From: Vermamoeba vermiformis
Lineage: Eukaryota
Assembly: GCA_045837725.1 (NCBI GenBank)
Contig: JBEWZL010000063.1
Coordinates: forward strand, 62,001 to 126,000
Length of the DNA stretch: 64,000 nucleotides
Reading direction: 5' to 3'
Below the pieces are notes generated by a model. That model was not told the DNA's origin, did no database searches, and saw only the letters and a list, made by a program, of their open reading frames with translations. Positions within the stretch are counted from its first letter, which is position 1. Each line of letters begins with the position of its first letter. Positions 1 to 64,000 of this stretch are shown in pieces. A program made the position numbers and the translations under genes.

Positions 1-611
1 AAAGTCCTGTCGTAAGTTAGATTAGAAGAAGTGGTTTATTATGATTTTTATTTTTTTTTTTTTTGGTTTTTTTTTTTTTTTGGTTTTTTTTTTTTAGAAG
101 GTAATTTCGGAAAGTAATCATTGTGAATCCATTTGATTGAGCTTGCAAGTTGCTCTAAATTTACCTGTATGTGATATGAGTGCTCGCGGTGCCTGAGTCT
201 TGCGAGGCGAAAGCGAGCGGAGTCGAGACAAAGTACAGTCCGGCTCTGATCTCAACGAAAATTTCTATTTACGCGGTTAATAACAAATAATCAAATAATT
301 ATTATAACGAAGTTCACTACACGTGAGATATTGGCAATATTAAATCAATTGTCATGAAATTGAAAAAAATCTTAGCGATACTAATTCGCCAAATTGAATT
401 GATTATTACCTGAATAATTATCCTTCGTAATATTATTTCTAATATAATTTTGTGCGGCTGATATCGTTTGATAGGGACTGGTCAGCGTCCCATCGCCCGT
501 CACATCCGATCCTCCTTCAACAGAAACAAAAATTGACAGCTGCTGTTGACAGTACGATATTCCGAGCAAAGTAATTAAAATAAATAAACTTCTAATTAGT
601 GAGCGACGCAT
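1..611 (-). CDS. Secreted right-handed beta-helix-type protein (5' part; runs off the window edge)
   Basis: ATG 611, signal peptide MRRSLIRSLFILITLLGISYC, then IFVSVEGGSDVTGDGTLTSPYQTISAAQ. Next exon (~267-165) reads VEIRAGLYFVSTPLAFASQDSGTASTHITY, typical of the N-terminus of pectin-lyase-fold/DUF1565-like proteins. Confidence 0.7.
45..95. repeat. Poly-T tract interrupted by GG, intronic
   Basis: Long T runs separated by GG, inside an intron of the first gene. Confidence 0.8.
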
Positions 612-902
612 TGTCTCCCTCTGGCCCTTATTCGAACGAAAAAGTACAATGTAGAGACAAATTCCGAATGTGAACAGAATTTGAAATTTCATGGCATGCG
701 TTACAACGACATTGCCTTTTTGACTCGTTCATTTAGGTGTTCGTCATTTAAAGCTGGTATAAAAATTAGACGGCGCAGTTGAGACGTATTTAAGCTGGTC
801 AAAATTTGGTCAACGCCTTAAGTCCTTTTTTTGTCGGGCCAATTTTTTTGAAGACAACCGGTCTTTAATAATAATTTAATTCAATTAATTGTTAAGAACA
901 CC

Positions 903-3132
903 ATGGAAGACAATATTCCAGTTTTCGTAAAAAGCTTAATTGGCGCAACTCAGCGGATTTGGGTTAACAGACGTGAACCTATCCATACTATTCAATGGCC
1001 GATTGCATGTGCCTTCGGCATATCTGGAGAGCGACAGCGTTATGTTTATTGTGGTATAGTTGATACAATAGTCTTCGAAATTTACTTTTAAAAAAATTTA
1101 ATTAATTTGCACAGGTGTTCAGTTAAATCCAGATAGGGCGTTCGAGGATTACGTAAGTGTTTTAAAATATTTATTTTATTTTACTAATTTTAATTCTTCG
1201 CAGAACGTGCAGAGAGGTTAGATCACATTGTATAAATTGAATTTCCATTGCTGACTATTTCCAGACGCTTTTCTCCACGTAGTGGCTCGATTAAGAGGCT
1301 CTGAGGGAGAGAACGCTAATATTTACATCGAACGAGATTGTAAGTCTTTGATGAATTTCGTACTGGATTCGAATCTAACGAAAAAAAACTTAGCAAAGAA
1401 ATACGTAACACCAATAGCCGTACAAATGGCCCAATTGAAACTGGCAGTCCACAGTAATTTTCCTACATCGTTAAAAGAAACCTGGTTAGCGTAAGCGATC
1501 TGAATCTGAATTATTTTTTTCTATTCTTAGCGACTAATTACCTTTTAAGGAGCATTAATTACGACGAAACAATGTATATGACTGAAGCAGTAGTAAAACC
1601 CAAAAAGAAGCAGAAGGACTTGCCGAAAGATGTAAAAAGCTACAAATAATCCAAATAATTATTAATTCACTCTTTTTATCTCTAGTGGGAAAAGCAAGCA
1701 CGCAAAGTGATGCCTGAAACACTTAAAGCTCTCGGATATAATCAACGAAACATTGATCTGGTCATCAAAACTCTGAATCCGGTGGATGCTGCTGTCGCGG
1801 TTGATTGGCTCAAAAAAAATCAGATTATAGAGTAAGATAATTATTAAGTCCTTCCATAGCTATACGAAAGACTAATCATAATGCGGTTCAACAGTAAAAT
1901 TCAGGATCTGGCTCCCTTATTCGAAAAATATCCTGATGTAAGTTGATAGTACAATTAGCCTTATTTGGATATTCTATTTTAACATAATTTCCTTATTAGG
2001 TATTGGCGGAACACTTGTTAAAGTACTTCACGTTAGCTGAACGTATCGCACTTAGTACAGTCAGCAAAACTTTCAACAAAATGAGTGCGTAGAGAAGGAA
2101 ATTCTAAGAAATTAATAATATAACACACCTTATTTAATAGTAATGTAGCTATTATTATCTTTTTCTAATTTTTCTGTTTTTTTGTAGCGAGATCGCCCTT
2201 GGCGTGGAAGAATTTGGTGCTGATTTGTGATTGGACGGACATGACTGACAAGTCGTTCACGAAAATCATGAAAGAATACGGCCATTTCATTGAACGGCTC
2301 TCCATTCAGCGATGTTGCTATTTGACTCCCAAAGCGTAAGTCAGTCACTTCGATCAAGCAAAAACTTTTGAAGGCAAATCTATCGATGGTTAAATTATTA
2401 TTATATTCTATAACACTGGATATTTTGACAACAGAAAGTTAACGGATCTCCTAACCGAAATTTCAAGTCCAGCAATTTTTCATATTTGTTTTTTATTTTT
2501 ATTAATATAATGGTTTAACAGAACGATGCTCATCGGAGACTGCTGTCCAAATCTGAAAGTATTCTTCGGCGGAGATTGTCCGAGCATGACCAGCGCTGTA
2601 ATGGAGAACATTTTCAACAAGTGTCTCAAACTCGAAGTGGTGGACTTGAGGCTGTCTCACCAAAGTCTCCCGGTTGGTATGCGCCTAGCCACTAATTTTT
2701 ATCAATTTTATTAAGCTCACGAATATTATCGCAGAGAAACTACCTTCCGTGAAAAATTTGACAAATCTTCGCGAACTTAATTTAGCCAATCGAGTGTTTG
2801 CAGAAAATTCGGAGATTTCGAGTTCATCGTTGAAGTCATTGGTCATTATGAGCTCGTTCACTGAAGGAGGATACGGTTCACTGAAAATTAATTGTCCGAA
2901 CTTGGGGCACATGCTCACCAGCATCGACAAGCACAAGGTACCTGATTCACTGAAAAAGACCGTTTCAGTGAACCAGCCTTTGCACGGAATAACTGTTTAC
3001 ACCTACTCTGGTGCTGGATGTGGAGATTTTTTCACGCCAAAAGTGATGACTAGCACAGAGGTTAAGAACTCTTCGATTTACAACTCCGACCTTGCTGATG
3101 GAACGACTCTTTGGATTTGCAAATTACAATGA
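903..3132 (+). CDS. UBL + UBA-like + F-box + LRR protein (multi-exon)
   Basis: Spliced N-terminus VFVKSLIGATQRIWV...GISGERQRYVYCGVQLNPDRAFEDYNVQRDAFLHVVARLRGS is ubiquitin-like. LKALGYNQRNIDLVIKTLNPVDAAVAVDWL is UBA-like. YPDVLAEHLLKYFTLAERIALSTVSKTFNKMTRSPLAW is an F-box. LRRs follow (CPNLKVF, CLKLEVVDL, LTNLRELNL). Includes a 13-nt micro-exon at 1204-1216. Confidence 0.75.
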
Positions 3133-3320
3133 TCTGAGCTATTTCATATATTATAAATATTAAAATACTAATATAGTGTAGAATCATGGTGGCAAAATAA
3201 ACCGAAAAAAGTGGGAAAAAAGAGTATTGACCGTTACTTTCGTTTATTCAATGATTTTTATTGAAAATAACCCTCGGAACATTAAGCTTTGTTCTAGTTA
3301 AATTCTGTTTTAAAGGTGCC

Positions 3321-6300
3321 TTAGTTCTCACGAGCCATTTTGGTCAAAAGAGCTGACGAGTAAATGCCGCCAACGACTGGTCGAGCTTGGAAACCCTAAG
3401 TAACAATAACGTATGAATATATTATGGTATTACATTGTAGTATGGTTATCTTACGGATTGTTTGCCATCAGCAGTCCAGTACCAATCGCTCAACGGCACT
3501 CTGGTCGGAGTTCTCGAAGCAAATTGATAAACAGCGCTGACGGTCTTGCCGTACACGTCGTTCATGCCTACAAAAAGAGAATTCATGAACGAGCTGTTCT
3601 AAAGTCTCTCCGTTCACTGAAACTTACCAACTTTCTTGGCCACGGCAGCTAGCCACATTTGCCAATCTAACTTGGTCCACCCCCTGAAAAAGTGTCAGAT
3701 CCGGTGTTTTTGATGATTCATGTTCTTACTTAGTGCTGTCTAGTGGGAAGCCAAATTGGTCTAATTGAGTCATGTAGTAAGCGAGTTCGGTCTTGATCAT
3801 GCTTTCTGGGAACGTTTTTGTGCCGAGAATGTAATCGAGCAACACGTTGTACTTTTGACTCCACGTGCCAGATTTGTCGTAGCGCTTCATGAACGTAACG
3901 TGTCAAAAGTGTCACTAGGTGTCAAGCATAAACTTACCAATCGATAGTGGTCCTTATCAAATGCGTTGTTGAGCCAATATTGGACGTAGTTTTGAGCTGT
4001 TTGCGAATATTGATTTGCTCCGGGCAAATTTACCAAATTAAGCAATGACGCGTACCCTTGAATTCCGATGATTCCTTTTAAGGCTAAGTTGGTGTCGTGC
4101 GGAATAGGTCCCAAGAAGTCATCAGTGCACAATTGGTCGAATGGATCTGGCAAGTTGTCGACCAAATAATTGGCCCATTGAGTCAAGAGCGGCCAATACT
4201 TGGGATAAAAAAACGATGTGTCGCCGGTGGCTTGCGCTGATGCTAAAGTCAACATGAGCAAGTTGCTAGACTCTTCAATAGGCATGTTTTCTGGTCACAA
4301 AAGTACGTTAAGGCTGCAGTTACTAAATTAGGAAATATTCGGACCTTGTTGCGAGTCGACGATGTCACCAACGGGATAAAAGCCCAAATGATGCGGAGCC
4401 CATGCAAATCCATAGTGTGAGTAAGTCTCGTTGTTGGCGTAACTAACGTCATTGTCAGAATGCATTGCCAAATAAGGAAAGTAAGATAAACTTACGCAAA
4501 CAATGGAAGTAATTGCAGTTGCAAAAGTTCGGGTCTGAAATATAAAAAGAACGGCGCGGCGGGATAAATCACGTCAACGGTCGATAAATCTCCGTCACTC
4601 GAGATTTCTTTCATGAAATGCCAAACTTTTTCTTCTTTTTTGTTCCACACTAATTTGCAGGCACCAATAGTTTGTCTGTACGCCAATGACGCGAGAGTAG
4701 TGTACTGTGGATTATTCTCCAAGTGGTCGAGTTCCTTGATGACGTCAGCATCGAACTTTTTGCACCGAGCTACGATTGCGTCGTATTCTCTGACTGCTAT
4801 AGTAATCATTTTTTCAGCTGTCATGTCTTCGTGGCGTCTGAAAAAAGCAAAAAAATGACACGTGTCAAACTAAGGTCTCGCGTAACTCAGCTTATGATGT
4901 ACGTACCTCCAATAAGGTCTCATAAATTCTCCGAACCATTTAATTGAGTAAATATCGTCGTAGGCAAGAGTTACGAAAGTTGACTTGGGTGAGCCAGAAA
5001 CGGATCTGGATCAACCAAAAACGGTTAGAACATGTTAGATCATGCCAATAAATGGTCATTATAATTAATATATAGAATCATAGTGGTATAAATTCCAATT
5101 TAACCTTCATTTGGCTTCTATTTTTAGATCGCGAACTTACCCTAGATCCCACGCAAAGGCGAATGACAAGCTTTCATTAGCAAACTTAGGTGTGTTTTGG
5201 TTATCAGCCAATGATAATTTTCTGCAAATAGGCGTTAAAATTTCACCTTGAATGGCAAGGCTAAAAAAATTTTTATCGCGTACGTACCCTGTCTTTGAGA
5301 ACTGGTTACGAGCTTGAGAAGCGAAGGCGATGCTCGAAGATAACGAATTCTCTTGCTTGGCGGTGGCATAAAAGTAACCCCAATCAATGCCGATGAAATC
5401 TCCGCCTTGGTGCAAAATATTTTGGGTCGTAGTACCGACTTTCATGCTGTTCAAGTTTGAATGGTGGATGCGTTCCCAATACACTTGTTGATCATTTGTA
5501 TTGACGCAAATCTCGGCGGAATTATCATAGTAAATTTGGACCGAATGAGACTTGCCATCAGCTAAAAATAAAGAAAATTAGACCTCGCATCCAAAAAAAT
5601 CTCCGAAGTACGAATTTCTTTAAAAACACAAATGTGAATTGCAATATGAAATATTTTGTTTAAATGTTGATGAGAATTATTATGTATGCTTACTCGACTT
5701 GGCGCTGAAGGTGATGTAGCTAACGGGACGCGAAAGGATCTCGTAATCATCAGGCAACAAAGGGCTCATAAATTCAACGTTCAAATTAACACCATTAGCT
5801 TCAAATACGTAGATGGTGCGAGTAGGATACACTTGAACGGAGATCTGTTGCATCGGTGTTGAGATCAGGCCATCCGATCCACCCATGAAGCGGTAAACAC
5901 TTCCGTCGATTCTTATGGCTCCAAAAAATGAACGTTGAGCTCCAGTCCATTGCCTAAATTAGTAAATTAGAATATCGGACGCTTTGAGGTTAAGCTTTGA
6001 TTTTGCAATTATTTTTGGAGCATTTCTGCAATTTTTCAATGACAAGATAATCTTTTGAAATTAAAAAATCTATCATTTAGCGTGATTTATTAATATACGA
6101 CAGTTAATATTGCAAATTGAGGAAGATCTACCTACTTAGTATTTTCATCTGTCAAATTATTCGCCATAGACCAGATAGAAAAATAAGGATCATTAATTAG
6201 CAATGGCACCTAATATTTAGAGTTAGTTTTGCATTTATGCATTGAATGATTTATTCTTACTGCAGGCGGTCTAAATCCAGCAATCAGATCCGCTGACACG

Positions 6301-6350
6301 CTATGAGCGTACAGAGCAGCCAAAACCGCGATAAGCAGTTGTATCTTCAT
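3321..6350 (-). CDS. gtaA: Secreted glutaminase A (GtaA)-like protein, DUF5127/DUF4965/DUF1793 family
   Basis: Signal peptide then FRPPAVPLLINDPYFSIWS; motifs KEISSDGDLSTVDVIYPAAP, MPIEESSNLL, QLCTDDFLG, TNLALKGIIGI; C-terminal GFQARPVVGGIYS. Confidence 0.9.
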
Positions 6351-6537
6351 CGTTGCGCTTCACAAATGCAACAAAAAGATCTTTTCTATTTTTGTAACGG
6401 TCGGAGATTTCGCAAGCAACCCTATGAGCAAGCACTCTCGGTCACTGATATTCGGACGGCGAGATTAAATATCCGACAAGCATTTTATATACTATGAAGG
6501 ATCGAACACACACGCGAGTCAACAACTCTTTCGTTCG

Positions 6538-8397
6538 TTACTCATCACAGGAGAAAAAGTTTTCAAGTATCGTTAGCGTCTTTTCGTAAACGGTATCAGA
6601 TTCATGCCGCTGAAGCGCTTCCAAGTAATAAACTCCGTCCACCTTTTCAAATGCGCCCGTCGCTGCGTCCCGCAAACCGTTGTCTTCGCAGTACTGGAAT
6701 ATTCTGGTCAGCGCATCCAACGCCTCAATGAGCATCGCTGGCAATACTTTTTTATACTCTTTGAATATCGCTGGAAAGCTCTGCACGGCATTCAATTCGA
6801 TCAATTTTTGGATCTGTAGTTCGCTAGCATTATTGACCATATTTACAATTGCCCAAAAGTCGCACTCCATGGCACCAGGTGTTGAAGTAAAATCGAGGAG
6901 TAGTTGCATCAAATCGCTGTCTAGCAAATACTGAATGCCTTGCTCGTCTAAAGCATACAAAGCAAGCAGGTCCTGGCACTGATTACGCAGCGATTTGGAA
7001 GAGCTTTGTAATAGGTTTTTGCATGAATCAAGAAAGTTTGGCGCTGCCATGACCGTCAGATCCGTGTTTGCATTTTTGGGTCCAACACTAATGCTGTGCA
7101 ATAAGGTAATGCCTGCGCTTTGCAACTCGACCTTGTTTGACGACCTATAAATGCAACAACATTAGTACTAGAAGTATTTAATTGATAATTAAATCGGATC
7201 CTAGCCCAACAACGTAAACTTCACGTACAAGAGTTCAATAAATCGATTCAGCGTGCTTGGTTCCATGATCGATTTGATTTGTTTGAGCTCTGGACAAGTC
7301 TTGCGAAGGATCTTGCTCAAGGCCAAACAAGCCTTGGCAACGACATCCGCATCCGTACTTTTCGAAATTATCTCGAGCAGTGGAGATACTGCCGGCTCGA
7401 ATAAGTTCCACGGGCACTTTGGAATCGTGACATTCAGCTCTGCAATGAGCTGCAGACAGCCGATTAGGATGTCTTTCCTAGTTCCATCTGTTGCGATTGA
7501 TTCGATAATACTACGCAGCAAATCTTCATTTTTTTCTACACGGGAAGGCAATTCCTAGAATAGGACGTTAGCATTACGCTATTGGTTGAAATCTCGACTA
7601 CGCACCTGATGTATAGTAAATTGAATTAAGAGTGCACGTAGCGCGGAAGATTTGACTTCAGGCGATTTCGTCGTTATAATTATGCGATATATTCGATTGA
7701 TAAATTCTAAACCGCTGTACACATGCGAAGACAGAAGGTCAATGCTCGCCACCTTTAGAGATCGTTAGAAGTTTAATTAAACTAATGGATATTATTACTT
7801 GAAGCATAGTGTTATCTGTATCAATAAAGGCTAGCAAATTTTGCAGTATCGGATCTACTAAACTAGCGTGTACAAATACGTGCGTTGCGAAAGCGACAGA
7901 ATCTGAAATAGAATAAAGATTAAGTTAGTAACCAGGAGATGTGGACGTAATTGATTATACCTGTTCTAATAATGCAATTCAAATGACGAACAGCTCCAAT
8001 AATTTTGTTGGTGTCGCTGGAAGCCACATCCGCGTTTATCTTTTCCTTGTCAAGGAGGCACTGATTGTTTCGTAGAATCGCTTTAAGCTCTTCTTTTGTT
8101 ATTTGGTCGTTATAATAATACAAGGAGAATCCAGCAGCTTGCCAAACTTCTTTGGAATGAAGTTGCCTCCAAAATCTTCAATTATTTATTAGTAAATTCT
8201 TCAAAAAATATACAAATTTGTACTTACGTTTTGGACGTCTCCGATAGGTTTAATAAAATTTTCTTGTCCGGTAAAGTAAGTTTAATAAAAGCGCCAAATA
8301 GATCTGCGATCTCAAACCATTGCATTGATGCCTCTTCTACTTTTCGGCGTTTATTAGCTTCATTGTACTCATCGCTTATTGAACGAGATCTTTTCAT
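6538..8397 (-). CDS. F-box-like + importin-alpha-like armadillo-repeat protein
   Basis: N-terminal basic KRSR..KRRK, F-box-like segment (ADLFGAFIKLTLPDKKILLNLSETSKT..LHSKEVW), ARM repeats (STDADVVAKACLALSKI), and an importin-alpha-like end GVYYLEALQRHESDTVYEKTLTILENFFS. Confidence 0.7.
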
Positions 8398-8543
8398 GGT
8401 GCTAGTCAAAGTCTGGATTTGACGCTTTGTGTTTCCAGCTAAATTTGGACCCTGCAGACAAAATCATTGGCCCGACATTTTTAGCATTCGATTGTGGTTG
8501 CCCTATATAACTACAATACGAGAGGTCATATGACAGAACTTTA
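8398..8543. promoter_or_regulatory. Putative bidirectional promoter between the F-box/ARM gene and E2F
   Basis: Divergent ATGs separated by 146 bp; TATATAA at ~8504. Confidence 0.45.
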
Positions 8544-10434
8544 ATGTCTTCAGAAGCAGAACAAGACTTAGGCACGATCAACTCAACTCCGCTCGCTTAC
8601 GGCGGATATCGAGTGCAGCATTCAACTCAGTATTTGATGGATAAATATACAGCGCAATTAGCCGAAATTAATGCGAGCTCGAGTAATGGAAAGCATACAC
8701 CACCAAGCGAGGAGAAAAATGGTCAAATCAACGACGTATCCGAGCCAAGCGAACCAGCGCCACTGAATAAAAGCCAAGAAATAATTAAAAATAAAGAAAA
8801 TACAGAGGATAAAGAGGATGAAACAAAAAAGAAGGTAATTAATAGGCAAATCCATCGATTAAATAATACGCGATATTTCGTAGAATCAAATACTCTTAGA
8901 CGTACCTAGAATGATTGATTATATAATTTTCAAATAACTAAGCAAATATTATTTTAGGGCCGAGGACGAAAGAGAAGCCTAGATGACGCTGAAGGAGTAA
9001 CGACAAGGAGGAAAAAACAGAAAAAAGGAGGTAAGCTCATTATTAGCATTTAAAGTATATTTATTATTTTTGGCACGATAAAATAGCGAATTAAACAATT
9101 TTCAATAAGATTGAATCAATGCTACCAGATTTAGAAAATTTTAGTTTTTTTTTCGGTCCTCATCTCCAGACGAGATTTTTGCGAGTATAATCAAACACCG
9201 TACCAAATACTAACAAAATATGTCGACTATATTAGATGAAGGCGATGATTCCGAAAAAACTAATAACAATGGCAACACGGATGGCGACGATAAAAAGCAA
9301 CCTCGTCTCGACAACTCTTTGTCTTTATTGACCAAAAAATTCGTCGAATTAATTAGCTCGAGTCAAGGAGGCGTTTTGGATTTGAATACCGCGGCCGATC
9401 TGTTGAAAGTTCAAAAACGAAGAATTTATGATATTACAAACGTCTTAGAAGGCATTGATATGATTGAAAAACGATCAAAGAATAATATCAAATGGAAGTA
9501 AGTATTTTATTTGCATATAATTGCATTTTTAAGCGACTAAAAATTTGCATTGCTCGATCCATTCAATATTTTTTTAATTCTTGTAAATTCCTAGCTTTAT
9601 TCGTTAATCATTTAATAGTTCTTTCATATGAAGCTATTATTAATTTGCTATATAGATGCGGAGAAGTGCTTACAGACGCTGATAAGGCCAATATGGAAAA
9701 AATCAAAGTTGAGGTCGAAAAAATGGTTGGCGACGAGCGAGAACTGGATCAAAAGATTGAAAAAGCATTCAACAACGTGCGCGAATTAACGTCAAATCCA
9801 GAATGCTTGAAACTAGCTTTTGTAACCAACGATGACGTGCGCGAACTGCCGCAGTTTAAAGATCAGATCATACTCGCTATCAAAGCACCACGAGGCACTA
9901 GATTGGAAGTACCGGAAGCTACCGAGGTACGTTATTAATATAATAATATTATAAGAATATTTGACGAAAGTGGTGGAGCTTTAAGTCGTTTGCTTGCTCC
10001 GATCGGAAATTTTGGATGCAAATATTGTTTTGCTATTTCGAGGAACAAATTGCTTAATGATTTTAATTATAGAGCCCTAATCGCCCGAACCAATTAAGCT
10101 ATCAAATCTATATTAAAGGCGACGAGCCAGTGGATGTATTTGTTGTTAGCAAGCTCGATCCTGAGTTAGCTGCAGTGAAGCAATCTCCGACGAATTTCCC
10201 AACAGATGAATTTTTTGAAATGTCTCGGTCTATTTCTAACAATGCCGGCTTAATTAAGTAAGTTTCGTAACGGCGGATTTAACGCGATCAAGTTTCAGCT
10301 AACGTTACGTTTTTGTTCTTAGATACCCCGAAATAGAAGATTATTACTTAAATGTCTATCGGCCAGACGAAGGCATAGCAGATTTTTACGCAGAAGATCC
10401 TCTTGATAGCACCGACTACTTGGCGATCGCGTAA
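8544..10434 (+). CDS. E2F: E2F transcription factor
   Basis: DNA-binding domain [17 protein letters not shown]...[29 protein letters not shown]; marked box [15 protein letters not shown]-terminal Rb-binding-like [17 protein letters not shown]. Confidence 0.95.
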
Positions 10435-10752
10435 CATCCAAAAAAGACCATTTTTTTGTTTTTTTTGGTGAGACCGCTTGATAGAGTTAGACTCTTTTAA
10501 GCGCGTTTATTATTTGTATAAATTTTGTAAAAATAAACTAACTTCTCTTTTTAAGATAAAGAAGGCCGAACTGAAATTTTAGGCTGTGGATCCGCATCCG
10601 TTCTTGAAGTCTCAAAAGAAAAAAATCTAGCAATATTACCACTGATATATATATTCGCTTGGCTAACCATCATTAGCTTAGCGAATCTATTGTTTCTGCA
10701 GCTATTTTAGGAAATTTCGAGTTTGACCGCGCCATTCAAGTTCAAAAAGAAG

Positions 10753-12699
10753 ATGGAGAAAGACAACAGCCGAGAAATTGAAGATAAGAATAGCAGGCCT
10801 ACGACTCCTTCAGGCAAGGTACCAGTCTCAGCGCTACTTACGAGTCCGATCGAACAGCCTTTGGTCGCCGATCCAATCATCGTCATGCCCACGCTTGGTG
10901 AATCGCCAGTAAATTGGGACGTCGACTCAACGGTCTCTTATGTATCGCCCGGGCTAGCTACACCTACGATGTCTCCTGGTAAGCGGCGGGCTAAAGAATT
11001 TTAAAAATAATATTGACTCGAAAATTGCTTGATCCGCTGTTTCTCTGTCAGTAATATTAGCTAATCCATTAATATGTATATTTAGAGGACGCGAACAAGG
11101 AAAATATACCGAATTTTGGCCTTCCAACAGTTGCTTGGAGTCGCGATCTCGAGCATCGCCTTAATCACTTCGCCAGCCGATCGCCGATGTACTCGCCTAT
11201 GCCTATTCAATACCATAACTACAGTTCCCCGGTCAAATACTCTCCAATTCCCTTTATACTGCCGAACTCGCCGGAGGTCAGATCCGGATCGCGCTCGCCG
11301 CTACCTCGGGCTTGTGATGTACTGATAATTATTTTAACTATAGAACTTGGATCCTCCACTTTCACCCTTGGTTCCTAGACGCATTAGCACGTTCGACGAG
11401 CTCAAAGAAGAAGCGGGCATTGAAAAGACAACGGCCATTGAAGATCTGCTTGGGTAAGCCTCAGATAGACTCTACAATATTTGATCTCATATTATATATG
11501 CATAGCAAGCATACTCCTATCTTCGATTCGGTAGCAGATGCGATTATGGAAGAACTGCAGACGAATCCGGTACGCGGGATCCGATGTTCGATAATTAACG
11601 CTGAAGTCTAACCAATGAACATAGGAAGTAGTATCTGGCATCAACGTAAGCCCTGGAGGTCGTCGCATCATAGTAGAAGAGATAGACTTGGATGCTACTA
11701 GTGAAGACATGATGGATCTCGACGAGGACACGGATGACGAACAAGAAGGAGGCGCCTCGCCTAAATCCGCAGCCAATGCTACATCATTTCCAAATTTGGT
11801 AACATCTCCGCGCAATCTCCGAATCACAGTCGTCACGCCCAAGTCAAGTTCAGCCAAAAAACGAGTGCCGCTAAGTCCGCTCACCGCATCTGGATCGAAA
11901 AAGAACTTTAAAGCGGCCGTTAAGAAGTTTACGTTGGCAGGAAAGAAGAATATTAGTACTCCTACAGCTAGGCCTACTTTCAATGTCTTCGTCGATCATG
12001 ATCTGCGACCAGTTCCGCAAAGGCAAGTTCCCACGCGAAATTTTTGCAATTTTATTTTTCCTTTTTTGGACTTTAATACTTTATTTAGAGCTGATTATCC
12101 TGATCTTAATCAAATTATGGCTGCTAAGAAAACTTCCGAACAAACTGGACCAGATGTCGATCCGTTTGCTCTGTACTGCTTGCTCGTCAAACACCAAGGC
12201 AAATCGTTGAATGACATCGCGAGAATTATTTACGGATGTAAGTGCGGAATAACTCTCGGAACTCACGAATTCCTCTCATCGTTCTATTTGTAGCTCTGTT
12301 TACGGATGTCAACAAAGAAAACAATCCAGACTCGTATTATCATAACGTAGCTCAAGTTCGTATAATTATTCCATATCAACTAAGTCTATTTGATTAACTG
12401 ACATCGATCTAGGTCAATCAATTCGTCAAGAGCTTGCCGTTAGTTTTTCCGCACTTGAATTTTTATGGTAGATTTCAAAGTACGTTATAAACCTTTAGAT
12501 GCTAAAATAGACTTTTTACTAATCTGGTCAATCAGATAATGTGCAAACGCTTACATTGGCTCGTTTGGCGGCATTTCCTGAAGTCTTGGTGATGATGGCC
12601 AATGAGCCTCTCAAAGTGAAATTTCAACAATTTGGTGGTCGCACTCACACAGACACACCGAGACCTGCAAAGAAAGCAGATCTGCTTCGTAGAATTTAA
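10753..12699 (+). CDS. Orphan S/T-P-rich protein with KEN, D-box and ABBA-like motifs
   Basis: Phase-compatible exons from ATG 10753 to TAA 12697-12699; many SP/TP sites; NKENIP, RVPLSPL, FNVFVD. Confidence 0.65.
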
Positions 12700-12810
12700 T
12701 TGCAACACTACCGCATCCTGCATACTATCCTGCCTAATCAATGTATTATATAGCATTATTTAAGTACAAATAAAGCAGAAGATTAGATAAAGTTGATTTA
12801 AGTTCGTTTT

Positions 12811-14421
12811 TTACTTCAAAATTTGTTCGCGCATGTATAAAATGTCACTCGGGGTTGACCTACAACATCCTCCGAGTATGGATGCGCCATTCTGGACCCA
12901 TTCTGATGCAAACTGACCTAGTGTCTTGTTTGCCATATATGGACTTGGTACCCACGACTGACTAACTGGCTCCCAATCCTCGCCTCTGATAATACATTAA
13001 TTAGTAATGTTGAGAAAAATTATTCGAAATTATTACCTGTTGGGATAAACGATGACCGCTTTGTTTTGACAGTATTTTTTAGCTGTCTTAACCGCTGCTG
13101 ACACCAACAACGGTGTACTGCAATTGACACCGACAGCTACGACGCGTTTGAAAGGTTGCAGCTGTCCAAAAACTTGTTCTAAGCTGTCGCCTTTGCTCGT
13201 AACAGGCTCACTTTCCATCGACTCGTTTTTGAACCGCATTGTGAATGAAATCCACGCTACAAAATTGTACGACTGCCATTCAGGTTCATCGAATAGTTCC
13301 GCTAATGCGAGTGCTTCTTTCAATGCTGGACATGTCTCTGCTGCGATTGCATCGACACCTCTGTTTGACACGTGTCAAAAACTTTAATGCTCGGGTCGTT
13401 GTTAAAAAAAATTTATGAGTGTAATAACTATTTGCCTATTATACTTACGCCTTCAATAGCGCTCTTAACCTTGGTCGATGAAAATCTTTCAACTCTTCAG
13501 GTGTCATATGACCTACGTAATCGCCTCTAAACTCGGCTCCATTGGCCAATATTGCTCCTAAAAACGTTATTTGTTGGTATAAAATGTCAATTTTTTTTTC
13601 TCCAAATTAGCTGACTTACCGTACGGCCCTAATGAGCCAGCTACAATACATTTTGACACGTGCTTTGTATCTGTGTTTGCTTTAATTTCTTCTTGGTCTA
13701 TTACAATACGTATTGATATGAGTTATATTGTGTTATGAATTTAGGTGTTGGTCTACGTACATTGGGTAACTGCATTTCGCGCCAAATCGACACTTTTTTT
13801 CATTAATTCATCGACTTGCTTTTCATCAACGCCTATTTTGGCAAAACCTTCGTAGCTATATTTGCAATATTTTAGCGTCAAATTAATAAGTGGCTGAATT
13901 GAAGGAACTGGAATAAAATAAATAATATTTAATAAAAAATGACTGTCGCATACCTTGCTTGATAACTACTCGTTGTTATAATATCAGCACCGTGTCCTAA
14001 AAATTATTTTCGTTAATATTTGCGCAATAATTAGTTCAATTGTCATCTGCTTACGCAAATAATCCAGATGTGTGCATGTGATCTGCTCTGGGTGCGTAAT
14101 CAAACAATGTGCTGACCTAAAAATTAATCTAAATTAAAATTTGACATAACGCTCGTATATTCTAAATATTAGTAAGTCAAATTAGAGAAAAGACAGTGCA
14201 CAAATTAGATCTGAAGTATCTCCCAAATAATCTTCAAATCTTAACGTTTATGGTGACTGTGATTACTCAAAATATATTTACCATAATATTCTGTGCAATA
14301 CTATGCCCTTTTCTTCGAGCTGTGTGGCTAAGCCTCCATCTAGAAACAACACTCGTTCTTTTAACGCTTGGACCAGCTTATTTGTTGCTAATAATGCCTC
14401 GTTGCTATTATTTGTGTCCAT
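12811..14421 (-). CDS. HMT: Homocysteine S-methyltransferase
   Basis: VLFLDGGLATQLE, GSLGPYG, IAAETCP, AVGVNCS, IVYPN, ILGGCCRSTP (Zn-binding cysteines). Confidence 0.93.
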
Positions 14422-14575
14422 TCTTAAGTTAATTAACGGATAAAAGCATGCAACGTTCGCCAAACAATTTACCAGCCGAAATCAATTTTTTCTCGTGCAA
14501 TGAATGGAATCGCTCGATCAACAGCGATCATATTATAAATAAAAAGATACTATTAACAAAGTTTAATTTGTACAT

Positions 14576-16372
14576 TTAAACGCCGTACACACAAGTCAAT
14601 TCATTTTTCTTGAGCGGTGTTCGACACAACGGGCATTCAGGCTTGAAAACAATATTAGATACCATAAATATGCTACTATATTGCATACGTACCTTATTAT
14701 TGCATGCTTCGGTAATACAATTCCAACAAAACACGTGGCCGCAAATAGTAGCTGTTGGATTCGTTCGGATCTCCAAACATAAACTGCACTTGCCTGTACC
14801 TGAAAAGTACTCATTTGGACCCGATGATAAAGAAGGTGTCTCCCTGTACATAAAAATAACAATGAGTACTTAGTAGAATATGCTGCTTAAGCTGAGCGGA
14901 TCGCGTAAAAGTGCCGGTCAACAAAAAGTCAACGCGTCAAAAAAATTAAAAAAATATAGCGAGGATTGTCCCTTCTTTACCGCACAGAATCAACGGCAAA
15001 AAATTTGCTGTCCACGCCATAATTTAAGAATAAGATTGAATGACCCTCGTAAATCATTGACCACATCTCGAACAATTTCATTATGGGTCATTTTTGGGTC
15101 CTCCAAAACAATTTTCAAAATGGAAATTAAGCTTATTATATTAAATTTAGTATTTAACTTACGCAGACTCGGATTCTAAGGCTTTCTTTTTGATTAAATG
15201 ATTGCGCAAGTAGATCGCGGCTGAAATAAACAACTGAGCGAAGATCAATATACCCAGGATATGATATCTTGGCCTTCCTTCGTCTAGTTTACGATTGAAT
15301 ATCTAAAGGACCATAATCATTAGCATTAAATCTTCATGCTAAGCCTTAAAAAAATTTGCTTACGTAACGGACGTTCAAAGATCTCTTTGAAATATTGTAG
15401 AAGATGCCTATAAGAGCATAGTTAGTATTAATTCTGTAATATTGAATGGTTTTAACAGCATCAATCGCGTAGAGTTATGCTGTAAAGAATGATCGGATCT
15501 CGATCACGTACCGGTGAAGTAGAAGACAGCTACATGAATTCTTTTCAGTGTTTCCACGAGCTCTTTAAATCGCGGTAAAAACACTGCTATTTTCTTGCGC
15601 CGCTCTTCCGTCATACCAGTGTCTTCGTCCACTACAAAAATGCGATCAGATCGAACTAAATCTTCATATGAAGCTTATGATCCGCTCTTGGTATATTATA
15701 TATGTAGACATTTATGCTATTTAATTTGACTTACTTGATTGAGGGAAGCGAGATCGCGAAAGTTTGTTCAATTTGGCGCATAACTTGTTGTACAAATAGG
15801 GAAAGCCAATATTAAGAGTAATCAATAATAAGCGTTCCTATCAAATAAAGTATTATAGACGTGCGAAAATAAGCTAATTAAAGAAAGCTTACCCTGAAAT
15901 CGAGTGGGATCATGTTTCTTCCTGTGACTTGCATAATGTCGCAATATTCTTCGCCAAGTGTTTGGCGGCCTATTATCGGTTTAATATAATGCTGTATATT
16001 ATAATTGTTGCTATAATAAACTTACCTAAAAGCGTTGACAAGCCATAATAACAAAGCTCTGAAAAAAATTTAATTTCGTCTGGTGCGACGACTGCATACG
16101 CGGGACCTACAAAAATAGTCATAATTAGCTTTATATGTAATACTAATAATATTAATAAAATTCAAATAAACGACTGCAGCGAGATCTGAATGTTTTGAAA
16201 TGGATCTTTGTTCTAACGTACCCATTATTCGTTGTACAATTTCATAATATTTATCATATAGTACTCGCTTGTAATATTCATCTTTTTGACTCGCTCTGAC
16301 AATATCAGGCTGTGAAGCTAATGGGAAAAATAAATCTGCCGACGGATCAGTATTTAAAACTGGATCAGCCAT
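14576..16372 (-). CDS. PEX10: Peroxisomal RING E3 ligase PEX10
   Basis: FPLASQPDIVRASQKDEYY, GRQTLGEEYCDI, C-terminal RING CSLCLE..TICGHVFCWNCITEAC..ECPLCR. Confidence 0.95.
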
Positions 16373-16840
16373 TTCAACAGATGTGTATGTACATATAAAC
16401 AATTCTTATTCACTGCCGAACCTAGCAGATTTTGTTTTGGCCAAAGTGGTCGAAATCTCGTTGCGCTGACCGTTTTTTTCAATTTTCGTAATTAAAAACG
16501 TTTATTCGTTATTTTCTTAATCCTGAGGCACTACTCGAGCGCTTTATAATCTAAATATTGGCTATAATCCCTAGGTAAGCAAACGTCCATGATTTGAAAA
16601 TCTTTTCGGATCTAGCTGATTGATTTTGGTAAGAATTCAGTAATTACAGAACTGTTATTAATTAATTTAATACCGTATTTTAGAATCAATAATTTTTAAT
16701 TTACAAAATCATTTCAGATCTGACGTCGTTAATTTATCTTTAATTTTCATTTCGTTGATATTTTGCAAACAAATCGTCCAATAAATCGTAATAATTTTGT
16801 ATATTTATACTTAGATAAGCCTCAAGTAAAGAATTGAAAG

Positions 16841-19800
16841 ATGGATCGCCAAAGATCAAAGAAAGGGCGGAAAAATAATCAACGCAATAAGAACCGAGGA
16901 GGACGTGGCAATCAACCTCAGAATAATACAGCTAAAAATAATATTGAGCAAGTAAAAGCAGAGATTAAAGAAGAGCAAGTCAACGAGGTTCAAGAAGAGA
17001 ACCAAAATCAAACAGATCAGGCCAATGAAAATAACGCTGTAAAAACCTCAGAAGATCAAGGCATCGATAATAAGGAATTACAGCATACCAATGAAGAAAA
17101 TAACGAAAAATCTGCCGAAGACAACGATGCAGATCAAAAGACTGAAGATCCAGCCACAGCCACCGAGAAAGCACTCGAAGAACACGAAAATGGTCGTAAT
17201 GACGTCGAGGTAAAAGAAGATAGTAATATTGTGCCTGGAATTGAGCAACAAAATGAAAATCAGACCTCGAATCACAACGGCGAGATCCACGACAGAAAGA
17301 AAGAATCGGATCAGCCTCAAGAACCTGCCGCCGAATCTGCACCACAAATCACCGAAAACATCGTCCAATCCAATAACGAAGAAGTTAATGCAAATACTGT
17401 CGAGGAAGAAAAGCCTGCAGAGCCAATAACGCAAAACGAAAATGAACCTGCAATGGAATCCGCTGAGCCAGTCAAAAATGCCAAAGAAAACGAGGAATCA
17501 AATCATATCGTTCCTAATCAAGATAATGAAGGAAGGACTCAAGACCACTCAGATAATAACAAGCTCGAGGAATTGAAGACCAAACTCGAACAAGAGTTTG
17601 AAATGAAGTTGGCTCAAGAACTCGCCAAGGCGCAAGAAAAACACGAGTTAGAGTTGAAACAATTGATTGAAAATGAACGAGTTAATATTATGCGAGAAAA
17701 GATGAAGAGGTAGAGAAGACTAGCAAACAATTTGAGAACGAGTTGAGTTCAAAGAACGAGGAAATTTCGCGATTAAAAGAACAACTAGAATCGAGGAATA
17801 TATCTGAGGATAAAATTTCCGAAAATAATAATAATAGCGACGAGATCCAAGAGTTGAAAAATCAAATGGAGCAATTGAAGGCGCATAATGAAGAACTTCA
17901 AGGAGTCGTTAAGAAGAAAGAAAATGACGAATATAATCAAGCTATTGAACTCGATAAATTGAAAGAAGGCTTGACGACGTTAAAACAACAAATTGCGGAA
18001 TTTGACGAAGAAAAGAAACGTAACGAAGAAATTATGTACGAGAAAGAAGTCGAGTTTGAAAATGCAATCGGTGCTGTTAAAGACAACGTCGCTAAGCTGA
18101 ATGAAGAAAATAAGAAATTAAAAGACGAACTTGAGCAGGAGAAACAAAAGGCTCAGCAAGCTCAAGTAAGATCCGGATCCAAAAATATTTTGTTAAGCTT
18201 ATTCTAACCATATATTAGATTCAAGGTGCCCCAACTGATCTTCAGGAAGAAATGAACCACCTGCGCCAAGTAATCAAGCAAAAAGTACGGCCTAATTTCT
18301 ACGAAAAAATTCTTGAGTAAAACTTGTACTAATTATTGAGCTATAGGACGAAGAATTAGCCAACTATCAGCAAGCAAATCAAACGCTTCATGCTGCCAAT
18401 GTCGATCTCACTAACGCGAATGTTGAACTTTATAACGCCAATGTTCAGCACGCACAATCGCTCGAGAGTTATGTAAAGGAGTCTAACGAGGCAATGAAGA
18501 AGATTGTGGTAGAAAATGAGGCGTTGAAGAATAGCGCTGCTTCGCACGAGAAGTATATTCAACAGCTGACTAACGACAGTCAAAAAATTATCAAAAGTCT
18601 GCAGCAGGAGATCCAAGCGTACAAACAAAAAGAAACTTTGCAAGCTGATGCAACGACTAATGAAATTTCGTTATTGAAGCAAAAGATTAAAGAAATGGAT
18701 GTCAAGGCTAATAGCGACAGACAATCTATTGCAGAGTTAAAGTACGAATTATTTTTTTCATTCATGAACGAAACTAAATTTCCTTTTTAGGAAAACAAAT
18801 GAAGGTCTAGCTGTTATGAACGATGAGCTTAAACGAACGAACAAAGATTTGAGCGCTAAAGTGCATCAGTTCGATTTGAAGTTCAAAACGGAGAAAAAAG
18901 ACATTACGCAGCAAGTCATTGAACTGAAGAACGAGAATGCAAAGATGAAAGAAGAAATGAATAAAATGGCCAATGATAATAAGAAGCTGAAAGAAGAAAC
19001 ACAAAGATTAACCGGCGTTATCAGCTCGCAAGAAAATAATTCAAAAAATACTGCGGATCTAACCAAATCTCTACATAACGAGAAGAAAGAATTAGAAAAG
19101 ACTAAAGAAGAGCAACAGTTGCTTATAGCAAAGCTAAATGGAAACCTGGCGAATTTAAAGACCAAAATAGAAGTCTTAGAAAGTCAAAATTTGAATATGC
19201 AACGACACTCTGAGTCAAAATCAAAGTTGCTCGATGAATCCGATAATAAGCTCAAACAACTTAAGCAAATATTAGATGAGAAGTTACAGACTACTGAGCG
19301 ACAAATACAGCAGTTACTCGCGCAGAAAAAAGAGACAGATCAACAACTTGTCGAACTTAAAGCCAAGTCCGAAGAATACCAGCAACTCGCTGAAAAGCTC
19401 CAAAAAGATAATACGGTACGTACATTCGATACATTCATAAGCCATATTAGAAAATTCGCTCCGGCGCGATCAATTTTCGCAAGATCTGGATCTTTCTGAT
19501 TATCATCTCTACATAAATTTAACATACTAGTATGGTCTTATTATTCTTATAATAATAATGGACAGTACGGCGTTTGTATGGTATTCGAAATTGACTGAAT
19601 AATTCTTTTTAGGCACTGACCGACAGTACCAACACGATGACGCAACAATTAGCGCAACAGACCTCGCTGATCGAGAAGTTGATTCAAGAAAACAGCGAGA
19701 GTTTGAAAGCGCTTGATTTCGCGAAAAGAGTGGCATCTGAATCACAACGCGCCGAAACGATTGAAATGCTATTGAAAGAAAAAGCAGAACTGTGCAATAG

Positions 19801-20140
19801 ACTTCATCAGCAGACTCTACTAATAGCTAGTCTTTCGGGCGATAAGGTGCGCAATCGATTCACACTAATTTATCGAATTTCAGATCTTTACTGACAATTT
19901 TACGAACAGGATTCGCGTGAACGAAAGAACACTTCTACGGATACTACGATCAATATTAATAATACCAATATTAATAACGCGAATAATGACGCCGGTCAAG
20001 TGGCAAATGGAACGACAGGTCAGCGAGAAGGATTCGCGGATGTAGATCTGGAGGCAAACGGCGAAGAACAGCCTCAAAAGAAACAAGGATGGGTTGGGTT
20101 TATCGTTGGTGGACTTTGGAGAACAATCACGTGGTCCTAA
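16841..20140 (+). CDS. Long coiled-coil (golgin-like) protein with acidic N-terminus and Trp-rich C-terminal tail; apparent 1-nt frameshift at ~17697-17700
   Basis: E/N/Q-rich low-complexity region followed by heptad-rich exons; last exon ends QGWVGFIVGGLWRTITWS*. Confidence 0.75.
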
Positions 20141-20744
20141 CGTGCAACACGTAAGTCCCGCTATCAAATCCCGCGCTTCCGAAATGAATTTTTGTTAATT
20201 GCTGCGACATTTTGTAAATAATTAAATTGCGAACGATAATTAGTAATATAACATACGCGCATAGTCAAATCCCCAATCTAATAACCGCCCTCAAATTTCT
20301 TCGCGCGAATCCATTACAACTTGGGTGACAGTAATGCCCGTATACCGATAATATCTCATTCGCATAGTAATAGGATATATTATCCAGATTTTTTTCGTTT
20401 TCACATCATTTTAGCTTAATTTTTCGTAATTCATAGCCCTGTTCGGGATCCCCGCGGCTGTCCGCAGATTTTCCACGTGGGTTTTTCAAGTAATAACGAT
20501 CTACGTTAAATTTGACGCGAAAATGGGTCTGATTTTCGTGAATTCGGTTGATTTAGTAATTGCGGATACCGTGCGGGTGCTGCGGAATTTGCAACCCGGG
20601 TTTGGATGAAAATCGAAATCTCTCCAAGTTTACAAGCTTTACGAAATTGGCTTTTCGTTTTTAAAATCGTAAAAAAGGTTATTTGGTCAATTTAACAATA
20701 AGTGAATACAACAAGCCAGTTCAGGTTTGAAGAAAAATTAACGG

Positions 20745-23700
20745 ATGGAGCTGTCAGAGAAACAAGTCGAAACTGGCAGTAAGTATTTCCATCGCTCAAT
20801 AAGCTTTCTAATATAATTAATATAGACCTCTCCTCGGAGGACTCCGAAAATCTAAGCGATAGCCCAATCGCAAACAACTTGGATGAAGAAGAAACGATCG
20901 AAGCACCGTCAAAAATTTTAGATCGACCTGTAATCGACTTGGTCCGATCTTACTTTAATTTGGATACCTCAGAAAAATTTATTGAAGGTAAATTAGTCGT
21001 TTACCGCTGTCTACCGCAAAACTGATCTTGAAAATTTAGACTTTATTTGTACTCTGAGCGGAAGTGCGACCGTGATGGGCCATCTTATGCTACTCGAGAA
21101 GCACCTTTGCTTCGCGCAAGAACCAAAGAATTTGCAGGTACTTCGATCGATGGAATATTTAATGAAAATACTAACTTTTACATTAAAAATAGAAAAGTAA
21201 ATTGCTCGAGGGGCACGTTATGATCAAGCGCTTGAAAAAATCATCGAGTATGAAGAAGCGCTATATGGCTGCTACTAAAGATCACCTCGCTATCGGATCT
21301 GAAAAGGTAACCAAAAACGGATTTGATCCTTAAAAGGAAAGTCTAATGTTTGCTTAGAGCCTTTACCAAATGTACAAAATCATTCCTTGGAGGGACATTT
21401 TTAGCGTTGAATGGGTAAGATCTATTAATAAGCACCTTCTTTTTCAGTTTGTGGACTAAAAATCTTTTTGAAACAGCTCGATCCGAGTCTCGCCAGAACT
21501 TCTTGGGGATTTTTATTCTCAACTACTGCCGCTAATTTCTCTGTCATCGTCGACAGCAAAGAAGAAGGCGAAGCATGGATCCAACTCATCAAATCCAAGA
21601 TCAACCAAAAAGACGCCGCTACCTCGCCTCGCCATAGCCGCGAAGAAGAAACGCCTGTTAAAAAAGAATTAGACACTCAAGTCACGTTCTCATTAGCTAT
21701 TGATCGTATTACTGGCATTCAAATGGTCAATTCTACGATTTATCCTAACGGCACTGCGATCCAGTACGACCAAGACAAAGAGGTAAAGCTACAAGAATAA
21801 TGCTAATATATTAAAGAGCTTTTCTAATAAAATATTTTAGGTTATTTTGACGAATGTGGATGAAGCCGAGCTTCTTGTTTCGTTTTTACAAACGGTGATC
21901 AACAACAGATCCAGCGAAGAAAAGAAAAAACAAAAGAAGAGATCTCCTTCACTAAGCGAGGCCCTTCAATCGCCTACTACACCAAGAGCATCAAAAAACA
22001 AGACTCACGAGATGAAAATCAGCCCTAAAGACGAACAATTCTTCCACTCAAAATTCAAATTGGCTGAAGGCGAGAAACTCCACGCAGTATATAATTGTGC
22101 CTTATTCAACGCCGCTGACTTTTTCGGCAAGCTTTACGTGTCGGATCAGTACATCTGCTACTTCAACACGGATGTCAAACAACTGACCAAACAAAATAAG
22201 GTACGGAGCTAATTTAATTGCCTTCAAAGTTCTCGGAATTAATCGTATTATTTGTTTTAGATTATTATTCCGATGAGCGAGGTCACTGACGTTAAAAAAT
22301 ACAAAGTTATGTTGATGACCACCGGATTGAAAATCAAAACTAAAGCCAAATCAGTACGTATATAATAAGATTAATAGTAAAATGACCCTAATAATATGTT
22401 TAGTATTCTTTTGTTAATCTCGGAAGTGCCTCAAAAGCGATCAATGTGATTCGTACTTTGGCCGAGAAGGCTAAAAAAGGAAATGCTGCCGCTGAAGCGG
22501 TCGATTCTGACTCGGACGGATCTGACAGCCCAAGTCTCGAACACTTCAGTAAGTACTGTAACATTAATATAGAAGACATAATCTAACTAATAATTTCATA
22601 GAAACTTTGCCTCCTAAAAGAATTACAATTACTTTGGTCGGTACTCGCGGTGACGTCCAGCCGTTCATGTCACTCGCATTTAAACTCCGAGAATACGGAC
22701 ACACCGTTAAGATCGCCACGCACGCCGTGCACAAAAACTTTGTTGAATCTTACGGCATTCCTTACGTGCAGATCGCTGGTGAGTACTTATACTTTGAACG
22801 TGTCAACAAGTGTCATTAACGAAATTTCTGTAGGTGATCCACGTGACTTGATCAAACTTTGCGTTTCGAACGAAAGTTTCTCGTTGAAGTTTATTCGTGA
22901 AGCCAACAAACAATTCCGCGTAATTATGGAAGATATTTTGCTCACTTGTTGGGAGGCTTGCAAGTACGACACTGATATCCTTATTGAGAACCCTCCTTGT
23001 AAGTCATACTTATTCACTTGAACATCATTTTAATGCATTAATACAATATATTAATTTTTGATTTGCAGGCTTTGCTGGTGTTCACGTCGCGGAAAAATTG
23101 AATATTCCGCACGTCGTTGCATTCACTATGCCTTGGACTCCTTCTGGAAATTTCTCTCATGTAAGTTTGTAACGATTATAAGTATATTTAAATAACATTC
23201 AATTAATTCGATTTAATTGCAGCCTTTTGCATACCGTGAAGGTGCCTCCGCAGCGTACAATCGGGCCAGTTTCTTTGCAGCCCAACAAGGTGTCTTTCAA
23301 ATGCTGCGCTCTTCACTGAACAAATTCAGACGCCAAACACTTGGGTTGCCGAGCATTACCATGGGCGATTACGACCTCATTGAGCGACGAAAAGTACATC
23401 AGATCTACTGCTGGAGTCCTTCGGTCGTGCCCAAGCCGCATGATTGGGGCAAACGAGTCCATGTTAGCGGCTATTGGTTCTTAGACGCTCCTAAAGAGTA
23501 CGTACATTTACAATGCAATTACTACGTAAAAACATTAGTTAATTTTTCATGAACAGTTTCGTGCCGTCCCCCGAGTTGCAAGCATTTTTGGCCAAAGAGC
23601 CTAAGCCTATATATATTGGCTTTGGTTCGGTCATTGTCAAGGACCCGGATGCTCTTACTAAGACTATCATTGAGGCCGTTCGTGTGTCTGGTCAACGAGC

Positions 23701-25260
23701 TATTTTGGCTAAAGGTTGGGGTGGCACTTATGTCGAGAAATATCCCGACTTTATTTTCCCACTCGACGCAGTGCCTCACGATTGGCTGTTCCCTCAATTG
23801 ACTGCTGCTGTTCATCACGGTGGTGCTGGCACTACTGCTGCTGCCATGCGTGCTGGCATTCCAACAATGGTCGTGCCGTTCTTTGGCGACCAATTCTTCT
23901 GGGCCGACGTCGTAAGTGTACCCAAGCGAAATTTCGAGGAAAAAATGATCTAATTACGTTGTACTAGGTTGAAAGATTACGCAACGGACCTCGTCGCATT
24001 ACAGTGGACAATATGACCGTTGAAAATTTTGCCGCGGCTTTGACTCAAATGGCCACTGACAACATTATGCGCAAAGTAGCTACCACCCTTGGTGAACATA
24101 TTCGCTCTCAAAACGGACCTGAGCGCGCTGTTCACTTGATCCATCAAGCCGTTCATGAATGGGAAAGTTCACAGAAAGTCAAGTCGACGAAGACGAACAT
24201 CAGGTACAACGAAGTCAAAGTCATTATTCGCAACAATACTAGGTACAGATTGCGAAGAAAGAGTTGGCAATTGAAGCAAGGTGATTGGGTAAGTTTTTTT
24301 AATTCCCTTGAAATTTCTTCGAAACTAAATTTGGATCCGCAGATCTCGGTCCCTGCTGAATTCATCCCTGCTCACTCTACGATTGATATTAAGATAAAGC
24401 AAAACACCAACACCATCTTCAACGATACCGAGGGCTTTGTCGAGTATACTTGTGCCGACAAACTGTTGAACAATGCTCGCCGTTGGTCTTCAACGAGCGG
24501 AGATCTGACACCAAACAAAAGGTCTGAAAGTCCAAGCAAGACAAGATCTACATCTTCTTCGCAAGATTTTAGCTCTACTAGCGCTTCTGCAGCTTCGTCA
24601 TCAATAACTTTCAATTTCTCATCGTTGCTGCTTGGATCTTTGGTTGGCAAGAAAAACAGCGGCCGCGCCAGATCCAGCGATGAAAAGTTTGAAGTGGAGA
24701 CTAAACAGAACTTCAAAAAGATTGAATTTGAGATTAACGAAGCTGCTGAACACCCTCATGAGTCCATTGAAACACTAATGGAAAATCTTGAAATTTCGGA
24801 GGAAGATCCGACGTCAAGCCACGAATCCGATAACGACAATACTATTGGTGAGAAGCACAATGGCAGCAAGCAACGAGGATTTACAGTCATTATTGACAAT
24901 CAAACTGAATACGAACTTACTCGTACTCAATGCTCGTTGAAACACGGTGACTGGATCCAATTCGCTCCTGAAAAGGTAAATTAACAATTAATTTCCTAAT
25001 TAATTAAGTGAGATGTATACTAACGTCTACTTTTCCAGATTAAGCCAAAAATGAAAGCGAAGTTAATTACGCGTCAAGTTTTCAACTTTGGCGTGCCTTC
25101 AATCTTCGTGTCGTACTTGACTACGATCAATAATAAGCAAGAAATATTATCGATCTATTACAAACAAAAACGCGATGCGAAACACGTGCTGAGAAGCAAC
25201 GCGCTGACGATGACCTTGACTCCCACATCCAAGTCTGAATTCCTCATTACCGTTGCCTAA
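20745..25260 (+). CDS. ATG26: Sterol 3-beta-glucosyltransferase (ATG26/UGT51-like): GRAM-PH-GRAM-GT1 plus two extra C-terminal repeats
   Basis: GRAM (FHSKFKLAEGEKLHAVYNCAL..GKLYVSDQYICY), PH (VDSKEEGEAWIQLI), GT motifs ITLVGTRGDVQPF, VVPKPHDW, IYIGFGSV, PHDWLFP, HHGGAGTTAA, VVPFFGDQFFW. Confidence 0.92.
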
Positions 25261-25411
25261 TCATACAAAAACAATAAAATATTTATTTAACAACCAATAA
25301 TAAGCACATAATTTTAACGAGACCCATTGTAAATGGTTCATACGGCAAAAAGTTTTTGATGATCAATCTCAGTTGCTGGCAGTCCATTGTCAAAAAATTG
25401 CCTCTAATAAA

Positions 25412-28193
25412 TTAACAATTGGCTGTGTGAGTAATCAACACTGCCAAATCTGGCTGTATCTGCAATATTTTTTCAACTGCCTCACTGGCTGACATTCGTT
25501 GTCCTAATTAACGAAGGAATTAGCTTGACTCACACTAGAGCTTGCTTAAACTTACCCCAGTCTCTTGAAATCATGTTCTTTGCAATCAGTGATGCCTCAG
25601 CACAATGAAATCTGTTCTCAACTCGACTGACCAGTTGTTGGAAAAATTTGTGGTCTTCTTCTTCAATCTTCACTCCATACAACTGCAAATATCGAATGGT
25701 TAGTCAAATGTAGCGTTGTATTAAGAGTTTGGTAAGTACCAGTGAAATAAACATGAGTCCAGCACTGAAAATATCTGATGCAAAACCAATGTGATTCCAT
25801 TCTTTTACTTCAGGTGCTGCATAGCGCTCAGTGTACCCTGCACAAGGTACCAAGCTGCAAATTCCAAATTAATTAAGACCTGCAAACAACACTTTGGTAA
25901 ACTTACCTGTTCCTCTCAACAGCAATAATTGAGTAGCCAAAATCTATCACTTTAATCGTAGGTTTTTGGGCATCATAGACAACATTTTCAAATTTGACAT
26001 CACTGTGAATTACTCCTTGAGAATGAATATCATCCAATGCCTAACACATGACTTAGTGTTATGACTAAGCATGACCAGGCATGTGTACAATACCTTCAAG
26101 AGCAGTAGCATGTACTTCAAGACATCATTCAAAGATTGTGGTTTGAAATAGTGCTCGCCCTTGACAAATTCCAAGCCCAATGAATGAGCTGTGACATAGA
26201 TCACAGTTGGAACACAAGAAAGACCTAAAATGATTAATAATCTGACGTAACAAGTTTTGGAGATTGCCTTTTAGTTGTTGGTAGATTTTGTGTTCATTTG
26301 CAAGTAGTTTCAGACTATCAGCACCAAACAGTTTAACAATGAGCTGTCGATGTGATGCAAAACTTGCCAAGTAAACTGTGACTTTTGAGTTCTTGTAAAT
26401 GCATCTAAATAACTTTAGATTGCAGACATCTTCTAGCACACCTCCGCTAGAATCACTTGAACTGTGATGTTCTGATGAAGGTATTTTGGCTCCAAGTTCA
26501 GACTTTTTGTATTTTTGACCTTCAAAAGCTTGCTTGAAGCACCTTCGCTGAAGCAGTCTGCAAATGTAGATTAATAGGTGCCTTGAAATGTCAGTCAGCA
26601 TACCTTAATCTGCATAATCGCCATAAAAATATTGCAAATTCATAGAATTGATGGTCATCCTTGAGATCCCAATTGAATAGTTGTGTGGCCTCCAATCGAG
26701 GCTTTGGAGCTGTACCTTCAACTTTCTGATTGTTCAAAGGAAGTGGTTGAAGTGGTCTCATTACAAACAACACCACATGTTCTTTATCAAGAGTGTAACC
26801 AAATGTCAGCAAGTTATCCATTTGAGTGATGTACTGAAGCACTGAAGAGATGACTCCAAGCTCTGTCACTAGCTTATTCCTGTAATGTAGCAGTGTTAGT
26901 TTAAGAAAGTGCAACTTGCCTGATTTAGTAACTCACATAACAGATCCATCTGTTTGATTTTTCTTCAACTCAACAACAAAATCCAATAGCAGATGAGAAG
27001 AGTCACCAAACTTTGCTTCTAGTCCTTTGAATGGCTCTTGATTGAGATTCAAAGACTTGTCACTAAAATCAGCCTGATTGTTAGTCACCATGACAAGCCA
27101 ACCATCAGCAATGTCAGGTTTCAGTGCATGTGGCCCATCTGCAAATGAACAAAACTTGGGTGTTGTTATGGCAGCGTCAGTGATGGTCTCATGAGTACAA
27201 AGTGCATTCAGCCTGCAAAGATTGTTACAGTCACAACCAGACTAGACTCACTTTACATACCCTGTTGTTAGTCCTTGTAGAGATGTTGCTTCAAACAGTG
27301 GTTGATAAACACTTGATTTCCATTGTGCCTCTGACCTCACTGTGCTGTTTAAAAAGTGGTCTTTCATCTGATTGGAAACACAATTTGTTAGCTTAAGCAT
27401 GTTAATCAAATAACAAGTTTTACCTTTTGGCGTATCTTTAGCACGAGTATCCAATAATCCTCATATTCTGTCTCATTTCCAATAAGATTGAGCCTCAAAG
27501 GGGTCCCTGGCTGGTTTGGATCTGAAACTTGAATGACTGCAGGTTCGTCCGACTCAGGAATTCCAGTTGGCTTGAAAAGTCCTTGGCTAATCCGCAGTTT
27601 CTAAATATTGATTAGAAGACATAACACCAGTACGTGACGTGCCTTAAATCGTTCTGTTTTAGGGATGGAAATGGGATAAAGTAACATCTCTTGCAGCGGC
27701 TTGAGCAGATCCGGAAGTTGAGTTGATTGTTTCGGGTCGTGCACACGCTTAATAATGCCCTCTGCGTAGCAATCGTATTCGTTTATAGTCGTCGAATTTG
27801 AGGGCTCAGTCTTGTGTTCTGAACTTCGTAAAGTCGAATTAATATTTAATTAATAATTTGCGTTTATTTTATGCTATTACCTGCTTCCATTTTTTCTTCT
27901 AGTCGCAGTACGAAATTCTTTACCTCTGCTAGATTTATTACCGCTGACTCGGTAATCTTAATCTCGGCTCTGAATTCGTTATCTTCCTTTGGCACGTACA
28001 GTAACCGATACTTTGGCTTGCCATTTATTTTGAATTTTTTCCTAAGCTGTTCGCCTGTATTTTGGAGAGATTCAAACGTATGGATCAGCGGTTCGGGATC
28101 CTCTGTTTCGCTAAAATTGTAAAGCGGAATGGCTGTAGTAAATTTAAGTTGTTAGTCGAATGATATTGATATACCAGACTTACCTATTTCCAT
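25412..28193 (-). CDS. Crinkler-like protein: N-terminal header, PD-(D/E)xK restriction-endonuclease-like domain, C-terminal Ser/Thr kinase
   Basis: Spliced frame THE...KPDIADGWLV...LLDFVVELKK...ISSVLQY (REase-like); kinase motifs IVKLF, NEHKIY, IHSDVKFENV, VIDFG, YAAPE, SDIFSAG. Confidence 0.75.
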
Positions 28194-28319
28194 TGTTGCA
28201 TTCAACACAGGTTCAAATCAAAAAATGGCGCCATATTTCTTCGTTTTTGCACTTTTTTTAAATTCACGCGAACGATGAATCTTGGCAATAATTCGTTTTT
28301 ATCGTACGGTGTTAATTTG

Positions 28320-29614
28320 TTATTTCTTGATCGTACATACGAGGTGCAATCCCGAATGATCTGAAAGTGCAGTTTTGCAACCAGAAATTACGGACGATAG
28401 TATCTGCATGGACTTGGGCTTGAAATAAGGTTGATAATTTTTCAAGCAAATTCGGTCCAATCGGTGGCGCTCAAAAGTGTTCCCTGGCTTGGATCCCTGA
28501 ACCGCTTTCCACATGTCCGTATAACCTACACAAAATGCATACGTTATACTAATATCTCTACGTATTGTATAATTATTATTAAGATATATCATTCTGTTCA
28601 GCTCAGGTTCGAACGTTTGGATCCGGTTATAACTTTTCGTACCTGCGTCTTCGAAGAACTTATCTTCAGTATCTATATGAAAGTTATAATCGCCCATGAT
28701 ACAAACAGTATCTTCTTGTCGAGTCTTAGAATATAACCACTGTAGTTGATCGCTGCGCTTATTGTGTCCTGCGTAATCGCTGTCGAGATGTACGGCCATC
28801 GCGTCAATTGTGTGCAACTTTCCTCCGATATCAAACCTAAATCCAACAATCAGACTCGCATCAGTGCATTACTGAACTATTATTATGAACATTGATAATA
28901 TCGTATGAAGGTTAGAGTGTTAAAACATACGTGATGCATCCAGCGGTGACTTTTCGGTGGCTCCAGGGAATGTCCCACAGTACTAATTTAGAAAACGGAT
29001 AGCGCGATAATAAGCACGTTTTGTATGAGGTCTACATTGCAATACAATTAGCACCAGGTAACCTCTAAGACGGATGGATCCGAATGGTAGGAACTTACAG
29101 GTTGGGATTGCTGTGTGACGAGGGACATATAATAGTTATCTCTTACATATTGATTATTCTGCAGTAACTTTGTAGCAGGTACTGTTGTCTCGACGAGTGC
29201 AATGAGATCTGCGTTCGTGTCTTCAAAATGTTTAACGAGGGCATTGATACGTGCTTCTCGATCTTCCTCGAATATCCAGATATTATATGATATTATATTC
29301 AGTTTTTTCGGAGCCTTGACGCTTGGAACGAGATCCTTACGAAATTGAATTAAGACCAAAATTTCAATTTAATTTTTAAAAATTACCTGAGGCACCCACT
29401 CGTTTTTATCAACGTTAAATCGCAACATTTGAAGGTCAATCGATTTTAATTTTGAAGTGTCTCCCGAAGGCTGACCACCGCCGACAGTCTGGAATAATAC
29501 GGTCAACTACTGTAAAACAAAACATGCTGCACGTACACCTAAAGACTGTTGAGGTGGAGGATCAACATTGTTAAGTTGTCTTTTCTTTTGCTGTAACGCC
29601 TTTGCCAGATCCAT
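28320..29614 (-). CDS. Endonuclease/exonuclease/phosphatase (TDP2-like EEP) protein
   Basis: IISYNIW, ADLIALVE, AVHLDS, IMGDYN, GYTDMW, RLDRI, LSDHSGL. Confidence 0.85.
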
Positions 29615-29659
29615 CGCTAGTTAGAGATGCAGTGTATTTGATGCAAACTAACGAAATAT

Positions 29660-29917
29660 TGTGGTGCAATGATTTGAATAAGATAGAAAAATAAATGCAT
29701 CGCAGGAAATGGCGGGCCAAGAGAAGGGAGGCAAAAAAGAGAAAAAAACAAAAAAAGAAATGCCGCGACCCGGGATTGAACCGGGGGCCTCTAGATCTTC
29801 AGTCTAACGCTCTCCCAACTGAGCTATCGCGGCTGATCATATTTCGGAAACGACCTCGCACAACGACCAGTCACCATCGACGCAACAAAATCACCGTCTT
29901 TCGGTTTTGCTCTTCTT
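29660..29917. repeat. Direct repeat copy 1 (tRNA-Phe plus both flanks)
   Basis: Near-identical to 34261-34519. Confidence 0.9.
29761..29833 (-). tRNA. trnF-GAA: tRNA-Phe (GAA)
   Basis: GCCGCGATAGCTCAGTTGGGAGAGCGTTAGACTGAAGATCTAGAGGCCCCCGGTTCAATCCCGGGTCGCGGCA folds as a cloverleaf; followed by a T-run Pol III terminator. Confidence 0.97.
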
Positions 29918-29959
29918 GCTCTTAGTTGCTCATTTCTTGCAATCGACCAACAGAGTACC

Positions 29960-31389
29960 ATGGAGCAAAACCAACAACCATCGTTTCAAAAGCCTACCAA
30001 GCGTATTCATAATCAGACAGACTTGCAAATATTTTTAAAATCGCCTACGTGCCATCTGCTTCGTGCTTACCTCGGAAGTTTGAACGAGTGCGTTAAAGGC
30101 AAAAGCAACAGTACTGAATGTCACGTTTCACCTGTAAGTTGAAGATCAGAATAATTTCGTAATTTATTTAAATATTTAAATTCCGCTTGCCATCAAATTC
30201 TCACTAAAATATTACACATTGTTTATAATAATTAATTTTACTCCAAATAAATTACTAATAATTTTGGGAAACAATAAAAGGCCGTGGAACGTGTCTGCAG
30301 TGTTTTAAACACTCTAGCTCAATGGATTGATGATATACCACCTATTCAACAACCAATGCGATATGGTAATAAGGTACGTTATCTGTGACGCGTGTAATAA
30401 ATGAAAATACACGTAATTAATTTTTATCCTTTATTTTGTAGGCCTATCGCGACTGGTTTGAAAAGAATGTACAGGTAAATTATCACTATACTATGTCAAT
30501 TATATCCTGACCATTATTTAGAACGCGGAAGACTTGATGAAGCAGATGTTGCCTGAAAATCTTCATGCCGCTGCAGTCGAGTTGGCGGCGTACTGGACAG
30601 GTTGTTTTGGTGATAAAACTAGAATAGACTATGGCACAGGCCACGAGACAACATTTATGGCATTCTGCTGCTGCTTGCAAAAATTAGGCGTGTTCACCGA
30701 TGAAGACAGGACAGCTGTTGTATTGAAAGTTTTCAACACGTACTTGGCACTAATGAGAAAATTGCAACGGACTTACTTCCTAGAACCCGCCGGCTCGCAT
30801 GGAGTATGGAGGTATGTCCAAATAAGGAAATACTAAGACCGCTAGAACTAACGCAACATGCGTAGTCTCGACGATTACCAATTTTTGCCATTTTATTTTG
30901 GTTCGTCACAATTGGTCGGTCATCGATCCATTTTGCCCAAATCAGTGCGGTCACGTGACACCGTTGAAGCTCACAGCGATAACTATATGTACTTAGCTTG
31001 TATCAAATTTATTTATGATGTAAGTAACAGATCCACATGACAGTTTCTCGGCGAAATTTCTTCTCGGATTATCGACGCCACTGATATTTGCAGCTTTGTG
31101 ACGACTTCTTTATTAGGTAAAATCAGGTGCGTTTGCCGAGAATTCACCAATTTTGGACTCGATTGCGGAAGTGCCCATGTGGGAGAAAGTCAATCAAGGC
31201 ATGTTGAAGATGTATAATGCGGAAGTACTAGGCAAGTTCCCAGTCATGCAACACTTTTTGTTCGGATCCATTTTGCCGTTCCCCGAGCCAGGCACAGTGG
31301 AAGTTGCCCCATCACCGACAACGTCTCCCGCGACCTCACCAGCCATGAGCCATCATCCTCATGCTCACCACCCATACGCGAAGAAATAG
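29960..31389 (+). CDS. PTPA: PP2A phosphatase activator (PTPA/Rrd1)
   Basis: [66 protein letters not shown]. Confidence 0.96.
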
Positions 31390-31480
31390 AATTGATCACG
31401 TGATTGTGTTCACTGACTGTACAAAACTACCAATTTTTGAGCGAGAATAAAACTTCGAATAATTTCGGCAGCGAACAACA

Positions 31481-32144
31481 ATGGAACAAAATTTTATGTA
31501 TGATTATACGATTTACAAAACGGTTATTAATAAATACTAATATTAGGACCTCGCCTGACGACGAGTACATTGTCTATTTGAGACCTCGAGGAAACTTGGC
31601 AACAATTCTTCAACAATATTCTGAAAATTCAAAAGTCATTATTGAAAATGAAGCGCACAAATATCTACCGCATTGCACGTTGACTGGATTTTTTAAAATT
31701 CAGCAAAGTATTGAATTGACAAAATTAACCTCGTTATTGCACGAGTCCGTGGCAGGCATCGAGAACAGATTGAACGACATCATTGCCCTCACTCATATTT
31801 TCGACAATGAAAGATTCATTGGCCTAAGTTTCAACGACAAACAAATGCTGCAAGAATTACGGCCAAGAATTGAAGATTTCGCGAAGAAAATGGAGCAGTA
31901 CGGAGCTCATGTTCGCGTAAAACCAGAACCAACCTCTCATTATCATATAAGCTTAGCATATGGAACAGTATTTACTCAACCTATCAAACAGCAACTACTT
32001 AATTTGGTTGACACCCTAAACATCACATCCGCATTCAAAGAGGTCGAATGGGCAATCGAAATATATTGCAGAAAATCAAAGGATCAAACAGCAGAACAAT
32101 GGATGAGCGAAAGTATTGAAGAGCAGTTAAAGCACAGGCAATAA
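31481..32144 (+). CDS. Stand-alone 2H phosphoesterase (UBASH3/STS N-terminal 2H-like)
   Basis: ATG 31481, one short intron, then EYIVYLRPRGNL...NEAHKYLPHCTLTGFF and YHISLAY (two HxT/S motifs). Confidence 0.8.
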
Positions 32145-32465
32145 AACTTCATTTACAGTAGACTTATATTTCCCATTTGCTTTCGTCTAAACAAGCTGTT
32201 TGACTCATCATTATAAATGAATACCACAGTGACTAATTCGAGATGCATTTGATATCGCATCTATGGTGAATAGCACTATTTGCCAAAGCTGTCGATTAGA
32301 TTCGGATCTCCTCGAACCACGGTGATGTAGTGTTGCACACTAATATAGCCAGGTATAGCCATGCCAACAATATTGTATCACAGCTCAATTTCATATTGAA
32401 CTGTGGCGTGGCACGGGCGTTAAAGTCATGTTCACTTTGAAGCAGATCTCGTGTCATGTGCACAT

Positions 32466-34210
32466 CTATCTAGTCATCAATCTCGTCACTATTAGCTGCA
32501 AATCAGTCTTGAAGGGCTCGATAGTGACTTCATCCAACTGTTGGCGCTTATACGGGCCTCGATGCAAGTACGTTTTGAACTCGTCAAGTGCCGCCTCGAC
32601 AATAGCTTTGAATCGTTCTTTGTCGATAGTACCATTCGTATAATAAGGCTGCAGTAGTGTCTTGATATAGACATTCGCGTGAAAACAGATCTGCTTGGTC
32701 GTGTAGTCCATCGGCATGGCCTGTTGAATGTTGTCAAAATGTCGACCCGGCTGCTTGTTCTCCTTATCATTGTGGTGATGACGACCTTCACGAGGGCTAG
32801 GTGACGACGACTCCTGTGAATTTCGATGGAATTTCTCTAACGCGCTTTGCGCTGATTGGAGCAAAATGTTGTTTGATTGGACCCCAAGCCCGTTTCTTCT
32901 TGGTGGCGCTGGCTTTACTTGGGACAGAACACTTGAGAGCCCCTTTCCGTTGGCATTAGTTTGATTGCTATTGGCTGCATTAATGGCTGCCTTGATGTTG
33001 TTGGCCAAGCTGTTCGAGTTCGGGTTGACTTCAAATCTGACGTTCCGAAACAGATCTGAGCTCGTTAGCTTTCTTGGCTCGGGCTTCTCAACACTGTCGT
33101 TCAATGGATCTTCTATCGCTATGTTATTTTTATCGTTATTGTTTAACGAGAGCGCCACAGGAGTGTTCGTTCGCTGGATGCCGCGAGTAGGAGTATTGTT
33201 GTTATTTGTATTGGAGTTATTGCCATTGCGTCCATTAAGTACTTGCAATTGTCTGCGAGACTGCTCTACTTGTTGTCGTAGTTTAGCCATTTCAGACAAG
33301 CTTTGTGACCGCTTCATTTCAGCAGGCTTGGATCTCGTCGACGCAGCGCGTGCCATGGTGTGCAAGGGCTGTGATAGGGACGTCTTGAAGACTGGTCGGG
33401 TTGGGGTATGTTGATCGCCTTGTGGCAGTGTATTTACAGGTGAGATAAGAGGTGGAAGTATTCGCATCCTTCAAAAAATATAGCCGTTAATATTGAGTTA
33501 CAAAATCTTCTTAGACTACAACTAGCATCGTAGACTCGTTTAACGCGACCTACAATGTGCTGCCTCAAGGCAATACTTACCTTTTGTTTGGAGAGCTGTG
33601 ATCGTCAGACTCCTGCGAGGATCGCTTTCTTTTTCTTTGGGACTGTATCTGCTCCTCATACTCCCAGCTGCCCACATCTTGGCTATTACTGTATTCTACA
33701 TCGTCATCGTCGACTACAAAACTATCGCTTTCATCGCTGTAATAGTCCTATTGAAGATAAGTTAATTCGTATTCTCGTGACAGGATTGATCTCGGCAGGA
33801 CTTACTGGTAATCCTTCATCGATCTTGAGCTCCTAGTAAAATAATAGGACATTAATAAACATACGACACGGCAAAGAAATCTCTTATACCTTTCGGGAGA
33901 CCTTCAAACATTTAATAATATTTCCATCTGCTCCTGCCTGAGTAATAGCTGAAAAATGAACCTTGCATAGCGGACACCTGATATGAAAGCACGTTAAAAA
34001 TGCCGTTTATTATGTTGTAGTTATCTACCTTGTTGAAATTTTACTCCAATCCTGAATGCATCCGAAGCTGCAGGAAAAATTAATAAACGCGTCGATCGTA
34101 CGTATATTTTTTTACCAAAATTTATGGCAGCAAGTGTCCAACGAGCAGAATTTGTCACTCGTCTCAGGAACAGGATCGAGGCAGATTCCACAGTCAGGGA
34201 CTTCACTCAT
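32466..34210 (-). CDS. RING-finger protein with C-terminal SRI-like domain (SCAF11/PHRF1/Asr1-like)
   Basis: Spliced N-terminus MSEVPDCGICLD...TCCHKFCFGCIQDWSKISTRCPLCK (missed by the ORF track); C-terminus IKTLLQPYYTNGTIDKERFKAIVEAA resembles the Pol II CTD-binding tail of SCAF11/PHRF1. Confidence 0.75.
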
Positions 34211-34260
34211 GCAAGTAGCTGAAGGGGTACTGCGTGGTGATTGTCATAGTGTTAATGACT

Positions 34261-34519
34261 TGTGGTGTAAAGACGTGAATAAGACAGAAAAAAAAATTGC
34301 ATCGCAGGAAATGGCGGGCCAAGAGAGAAGGGAGGCAAAAAAGAGAAAAAACAAAAAAAGAAATGCCGCGACCCGGGATTGAACCGGGGGCCTCTAGATC
34401 TTCAGTCTAACGCTCTCCCAACTGAGCTATCGCGGCTGATCATATTTCGGAAACGACCTCGCACAACGACCAGTCACCACCGACGCAACAAAATCACTGT
34501 CTTTCGGTTTTGCTCTTCT
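34261..34519. repeat. Direct repeat copy 2 (tRNA-Phe plus both flanks)
   Basis: Near-identical to 29660-29917. Confidence 0.9.
34364..34436 (-). tRNA. trnF-GAA: tRNA-Phe (GAA), second copy
   Basis: Identical to 29761-29833. Confidence 0.97.
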
Positions 34520-34630
34520 CGCTCTTTGTGCCGGTCGTTAAAACAGCGCAGAGTTTTCTTCTTTCGTACGACGTATCGTCACTCCTTCCTAGTTGTAATT
34601 TGAAAAATTTACCGTTTTTTACAGAAGGAA

Positions 34631-36279
34631 TTAGTTGTGTTTGCCCAGCTCGATCTTCTTCTGCATTGAGCGCATGCCGTGGTACACGAATGAGTCGATC
34701 AAACCTGCAACAGTGAAGACACCACCGATGATGGCGCAGACACCAGTCAAGAAGTGAGCAAAGGACTTCTTGGTCTCGGTGAACTTGACCATAATAGGAG
34801 ACAGATCGTACATGAAGAAAACGCCTGAAGGTGATTTATTAGTCACCAGACGGAGTATAGTATTGAATAAATAACTTACCCGGCAATCCGTGACTGTCTC
34901 CGCCCATGTTCTTTTGATGCTCAGTGACGGAGAATTGGTTTGTCTTGATGACGTTGCCGTCCAATGACTGGTAGATGGTAGGAACGACCTTCAAATAGTA
35001 CGAGTACATCACAGAGGCGTGGCCGAATTCTACAAAAGAGTTGTAAGTACGAGTCAAGATTTTGAACCGTGTTGGTTACGTACGTGCAACAGAGTGCTTG
35101 ACGCCATCGAGAGGGTTGACGAGACCAGGGTAATCATCTCCGAAGCTCATCTTATTGATGACGTGCGAGGTGTTGAAGCCACCGGCAGGCTTGTACATTT
35201 CCATGTCGTGCACGTGCATGTGGTTCTGTTGGAAGCTGACACCAGGGGCAAAGTGCACGTTGCCTGCAATCTTGTTCACTTCCAAAAATCCGTGAACTCT
35301 GCAACCTTCATCTTGTTGCTGCTTAATCTTCTCCGAGAGGCCCTCACGAACGCATTGTTCGATGCCATCGGGGTTAGTAAAAGCCCATCCAGCCTTTCTG
35401 TATGCTTCACGGACTTCTTGGCACGTGTTACAGCACTTTTGATTTCCAGCGCCGTAGCAGCTACCGCAATAGTCCTCGGGCTGTTGTCCTGAAACAGTCA
35501 ATGCGGAGCTATCGCCGATATCTAAAAAAAGAATTCTCGTTAGGATCTGAACAACGACAGGCGCAACAACAACGCGACTTGTATTGCACAGATGATTCGT
35601 ATTAATAGACTTACTTTGCTTTTCGGAACCAAGCTGTCGTCCTGTCAGATCCAACCGCGTTCTATATAAGTTTGCTGAAATATCCAGTTGCTGCGAGCCA
35701 GTAATATCCATCGCATCAACAGTCAAAACTGCGAGAGTAAATTAATAAAAAAAATCGCGTAATTAAGTAAAATTGTTTATATTATTTAGCGTCATTAGGT
35801 AATTAGTACTTACAGGCACAAGAAAGGTGAGGGAAAGTGATATCAATGTTGATCTTCAATTTCTCGCCTCTAGTTGTGTCTACGAACAGTTGAGGGTTCA
35901 CATCAACGCGCATATAATACACAAACTCTGAAAGGAACAGCCATGAAATGAAAATAGCGCTGATAATGGAAACTGAAAGAAAGATCGGTTAACTCGCTGA
36001 AATATTTCGCCATATCATTTTAAAAACAAGGGAATATTGTATTAATATTTTTATTGATAATTTGTGCTTTTTTGAAGCTAACGAAAATAATTAAAATCAA
36101 AAATAAATTTGGTGACGCATGCAGTTTTCTAACCACCGCATTAGGTTTTCAAAAGAGCGTCATAGCGACACAATATACTAATGCTACTTACTTGCAGCAC
36201 CAGAAGTGGTTCTAATTCGAAAATCCTCGACTGTCTTTGGGTAAGCGTCAAAACGCTGAATGCGCTTCAAAAGATCCAT
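34631..36279 (-). CDS. ERGIC3: ER-Golgi intermediate compartment protein 3 (Erv46)
   Basis: RFDAYPKTVEDFRIRTTSGA, CGSCYGA..CCNTCQEVREAY, VNKIAGNVHFAPG, YYLKVVPT, HFLTGVCAIIGGVFTVAG, KKIELGK. Confidence 0.96.
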
Positions 36280-36659
36280 TATTAATTACTAACTTGATAG
36301 TAATGCTAAAACGTGTGTTTGTATTTTTGAAGGCAATAGAAAAAGCGAATTTGAACGGGGAGCAATAAAACTGGAAAACTGAAGCCCTGGCAGATCTGAC
36401 GCCAACAAATTACAACAGTCGTAATTATAGAGTATGACATTGCGGTCCTATTAATACTGAATATATTATAATAAGGTCGACTCACGCTTTAATTCGAGTA
36501 CAATAATATTCTTATTTATTATGTACACGCTACATTGCTTAGTTTGTATTCGCTCTCTTTGTGCCAATCTATTCGTCGTTAAAGAACACTAAGAATAAGA
36601 TCGGCACCATAATAAATTATAATAGACTAATATAAAATGACAAAAGCGCTGGCACGCGT

Positions 36660-37906
36660 TTAGAGGTTGTCAAGATCTGTTACAAAAAACAATCGTTAGA
36701 TGCGTTGTACATAAGAGCTACGATGTAAATATGCCCAATTAGAGTATCAATATTATCATGTATTATTTTGAACCATTGTAGTAATTAGCAAATTGAAATA
36801 AAGGCGACTTGTAAAGCCAAGAATTAAGTCGAACATAATAATCGAGAAATTAAGCTATAACTATGAATATAGGTCTATGATACATACCGATATCTTCTCT
36901 ATCGACAAGACCGTCCTCTTCATCGGAATCAGAGTCAGGCATCATTCCTCGTCGAGGATCTTGCTCTTCAATCGATCCAGATTCTGATTCTTCCTCACCG
37001 GCGTTAGTGAACTCGAAAGGCACGTCTTCGTGGTTGTCCTTATCTTCTCCGGTCTCAATCTTAATGCTGTCCGGCAAATGACCGAGTTTCTTTAATTGAC
37101 GAGCCTCATCGGGGTTGTAACGAACGATAATGTCTGCTTTATCGTCTTGGTACTCTCGCAAATCGCATAAAATAATGTCACCCTAGCGAAAAATAATATA
37201 ATAAGTTATTTGCAGGTAATAAATCGAAAAAAATTGGAATTTTTCAAAGCACGATCTGAAGACCGATCGCGGATGTAAAAACGGTCTAATCGAAAGATAA
37301 TACTTACGACGTTAACCCAGACTTTTTTTCTCATCTTGCCTCTAATGTGGCATAATCGCTTCTTGCCGTCAAAGCAAAAAGCTTCAAGACGACCGTTTCC
37401 AAGCATTCTCAAAACTTGTCCATATTCTAAAAATTATAACATTAGCAAAGTAATAATATATTATGATAATACGCCATTATTGTCGATTTGGGAATAATAA
37501 AAAATACGTAATATTACGAATCTGTCGGCAAATAAAAAAAGCTTTGTCTATCAGTATATGATCGCTCTATCCATATAATTACCTTGTCCTTCTGATTTAA
37601 GAATTACTTCGCGCTTTTCTTCGCTTTCATTCTTTCCTCTTCTGCGGTTTTTACCACCCTTTCCTATTTGGATTAGATTTATTAATAATTGAAGACTCAA
37701 CAATCTACGTAATTGCATCACTTCGTTCATATTAATTACAAGAATTAAATAAACGATTTTGTATAATTTAAAGAACCGTTGTATTATTTTATAGACTAAG
37801 ATCGTTGATCGCCCTAAAAATTGTTCACTGCACCATCATGCTTGGGCAGCAAGACGATCATTTATAGGCTTGTTTAAACGTAACGCTTACCCTTATTCTT
37901 CGGCAT
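36660..37906 (-). CDS. EIF1A: Translation initiation factor eIF1A
   Basis: [60 protein letters not shown], acidic tail ending DLDNL*. Confidence 0.97.
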
Positions 37907-38383
37907 TGTGTGTGCTTCTGTTGAAAAAATTACAACTAAATGTTTTTCATAGCAAGGCCCATTTTTTTTGCTTGACGAGCACGTGCTCAACACGGCTTGC
38001 CAACTTCATACGGAAAGCCTTATGCACTGATTTTAATATTTCTTGAGAAGTTGAGTATTTTCCGGCGAGCGGAGTTGGGATTTGGGATTCACAAGATCGT
38101 GCATAAATAAATCTGTAATCATGCTCAGACCGCTTAGATATTGTGCCCTCATACACAGTTCATTTCGATTGACATTTTGGGCTTTTCTAATGTTTCCTGA
38201 ATTTCAGGGGATAAACTCAAACTTTCAGACACCAATAACTATCTTTTTTTCTCGTTTGCACAAATTTATTTCGCCGCTCTGCTTCAATAGACAACACATC
38301 TCGTAAATTATGATAAAAAGTTGCCGTAGTTTCTTACGGAATAATCAAAACAACCAAACTAAAAACAAAAACAATAGATCAAG

Positions 38384-39219
38384 ATGTACAATCTACTCTC
38401 CCACACCGTAACAGGTCAAACTATTCGCAAAGCGATCGATGAAAGAGTATCTTATGATGACATTAGAAAAGGCGTTACCTCCGTCGAAGGTAAACTGCAA
38501 CTTTTTATTTCTGATCTTGATGTTAACTCACCTGATCGACAGTTCAAGAAGACCTGGAACACGAATTTGGAACACCATTAAGATATAAAGAAGCCGAAAT
38601 AAAGAAAATGATGATTAAGAAGTTTATTGATAGTTTAACAAGTCGCATGGCCCAGATTGTCGAAGAAAGGAACTGGATGCTGCTCAATGATTACAATACC
38701 AAGGAGATCAAGGTATGACGAGTAATACCAGCAACGATTAGACCTTTAGACCCATTATTTCAATGATTTTTCCTTGGGATCTGTTGTGTGCACGCCGGCC
38801 AAACGGCATATTCTCGATTACTCCGTAAAGCAGTCCATTAATGATTCGATTTACTTCAGGAAATTTTAATCAAGGAGTACACCCGCGAAGAACACAAGAC
38901 TTTTATTGAAAGCAATGGCGACTTGCTCAAGAGGCTACTGGTCAAGATCTTTCTCAATCGTGTTGCGAAAGCTGCAAGACGTATAATACAAGAATACAGT
39001 ATTGTCACTGGTCGTCTGACCGGAGAGCAAGTTCAAGAAGAGCTCGAACGAAAGTACTTGGTCCCCATGAACACGTACAGGAACTTTTTGAACTTACTCT
39101 GCGCTCATCCAAACTCGGAAGTGGATGAGCTGATTGAACTCCATTCAGAAATGAAGTACCGAGCGCGAAGAACTGAGCGTCAGGAGCAAGAGGACAGCAC
39201 CGGATGCTCAATCATGTAA
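38384..39219 (+). CDS. Protein with three DEK-C-like helical repeats and a C-terminal CaaX box
   Basis: Three exons; repeats such as VTSVEVQEDLEHEFGTPLRYKEAEI and LTGEQVQEELERKYLVPMNTYRNFL; ends GCSIM*. Confidence 0.6.
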
Positions 39220-39860
39220 ATACTGCTTAAATTGTAAATATTTGCGAAACTACACCGAATTCTCGATAGTAATGTAATAAATAGCTTATTGTCAGTATAT
39301 AACGCTTATTTGAAGCAAGGCACGTGCCTCTAACTAGTTGCGAAGTGTCAAACGCGAGGAGTAACTACTAGCAGCTCCGACACGGGTTGGAAATGCCATG
39401 TCGGTAAGGATTATAAGATCGTACTTGCAAGAAATGGGTGTAAGGGTCGTAAACAAGTGCAACTGAGCTTAAGCCACGGAAACGGACTGATGCCCGGAGA
39501 TGGATGTCATTAACTTAGGCCTAGTTACAATAACAAGATAATCTATCTACTTAATTACTTCGAGACGTGTAGTCGACGTCGTTTCACGTGTTGGTGTTTG
39601 GTTTGAGCGGTCTGGTCTAAACATTATTGTGCCAGATTTCGTGTGAGAACAGCACGGAGAAGAGTGAACTTGGTTCTACTTCGCGTGAGTGCTTAATTTA
39701 ATTTTTAGAAGTAGAATAACAAGAAGGTGCTATTATATTAAATTGCACAATTAAAATATTCGAAGTTTTAGTTCCGTGTTTGACGCTGCAATATTGTAAA
39801 ATTAATTTAATTATTGTATAAATATTAATATTAACATTATAATATGATAGGCTATTAACC

Positions 39861-42800
39861 ATGGCGGATCGCGCATCTATGGCTAAATTTGAGGCGTTCC
39901 AAAAATCAAGACAAATTACAACCGGGAAAGTGACCACAACGGATTTCCTTGATGACAAACCAACGAAAAAAATTTCGTCAATTAGATTTTCAGATGACTT
40001 GACGGTAAAGGATGGCCAGAAAGTGACGCCGGAGCTGAGCCAACGAAAATTATTGAATTCTGTCGGTAACTCTCGCGAGCAAGTCGCAGGTAATTAGAAG
40101 TGTCCCATTGTGCTGTTTTCCATACGTAACAAGTAATTGCATCAATTTACTGCGATGAAGGGTCGCGAGATCTGCGGATCAGAAGTTCCGAAAATCGTAC
40201 CTGTTACGACTTTTAACTGTACTTTCGGTACTGATCTATCCGTATATGTAGCCCCATTTGAACTGCAAGCCAAAGCGTTTCAAAATTCTCCGACAATCGA
40301 CTTCGAGCACAAACTGCTGGATAGGTTCTACTACACCCTGAAGGTTAACTCAGCCACTACTTCAGCTAACGCACCGAACGCTGCTACTGATTCGTAAGTT
40401 GTACTTTATTTTCGACTATTATAGAAAGTACGTTTGGGACGCAATCACAATTGTACGGGAGATTCTTGCCAAATATGGACAAATATGAGTTCTATCGTAT
40501 ATTTTACTGAGACTAGGTATTTACATCAAAATTGGTCTATCTAACAGTTTATTTACAATTCAATCGCATAAGATTGTCTTACGGCTATTTATCCGAGGCG
40601 CCGTTACCTTCCAAAATTGTTTCGTGATCCAACGTTGCTAGTTGGCCATTACTACTAAGAAAAAAATGCGATATATGAGCTTCGACGATGACTCAAATAT
40701 CGCGCGAGCAGTTAATGAAGTTCAGTTTAAGTTCTTTCTTTGCCATGGACAACCATTGCTCAACTTTTACTTCAAACGCAGACCAGCCATTCAATCTTCC
40801 TTTGCGCGTCAAGTAAGCGCTTACAGTACTCGCACTGTAGGTAAAAAAGTTCGTTAAAATTTATTATGATTGGGAATGTCAGTTCCGAGCTGAGATTCTT
40901 CCAAAACGATTTCCAAAATTTACGCAGCTACGGAATATAGCCGAAGAAAACCAGATTTTTTTTTTTGGATCTCAAAATTTTCTTTGTGCGTACCTGACTT
41001 TTAGATCGTGCGCGAGTTGCTTTTGGAATATTTTATACTGAGTCAGTGCATCCTTCAACGATTTCCAAATCACTGGGTTCGGGGTTGGAAACTCTTCGCG
41101 TTGTTCGTTCACGAGATCTGTGGTCGAGATGGCCTCCGTTGAGTCTTCGCTGCGCGGTGATTCGAATGATTCACCACAAGATGGAGATTCTACAATATAT
41201 TCGTAGCTTGGGTGCGTGTACGGAATGATTTCGTTGCTGCTGATGATATTCTGAATAGTGGATTTGACATTATTTTGCTCGGCTATTTCTTCTTCGCCGC
41301 TATATTCTAGCTTCAGTCGCTTAAAGGGGTGCAATTCGAGAGATTCAATAACGTCGAACAGGCTTTCTGGTTCTCTTTTGCGCTTCCAACTTTTGGATGC
41401 GAGAGATTCGCAGTCAACAGAAGCCATCCCATTAAAATATGGATTGTGACAGGCGTGGTAGTAATCATAATAACTGATATAAGGAATTGCGTGATGATTT
41501 ACATCGCTTGTCCAATCCAAAGCGAATTCCTAGGGATGTAAGGATTAGAAATTGGATCTACTTACGTACTGTACTAAAGGTTAGTACTTACGGGACGAAC
41601 GGACTCTTGCTTAGTTCCATACATCGGCCACTCGACTTCTCGTGTTGTTCTTCCTTGAAGGAATTAATGCCAGACTAATGAATTAACTGTTTTCCAGCTT
41701 TTTCCGTTTCGGTAAAAAATCTCGTTTAATCTCGGCAGTATCCCTATTCAAACGTTTAATTTAACCAATTAAAGAACGTCCACACTTATAAATCGATTCC
41801 CACAAATTAAATATTAACGTATACTGTGGCAGACAACCTTCCGAGGATTGCTTCTCCGTAAAGCTCGTCGTAGATAAGCGGAACGATCAAAGGCTTGCCG
41901 AGATCTTGACTTCTACGCTGTCTGTCTGTTCTGTGGTACCAAATATCAACGTGCGGGCCTACATTATCGCGCAAGTCGTGGCTAGCAGCACCGGAGGAGG
42001 TTTTCTGTTCACGCCAGATCAGATCCGAAACTTATACTTGGCTTCTTTGGATGGTTTTAAAGCTCTGAAGAAGCCAAATGTAGGCATTGGAGAAATCGTT
42101 AGAGGTAATAATACCGTAAATAACGTAAGGCGATTGCTAATTGGAAAGTTTAGCGTGGAGCATTGCTCGGGCCCTATTATTTAAGTATCTTTGCGATCGC
42201 TTAGAAGTTCCTTGCAAAATTTCTTTGCGCGAAGTATCGCCAAGTTTCATGCCAACGCGAATCGGACATGGCATTGCATGGATCAGATCTGGCGACCGAT
42301 CATCAGTCGTCGACCTACTCGGGAATATTGGCAGCTTATATGAGGAAGATCAGGCGAGGTATTACGAAGAGGTAAGTTATAGATATTATTAGCTGATTTT
42401 GATGTATGGTGACATTTCGCTGTCGTCCGAGTTTACGAAGGCAGTCACTTTTTTCCGCAGACAATTATAGTTATTTCCTGCATTATTTATCAACACAATG
42501 ATCGATTAGTTTCATTAAGTAATGCCAGTAGGCACATCATAATAGCCAACGGTAAACTTTGCGAAGTTGGGCCGTTGTAGAATTCTTAAATGAAATTTCA
42601 TGGGACGATTACTTAACGCTGCTTTTCGCTAAACAATATCTTTTATCGATGAACCATCCTTAACGAGATTAATGTAGCTCGCCATCGAGGAGCTCGATGT
42701 ATCGAGAAGAACTCAACGCGAAGTCGCACAAGCAAAGCCAAAAGCAAATGAAACTAAGTCCTCGCTGAGATGGTTCGAAGAGATAGACTTTAGCCAATCT

Positions 42801-44182
42801 CAAGTTCAGCCTCTTACTTTACTTGGAAAAGGACGTTATGGCCAAGTCTACAAAGCCAAAGTCGGCAACTTCATCTGCGCCTTGAAAATTGTTAGGATGG
42901 ATTCAATGACGAAGGATGTCAAGAAGTCTATCCACAAGGAAGTATCGCTAATGAGGACGTTGAAGCACGAGAATATCGTCTCGTACTTAGGACAAGAGGT
43001 CGTTCATGAAAACGAGTTGCACATATTTTTGGAGCTAATAACGAAGCCGCTAGATAAGTTGGTCGATAGCATCAAAGCCAAAGAACGAACAGCGTTGAAG
43101 CGTAGCGAGGTAATGCTCGTGGCCAAGGCGGTTGTTTCGGCGCTGAAGTACATCCACAATCTTCCGTCGAGATTAATGCATCGAGATATTAAGGTAACTA
43201 TAATTATTATTTTACGAGCAAATTGGATTATCTTCTTTTTTTCTTGCTAGAACTATAAATTAAATCACACAGTATCTTCTTCAAATTTACTTAAATTGGA
43301 AATATGATCCATCTTTTCATCCATCGTCCCCAACGAGGCCAAAATTTGCTTTTCAGTTGGGCTTATCCTCATAACAATTAACGTGGCATTTTAGGCTCGT
43401 AATGTACTAGTGGAGGTCGACGACTCTGGATTCATAATTCAGGCGAAGCTCTGGTACGATTCCAAGTTTAATCACTATTATTCTAATTGTTTATTGCTTA
43501 GTGACTTTGGTTTGGCAACCGAGGTATCAAACGATAAAGAAAATCAGTTGGCCGTAGGAACTGCTCGGTGGTATGTTTCTGGGATCCAAATCCGGACCAC
43601 GTGGCTTATTTAAACAACGCTCTCCGTTCTGTTAATTATGCACATTAATTCATCTAATGAAATCGCCGTTACATACAATCCCAGTATTTAAGTTGCCTTA
43701 TTTATTAGGATGGCACCGGAGGTTCACGCAATGCAGAAATACGACGAGAAGGCCGATAGTAAGTCGATTGAAACCTTATTAAAAAAATAACATTTGGTAC
43801 TATGGATCCGTTATCGCTTCCCTTCCCATGAGCTCGAGGATTTCGGGAGATAGAACGGAAATTCGCGGCCATCCAAATTAAATTTATTTTATTACCTGCA
43901 TTTTAATCTGCCCGTAATTTTAACTAATTTTATTGCCTGATCGCAGTTTGGAGTTTTGGAATGCTGCTTTACGAACTGTGTACCATGAAATTGCCTTATC
44001 ACGAGATCTGCGTTCTTGACGTCAAGCAAGAGATAATGAAAGGGCGACCTATTGATTTAGAGTCAGTAAGTACTGACTGGCGCGATATTTTGGCAATAAT
44101 CGCGGAATGTACGAGATTCGATCCGAAGTTGCGACCAAGCGCCACAGAAATACTACACAAACTCGAGGATATGAATAAGTAG
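39861..44182 (+). CDS. EDR1/CTR1-type N-terminal domain plus TKL protein kinase
   Basis: EDR1-like IDFEHKLLDRFY / LVVDKRNDQRL..IAQVVASSTGG / RALLFKYLCDRLEVPC; kinase GKGRYGQV, ALK, HRDIKARN, DFG, GTARWMAPE, DIWSFG. Phase-2 intron 40394-41832 joins exons in frame. Confidence 0.9.
40693..41624 (-). CDS. Nested antisense gene: 236-aa protein with C-terminal lambda-repressor/CUT-like helix-turn-helix
   Basis: Exons 41624-41592, 41529-40994 and 40834-40693 with canonical GT-AG introns; KSLKDALTQYKIFQKQLAHDLKVSASTVSAYLTRKGRLNGWSAFEVKVEQWL; NLS-like KRKRE..KRLKLE. Confidence 0.8.
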
Positions 44183-44528
44183 AGAATTACCACAAATTAC
44201 GGGCCTGTCATACATATGAGTTGCCTTAATTGGGAAGGAGCGCTAAAAGATTCCATCAGAAACCGATCGGGTCATGGTACGCTTTTGTTAAAGTTGGCCA
44301 GTGACAAAACTAACTTTTGCTTGAAAAGGGCTTGGAAATGGAGTATTAGAAGTTGTCGGTGAAAGTGTCGTCGACGAGCAATTCAATGCCGTTTTGCTGA
44401 AACATTAATAATTCTCGCCGCTATCTCGAACACCACACATAAAAGGAAGTGATGGTAAGTAATATTTATTTAATCATACACTTCATACTAACCACTACTA
44501 CAGCTTACTAAACCGCAACGACGTTCAA

Positions 44529-45247
44529 ATGCGCTCATCTGGCAACCAAATCCGCCGATCAGCTCGTCAAGCCGGCAAGAAACAATGCTCTTGCCACAAT
44601 GATAATTTCTGTCAACCAATTAGACGTCGAGCCAACAGACGAAGGGCCCAAAACCGCCGCCGTGTTCGCATCCCCGGCGCAATCCGCTGGACTGAGCGAA
44701 CAATTCGCATTCACAACGAGCTTGGCACCTTGCAAGGGCTTGTGTCTGAGAAGTGCCGCCTAACTGCCCGCAATTGCGAAGAAACTCGTCGAAAGATTGC
44801 GCGACATCTGTCTGACTGCCTTGTATTTCGTGGCAGCCGCCAAGTAACGATGAAATTATGGGTAAGTGGCATAAAAAAATTGTATAAAAATATTAATCAG
44901 TCTAATAGGTCCCAAGTTCCGTATTTTCCAACATGTTTTTGCCACATGTGGACGAAGACGATCTGAAATGGACCATCACGAAGCCGAAGGCAAAAAACGG
45001 TATCGTCAAGTTAAGCACAGCTACAGTGCGTGGTACTTTGTCTGAAGCACAGTTCCGCAGTGTGTTCCAGACGGGTTACTCTCGTAACCATCTGGATGAC
45101 CAAAACCTGGCTTATCATGCCAGTATTTTGTTCGATCAAGAGAATCCGTTCAAGTTTCGCTATAATATTGACACTGGTAACCTTGTTATCAATTGTAAGT
45201 ACCACGTATTCAGAATTGACGTGGATGGGTTGATGATCGACATTTAA
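44529..45247 (+). CDS. Hypothetical protein, Arg-rich N-terminus
   Basis: Two ORFs joined in frame by GT-AG intron 44862-44908; AATAAA downstream; no family recognised. Confidence 0.6.
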
Positions 45248-45859
45248 TTGTACGTTGAGCATTATTGTATTGACAAGCAATAAATAAATAACAATTAAAA
45301 ATATTATGGATGTCTTAATTGTTGAATGGAGATCTGGGTGTGATCCGGGCCACGATCCGGCACTTTTTAAAAAGAAAGCAAATTTGAAACCTTTTATAGG
45401 CCCTCATCAAGACCTCTTGGTAGTACTACTTCAGCTGTACCATTTGTTTGAGTAATATTAGTTAAATAAGGCAGAATTTTGCCTTGACTTTTTTCAGGCT
45501 ACCAGATTAGCAACACCAGACATGCCTAAGCGACCGAAACAATAAAATACCAACATCGATGATAGTAACAAAGTAAGTACTTAGTCAGTTAAATACTTTA
45601 ACAAATTAGATCCTGGATCCAAATTAAGTAAACACGTCACGAGACATAACACACCCACCCCAAAATTGGTGCAAGCCGCGTTACTCGTAGCGTTAGATTT
45701 TATTAAAATTATTAATTCCAAATTTCTAAAGAAAGGGGATTGTATTGTTCCGCAATTTCGTTTTGCCGCAAAACCGATTTTTCGTTGTCGTACGAAATGT
45801 GGATGTAAAACAGCACAAAAGTCATTGATTCTCAGCTGTTGTCATCTTATTAAATAGCT

Positions 45860-48038
45860 ATGAAACTTAACAGCGTCTGTAGGTTCATTTAAAATCATAC
45901 TGGTTTCCTTCGATATTAATTTTGCCGATCTGCTTAATCCCGATACTCGTTAATTTAACACTCATTTAATATATTGGTAATTTTTCAACGTCAATATAGA
46001 TTTTCATTTTATTTCGAAGAGACGATTATTAATAATTTTATTTTTAATTCAGATCTTGGCCTGTTTGTATTCATCGTGCTATTTGGATTCTTACGGGCGA
46101 ATCTTAGGCCCATCGGTAATATTGTATTTATTGCTACACAAGATCACCAATTAACCCGACTCTGATCAGTTAGCCCAACCGAATCTGACTGTAACTTCCA
46201 TGGAGACTATATCGAAGGCATTTGTAGTTGTAATGGGGGATATACTGGCATAGTATGTCAATACAAAATCAGCAAAGTGGAAACAAGAGAGTGCAAGGTA
46301 AGATCTAAACGATCGCTTTCTGTTCTAACCCAAATTTAGCGTTCAAATGACTGCTACGATTGCGAAGAATACGATTGCCCTTTAGCTTATCGCCAACAAT
46401 TAAACGTGTGCGACTATGTAGTTAAAGAAGAATACAAGGTCAACGGAATCTGTCGCAACATCACTGCAGTGTGCTTTCCGACTTACTCTTGCACTTGTCC
46501 TGAAGGCATATCATTGCTCGGCTCTGATTGTTTCCGAACAGAATTATTGGATAGATTTGGCTTCTTCATGATTGTCATTGCCGCGCTGACCGTTTTTAGC
46601 ATTGGATTCGAACTCGTTGTCCACTTTCTCGAGCATGTAAGTTATATTTATCATTATTATAATATATTATGCTAATATTACGCAGTTCTTGGCCCATCAC
46701 CATCAAAAAGGTCTGTTGGGCATCGTTCAGGGATTCAAGTCCGAGCTGACGTTGATCGGTCTGATTGGCTTGACCTTGTTTATTGTGAATAGTAATAGCG
46801 GTAAGAATAGACTACGGCCGGCAAGCATAAGCTTATATAAGCAATTATAGGATTCGAGCACTTAATAGAAGCGCTGCAAGGCAGTGAAGAAGTCATTGAC
46901 GGCGTACACTTCTTGATGTTTTTCTTCGTCATCGTGTACTTTTTTGTGCTCATATTTTCGCTGATTGTAATGAAGGTGTTAGTGTCAAGAAGATTTAAAA
47001 GTTTTGAATTAGTTCATGCAGGTAAAGACGTCAAAATACTTACGTGAAGTACCTGGATCCGCGAATTTTTGACACTTTTTTTCTTCAGAATCATTTCAAG
47101 CTTTACTCGAAGGTCGAGATCACAAACAAAGAGCAAGAGAAGTGATCGTAGAAGTTGGGGCCAATAGTCAATGGTACGTCGTAAACTCATTTTATTTGTT
47201 TTAACAAACCAGCTCGCCGCAGGTCCCGAAGAAGCTACGCCAATTACTGTACCTTCAGAAAGTTCTTTTTCGCGTCAGCAAGAACAAAATTCTCGCGAGA
47301 AGAGCTTGCTTTCTTCCCGTTCAACGAGTACATGAACCTGTGTTTGAGCGATGTTATGGGTCGGATCTCTAGCGGCACGTGGATCATTTGGATTGCGTTT
47401 GCATTTTTCTTCTTTATGGACGTATACTTGAAAGATTACTATGGATATACCATATCCCGTATTGCCGTCATGGTGCTTCTGAGCGTTACGAACGTTTTTA
47501 TCGTCATTCCTAAAATTAGAATGGCTGCATTTTCTTCGGTCAAGCCAAAGGTTAGTAAATTCATATTATTAATTCAGTCTATAATAATGTATTATATTAG
47601 GCGTTTAACATTAACGAAGAGAACGTCGAGTTGCTGCACGAGAATCCACAGGATGTTCGTTTAGCAAAGGCGTACCAAAAGTTCTTTGCTTGTGGCAGGC
47701 CTAAAGTTCTCGAAATATTGACGCAAATAGCACTTTGGTTCTCAATTCTCAACGCATTTGCCGTGGTTTTTATGAACGATGCCAGTTTGATCCCGTTACT
47801 TATTGCCATTTGCCTTGCACTGCTCAACGGATCATATATTATCACTATTTTGGCGCCTATGCTAGCAGGCATACTACATAACGGCCCTAAACTGAACGTC
47901 CAGTTCGTCAAAGAAGTTCTGAAGCGACATCCGCAAAACGACAAACTGCAGATCTATCGCGAGTACGTGGCCCAAAAACAAAATGCAAGGGCACCCATGG
48001 CTCAAGTAGAGGAGTTGCAAGATGTGGATCAAGAGTAA
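45860..48038 (+). CDS. MLO: MLO-family multi-pass membrane protein with signal peptide and EGF-like Cys-rich ectodomain
   Basis: MKLNSVYLGLFVFIVLFGFL; CNFHGDYIEGICSCNGGYTGIVC; MLO-like FELVVHFLEHFLAHHHQKGL..FKSELTLIGLI, VHFLMFF, FPFNEYMNLCL, FFACGRPKVL. Confidence 0.8.
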
Positions 48039-48181
48039 ATAAAAGTAAGTAATTAGACTAATTTCTTTGTTTTGATTGAGAAAATTCTCCAAGAGTCCAA
48101 AAGTGTTATTAATGCCGTCATAAGAACTCGGCAAAAAATCAGGTTTTATTTTCAGTAGAGCAGAAGCAAATGAGGGGAGGC

Positions 48182-50112
48182 TTATTCTGATGAGTCGTCA
48201 GATTGTGTGAGGCTGTAGTAATCCAGGTGGTGGTCAGAAGGGTATTCAATGTTGTGTGGTACAGTAATTTTGTAGCCCCATGCGTTGCTTTTCAACGATG
48301 TTTCTAACCAGACCACAAATGAGTTGTCACTGAAACGTGTTATGATATCCGTGGATAATGTATTTGTATTGAATGGCAATTCAAATGATTTGAAACCTTC
48401 AGTTGGTGGTGCAGACCTAAAGTCAAGGATCTTGAAAGAAAAGTTAGATTTGAATCAAATCGGAATTTTCTTCATACCGCCAGTCTTGACTTGTACATGG
48501 CAACAATAAGGTCATTAGTAATCCAAAAGAATTCTCTCACTTTGTAAAGCCCCTTTGATTTTGACCATCGACTTGCCACCCTTGGTTTCTTTTTCTCTTT
48601 CTTCTGTTCACCAGGTTTTAGTTCTTTAGTAAAATCAATTGTTGTTTTATAAATAGTGTCGTAATCTTGATCTTTTCCAGATCGTGTGGTGGATTTGTTT
48701 TTGAGTTTTACTTTCAGAATTTTTTCGGAGATCTGTGGGTTGTATTCTATCATTCTACTTCCATCATTTGACATTGTAATGTAGTTGCAATACCATTCGT
48801 CGACCTTAATTTGTCGCTGAATTGTTGGATCAAGTGTACAAGCTCCTGAAAAATTTCTGTGACGGGTGTCATAAAACTGTAATGAATCTGATGTATATGT
48901 AATATCGTATTTGTTTTGGTGGTGACATATTACTGGCAGTTTTTCATGCTGTCTTGTTTGCGTATTGTGAATGTATGTAACAGGATGATGTTTGGCTGAA
49001 CGATCTTGAATTATCAATTTAACGACTCCATGGTGTTCTATAAATCCCATAAAATAATATTCAGGTTCCAAAATATTGGGATAGTCATATTGTTTAACTG
49101 ACTCTCCTTTGAAGATCTCGACTTTACCAAATGACACAAGCCAAATAGTACCATCATCTGTATTAAAGTTAAAACATTTATCAAAAGTAATTTAGCAGAA
49201 GCAAATACCTTGCAGAAGTGCATCATAAGTCCTGCCTTTAGTGTTGCCACTGATCTTTCTTACCAAATCCACTTTGCCGTTATCCCCGACATCATAAAGA
49301 TAAAGAATTTGATTAGGTTCATCACTTGTAGCAGGTTTACTGATGGTATGGCTTATCAGCACCTGTTTTCCTTTAGAAACAAGTTGTCAGTCCCAAGTAT
49401 AGTATAAATTAATTGTTTCTTACGTAAGGTGTTGCATGAGAATTGAGTTTGTTCAACATCAAGTTCTTCTTCAATGATTGGATCTGGCTTTCGCAAGTCG
49501 ATGATAGTGTGCCCAAACTCAATTATGAATGCTATATTTGGGCACCATGGAGCTGATTTAACTGGTGCCCAGCCAAATTTCCAATGATTGAAGTCAAACA
49601 TTTGGATGTCACCAATGTGTTTTCGAACTCGAGCAACTTCTTCCATTAATTCAAGTTTTTCACCTCCAGTCAGTTCTTGATATGAATAGGGCAGAATATG
49701 AGCGAGCATCTCGCGGTAATAAGTGGTGATTTTGACATGCCAAGAAGAACATGTTTGGCTCAGTGCTTTCAAATCGTTTGTCACCAATTTTAAATGATCT
49801 AATATTCGTCTAGCAACTCCAATATTGGGGTTTTGGAACTAAATATGATTATTAGAATTTTATAAAATTATTACAGCGATGTTGTCATTTATTATTCAAA
49901 TTTTGAATTTTAATTAAAATTCATATTATTTATGGGTGGGAACTATTTATAAATTATTTTTGGCGTGATTTGAATCCGGACAACAATAACAATAAATACA
50001 AAATTAATCAACTCACGCCCGAATCCACTACTGAAGGCTCTTTATCGACAATTTTTTGCTTCTTTGCCTTTTTAGCTTTTGAACTATTCTTTGTGCGTTT
50101 CTTTGGAGGCAT
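48182..50112 (-). CDS. F-box-like protein with basic N-terminus and beta-rich C-terminus
   Basis: MPPKKRTKNSSKAKKAKKQK; VARRILDHLKLVTNDLKALSQTCSSWH; several GT-AG introns. Confidence 0.6.
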
Positions 50113-50181
50113 TGATGATTGTTATTCGATCACGAATGTTAAATTGAAATAATCGTTTATGTATGTTCGTAAAACCACCAC

Positions 50182-50900
50182 TTATAATACATATTTAATT
50201 GGGACTTTTTCTCTTCTATGTCTCAACGTTCTGCAGCGGATTAGCGTCAATTGAATTGCAAGCGGATCGGACCCCGATCTCGTTTAAAACTTCGGGTAAT
50301 TGTATTGCTTCGATTAAATTACCACTAGGGGCCAGTATTATTGCCTTATTTCTGATAGTCTTGCGAACTCTTCTTGATCGTTAATTTCTCGGGCAAGCTC
50401 AATCGCTTTGTCAGCGTATCTTAGCGCTTTGTCCATTCTGTTCTATGGAGTCAAAATTTGTTAAAAGACTGAATATACATTTGATAGTATGCCTTACTAA
50501 ACTTGACAGGCCTTATACATAAACAACACGTGTTTTTTAGGTTCGCGTTTGTTGATCGCATCCGAAAAAAAGCAAATATGAGGAGTCCTCAAAACGCTCT
50601 GTAATAATAAGTAAACGCTATATAATAGTGCTATAACGTACTAATTGGATGCCTTCTATTTAGAACGCGCTTTTGAGCGATATTAATGCTACCGGTTCGC
50701 CGAGCCAGAGGCGAGCGACTTTCGCAGCGGATTGGATATCTCTCTATATAAAGACTATTAATAATAAAATAATTGGGGTTACAATGCCTAAAAGAGTTTT
50801 GGATCTTGCACATAATAAATACGTGCCTTACGAAACGTTGTCGCTGACTTGTAGATCTGATTTGAATAAATTTCTTCAACATTTACAACACGAATTTAAT
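50182..50900 (-). pseudogene. Possible degenerate TPR-protein remnant
   Basis: The minus strand at ~50436-50341 reads MDKALRYADKAIELAREINDQEEFARL (TPR-like). Upstream pieces could not be joined without stops or frameshifts. Confidence 0.3.
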
Positions 50901-51027
50901 GTATGTAACTTCATTCTTGTCCTCGTGCTGCTTTCGTTTGTTCAATAGAAGAAAATATTTTGCCAGCTCTCGCTTTTTATTACAATGAAGCCCACAACAA
51001 ACGTATGCATTCAAATTGATAATTATA

Positions 51028-54000
51028 ATGGAGAAGGACGATAAATTCGGGGTAGGTGGAACGAACTGTTGGGAAACGGATCAGAATTAAAATCTAATTA
51101 TGAGAAAGCTCTTTTAGTGGCGAATAATTATATTTAATTAACAACAATTTTTTACAATTATTTTACAGGCTTTGAAGGACGCAATGTCGATGGTAGATGT
51201 CGAAGTCTTTGACCGTCAAATTTCTTCAATGGATAGCCTCTCATTATTAAACGATCAAGATGAAGACTTAATAAGCTACGTAAGTCTTACAAGCTTTTCC
51301 CTACTCGTGCTAAAAGCGGATTTGAAAATTCAGGCCGTTAATCTTGGTCGACACGAGCTGGCCATTAAATTGCTTATTAAGACTTATGACGATGCAAAAA
51401 TGCCATTTGAGAAGATAACATGGCTAGAACTGTTCGGTATGGGCAAATCCGCTGCAGATCTTCCAAACTAAAATTTTTGCCAGATCTTGTCTCCGCACCA
51501 CATGCTTCCTCAACCCAAATTATTGAACGATTAAAATATGCCGCACCGCTAATCTCCCAAGGCAGTTTCCCGTTGACAACACTGGCGCACAAACCGAAGT
51601 ACCTCAAAGCTGCTTTCGCCCTTGGCGCTGTTTGCACGGACGGTAAATTTATCAATTTTATTCATAGAACTTAATACCGAGGTTATTAAAGCAATTGATG
51701 AAGGACACGTGTCAAACGGCGTGTTCGAAATCATTTCACGGAAAAAAAATCGCTACTTCGACGCCTAAATTAGTTGTATTATAGATTGCTTTGTTAGATT
51801 TTTTCGAATGACACGTGTCAAAAACTGAAACTATCCTCAGTTTAAGTAACCGTATTTTGTTTTTTATATAGCGAATGCCTTAGGCTCGGCCATTATGACA
51901 TCGAGCTTGCAATTCAAAGACAAAATCAAACTTTTGCAATGGCTCAAAGATAACAATTACGTGACGCACCAAATCGTACCTACTTCTGAAGTGCGGCGCT
52001 TCATTATACAATCTCCAGAATTCGAAGAATACTTGAAAAGTTATCCTGATTGTGATTGGATAATAGGTAAGAACAAAATTTACCGTTAAGCTCTCGAGAT
52101 TCGAGATCAGATCTAAAAATTTAATTCGTAGAAAAAGATCCGTTAACGCACAACAATATCCTGCACGAAATTACGAGACATGACAAGATACGCGTCTCTT
52201 CATTTAATCGAACTTGGTCCATATTGAAGAAAATTTGCCATGACAAACAAAAACTTATCGCTGCTGCTTTGCAAAGGTAAAGTTTGACCGAAAAATATTA
52301 CGTTTTACCTCAATAATGAGCCGGAAATTTCAATCGAAAACAGACAAACATTACTATAACAAAATTGTCGGTTAAATCCGATCGAATTTTACAATTAAAC
52401 TTGCGATATGTCCTTTTATTGGCGATATCGCCAAAATTAAGCTTGGTGGCGCTTTAAAGCCTACATGAATCATTTTACTTTCGCCGTTGTTTCGTTGTTC
52501 GATTTATTAATGACCTGTTAATAGGAACTCATCGGGAGTAGTACCAGCCATTGCCTATCTTTCAAAGTACTTGGGCTATTCGTCCACTTATCCCGTAGAA
52601 TTCCTTGACGCTCTCAAAATGATCGTCGAACAAGATGAAATCAATCAAGCGTGGATCACGTATACTGAACATCACATGAGTTACGACACGCAGATTTTGA
52701 AGTGTGGCATGTTGTATTGTTATCTTTTGCAGCACGGTCAGCCGCACAATACTCAGCACCTCAGACGAGTTTTGCAGAGATTATTTGAATGCGATGACTT
52801 GCATCAATTGTTTCACGCCATTGACAAACCAAAGAAGCCAGAAGAATTGTCGGAATCTGCAAATATTACCATAAATGGAAGTCATAGTCATCATACAATC
52901 CTGTTCGATTTACCGAAAGAATTATTCGAAGAAATTATTATTCAACTCGCTCCACATGACTTGACGAGGTTATACAGCTGCTCGAAGACATTGCACGAAG
53001 AATTCAAAACAACGTTGTTCAATCAAGACGAGCAACTTTGGCGTCATTATCATGTCAAGTACTTCACTCACGTTGAAGATGTGACACTGCCTTATCGAAC
53101 GAGAGTTCAGCGACTATTGAAGTAAGCGACAAAACGATCAAACCTTTGATAATGACACGTGTCATAAATTCGTTGTTGGTTTGACACTTAAAATTGACAG
53201 CCGCTGAGCAAACCGATGACTCCTGTGACGAATTTGACGTTTTTCGTTCTTAAAAATTCATAGTAATTGACGTATCAATCTTGAACTTGAAATTCAGTAT
53301 GACACGTCATAGGAGCAAAATCAATCGTTTCATAAAATTAGTCTTTGTTTGGGCTATACACCCTTTGATGATTATGACACCTGTCAATTTCTGAATTCTT
53401 GTTTTTTGCCTATTATTAACGGATAGTATATTTTTTTTTCAGGCTAAACTCGAGCTGGCGGAAGAATAAATATTCCGCCGTTGCAGAAATGAAAGGCAAG
53501 CCGCGACTGATCAACGACAATTGGATTATTATGAGCAACCACCTTGCAAATGAGTATTATACGTCATACAATACGACACCAGTCGCTTATTGGAACTGTC
53601 ATACTCAAAGCTTTGCAAATATTTCGGTTACATCTTCTGTCCATAATTTTTGCACAATATTGAAAGACACGACTGAATCAGCTAGTGCTCCAAAAGTGCT
53701 CGTTAGCGACTACAAAAACGGAAATTTCATCATGAAGATTCTAAGCGAGAAAGAATCAGCTCCGTTGAAAAATATTCCTGAGAATAATTACAGATCTGCA
53801 AATGTCTTTGAGAACATTGTTCCGATCGCCGAAAATCAGATATTTATTCCGCACGGTACGTAGCTGTGTGAAAAAATTGACTTCAAAAAATGACACTTTG
53901 ACACGTGTCAACAATCCTCCTTCACTAATTCTTTCAAATTTTCACAATTTTACTGGACAATATAATGTCTTATTCTAACGCTGTTATATTAAGCTGGATG

Positions 54001-54649
54001 TGTATTCAATATAGAATACGAAACAGTGACCGCACAACTGCCAAAATTCGACTTCGACAGTAGAACTATATACAATCCGTTCAACAAAACATTTGCCACT
54101 GTTTCTTCATATGGCAACGATTACTATGCGATTACAGATATTCGCACAAACAACACCGTTAAAGTGCCACGAAATACATTACACCCAATTACGATCACTT
54201 TCACTAAGATAGTCGATGAGCATACGCTGTTTATTATGGGACAGTGTCGCAATCATATGTTGGCCCGTCGATATACTTATGCATCTGCTTGTAGTTTTGT
54301 TGACTTGCGAACGGGATCCGAAACAAACAGAGTGAAACATGTGTTCACTAACACCTACGCGGTAAGACGTAAAACTTAACATATAATATTGAATAACTCA
54401 TTCATGAACGATTTGCAGAATGTTGCATGCTCAAACGAACGGCTATTCATTCACACACAAAATGCACCAATCGTTTCATCGTGGCACTTGCCGTCACGCA
54501 AAATCGAGTGGCTTCAACCCACTGAACACATTCCAAAAATGGCAAACGCACGATATCTCGTATTATCAGATCGTGATGATACCACAACTTATGTCAGAGA
54601 TTATTTGTCTTGGAGAAGCGAAGAAGCGGATCCGACCTTGAAATTGTAA
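51028..54649 (+). CDS. Tandem paralog A: helical (ankyrin-like) N-terminus, internal F-box, beta-rich C-terminus
   Basis: Short first exon MEKDDKFG; F-box LFDLPKELFEEIIIQLAPHDLTRLYSCSKTLH..EQLWRH; exon structure mirrors paralog B. Confidence 0.75.
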
Positions 54650-57600
54650 TGAACGATAGTTCTAATTTATAAACAAATAAATGACGATTCGTAGATTTGG
54701 TCTTTACGAATCAAACGAGAATTATCAAAGAACGGTTGCACTTCTTGTCCCGTCCCATTTGACGAAAGTAAAGAGCACATTAGAAGTTAGTTTTTGAAGA
54801 AACTTATTTTTTATTGCACGTATAAATCAGATTAAGCAAGTTAATGGAAGGCAATAGAGTGGTACGTAGCGTTCTTAAAGACTCGAATCCGTTCCGAAAT
54901 TCAATAATCGGAAATTAAATTAATTGCATAACACCGATACAACGCTTTAGTTATACAATATCTATTGTACGATAAATATATATTTTTAGAAATTAATGAA
55001 TAATTATTAGGCTTTAAAAGCCGCAATTACAACGTCAGATGTCGAAGCCTTCACTGCGTTGTTGTCTGCTCAAGATCGCTTATCAATTCGTGCTATAATA
55101 AGAAAAAATGAAGACGAAGAAGATTTAATTAGCTTAGTAAGTCGTAAAGTAAGTCTTTGGTTTTTGACTTACGGATTCGTTGCAGGCTGTGCGGCTTGGT
55201 CGGCATGAAATGGCCGTTAAATTGCTTATTAAATCAAGCATTAATACTGATTTACCTTATGAAGAGTTTACATGGTTGAAACTATTCGGTATGGGCAAAT
55301 CCGCTGCAGATCTTCCAACTAAAATTTTTGCCAGATCTTGCCTCCGCACCAAGTTTATCTTCAGGCAATATTATAAAACGACTTAAATACGCGACACCTT
55401 TGATCGCTAGAGACGATTTTCCCATGCTAACCCTGGCGCACAAACCGAAGTACCTCAAAGCTGCTTTCACCCTTGGCGCTGTTTGCACGGACGGTAAATT
55501 TATCAATTTTATTAATTTAAGAATGCCTTATTATTTCATCGCTTATCCTTGTTAGAACAAGCGATATTTGACACTTCAAATTTTTGACGTTAAATTATGA
55601 CGTTGAACTGATATTTTTATGTGACACGTGAAAAAATTAAGATCTTTGACGCGTGTCAAATAACCGAGGTCTTCTGACATTTTCTATTTATTAACGCAAT
55701 TATTGAAATTCTTAAGCACCTTTTTTAGTCTACTATCTTACGAGACTGGATTGTGTTTAACTCGTTTTTTTCCAGAAAAAGAATTAGGCCTAGCTATTAT
55801 GCAATCGAATATGAAATTCAAAGACAAGATGCGAATGCTGAACTGGCTCAAAGACAACAATTACACGACAAAACAAATTGTTCCGGTCTCGCAAGTATTT
55901 CACCATTTAAAGGAATCTACGGAATTCGAAGAATACTTGCAAAGATATCCCGATTGGTTCTTAGGTAAGAATAAGCTAACAAAAAAAAAATTGGTGGATC
56001 CGAATCTGATCTAAACGACTTTTTTTCAGAACAAGATTCTAGCGGCAATAATATACTACACTATGCTACAAGACATGCACGTGTTCGAGTGGTCGATTTT
56101 GAGCGTATTTGGAAAGTGATGAAGAAACATGCAACGGACGTTCAGAAACTCATCGCTGCCGCCTTGCAAACGTAAGTTCAACCCGTACAAATTTGCCCGA
56201 TGAAATTTCGCTTAAAAAGACATTTATTAGTATCCTATCGCCGGGAAAACGGCCATTTATTTGCTGTATTAGTACTAAACTTTTTTATGTCTTTTTTGTA
56301 ATTTAATGCCGGGTTTTTTTCTAGGAACCAGGCGGGAGAAATTCCTGCGATTACGTATCTTTCGAAGTACTTGGGGTCGTTGAACACTTATCCCGTAGAA
56401 TTTCTTGCCGCTCTTAAAATTATCGTCGAACAAGACGAGACCAACACAGCGTGGCAAAAATTCATCGAAAATTGGAGCTTTTCGGTGCAGAATATGACAT
56501 ATACAATGCTATTTTTTTATCTTTTGCAGCACTGTCAGCCTCACAACGCACAAGCCATTCGTCAACATTTGCAGAAAATGATCGACCGCGACGATTTTAC
56601 GGAGCTGTTTCATTGCATTGATAAACCAAAAAAGCAAGAAGAATTGTCGGAATCTGCAAATATTACCATAAATGGAAGTCACAGTCTGTTCGATTTACCG
56701 AAAGATCTGTACAAAGAAATTGCTATGCATCTTGCTCCACATGACTTGACGAGGTTATACAGCTGCTCGAAGACATTGCACGAAGAATTCAAAACAATCT
56801 TATTCAATCAAGACGAGCAACTTTGGCGTCATTATCATGTCAAGTACTTCAAACACGTTGAAGATGTGACACTGCCTTATCGAACGAGAGTTCAGCGACT
56901 ATTGAAGTAAGTGACAAAACGATCAAACTTTTGATAATTACACGTGTCATAACGTCATGACAGTGCTGCACTTTACGACCGATTTTGACACTTAAGATCA
57001 AACGTTTTTACAATGACACGTGTCATAAAAAATCGTTAAAAAGTGACACTTTGACACTTAATAGCGTCCTAGCCTTATCGCAGGACAATTTCAGCGAATC
57101 AATACTTGTTTGGGTTATGCGATGTTCTTTTGAAAGTTGACAGTCACTTTTGATTTTCTTACGCACGTGATCTGCGAAGATGACACGTGTCACTTTTTGA
57201 AGCAGTATTAACATTTTATATACAGGTTGAATTCTAGCTGGCAACAAAACAAGTACTCCGCTGTTGCAGAATTGAAAGGCAATCCATTAATGCTGAACGA
57301 TGATTGGTTGGTTTTGAAAGGCCTTGACTCCAATTACAATACGACACACGTCTCTTATTGGAACTGTCACAGTCAACAATTTTCAGACATTTCGCACAGA
57401 ACAACACATCGGTCATTTATCACAATTTTGAAAGATACTAATAATGAAGCAGCGCGAGTGCCAAAAGTGCTGCTCGCAAGACGGAACGAGAACTTGAACT
57501 TCGTATTTACAATTTTGAGCGAAACAGAATCTCCGGTGCTAAAAAATCTTGCCATTCGTAGCGGAGTAAAAGATTTGGCAGGAATTACTTCGATAGACGC

Positions 57601-57753
57601 TACCTCGATTTTTTGCCCTTCTGGTACGTACCTCACAAACCAGTGTTTGACACGTGTCAAACTGCCTTAGAAATATAAAGTTTTTATGAGAGCTTCGTGG
57701 TTAGATATTTGTTGCAAATGACACGTGAAAAAATTATCGTTGACACGTGTCAA
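51704..57753. repeat. Cluster of intronic palindromes TGACACGTGTCA and TGACAC half-sites
   Basis: Perfect copies at 51809, 53153, 53899, 57014, 57181, 57648, 57741; variants at 51704, 53299, 53375, 55622, 55647, 56939, 57719. Confidence 0.9.
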
Positions 57754-58513
57754 AAAAACAACTTCCCATAACAATTATTTACAATTTTTTCAATATAATG
57801 CTATCACATAGAATACTAATTATTTTTTAGTGAGCTGCGTCTACAACATTGAGCAAGAAATAGTCACGGCAGAATTGCATACCAAAGAAAATGAGATTGC
57901 AACATTTAATCCGTTCAACAATACTATTGTCACTGTTTCTAGTACTTCTGCACGCAGTCATTATACGGTCACAGATTTGCGAACAATGAAAGATATTTGG
58001 GTGCCGCAAAAATCATCCAAATCATCCAATACGATGACTATCAGATACACCAAGATAGTCGATGAGAATACAATGCTTATATTAGGATATGCGCCTGACT
58101 ACTTGCGAGGAGGTCGATATGGTAGACTCACGACAGCAGTTGGATTTGTTGACTTGCGAACCGGATCTGAAACAGAAATTGTCAAATATGCACTTCGCCC
58201 CAACTATATAAATTACGAGGTAAAACATAACATTTCGTACTTATAATATTTATTGAATAACTCATTCATGAATGATTTGCAGAATGTTCCATGCTCAAAC
58301 GAACGGCTATTCATTCACACACAAAATGCACCAATCGTTTCATCGTGGCACTTGCCATCACGCAAAATCGAGTGGCTTCAACCCACTGAACACATTCCAA
58401 AAATGGCAAACGCACGATATCTCGTATTATCAGATCGTGACGATACCACAACTTATATCAGAGATTATTTGTCTTGGGGAAGCGAAGAAGTGGATCCGAC
58501 CTTGAAGTTGTAA
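54844..58513 (+). CDS. Tandem paralog B of the F-box gene
   Basis: Short first exon MEGNRV; F-box LFDLPKDLYKEIAMHLAPHDLTRLYSCSKTLH; last exon nearly identical to paralog A. Confidence 0.75.
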
Positions 58514-58580
58514 CGAACGATAGTTTTAATTTATAAACAAATGATACATATTGATATTAGTATACGTTAATATTATTGTA

Positions 58581-61236
58581 TTAAACAGATTTGTTCAATT
58601 TAGTGTACGACATTGCTTTTTCAGCTTCAGGTTCACCGCTGATAGTTTGAGCCACAGGACCAGCTTGTTCGGGCTTGAACTTTTGCAAAATATCGCTTGC
58701 GATGAAAATATAGCCAGGTTCTTCTTTAGCGAACTTGGCCCAATCATCTTTAGCCAAGTATTAGTAAACCATAAAAAAAATGGTGTGGATGTGGTTTGAC
58801 TTACCGTAACGAATGAATCCGTCTTTGTCGGAATCGATTTTAGAGAATAGAGTGTTAATATCGTCTTGTCTAATGTTCAAGAACAATTTGCACATGATTT
58901 TTCTGAATTCTTCGCGAGAAATTACGCCGTCATTGTTCTATTCCAAATTAAGTAATTGTCAGTACTCACATTTCACTGAAATAGATCCACGTGCTATTAA
59001 ACGCTCTTACCTCATCGAAGACTGTAAAGCAGTACTTGACAGTGTCACTTTCAAGCTCCTTCTTGCTGTTCAAAATTGACAGGCCAAGCACGAACTCCTT
59101 GAAATCTAACAAGATCCGTGAGTCGACAAATCATCATATTAATATATTATATATGTATATGTACCTATCGTGCCGGACTCGTCTTGATCGAACAAGTGGA
59201 AGAGATCGTAGACCTCTTGAGTGAAGGGCAAGTTGAGTGCTTGAGCGAACTCCGTGGCGTCGAGTGTGCCTGAGTGATCTTTGTCCATCGTAGCAAAGAC
59301 CCTATAAAAACACTATTAGCATGATATGATTTTATTATCTGGAGCTGTCAGGTCGTACTTGAGGATGTTCTTAATCTCGTCAACGCTGAGATTGTAAAGT
59401 TTTTTGAGCTCGGTGTATTGCACGTTGATCGCTTGGTTTGGCACGTGTAAGCTTTGAGCCTGCAAGTCAATTCTGTTAGCTCACACACGCGTTCACATGA
59501 TGAATATGTTATTATTGTTGACGTACAGCCATGAGCAAGAAGGCGTCTTCTACGGAATGGTTCGTGATTGGCAAGCCGATCTGATCCGCCATCTTCCTTC
59601 GCACGTTATCTGCGTACCTACAAACAGGACTATTAGATTCACCTTTTCCAACAATAATAAACCATTCGCGTACAGTTGTGCGTCTTTTTTCTCTTCTTCA
59701 TTCGGCACCTATCGAGCGATAAATAATTGTTAGACGTTTCCATATATGTATAAGCTTAAGACGACGTACGTAAGGATCCATGTAGACTACTTCAACAGAG
59801 TTCTTAAAGTTGGACCAAATCTTGAACAACGAGCGCCACAGCGTGTTATCTACGGGACCCCATGTTAATGACACCGTATTATTGGTACCTATGAGAATTG
59901 ATGACTTACCGACAGTCCAGCTGAACAACGGGTCATAGTAGTTCAAGTGCACGGGCTGCACGGGCAAACCGGGCTTGAACGCACCAACCTTGAAGTTGAG
60001 CAAGTACGTGCCGTTCGTGGTCGTGCCTTCAGGAAAGAGGGCCACTTGAGGACCTTCTCCCGCGGCTGCAAAGTGGCCTCGGCGAGCAATAGCCTCCATA
60101 GTCTCCTAATAGACAAGTTATTTAGCACTATTAACTTGAATTCCGATCATGATGCACGTGCCTCGCGTGAGGTCTTTGAATGTCGATCCACTAACACGGC
60201 TTGAGTCGCACGTAAGATTCCTCCGACGAGCGGTAACTTCTCGAGCTCTTTTTTGGCAACACTAAAAGGATTAGTATTGTATTGCCATAACGAAGGCAAA
60301 CAAGAAAAATGTGCAGATTCGATCCGGGGTGCATCTCTGAAAAGTCGTTAAGCTAAGCATGAAACTTACAAGCAAGGTGCATATGTGGAGTATAATAATA
60401 GAGCATCCAATATACTATTATGGTTTGCAATAACAATTGGTGCTCGTGGTCCACCAACAGGTTTGCCTTTAGATCTGATCCAGTAAAATCCCCAGGTGAA
60501 CAGCAACGTCCTCATTAAGAAGCGAGACATCTTCATTATTCTAAATCGCCATCTATATAATATATTAATTAACTAAATCCGAAAAGATAAAAAAGTAATT
60601 GAATTTTCATGAATTGTTGGATCCTAGTTGATGGTCACTTACTTAGCCAGAGGTTGCTTATTTGGATCGTGATTTCGAGGTAATCCTAATGTAGCCAGCT
60701 TGCATGTCGCAAATATCCAACCACCAATCAGTAGCGTGATGATACCACGAATGGGAACGATTGTAAGTGAGGCGATGGCGGTCTGATCCAAATCAATAAA
60801 AATTAGAATCAACTGAAATAAATATTGAATAATATATAAGTAAACTTATAAAATCAAATAGTTTTCAACTCGCGATCAAATTAACTCCTCTGAAAAGGAT
60901 GCGGGTAGAGAAATTTAATTTGCAAAAATAATATCTTCTGCGAGCAATGATAAAATTCAGAGGGACTCGATTACTAACTCTCAATTTGCAAATTAAAAAA
61001 AATTACTGGACAAATTTTAATTTAAATTGAATTTCAGAAGTGAGTTTGACAAAGACCTGCCCAAGTTAATTTTAGCTCACTTCGAAGATAATAAAAAATA
61101 TTATTATTATACCAATAAGAGGTGAATCGATTAATACCTTTAAGCCTGAAAAGACTTTACGAATCCGTCCTCTACGGTACCTCCTCGACAAGTTCAAGAA
61201 GGGATTGAACTCTAAGGCAGACTGTGGCGTGTTCAT
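58581..61236 (-). CDS. LPCAT: Lysophospholipid acyltransferase with C-terminal EF-hands (LPCAT1/2-like)
   Basis: PIVIANHNSILD (HX4D), LFPEGTTTNG, FKVGAFKPGLPVQPV; EF-hands DKDHSGTLDATEF, DQDESGTIDFKEF, DSDKDGFIRYDDW. Confidence 0.92.
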
Positions 61237-61587
61237 CTTCTCCAATCTGCTGTATTGATAAAAAAAATAACGCAAAATCACCATCAATAAGATTTCGCTC
61301 TAAATATAGATACAAACGGAACTCACTCAACAGTCTGATATTACCATTCTCCTTACCCGTATCTGCATGTAAAATGCCGTTTGGGGAATATTGCACTGCA
61401 GAAAGGCCTACATCCAGAATGACGCAGATCCGGAACTTAAATAGCAGTAAACGAAATTGAACGCAATAGAAATGCTCAAATAATGTAAGCGTATCAAATA
61501 GTGCATGCAACGCTTGGAAAGCTTTAGCAGGGAACTCGTTCAGCTCCAGTTCTTGCACATTGAAAATTTTCCGCACAAGATCAACAC
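61237..61587. promoter_or_regulatory. Putative bidirectional promoter between LPCAT and GPAT
   Basis: Divergent ATGs separated by 351 bp. Confidence 0.5.
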
Positions 61588-63606
61588 ATGAGCGGCCCTA
61601 ACGACGAGTATGTTTAGTTATTAATATATCCATGCCAGGATTATTACAGTTTATTTATTAGTTGTTGCCTGATAGTACTTTCGGATCAGTGGAATAAATT
61701 AATTATGATACGCTCAGCAGAAAAGATAAATTAATAATTTTTAAATTATAGAGCGGATATTTTATCCATTTATCAGCCCTCACAAAAGGAGGTTGATGCC
61801 TTGCAAAAAGAAAATGACCAAAAGGTGATCGACGCGTATTTGGCCAAAGAAACTCGCAAAGGAACAATGTAAGAATTATTATAATATTATTAATTGATAG
61901 CGCTGCATGCGAAACATCAAAATTAATTACAAAAATATTTACAATTAATTGTGCAGCTTCAATTTGTCAGATGGCATGCAATTCATTAACGGCGGCATGC
62001 AAACGTTGGTCGAGGTACGTGAATAATATTTTTTGTACAATATCTTACGTTGGCTCAATCTAGATTACGAATTTCTGACTAATTTTCCATAAATAGGATC
62101 AATTTACAAAATGCTTTGCCAGCCACGACGTAGAAAAGTGGAATTGGAATGCGTATTTATTGCCAGCATATTTATTGGGTGTAGTGTTCAGATACGGTGT
62201 TTTGTTCCCCTTAAGGTTCGTACAACTTTTCAAACTCAAATCTGCCTTACTCCCCACAAAAAATTACGCACTCAATAGCCTCGTATTAACATTTATATTA
62301 GACTATTTGCCTTGATTTCTGGTTGGATTGCATTTTTGCTTGGCTTCGTGCTTGTCTCCTTTATCTTTGGCGCCAACAAGAAAGCACGTGAGCACTATCA
62401 AGTAAGCCTCTACCTCACAAAAATATACTACCAACATTTTTCCTAATATGGTAATATTTGCAGCGTATGTTGATTCGATTCTTGGCCTCAGTATTCGTTC
62501 TGTCATGGAGCGGTGTCATCAAAATTCACGGCACTCGTCCGCACCGCCACGCCAATCAAGTCTTTGTGGCCAATCACAGCTCGGTCATCGACGTCGTTGT
62601 CTTGTCGCAATACATGAGCTTTGCAGTGGTCGGTCAAAAACACCCCGGCATGATGGGTATGGAACGATCCAACCGTCTCAGATCGCACTAACGAACTCAC
62701 TTTTACTAACGAAATTTTATAGGCTTGATTCAAGACCGTGTGTTGGGCTGCTTGGGAGGCATTTGGTTCCAACGTAACGAAGCTAAGGACCGTGAAAAGG
62801 TCGCTAGAACGTAAGTGAAATCGCTAGTTGCAATTGAAACTCTCGTGCTAATTAAGTCTTTATTTAGTATTAAGGAACATATTAACAACCCGAACAACAA
62901 CCCTTTGTTGATCTTCCCTGAAGGAGTCTGTGTAAATAACGAGTATGTAATTATGTTCAAGAAGGGTGCGTTCGAGTTGGGTGCTACAGTCTACCCCGTT
63001 GCCATCAAGTACAAGTAAGTGCCAATTCGACTAAGCACGCCAAGCACTCCTCTAATGTTTTTTTCTGTTCAGTAAGTTGTTCGTGGATGCGTTCTGGAAC
63101 AGTCGTATTCAAACTATTTGGCAACACTTGTTTAAATTGATGACGAGCTGGGCTGTTGTATGCGACGTCTGGTTCTTGGAGCCTCAAACAAAACAACCTA
63201 ATGAGACTCCTGAACAATTTTCTGAGCGTGTTAAGGTACGTGCCACATCCGCTTTTTTGACCAACTTTTATCTATACAAAATGTTCTATAAGACATCACA
63301 TGCATATAACCACTATTTTGCCGCCGCTTAATAAGCATTTATTAACTTGGTTTGACATTTTTAGTCTATGATTGCACGCAAGGCAGGTTTGGCTAACGTG
63401 CCATGGGACGGTTACTTGAAGTACTTGCGCCCTAACATTCGATTCACCAAGAACAAGCAACACGCCTTCGCGCACGGCTTGAGCAAGGTAAACACGATGC
63501 AAGATATGATCCGTGTAGATCAATTACTAATGTTGCTTTGTAGCGTTGTGCTGGTAGCTTAAAGTTGAGCCGCGAGATCCCAATGGACGACAAGAAAGAT
63601 GTTTAA
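61588..63606 (+). CDS. GPAT: ER glycerol-3-phosphate acyltransferase (GPAT3/4/GPAT9-like)
   Basis: DQFTKCF..WNWNAYL, FVANHSSVID, LLIFPEGVCVNNEYVIMFKKGAF, DAFWNSR, VPWDGYLKY; spliced end KKDV* (KKxx ER retrieval signal). Confidence 0.94.
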
Positions 63607-64000
63607 TAATTATAAATACGTTGTTGATCTTATATAAATAAATTATTGTTTTAATTTGCTCCGGGTTGGAAGAAAATTGGTCAGGAAATTCGGATCTACA
63701 ACCAATTTTGATCAGAACACCACGCACGATGTCAATGTCAAGGTATATCGGAAAGCTATGTGCTGTATCGTTTGTTTTTGGTGGATTAATGGAGTTTGTA
63801 ATGATCAAGTCTGGCTTCTGTAAGTACTAACGTGCGATCTTGACATCCGTGAAAGCAAAATTAGTGGACAATAATTTTTCCAAAGACAATAATGGTTATA
63901 TCTGACAACTTGCATTAAATTACTGAGTTTTACGGGGTGGTTTCAAATTTTAAAATAATTGAAAATATTAACAAGATCTGTCGCAGATGAACACGCCGTT

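Follow-up and report, generated by a model that had tools for sequence, protein, structure and literature searches.

The locus raises the question of whether a complete gene for a helix-turn-helix (HTH) protein lies, in antisense orientation, inside a long intron that splits the EDR1 domain of a protein kinase gene, and, if so, what that gene is and how it came to be there. We examined it in a stretch of 64,000 nucleotides of Vermamoeba vermiformis DNA, called the window below, the positions of which are used throughout. The answer that we hold to be probable, though well short of certain, is that this gene, which probably still functions, is nothing out of the ordinary within a family of four-helix, stand-alone HTH proteins of the Vermamoeba lineage, and that it is an intron-retaining copy sitting in an existing kinase intron.

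The host gene, on the plus strand, was modelled with nine exons that encode an open 596-aa protein, with an EDR1 domain ahead of a kinase domain of Ser/Thr type. When metagenomes were scanned with its exon 5, there were 149 pattern matches, of which one locus was confirmed, L046; it is syntenic with the window (it has the same upstream gene) and about 76% identical in nucleotide sequence in the coding parts. The 5' untranslated exon ends at 39684, as given by contig joints, and coding exon 1 (39861-40089, with the ATG at 39861; contig joints and gene model) is 56% identical to L046. Exon 2 (40252-40393) holds the start of the EDR1 domain; its upstream joint is 40087-40250 (cut +2), contigs end at 40393, and identity to the L046 exon is 49%. 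It is followed by host intron 2 (40394-41832), a phase-2 GT-AG intron of 1439 nt. The middle of the EDR1 domain is encoded by exon 3 (41833-42104; PF14381 positions 64-144, E 0.031; 54% identity to L046) and its end by exon 4 (42154-42371; PF14381 positions 146-202, E 1e-5; contig joints). Exons 5-9 (42678-43193, 43395-43453, 43502-43570, 43709-43758 and 43947-44182; contig joints and gene model) encode the kinase domain, in which the Gly loop and the HRD, DFG and APE motifs were identified and which matches Pkinase in Pfam at E 2e-20.

Comparison with L046 indicated that the exons on either side of the 1439-nt intron belong to one gene. The preliminary description had the kinase exon ending at 40393 rejoin in frame at 41833, and this was borne out: the 596-aa model is open, and L046 joins the same exons across an intron at the same phase-2 position, 285 nt long, with one in-frame acceptor and no HTH match. 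For the donor after 40393, the only alternative in-frame acceptor among the acceptors found is at 41893, and reading through the intron meets 26 stops. The EDR1 motifs said to flank the intron were recovered downstream (64-144 and 146-202), while exon 2 scanned alone against Pfam gave no match; its L046 orthologue, however, matches PF14381 positions 3-34 at E 0.005, below the cut-off. The two L046 exons flanking the intron match model positions 3-34 and 63-117, both below the cut-off, and each EDR1 piece of the host protein likewise scores below it.

Transcript-like contigs, which lack introns, were available from four coded runs, three of them presumed to be RNA. Contigs of runs X1 and X4 end the kinase exon exactly at 40393, the bin depths corresponding to 144 letters at the depth of each contig. 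Record 13 of X4 has 21 letters beyond 40393 and is not among the partly placed records, and the depth of 0.57 in bin 41738-42004 of that run equals 18 letters at the depth of record 13; from these figures we deduce that the record runs on from 40393 into that bin. The joint 40393-41833 itself was absent among the listed joints (15 of 18), so that the reads support it indirectly; this is the one point in favour of an arrangement with no nesting, in which the kinase halves would be separate genes flanking an ordinary gene. Against such an arrangement stand the L046 joint with its single in-frame acceptor, the EDR1 positions 3-34 and 63-117 on opposite sides of the intron and the extension of record 13, and we regard it as the most improbable of all the readings considered here. 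The 13 GT-AG joints among those listed at 38-46 kb span 47-306 nt, and an intron of 1005 nt is present elsewhere in the genome.

The preliminary description called the host protein a TKL kinase, a label that the matches did not establish: the N-lobe exon favours Pkinase and the C-lobe exon PK_Tyr_Ser-Thr, and the best PDB rows are CDKs, at no better than E 1e-12. The position of the EDR1 catalytic Cys motif, which we take to map to window 42154-42170, is occupied in the alignment by three different residues, Ser in the window gene, Thr in that of L046 and Leu in that of L044; these peptidase-like EDR1 domains may accordingly be inactive. L044 (G000:C266:461000-470900) is the second EDR1-domain gene of the genome; its N-terminal region is long and its kinase domain looks degenerate. 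As a guide to the age of the intron it was rejected, being too distant, with matching EDR1 segments that have no intron between them. The order of domains in the host protein, EDR1 and then a Ser/Thr-type kinase, resembles the EDR1/CTR1/ARMC3 peptidase-like and kinase fusions described in passages of PMC10318531 (PF14381), from which it differs in being short (596 aa) and divergent, with EDR1 pieces below the cut-off.

Several features of the surrounding DNA were recorded. At 44182-44380 the host kinase gene ends right beside, or within, the start of the gene that follows on the plus strand, and run X2 contains a single non-canonical joint, 44377-45747, with a 21-letter side, which is probably an artefact. 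The second intron of the upstream gene (38713-38859, plus strand; L046:800-939) is strongly conserved in both organisms, with several invariant runs of 11-21 nt, whereas the kinase introns are not conserved between the window and L046. This upstream intron gave no Rfam match and its folding was not unusual (z 0.3); it is a candidate intronic non-coding RNA or regulatory element. An Rfam scan of 38000-44500 returned one match, at chance level.

Inside host intron 2, on the minus strand, the preliminary description had placed an intact three-exon gene of 236 aa, and its exons (41624-41592, 41529-40994 and 40834-40693) were indeed found to be open, the complete coding region (41624-40693) lying wholly within 40394-41832. 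Exon 1 (41592-41624), with 11 codons and a phase-0 intron after it, is together with the start codon the least certain part, other ATG/donor pairs being open as well; in the paralogue at L045, exon 1 has 19 codons and ends at a phase-0 intron, a structure to which the database proteins P0153 and P0154 correspond. Exon 2 (40994-41529) encodes an acidic, Ser-rich region and HTH helices 1 and 2, together with two basic clusters (KRKR ... KRLK; 41311-41385) that form a candidate bipartite nuclear localisation signal and also occur in the closest paralogue. Intron 2 of the nested gene (40835-40993; 159 nt, phase 2) falls within the Ser codon that opens the recognition helix, the same position as in 20 paralogues. 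Exon 3 (40693-40834) encodes helix 3, an R-x-x-G-W loop, helix 4 and the stop codon, and an AATAAA on the minus strand (40548-40553), 140 nt past that stop codon and still within the host intron, is a candidate poly(A) signal.

The HTH domain (residues 160-219; 40747-41085, split by the intron at 40835-40993) scores 73 bits against the family profile and agrees with the consensus at 16 of 20 positions, the helix-2 Gln and the G-W motif among them; the protein ends 17 residues past it. That this C-terminal domain emerges only on splicing was confirmed with a profile of 40 database domains, which gave 77.0 bits for the spliced form, 38.2 for the best unspliced frame and 7.2 for the best unrelated frame in the window. 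A Pfam scan of the two long nested exons found no family, an ESM Atlas search with exon 3 alone gave no usable match, and a word-based protein search with exon 2 gave 39 candidates, none at E<=1. The same kind of search with kinase exon 3, in longer proteins, gave 223 candidates and likewise no match; the database thus covers the locus poorly, and a missing orthologue of the nested gene is weak evidence. Contigs of X1, X2 and X4 cover the kinase exons and have zero depth over 40403-41737, at depths of 3-11 and with contigs that cannot show absence, and reads of run X6, from a diverged relative, likewise have zero depth there. At such contig depths, zero coverage of this interval neither shows silence nor supports expression. 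As judged from its reading frames, splice sites and profile score, the nested gene is real and intact.

The assembly scanned for family members comprises 43.3 Mb. Searches of this genome with nested exon 3 retrieved 14 loci and with an intronless paralogue 26, and the family has at least 28 paralogous loci, the nested gene being one of them. The suggestion of an unusual protist transcription factor is thus supported as regards a protist transcription factor, and not supported as regards a one-off protein. In a splice-join test of 29 loci, in which candidate joins were pre-filtered by position and motif and the best join was scored against the profile built from 40 database domains, a phase-2 intron in one and the same Ser codon, where helix 3 begins, was present at 21 loci (the nested gene included). 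Of the rest, six were intronless, one was unresolved and one was a non-member. For nine intron-bearing paralogues, database proteins at 93-98% domain identity read through the joint, which confirms the splice independently.

The paralogues are 40-57% identical, and the best identity of the nested domain to any of them is 47%. P0012, the orthologue of a paralogue on contig C91, aligns to nested residues 24-234 with 26.5% identity and E 8e-18 among 150 proteins, and the C91 paralogue has the same three-exon layout as the nested gene, with intron phases 0 and 2. The nested gene is thus a genomic duplicate; an origin as a retrocopy was rejected, because the parental introns have not been lost and both match the phases of the paralogue. 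Several paralogues occur in tandem clusters (C152, C282, C232 and C208). PHD-type fingers are fused to the domain in P0011 and P0034, above the cut-off, and in P0028, below it. P0012, the closest full-length homologue, is among the six of 39 homologues that pass the Pfam HTH_3 (PF01381) cut-off, and the intronless paralogue L005 scores 19.1 against a gathering cut-off of 23. Other observations on the family are a paralogue at L052:5537-6541 (G000:C232) with a 1005-nt intron at the family site, no clear gene inside it and a PHD-finger ORF upstream on the same strand; an ENT-domain ORF that precedes an HTH paralogue in the same orientation at L066:2594-4785 (G000:C56), possibly an ENT-HTH fusion; and P0016 (1024 aa), in which a domain of this kind, in more divergent form, is repeated several times in tandem.

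The protein that was folded is not the nested protein; it is L005, whose domain is 45% identical. The L005 model (pLDDT 85.7) has four helices. In VIA-align two domains are tied at the top, the POU-specific domain of Oct4 (Z 9.2, rmsd 2.1 over 64 aligned positions) and the N-terminal domain of MuB (Z 9.0, rmsd 2.5 over 62), followed in lower rows by Brn-5, the HNF6 and SATB1 CUT domains, ClgR, MBF1-type chains and lambda cI. For a helical domain of this small size such Z values are modest, but every top row in VIA-align and Foldseek belongs to one superfamily. The MuB N-terminal domain is the best match both by sequence (E 0.013) and in Foldseek (TM 0.76, E 0.06), and the ESM Atlas placed L005 with HTH_3/XRE-type clusters at 0.94. 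The preliminary description had likened the domain to lambda-repressor-like HTH domains, and the fold matches of L005, with the MuB N-terminus and POU/CUT/HNF1 domains at the top, agree with it. By its profile score and the predicted fold of the paralogue, the nested protein is assigned to the lambda repressor-like HTH superfamily.

With the POU-specific, CUT and HNF1 POU-like domains (Oct4, Brn-5, HNF6, SATB1 and HNF1A) the family shares a four-helix lambda-repressor-like fold (Z 7.0-9.2), the Gln that opens helix 2 and, in some members, weak HNF-1_N and CUT matches. It differs from them in showing no homeodomain across the 39 scanned members, in a variable recognition-helix Gln, identities of about 12-20%, and a family-specific R-x-x-G-W loop and helix-4 Glu/Trp. 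The phage Mu MuB N-terminal domain (2MQK) and the XRE/Cro-C1 HTH (HTH_3) are the nearest by sequence and Foldseek, six of 39 members passing HTH_3; unlike them, the family has no AAA+ ATPase or transposase, is about 21% identical to MuB, and has spliceosomal introns, basic clusters, low-complexity flanks and PHD fusions. No homeodomain was found among the Pfam matches for the two long nested exons or the 39 homologues (best five each). According to a review, the POU domain has not been found apart from a homeodomain (PMC4901127). With none seen here, the nested protein would work like a POU-specific or CUT domain and yet not be a member of those classes.

Gln is present at the start of helix 2 in 63 of 67 family domains, the nested one included. 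The base-reading Gln that opens helix 3, found in 17 of the 67, is replaced by Ala in the nested protein. Passages of PMC1976457 describe how the helix-3 Gln reads adenine in POU, CUT and lambda proteins and how the Q402A change in SATB1 lowers binding about 50-fold. With Ala at this position, the predicted DNA binding of the nested protein may be weaker or use other contacts. The PHD-type fingers of P0011 and P0034 and the paired basic clusters would point to nuclear regulators, and by analogy with the related families we infer DNA binding and a regulatory role for the HTH family.

The earlier suggestions on the origin and role of the nesting did not fare as well as those on its structure. 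The nesting is not shared by L046, the sole relative locus found, whose 285-nt intron holds no gene, and coupling of regulator and kinase by antisense transcription gains no support from this comparison. When the L046 intron was searched for remnants of the nested gene, matches were no better than with shuffles, and control intron 1 was also blank; the kinase intron sequences have diverged past recognition, so that HTH remnants in L046 would be invisible. With only one relative locus, gain and loss are not polarised. In a search of 24 regions for other nested paralogues, no HTH gene was flanked on its two sides by the same Pfam family (130 of 217 ORFs; blind to hosts with no Pfam match), and several neighbours of HTH paralogues end with a complete domain terminus.

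The arrangement resembles published cases. In Drosophila roughly one gene in ten takes part in a nested structure, and the nested genes are usually inserted duplicates, mostly on the opposite strand, faster-evolving and less co-expressed with their hosts than neighbours are, according to passages of PMC5174743 and PMC3814207. Like the opposite-strand intronic genes of Drosophila, the present one is complete, has its own introns, belongs to a duplicated family and is absent in a relative; it differs in lying in a compact amoeba genome, where neighbouring introns measure 47-306 nt, and in a host intron that interrupts a Pfam domain. By this comparison the nesting fits the published pattern and looks incidental and lineage-limited.

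We propose that a genomic, intron-retaining copy of the family came to lie in the existing kinase intron 2 in one lineage, gain rather than loss being the presumed direction. The kinase would be spliced across the nested gene as one gene. The nested gene would have a short promoter of its own, either confined to the roughly 200 nt that separate its ATG from the kinase acceptor or extending into exon 3 of the kinase; its transcript could end inside the host intron. The copy may be tolerated because the opposite orientation hides its splice sites and poly(A) signal from the kinase transcript. Its protein would most likely enter the nucleus via the basic clusters and place helix 3 in the DNA major groove, as in the POU-specific, CUT and lambda cI domains, and the acidic, Ser-rich N-terminal part would regulate transcription. 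The only likely link to the kinase would be transcriptional interference, favouring expression at different times. The nearest paralogue is only about 26% identical and the grouping with it is weak, which speaks against a very recent duplication, although rapid evolution or loss of the parent copy would reconcile the two.

Apart from separate kinase halves, three other readings were weighed against this one. An old nesting might have been kept by selection because it couples regulator and kinase, through antisense mutually exclusive expression or feedback, and have been lost in L046. The distance of the nested gene from any paralogue (best domain identity 47%) and the length of the L046 intron, which at 285 nt exceeds most introns nearby, are in keeping with this; the HTH gene is, however, absent from one syntenic relative, no orthologue was found among 150 of 162 matches, compared with 14 of 27 own-genome domains that have one at >=93%, and published nested pairs are less co-regulated than neighbours (passages of PMC3814207). 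We consider it unlikely. To the same degree improbable is a silent or decaying duplicate, that is, a young pseudogene in the intron. The lack of coverage in four runs, three of which cover the kinase, points weakly in that direction, as does the lack of an orthologue among the same matches, while the three open exons with canonical splice sites point the other way, as does the retention of 16 of 20 consensus residues in a protein that differs from its nearest paralogue at about 74% of positions. This suggests purifying selection on the HTH domain.

A mobile element, or its domesticated MuB/XRE-like DNA-binding gene, inserted in the intron is a less probable source than either. It had been put forward in the preliminary description, and it draws on the MuB N-terminal domain being the best sequence and Foldseek match and on a family that is dispersed and present in giant viruses. 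The locus itself speaks against it: the 1439 nt of host intron DNA are single-copy in the genome, the best flanking inverted repeat (15/21) was reached by 93 of 200 shuffles, the introns are retained, and no transposase or integrase was found in the host intron or among the 130 of 217 candidate ORFs scanned in 24 regions around family members. The paralogues, moreover, are 40-57% identical with an ancestral intron in common, tandem clusters and PHD fusions. For the domain family as a whole, a distant origin in a phage or mobile element is conceivable, as is a prokaryotic sister family.

The range of the family was assessed with a profile search of 1.84 billion representatives, which returned 150 of 162 matches; among these, the match covers the full domain in 41 proteins. 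An organism name was attached to seven of the 30 representatives consulted: four were EukProt Vermamoeba vermiformis, two Clandestinovirus and one Faustovirus. Two own-genome domains are 94% identical to EukProt V. vermiformis proteins. Among the 150 of 162 matches, an orthologue at >=93% was present for 14 of 27 own-genome domains and absent for 13, the nested one included, so that the missing orthologue of the nested gene is not special. The viral members are P0043 and P0080 (Clandestinovirus QYA18375.1 and QYA18590.1) and P0112/P0194 (Faustovirus QKE50350.1 and AMN83674.1), and both viruses infect V. vermiformis, according to passages of PMC8383183 and PMC7290515. In the domain tree (67 rows, 65 columns; rows under 55 bits, L025 and L036, left out), the bootstrap of which was not settled and which is mostly unresolved, the three viral rows fall at three places and the Faustovirus row lies inside a host paralogue group with no enclosing branch starred; the viral copies may still have a single origin. 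The nested gene groups weakly with its nearest paralogue in this tree (82/10).

Scanning IMG/VR with the Clandestinovirus member P0080 gave 85 pattern matches and none confirmed, and a phage collection scanned with P0012 gave two weak matches (E 0.06). The existing label of one Clandestinovirus record is that of a helix-turn-helix regulator, JGI labels several family members XRE-type, and the virus annotation tables may name the genes. The term 'HTH' is absent from the main text of PMC8383183; 'helix-turn-helix' and 'HTH' are absent from the main text of PMC7290515, and 'nested', 'helix-turn-helix' and 'XRE' from that of PMC11702301. In listings and abstract openings of freely accessible articles no description of the HTH family or the locus was found, and the family is large and apparently undescribed. 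Most members score below the Pfam cut-off and a conserved intron splits the domain, which makes the family easy to miss.

The nesting is a known, common arrangement with no sign of functional coupling and, being apparently lineage-limited as well, is a curiosity on its own; the main interest lies in the HTH family and its viral copies. A bolder reading, possible but doubtful in our view, would make this a major Vermamoeba-type transcription-factor family, a stand-alone counterpart of the animal POU-specific and CUT domains with about 30 paralogues and a specificity code at the tip of the recognition helix (P, Q, E, A, T); Faustovirus and Clandestinovirus would have acquired it in two or more independent captures and would use it to reprogramme transcription in the host, and the nested copy would be stage-specific and switch off the EDR1 kinase in antisense. 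Giant viruses and intracellular bacteria both live in Vermamoeba, an amoeba whose transcription-factor repertoire is poorly described. The viral copies are testable candidates for the alteration of host nuclear transcription by Faustovirus and Clandestinovirus, and a stand-alone POU/CUT-like domain in an amoebozoan bears on the origin of those animal domains.
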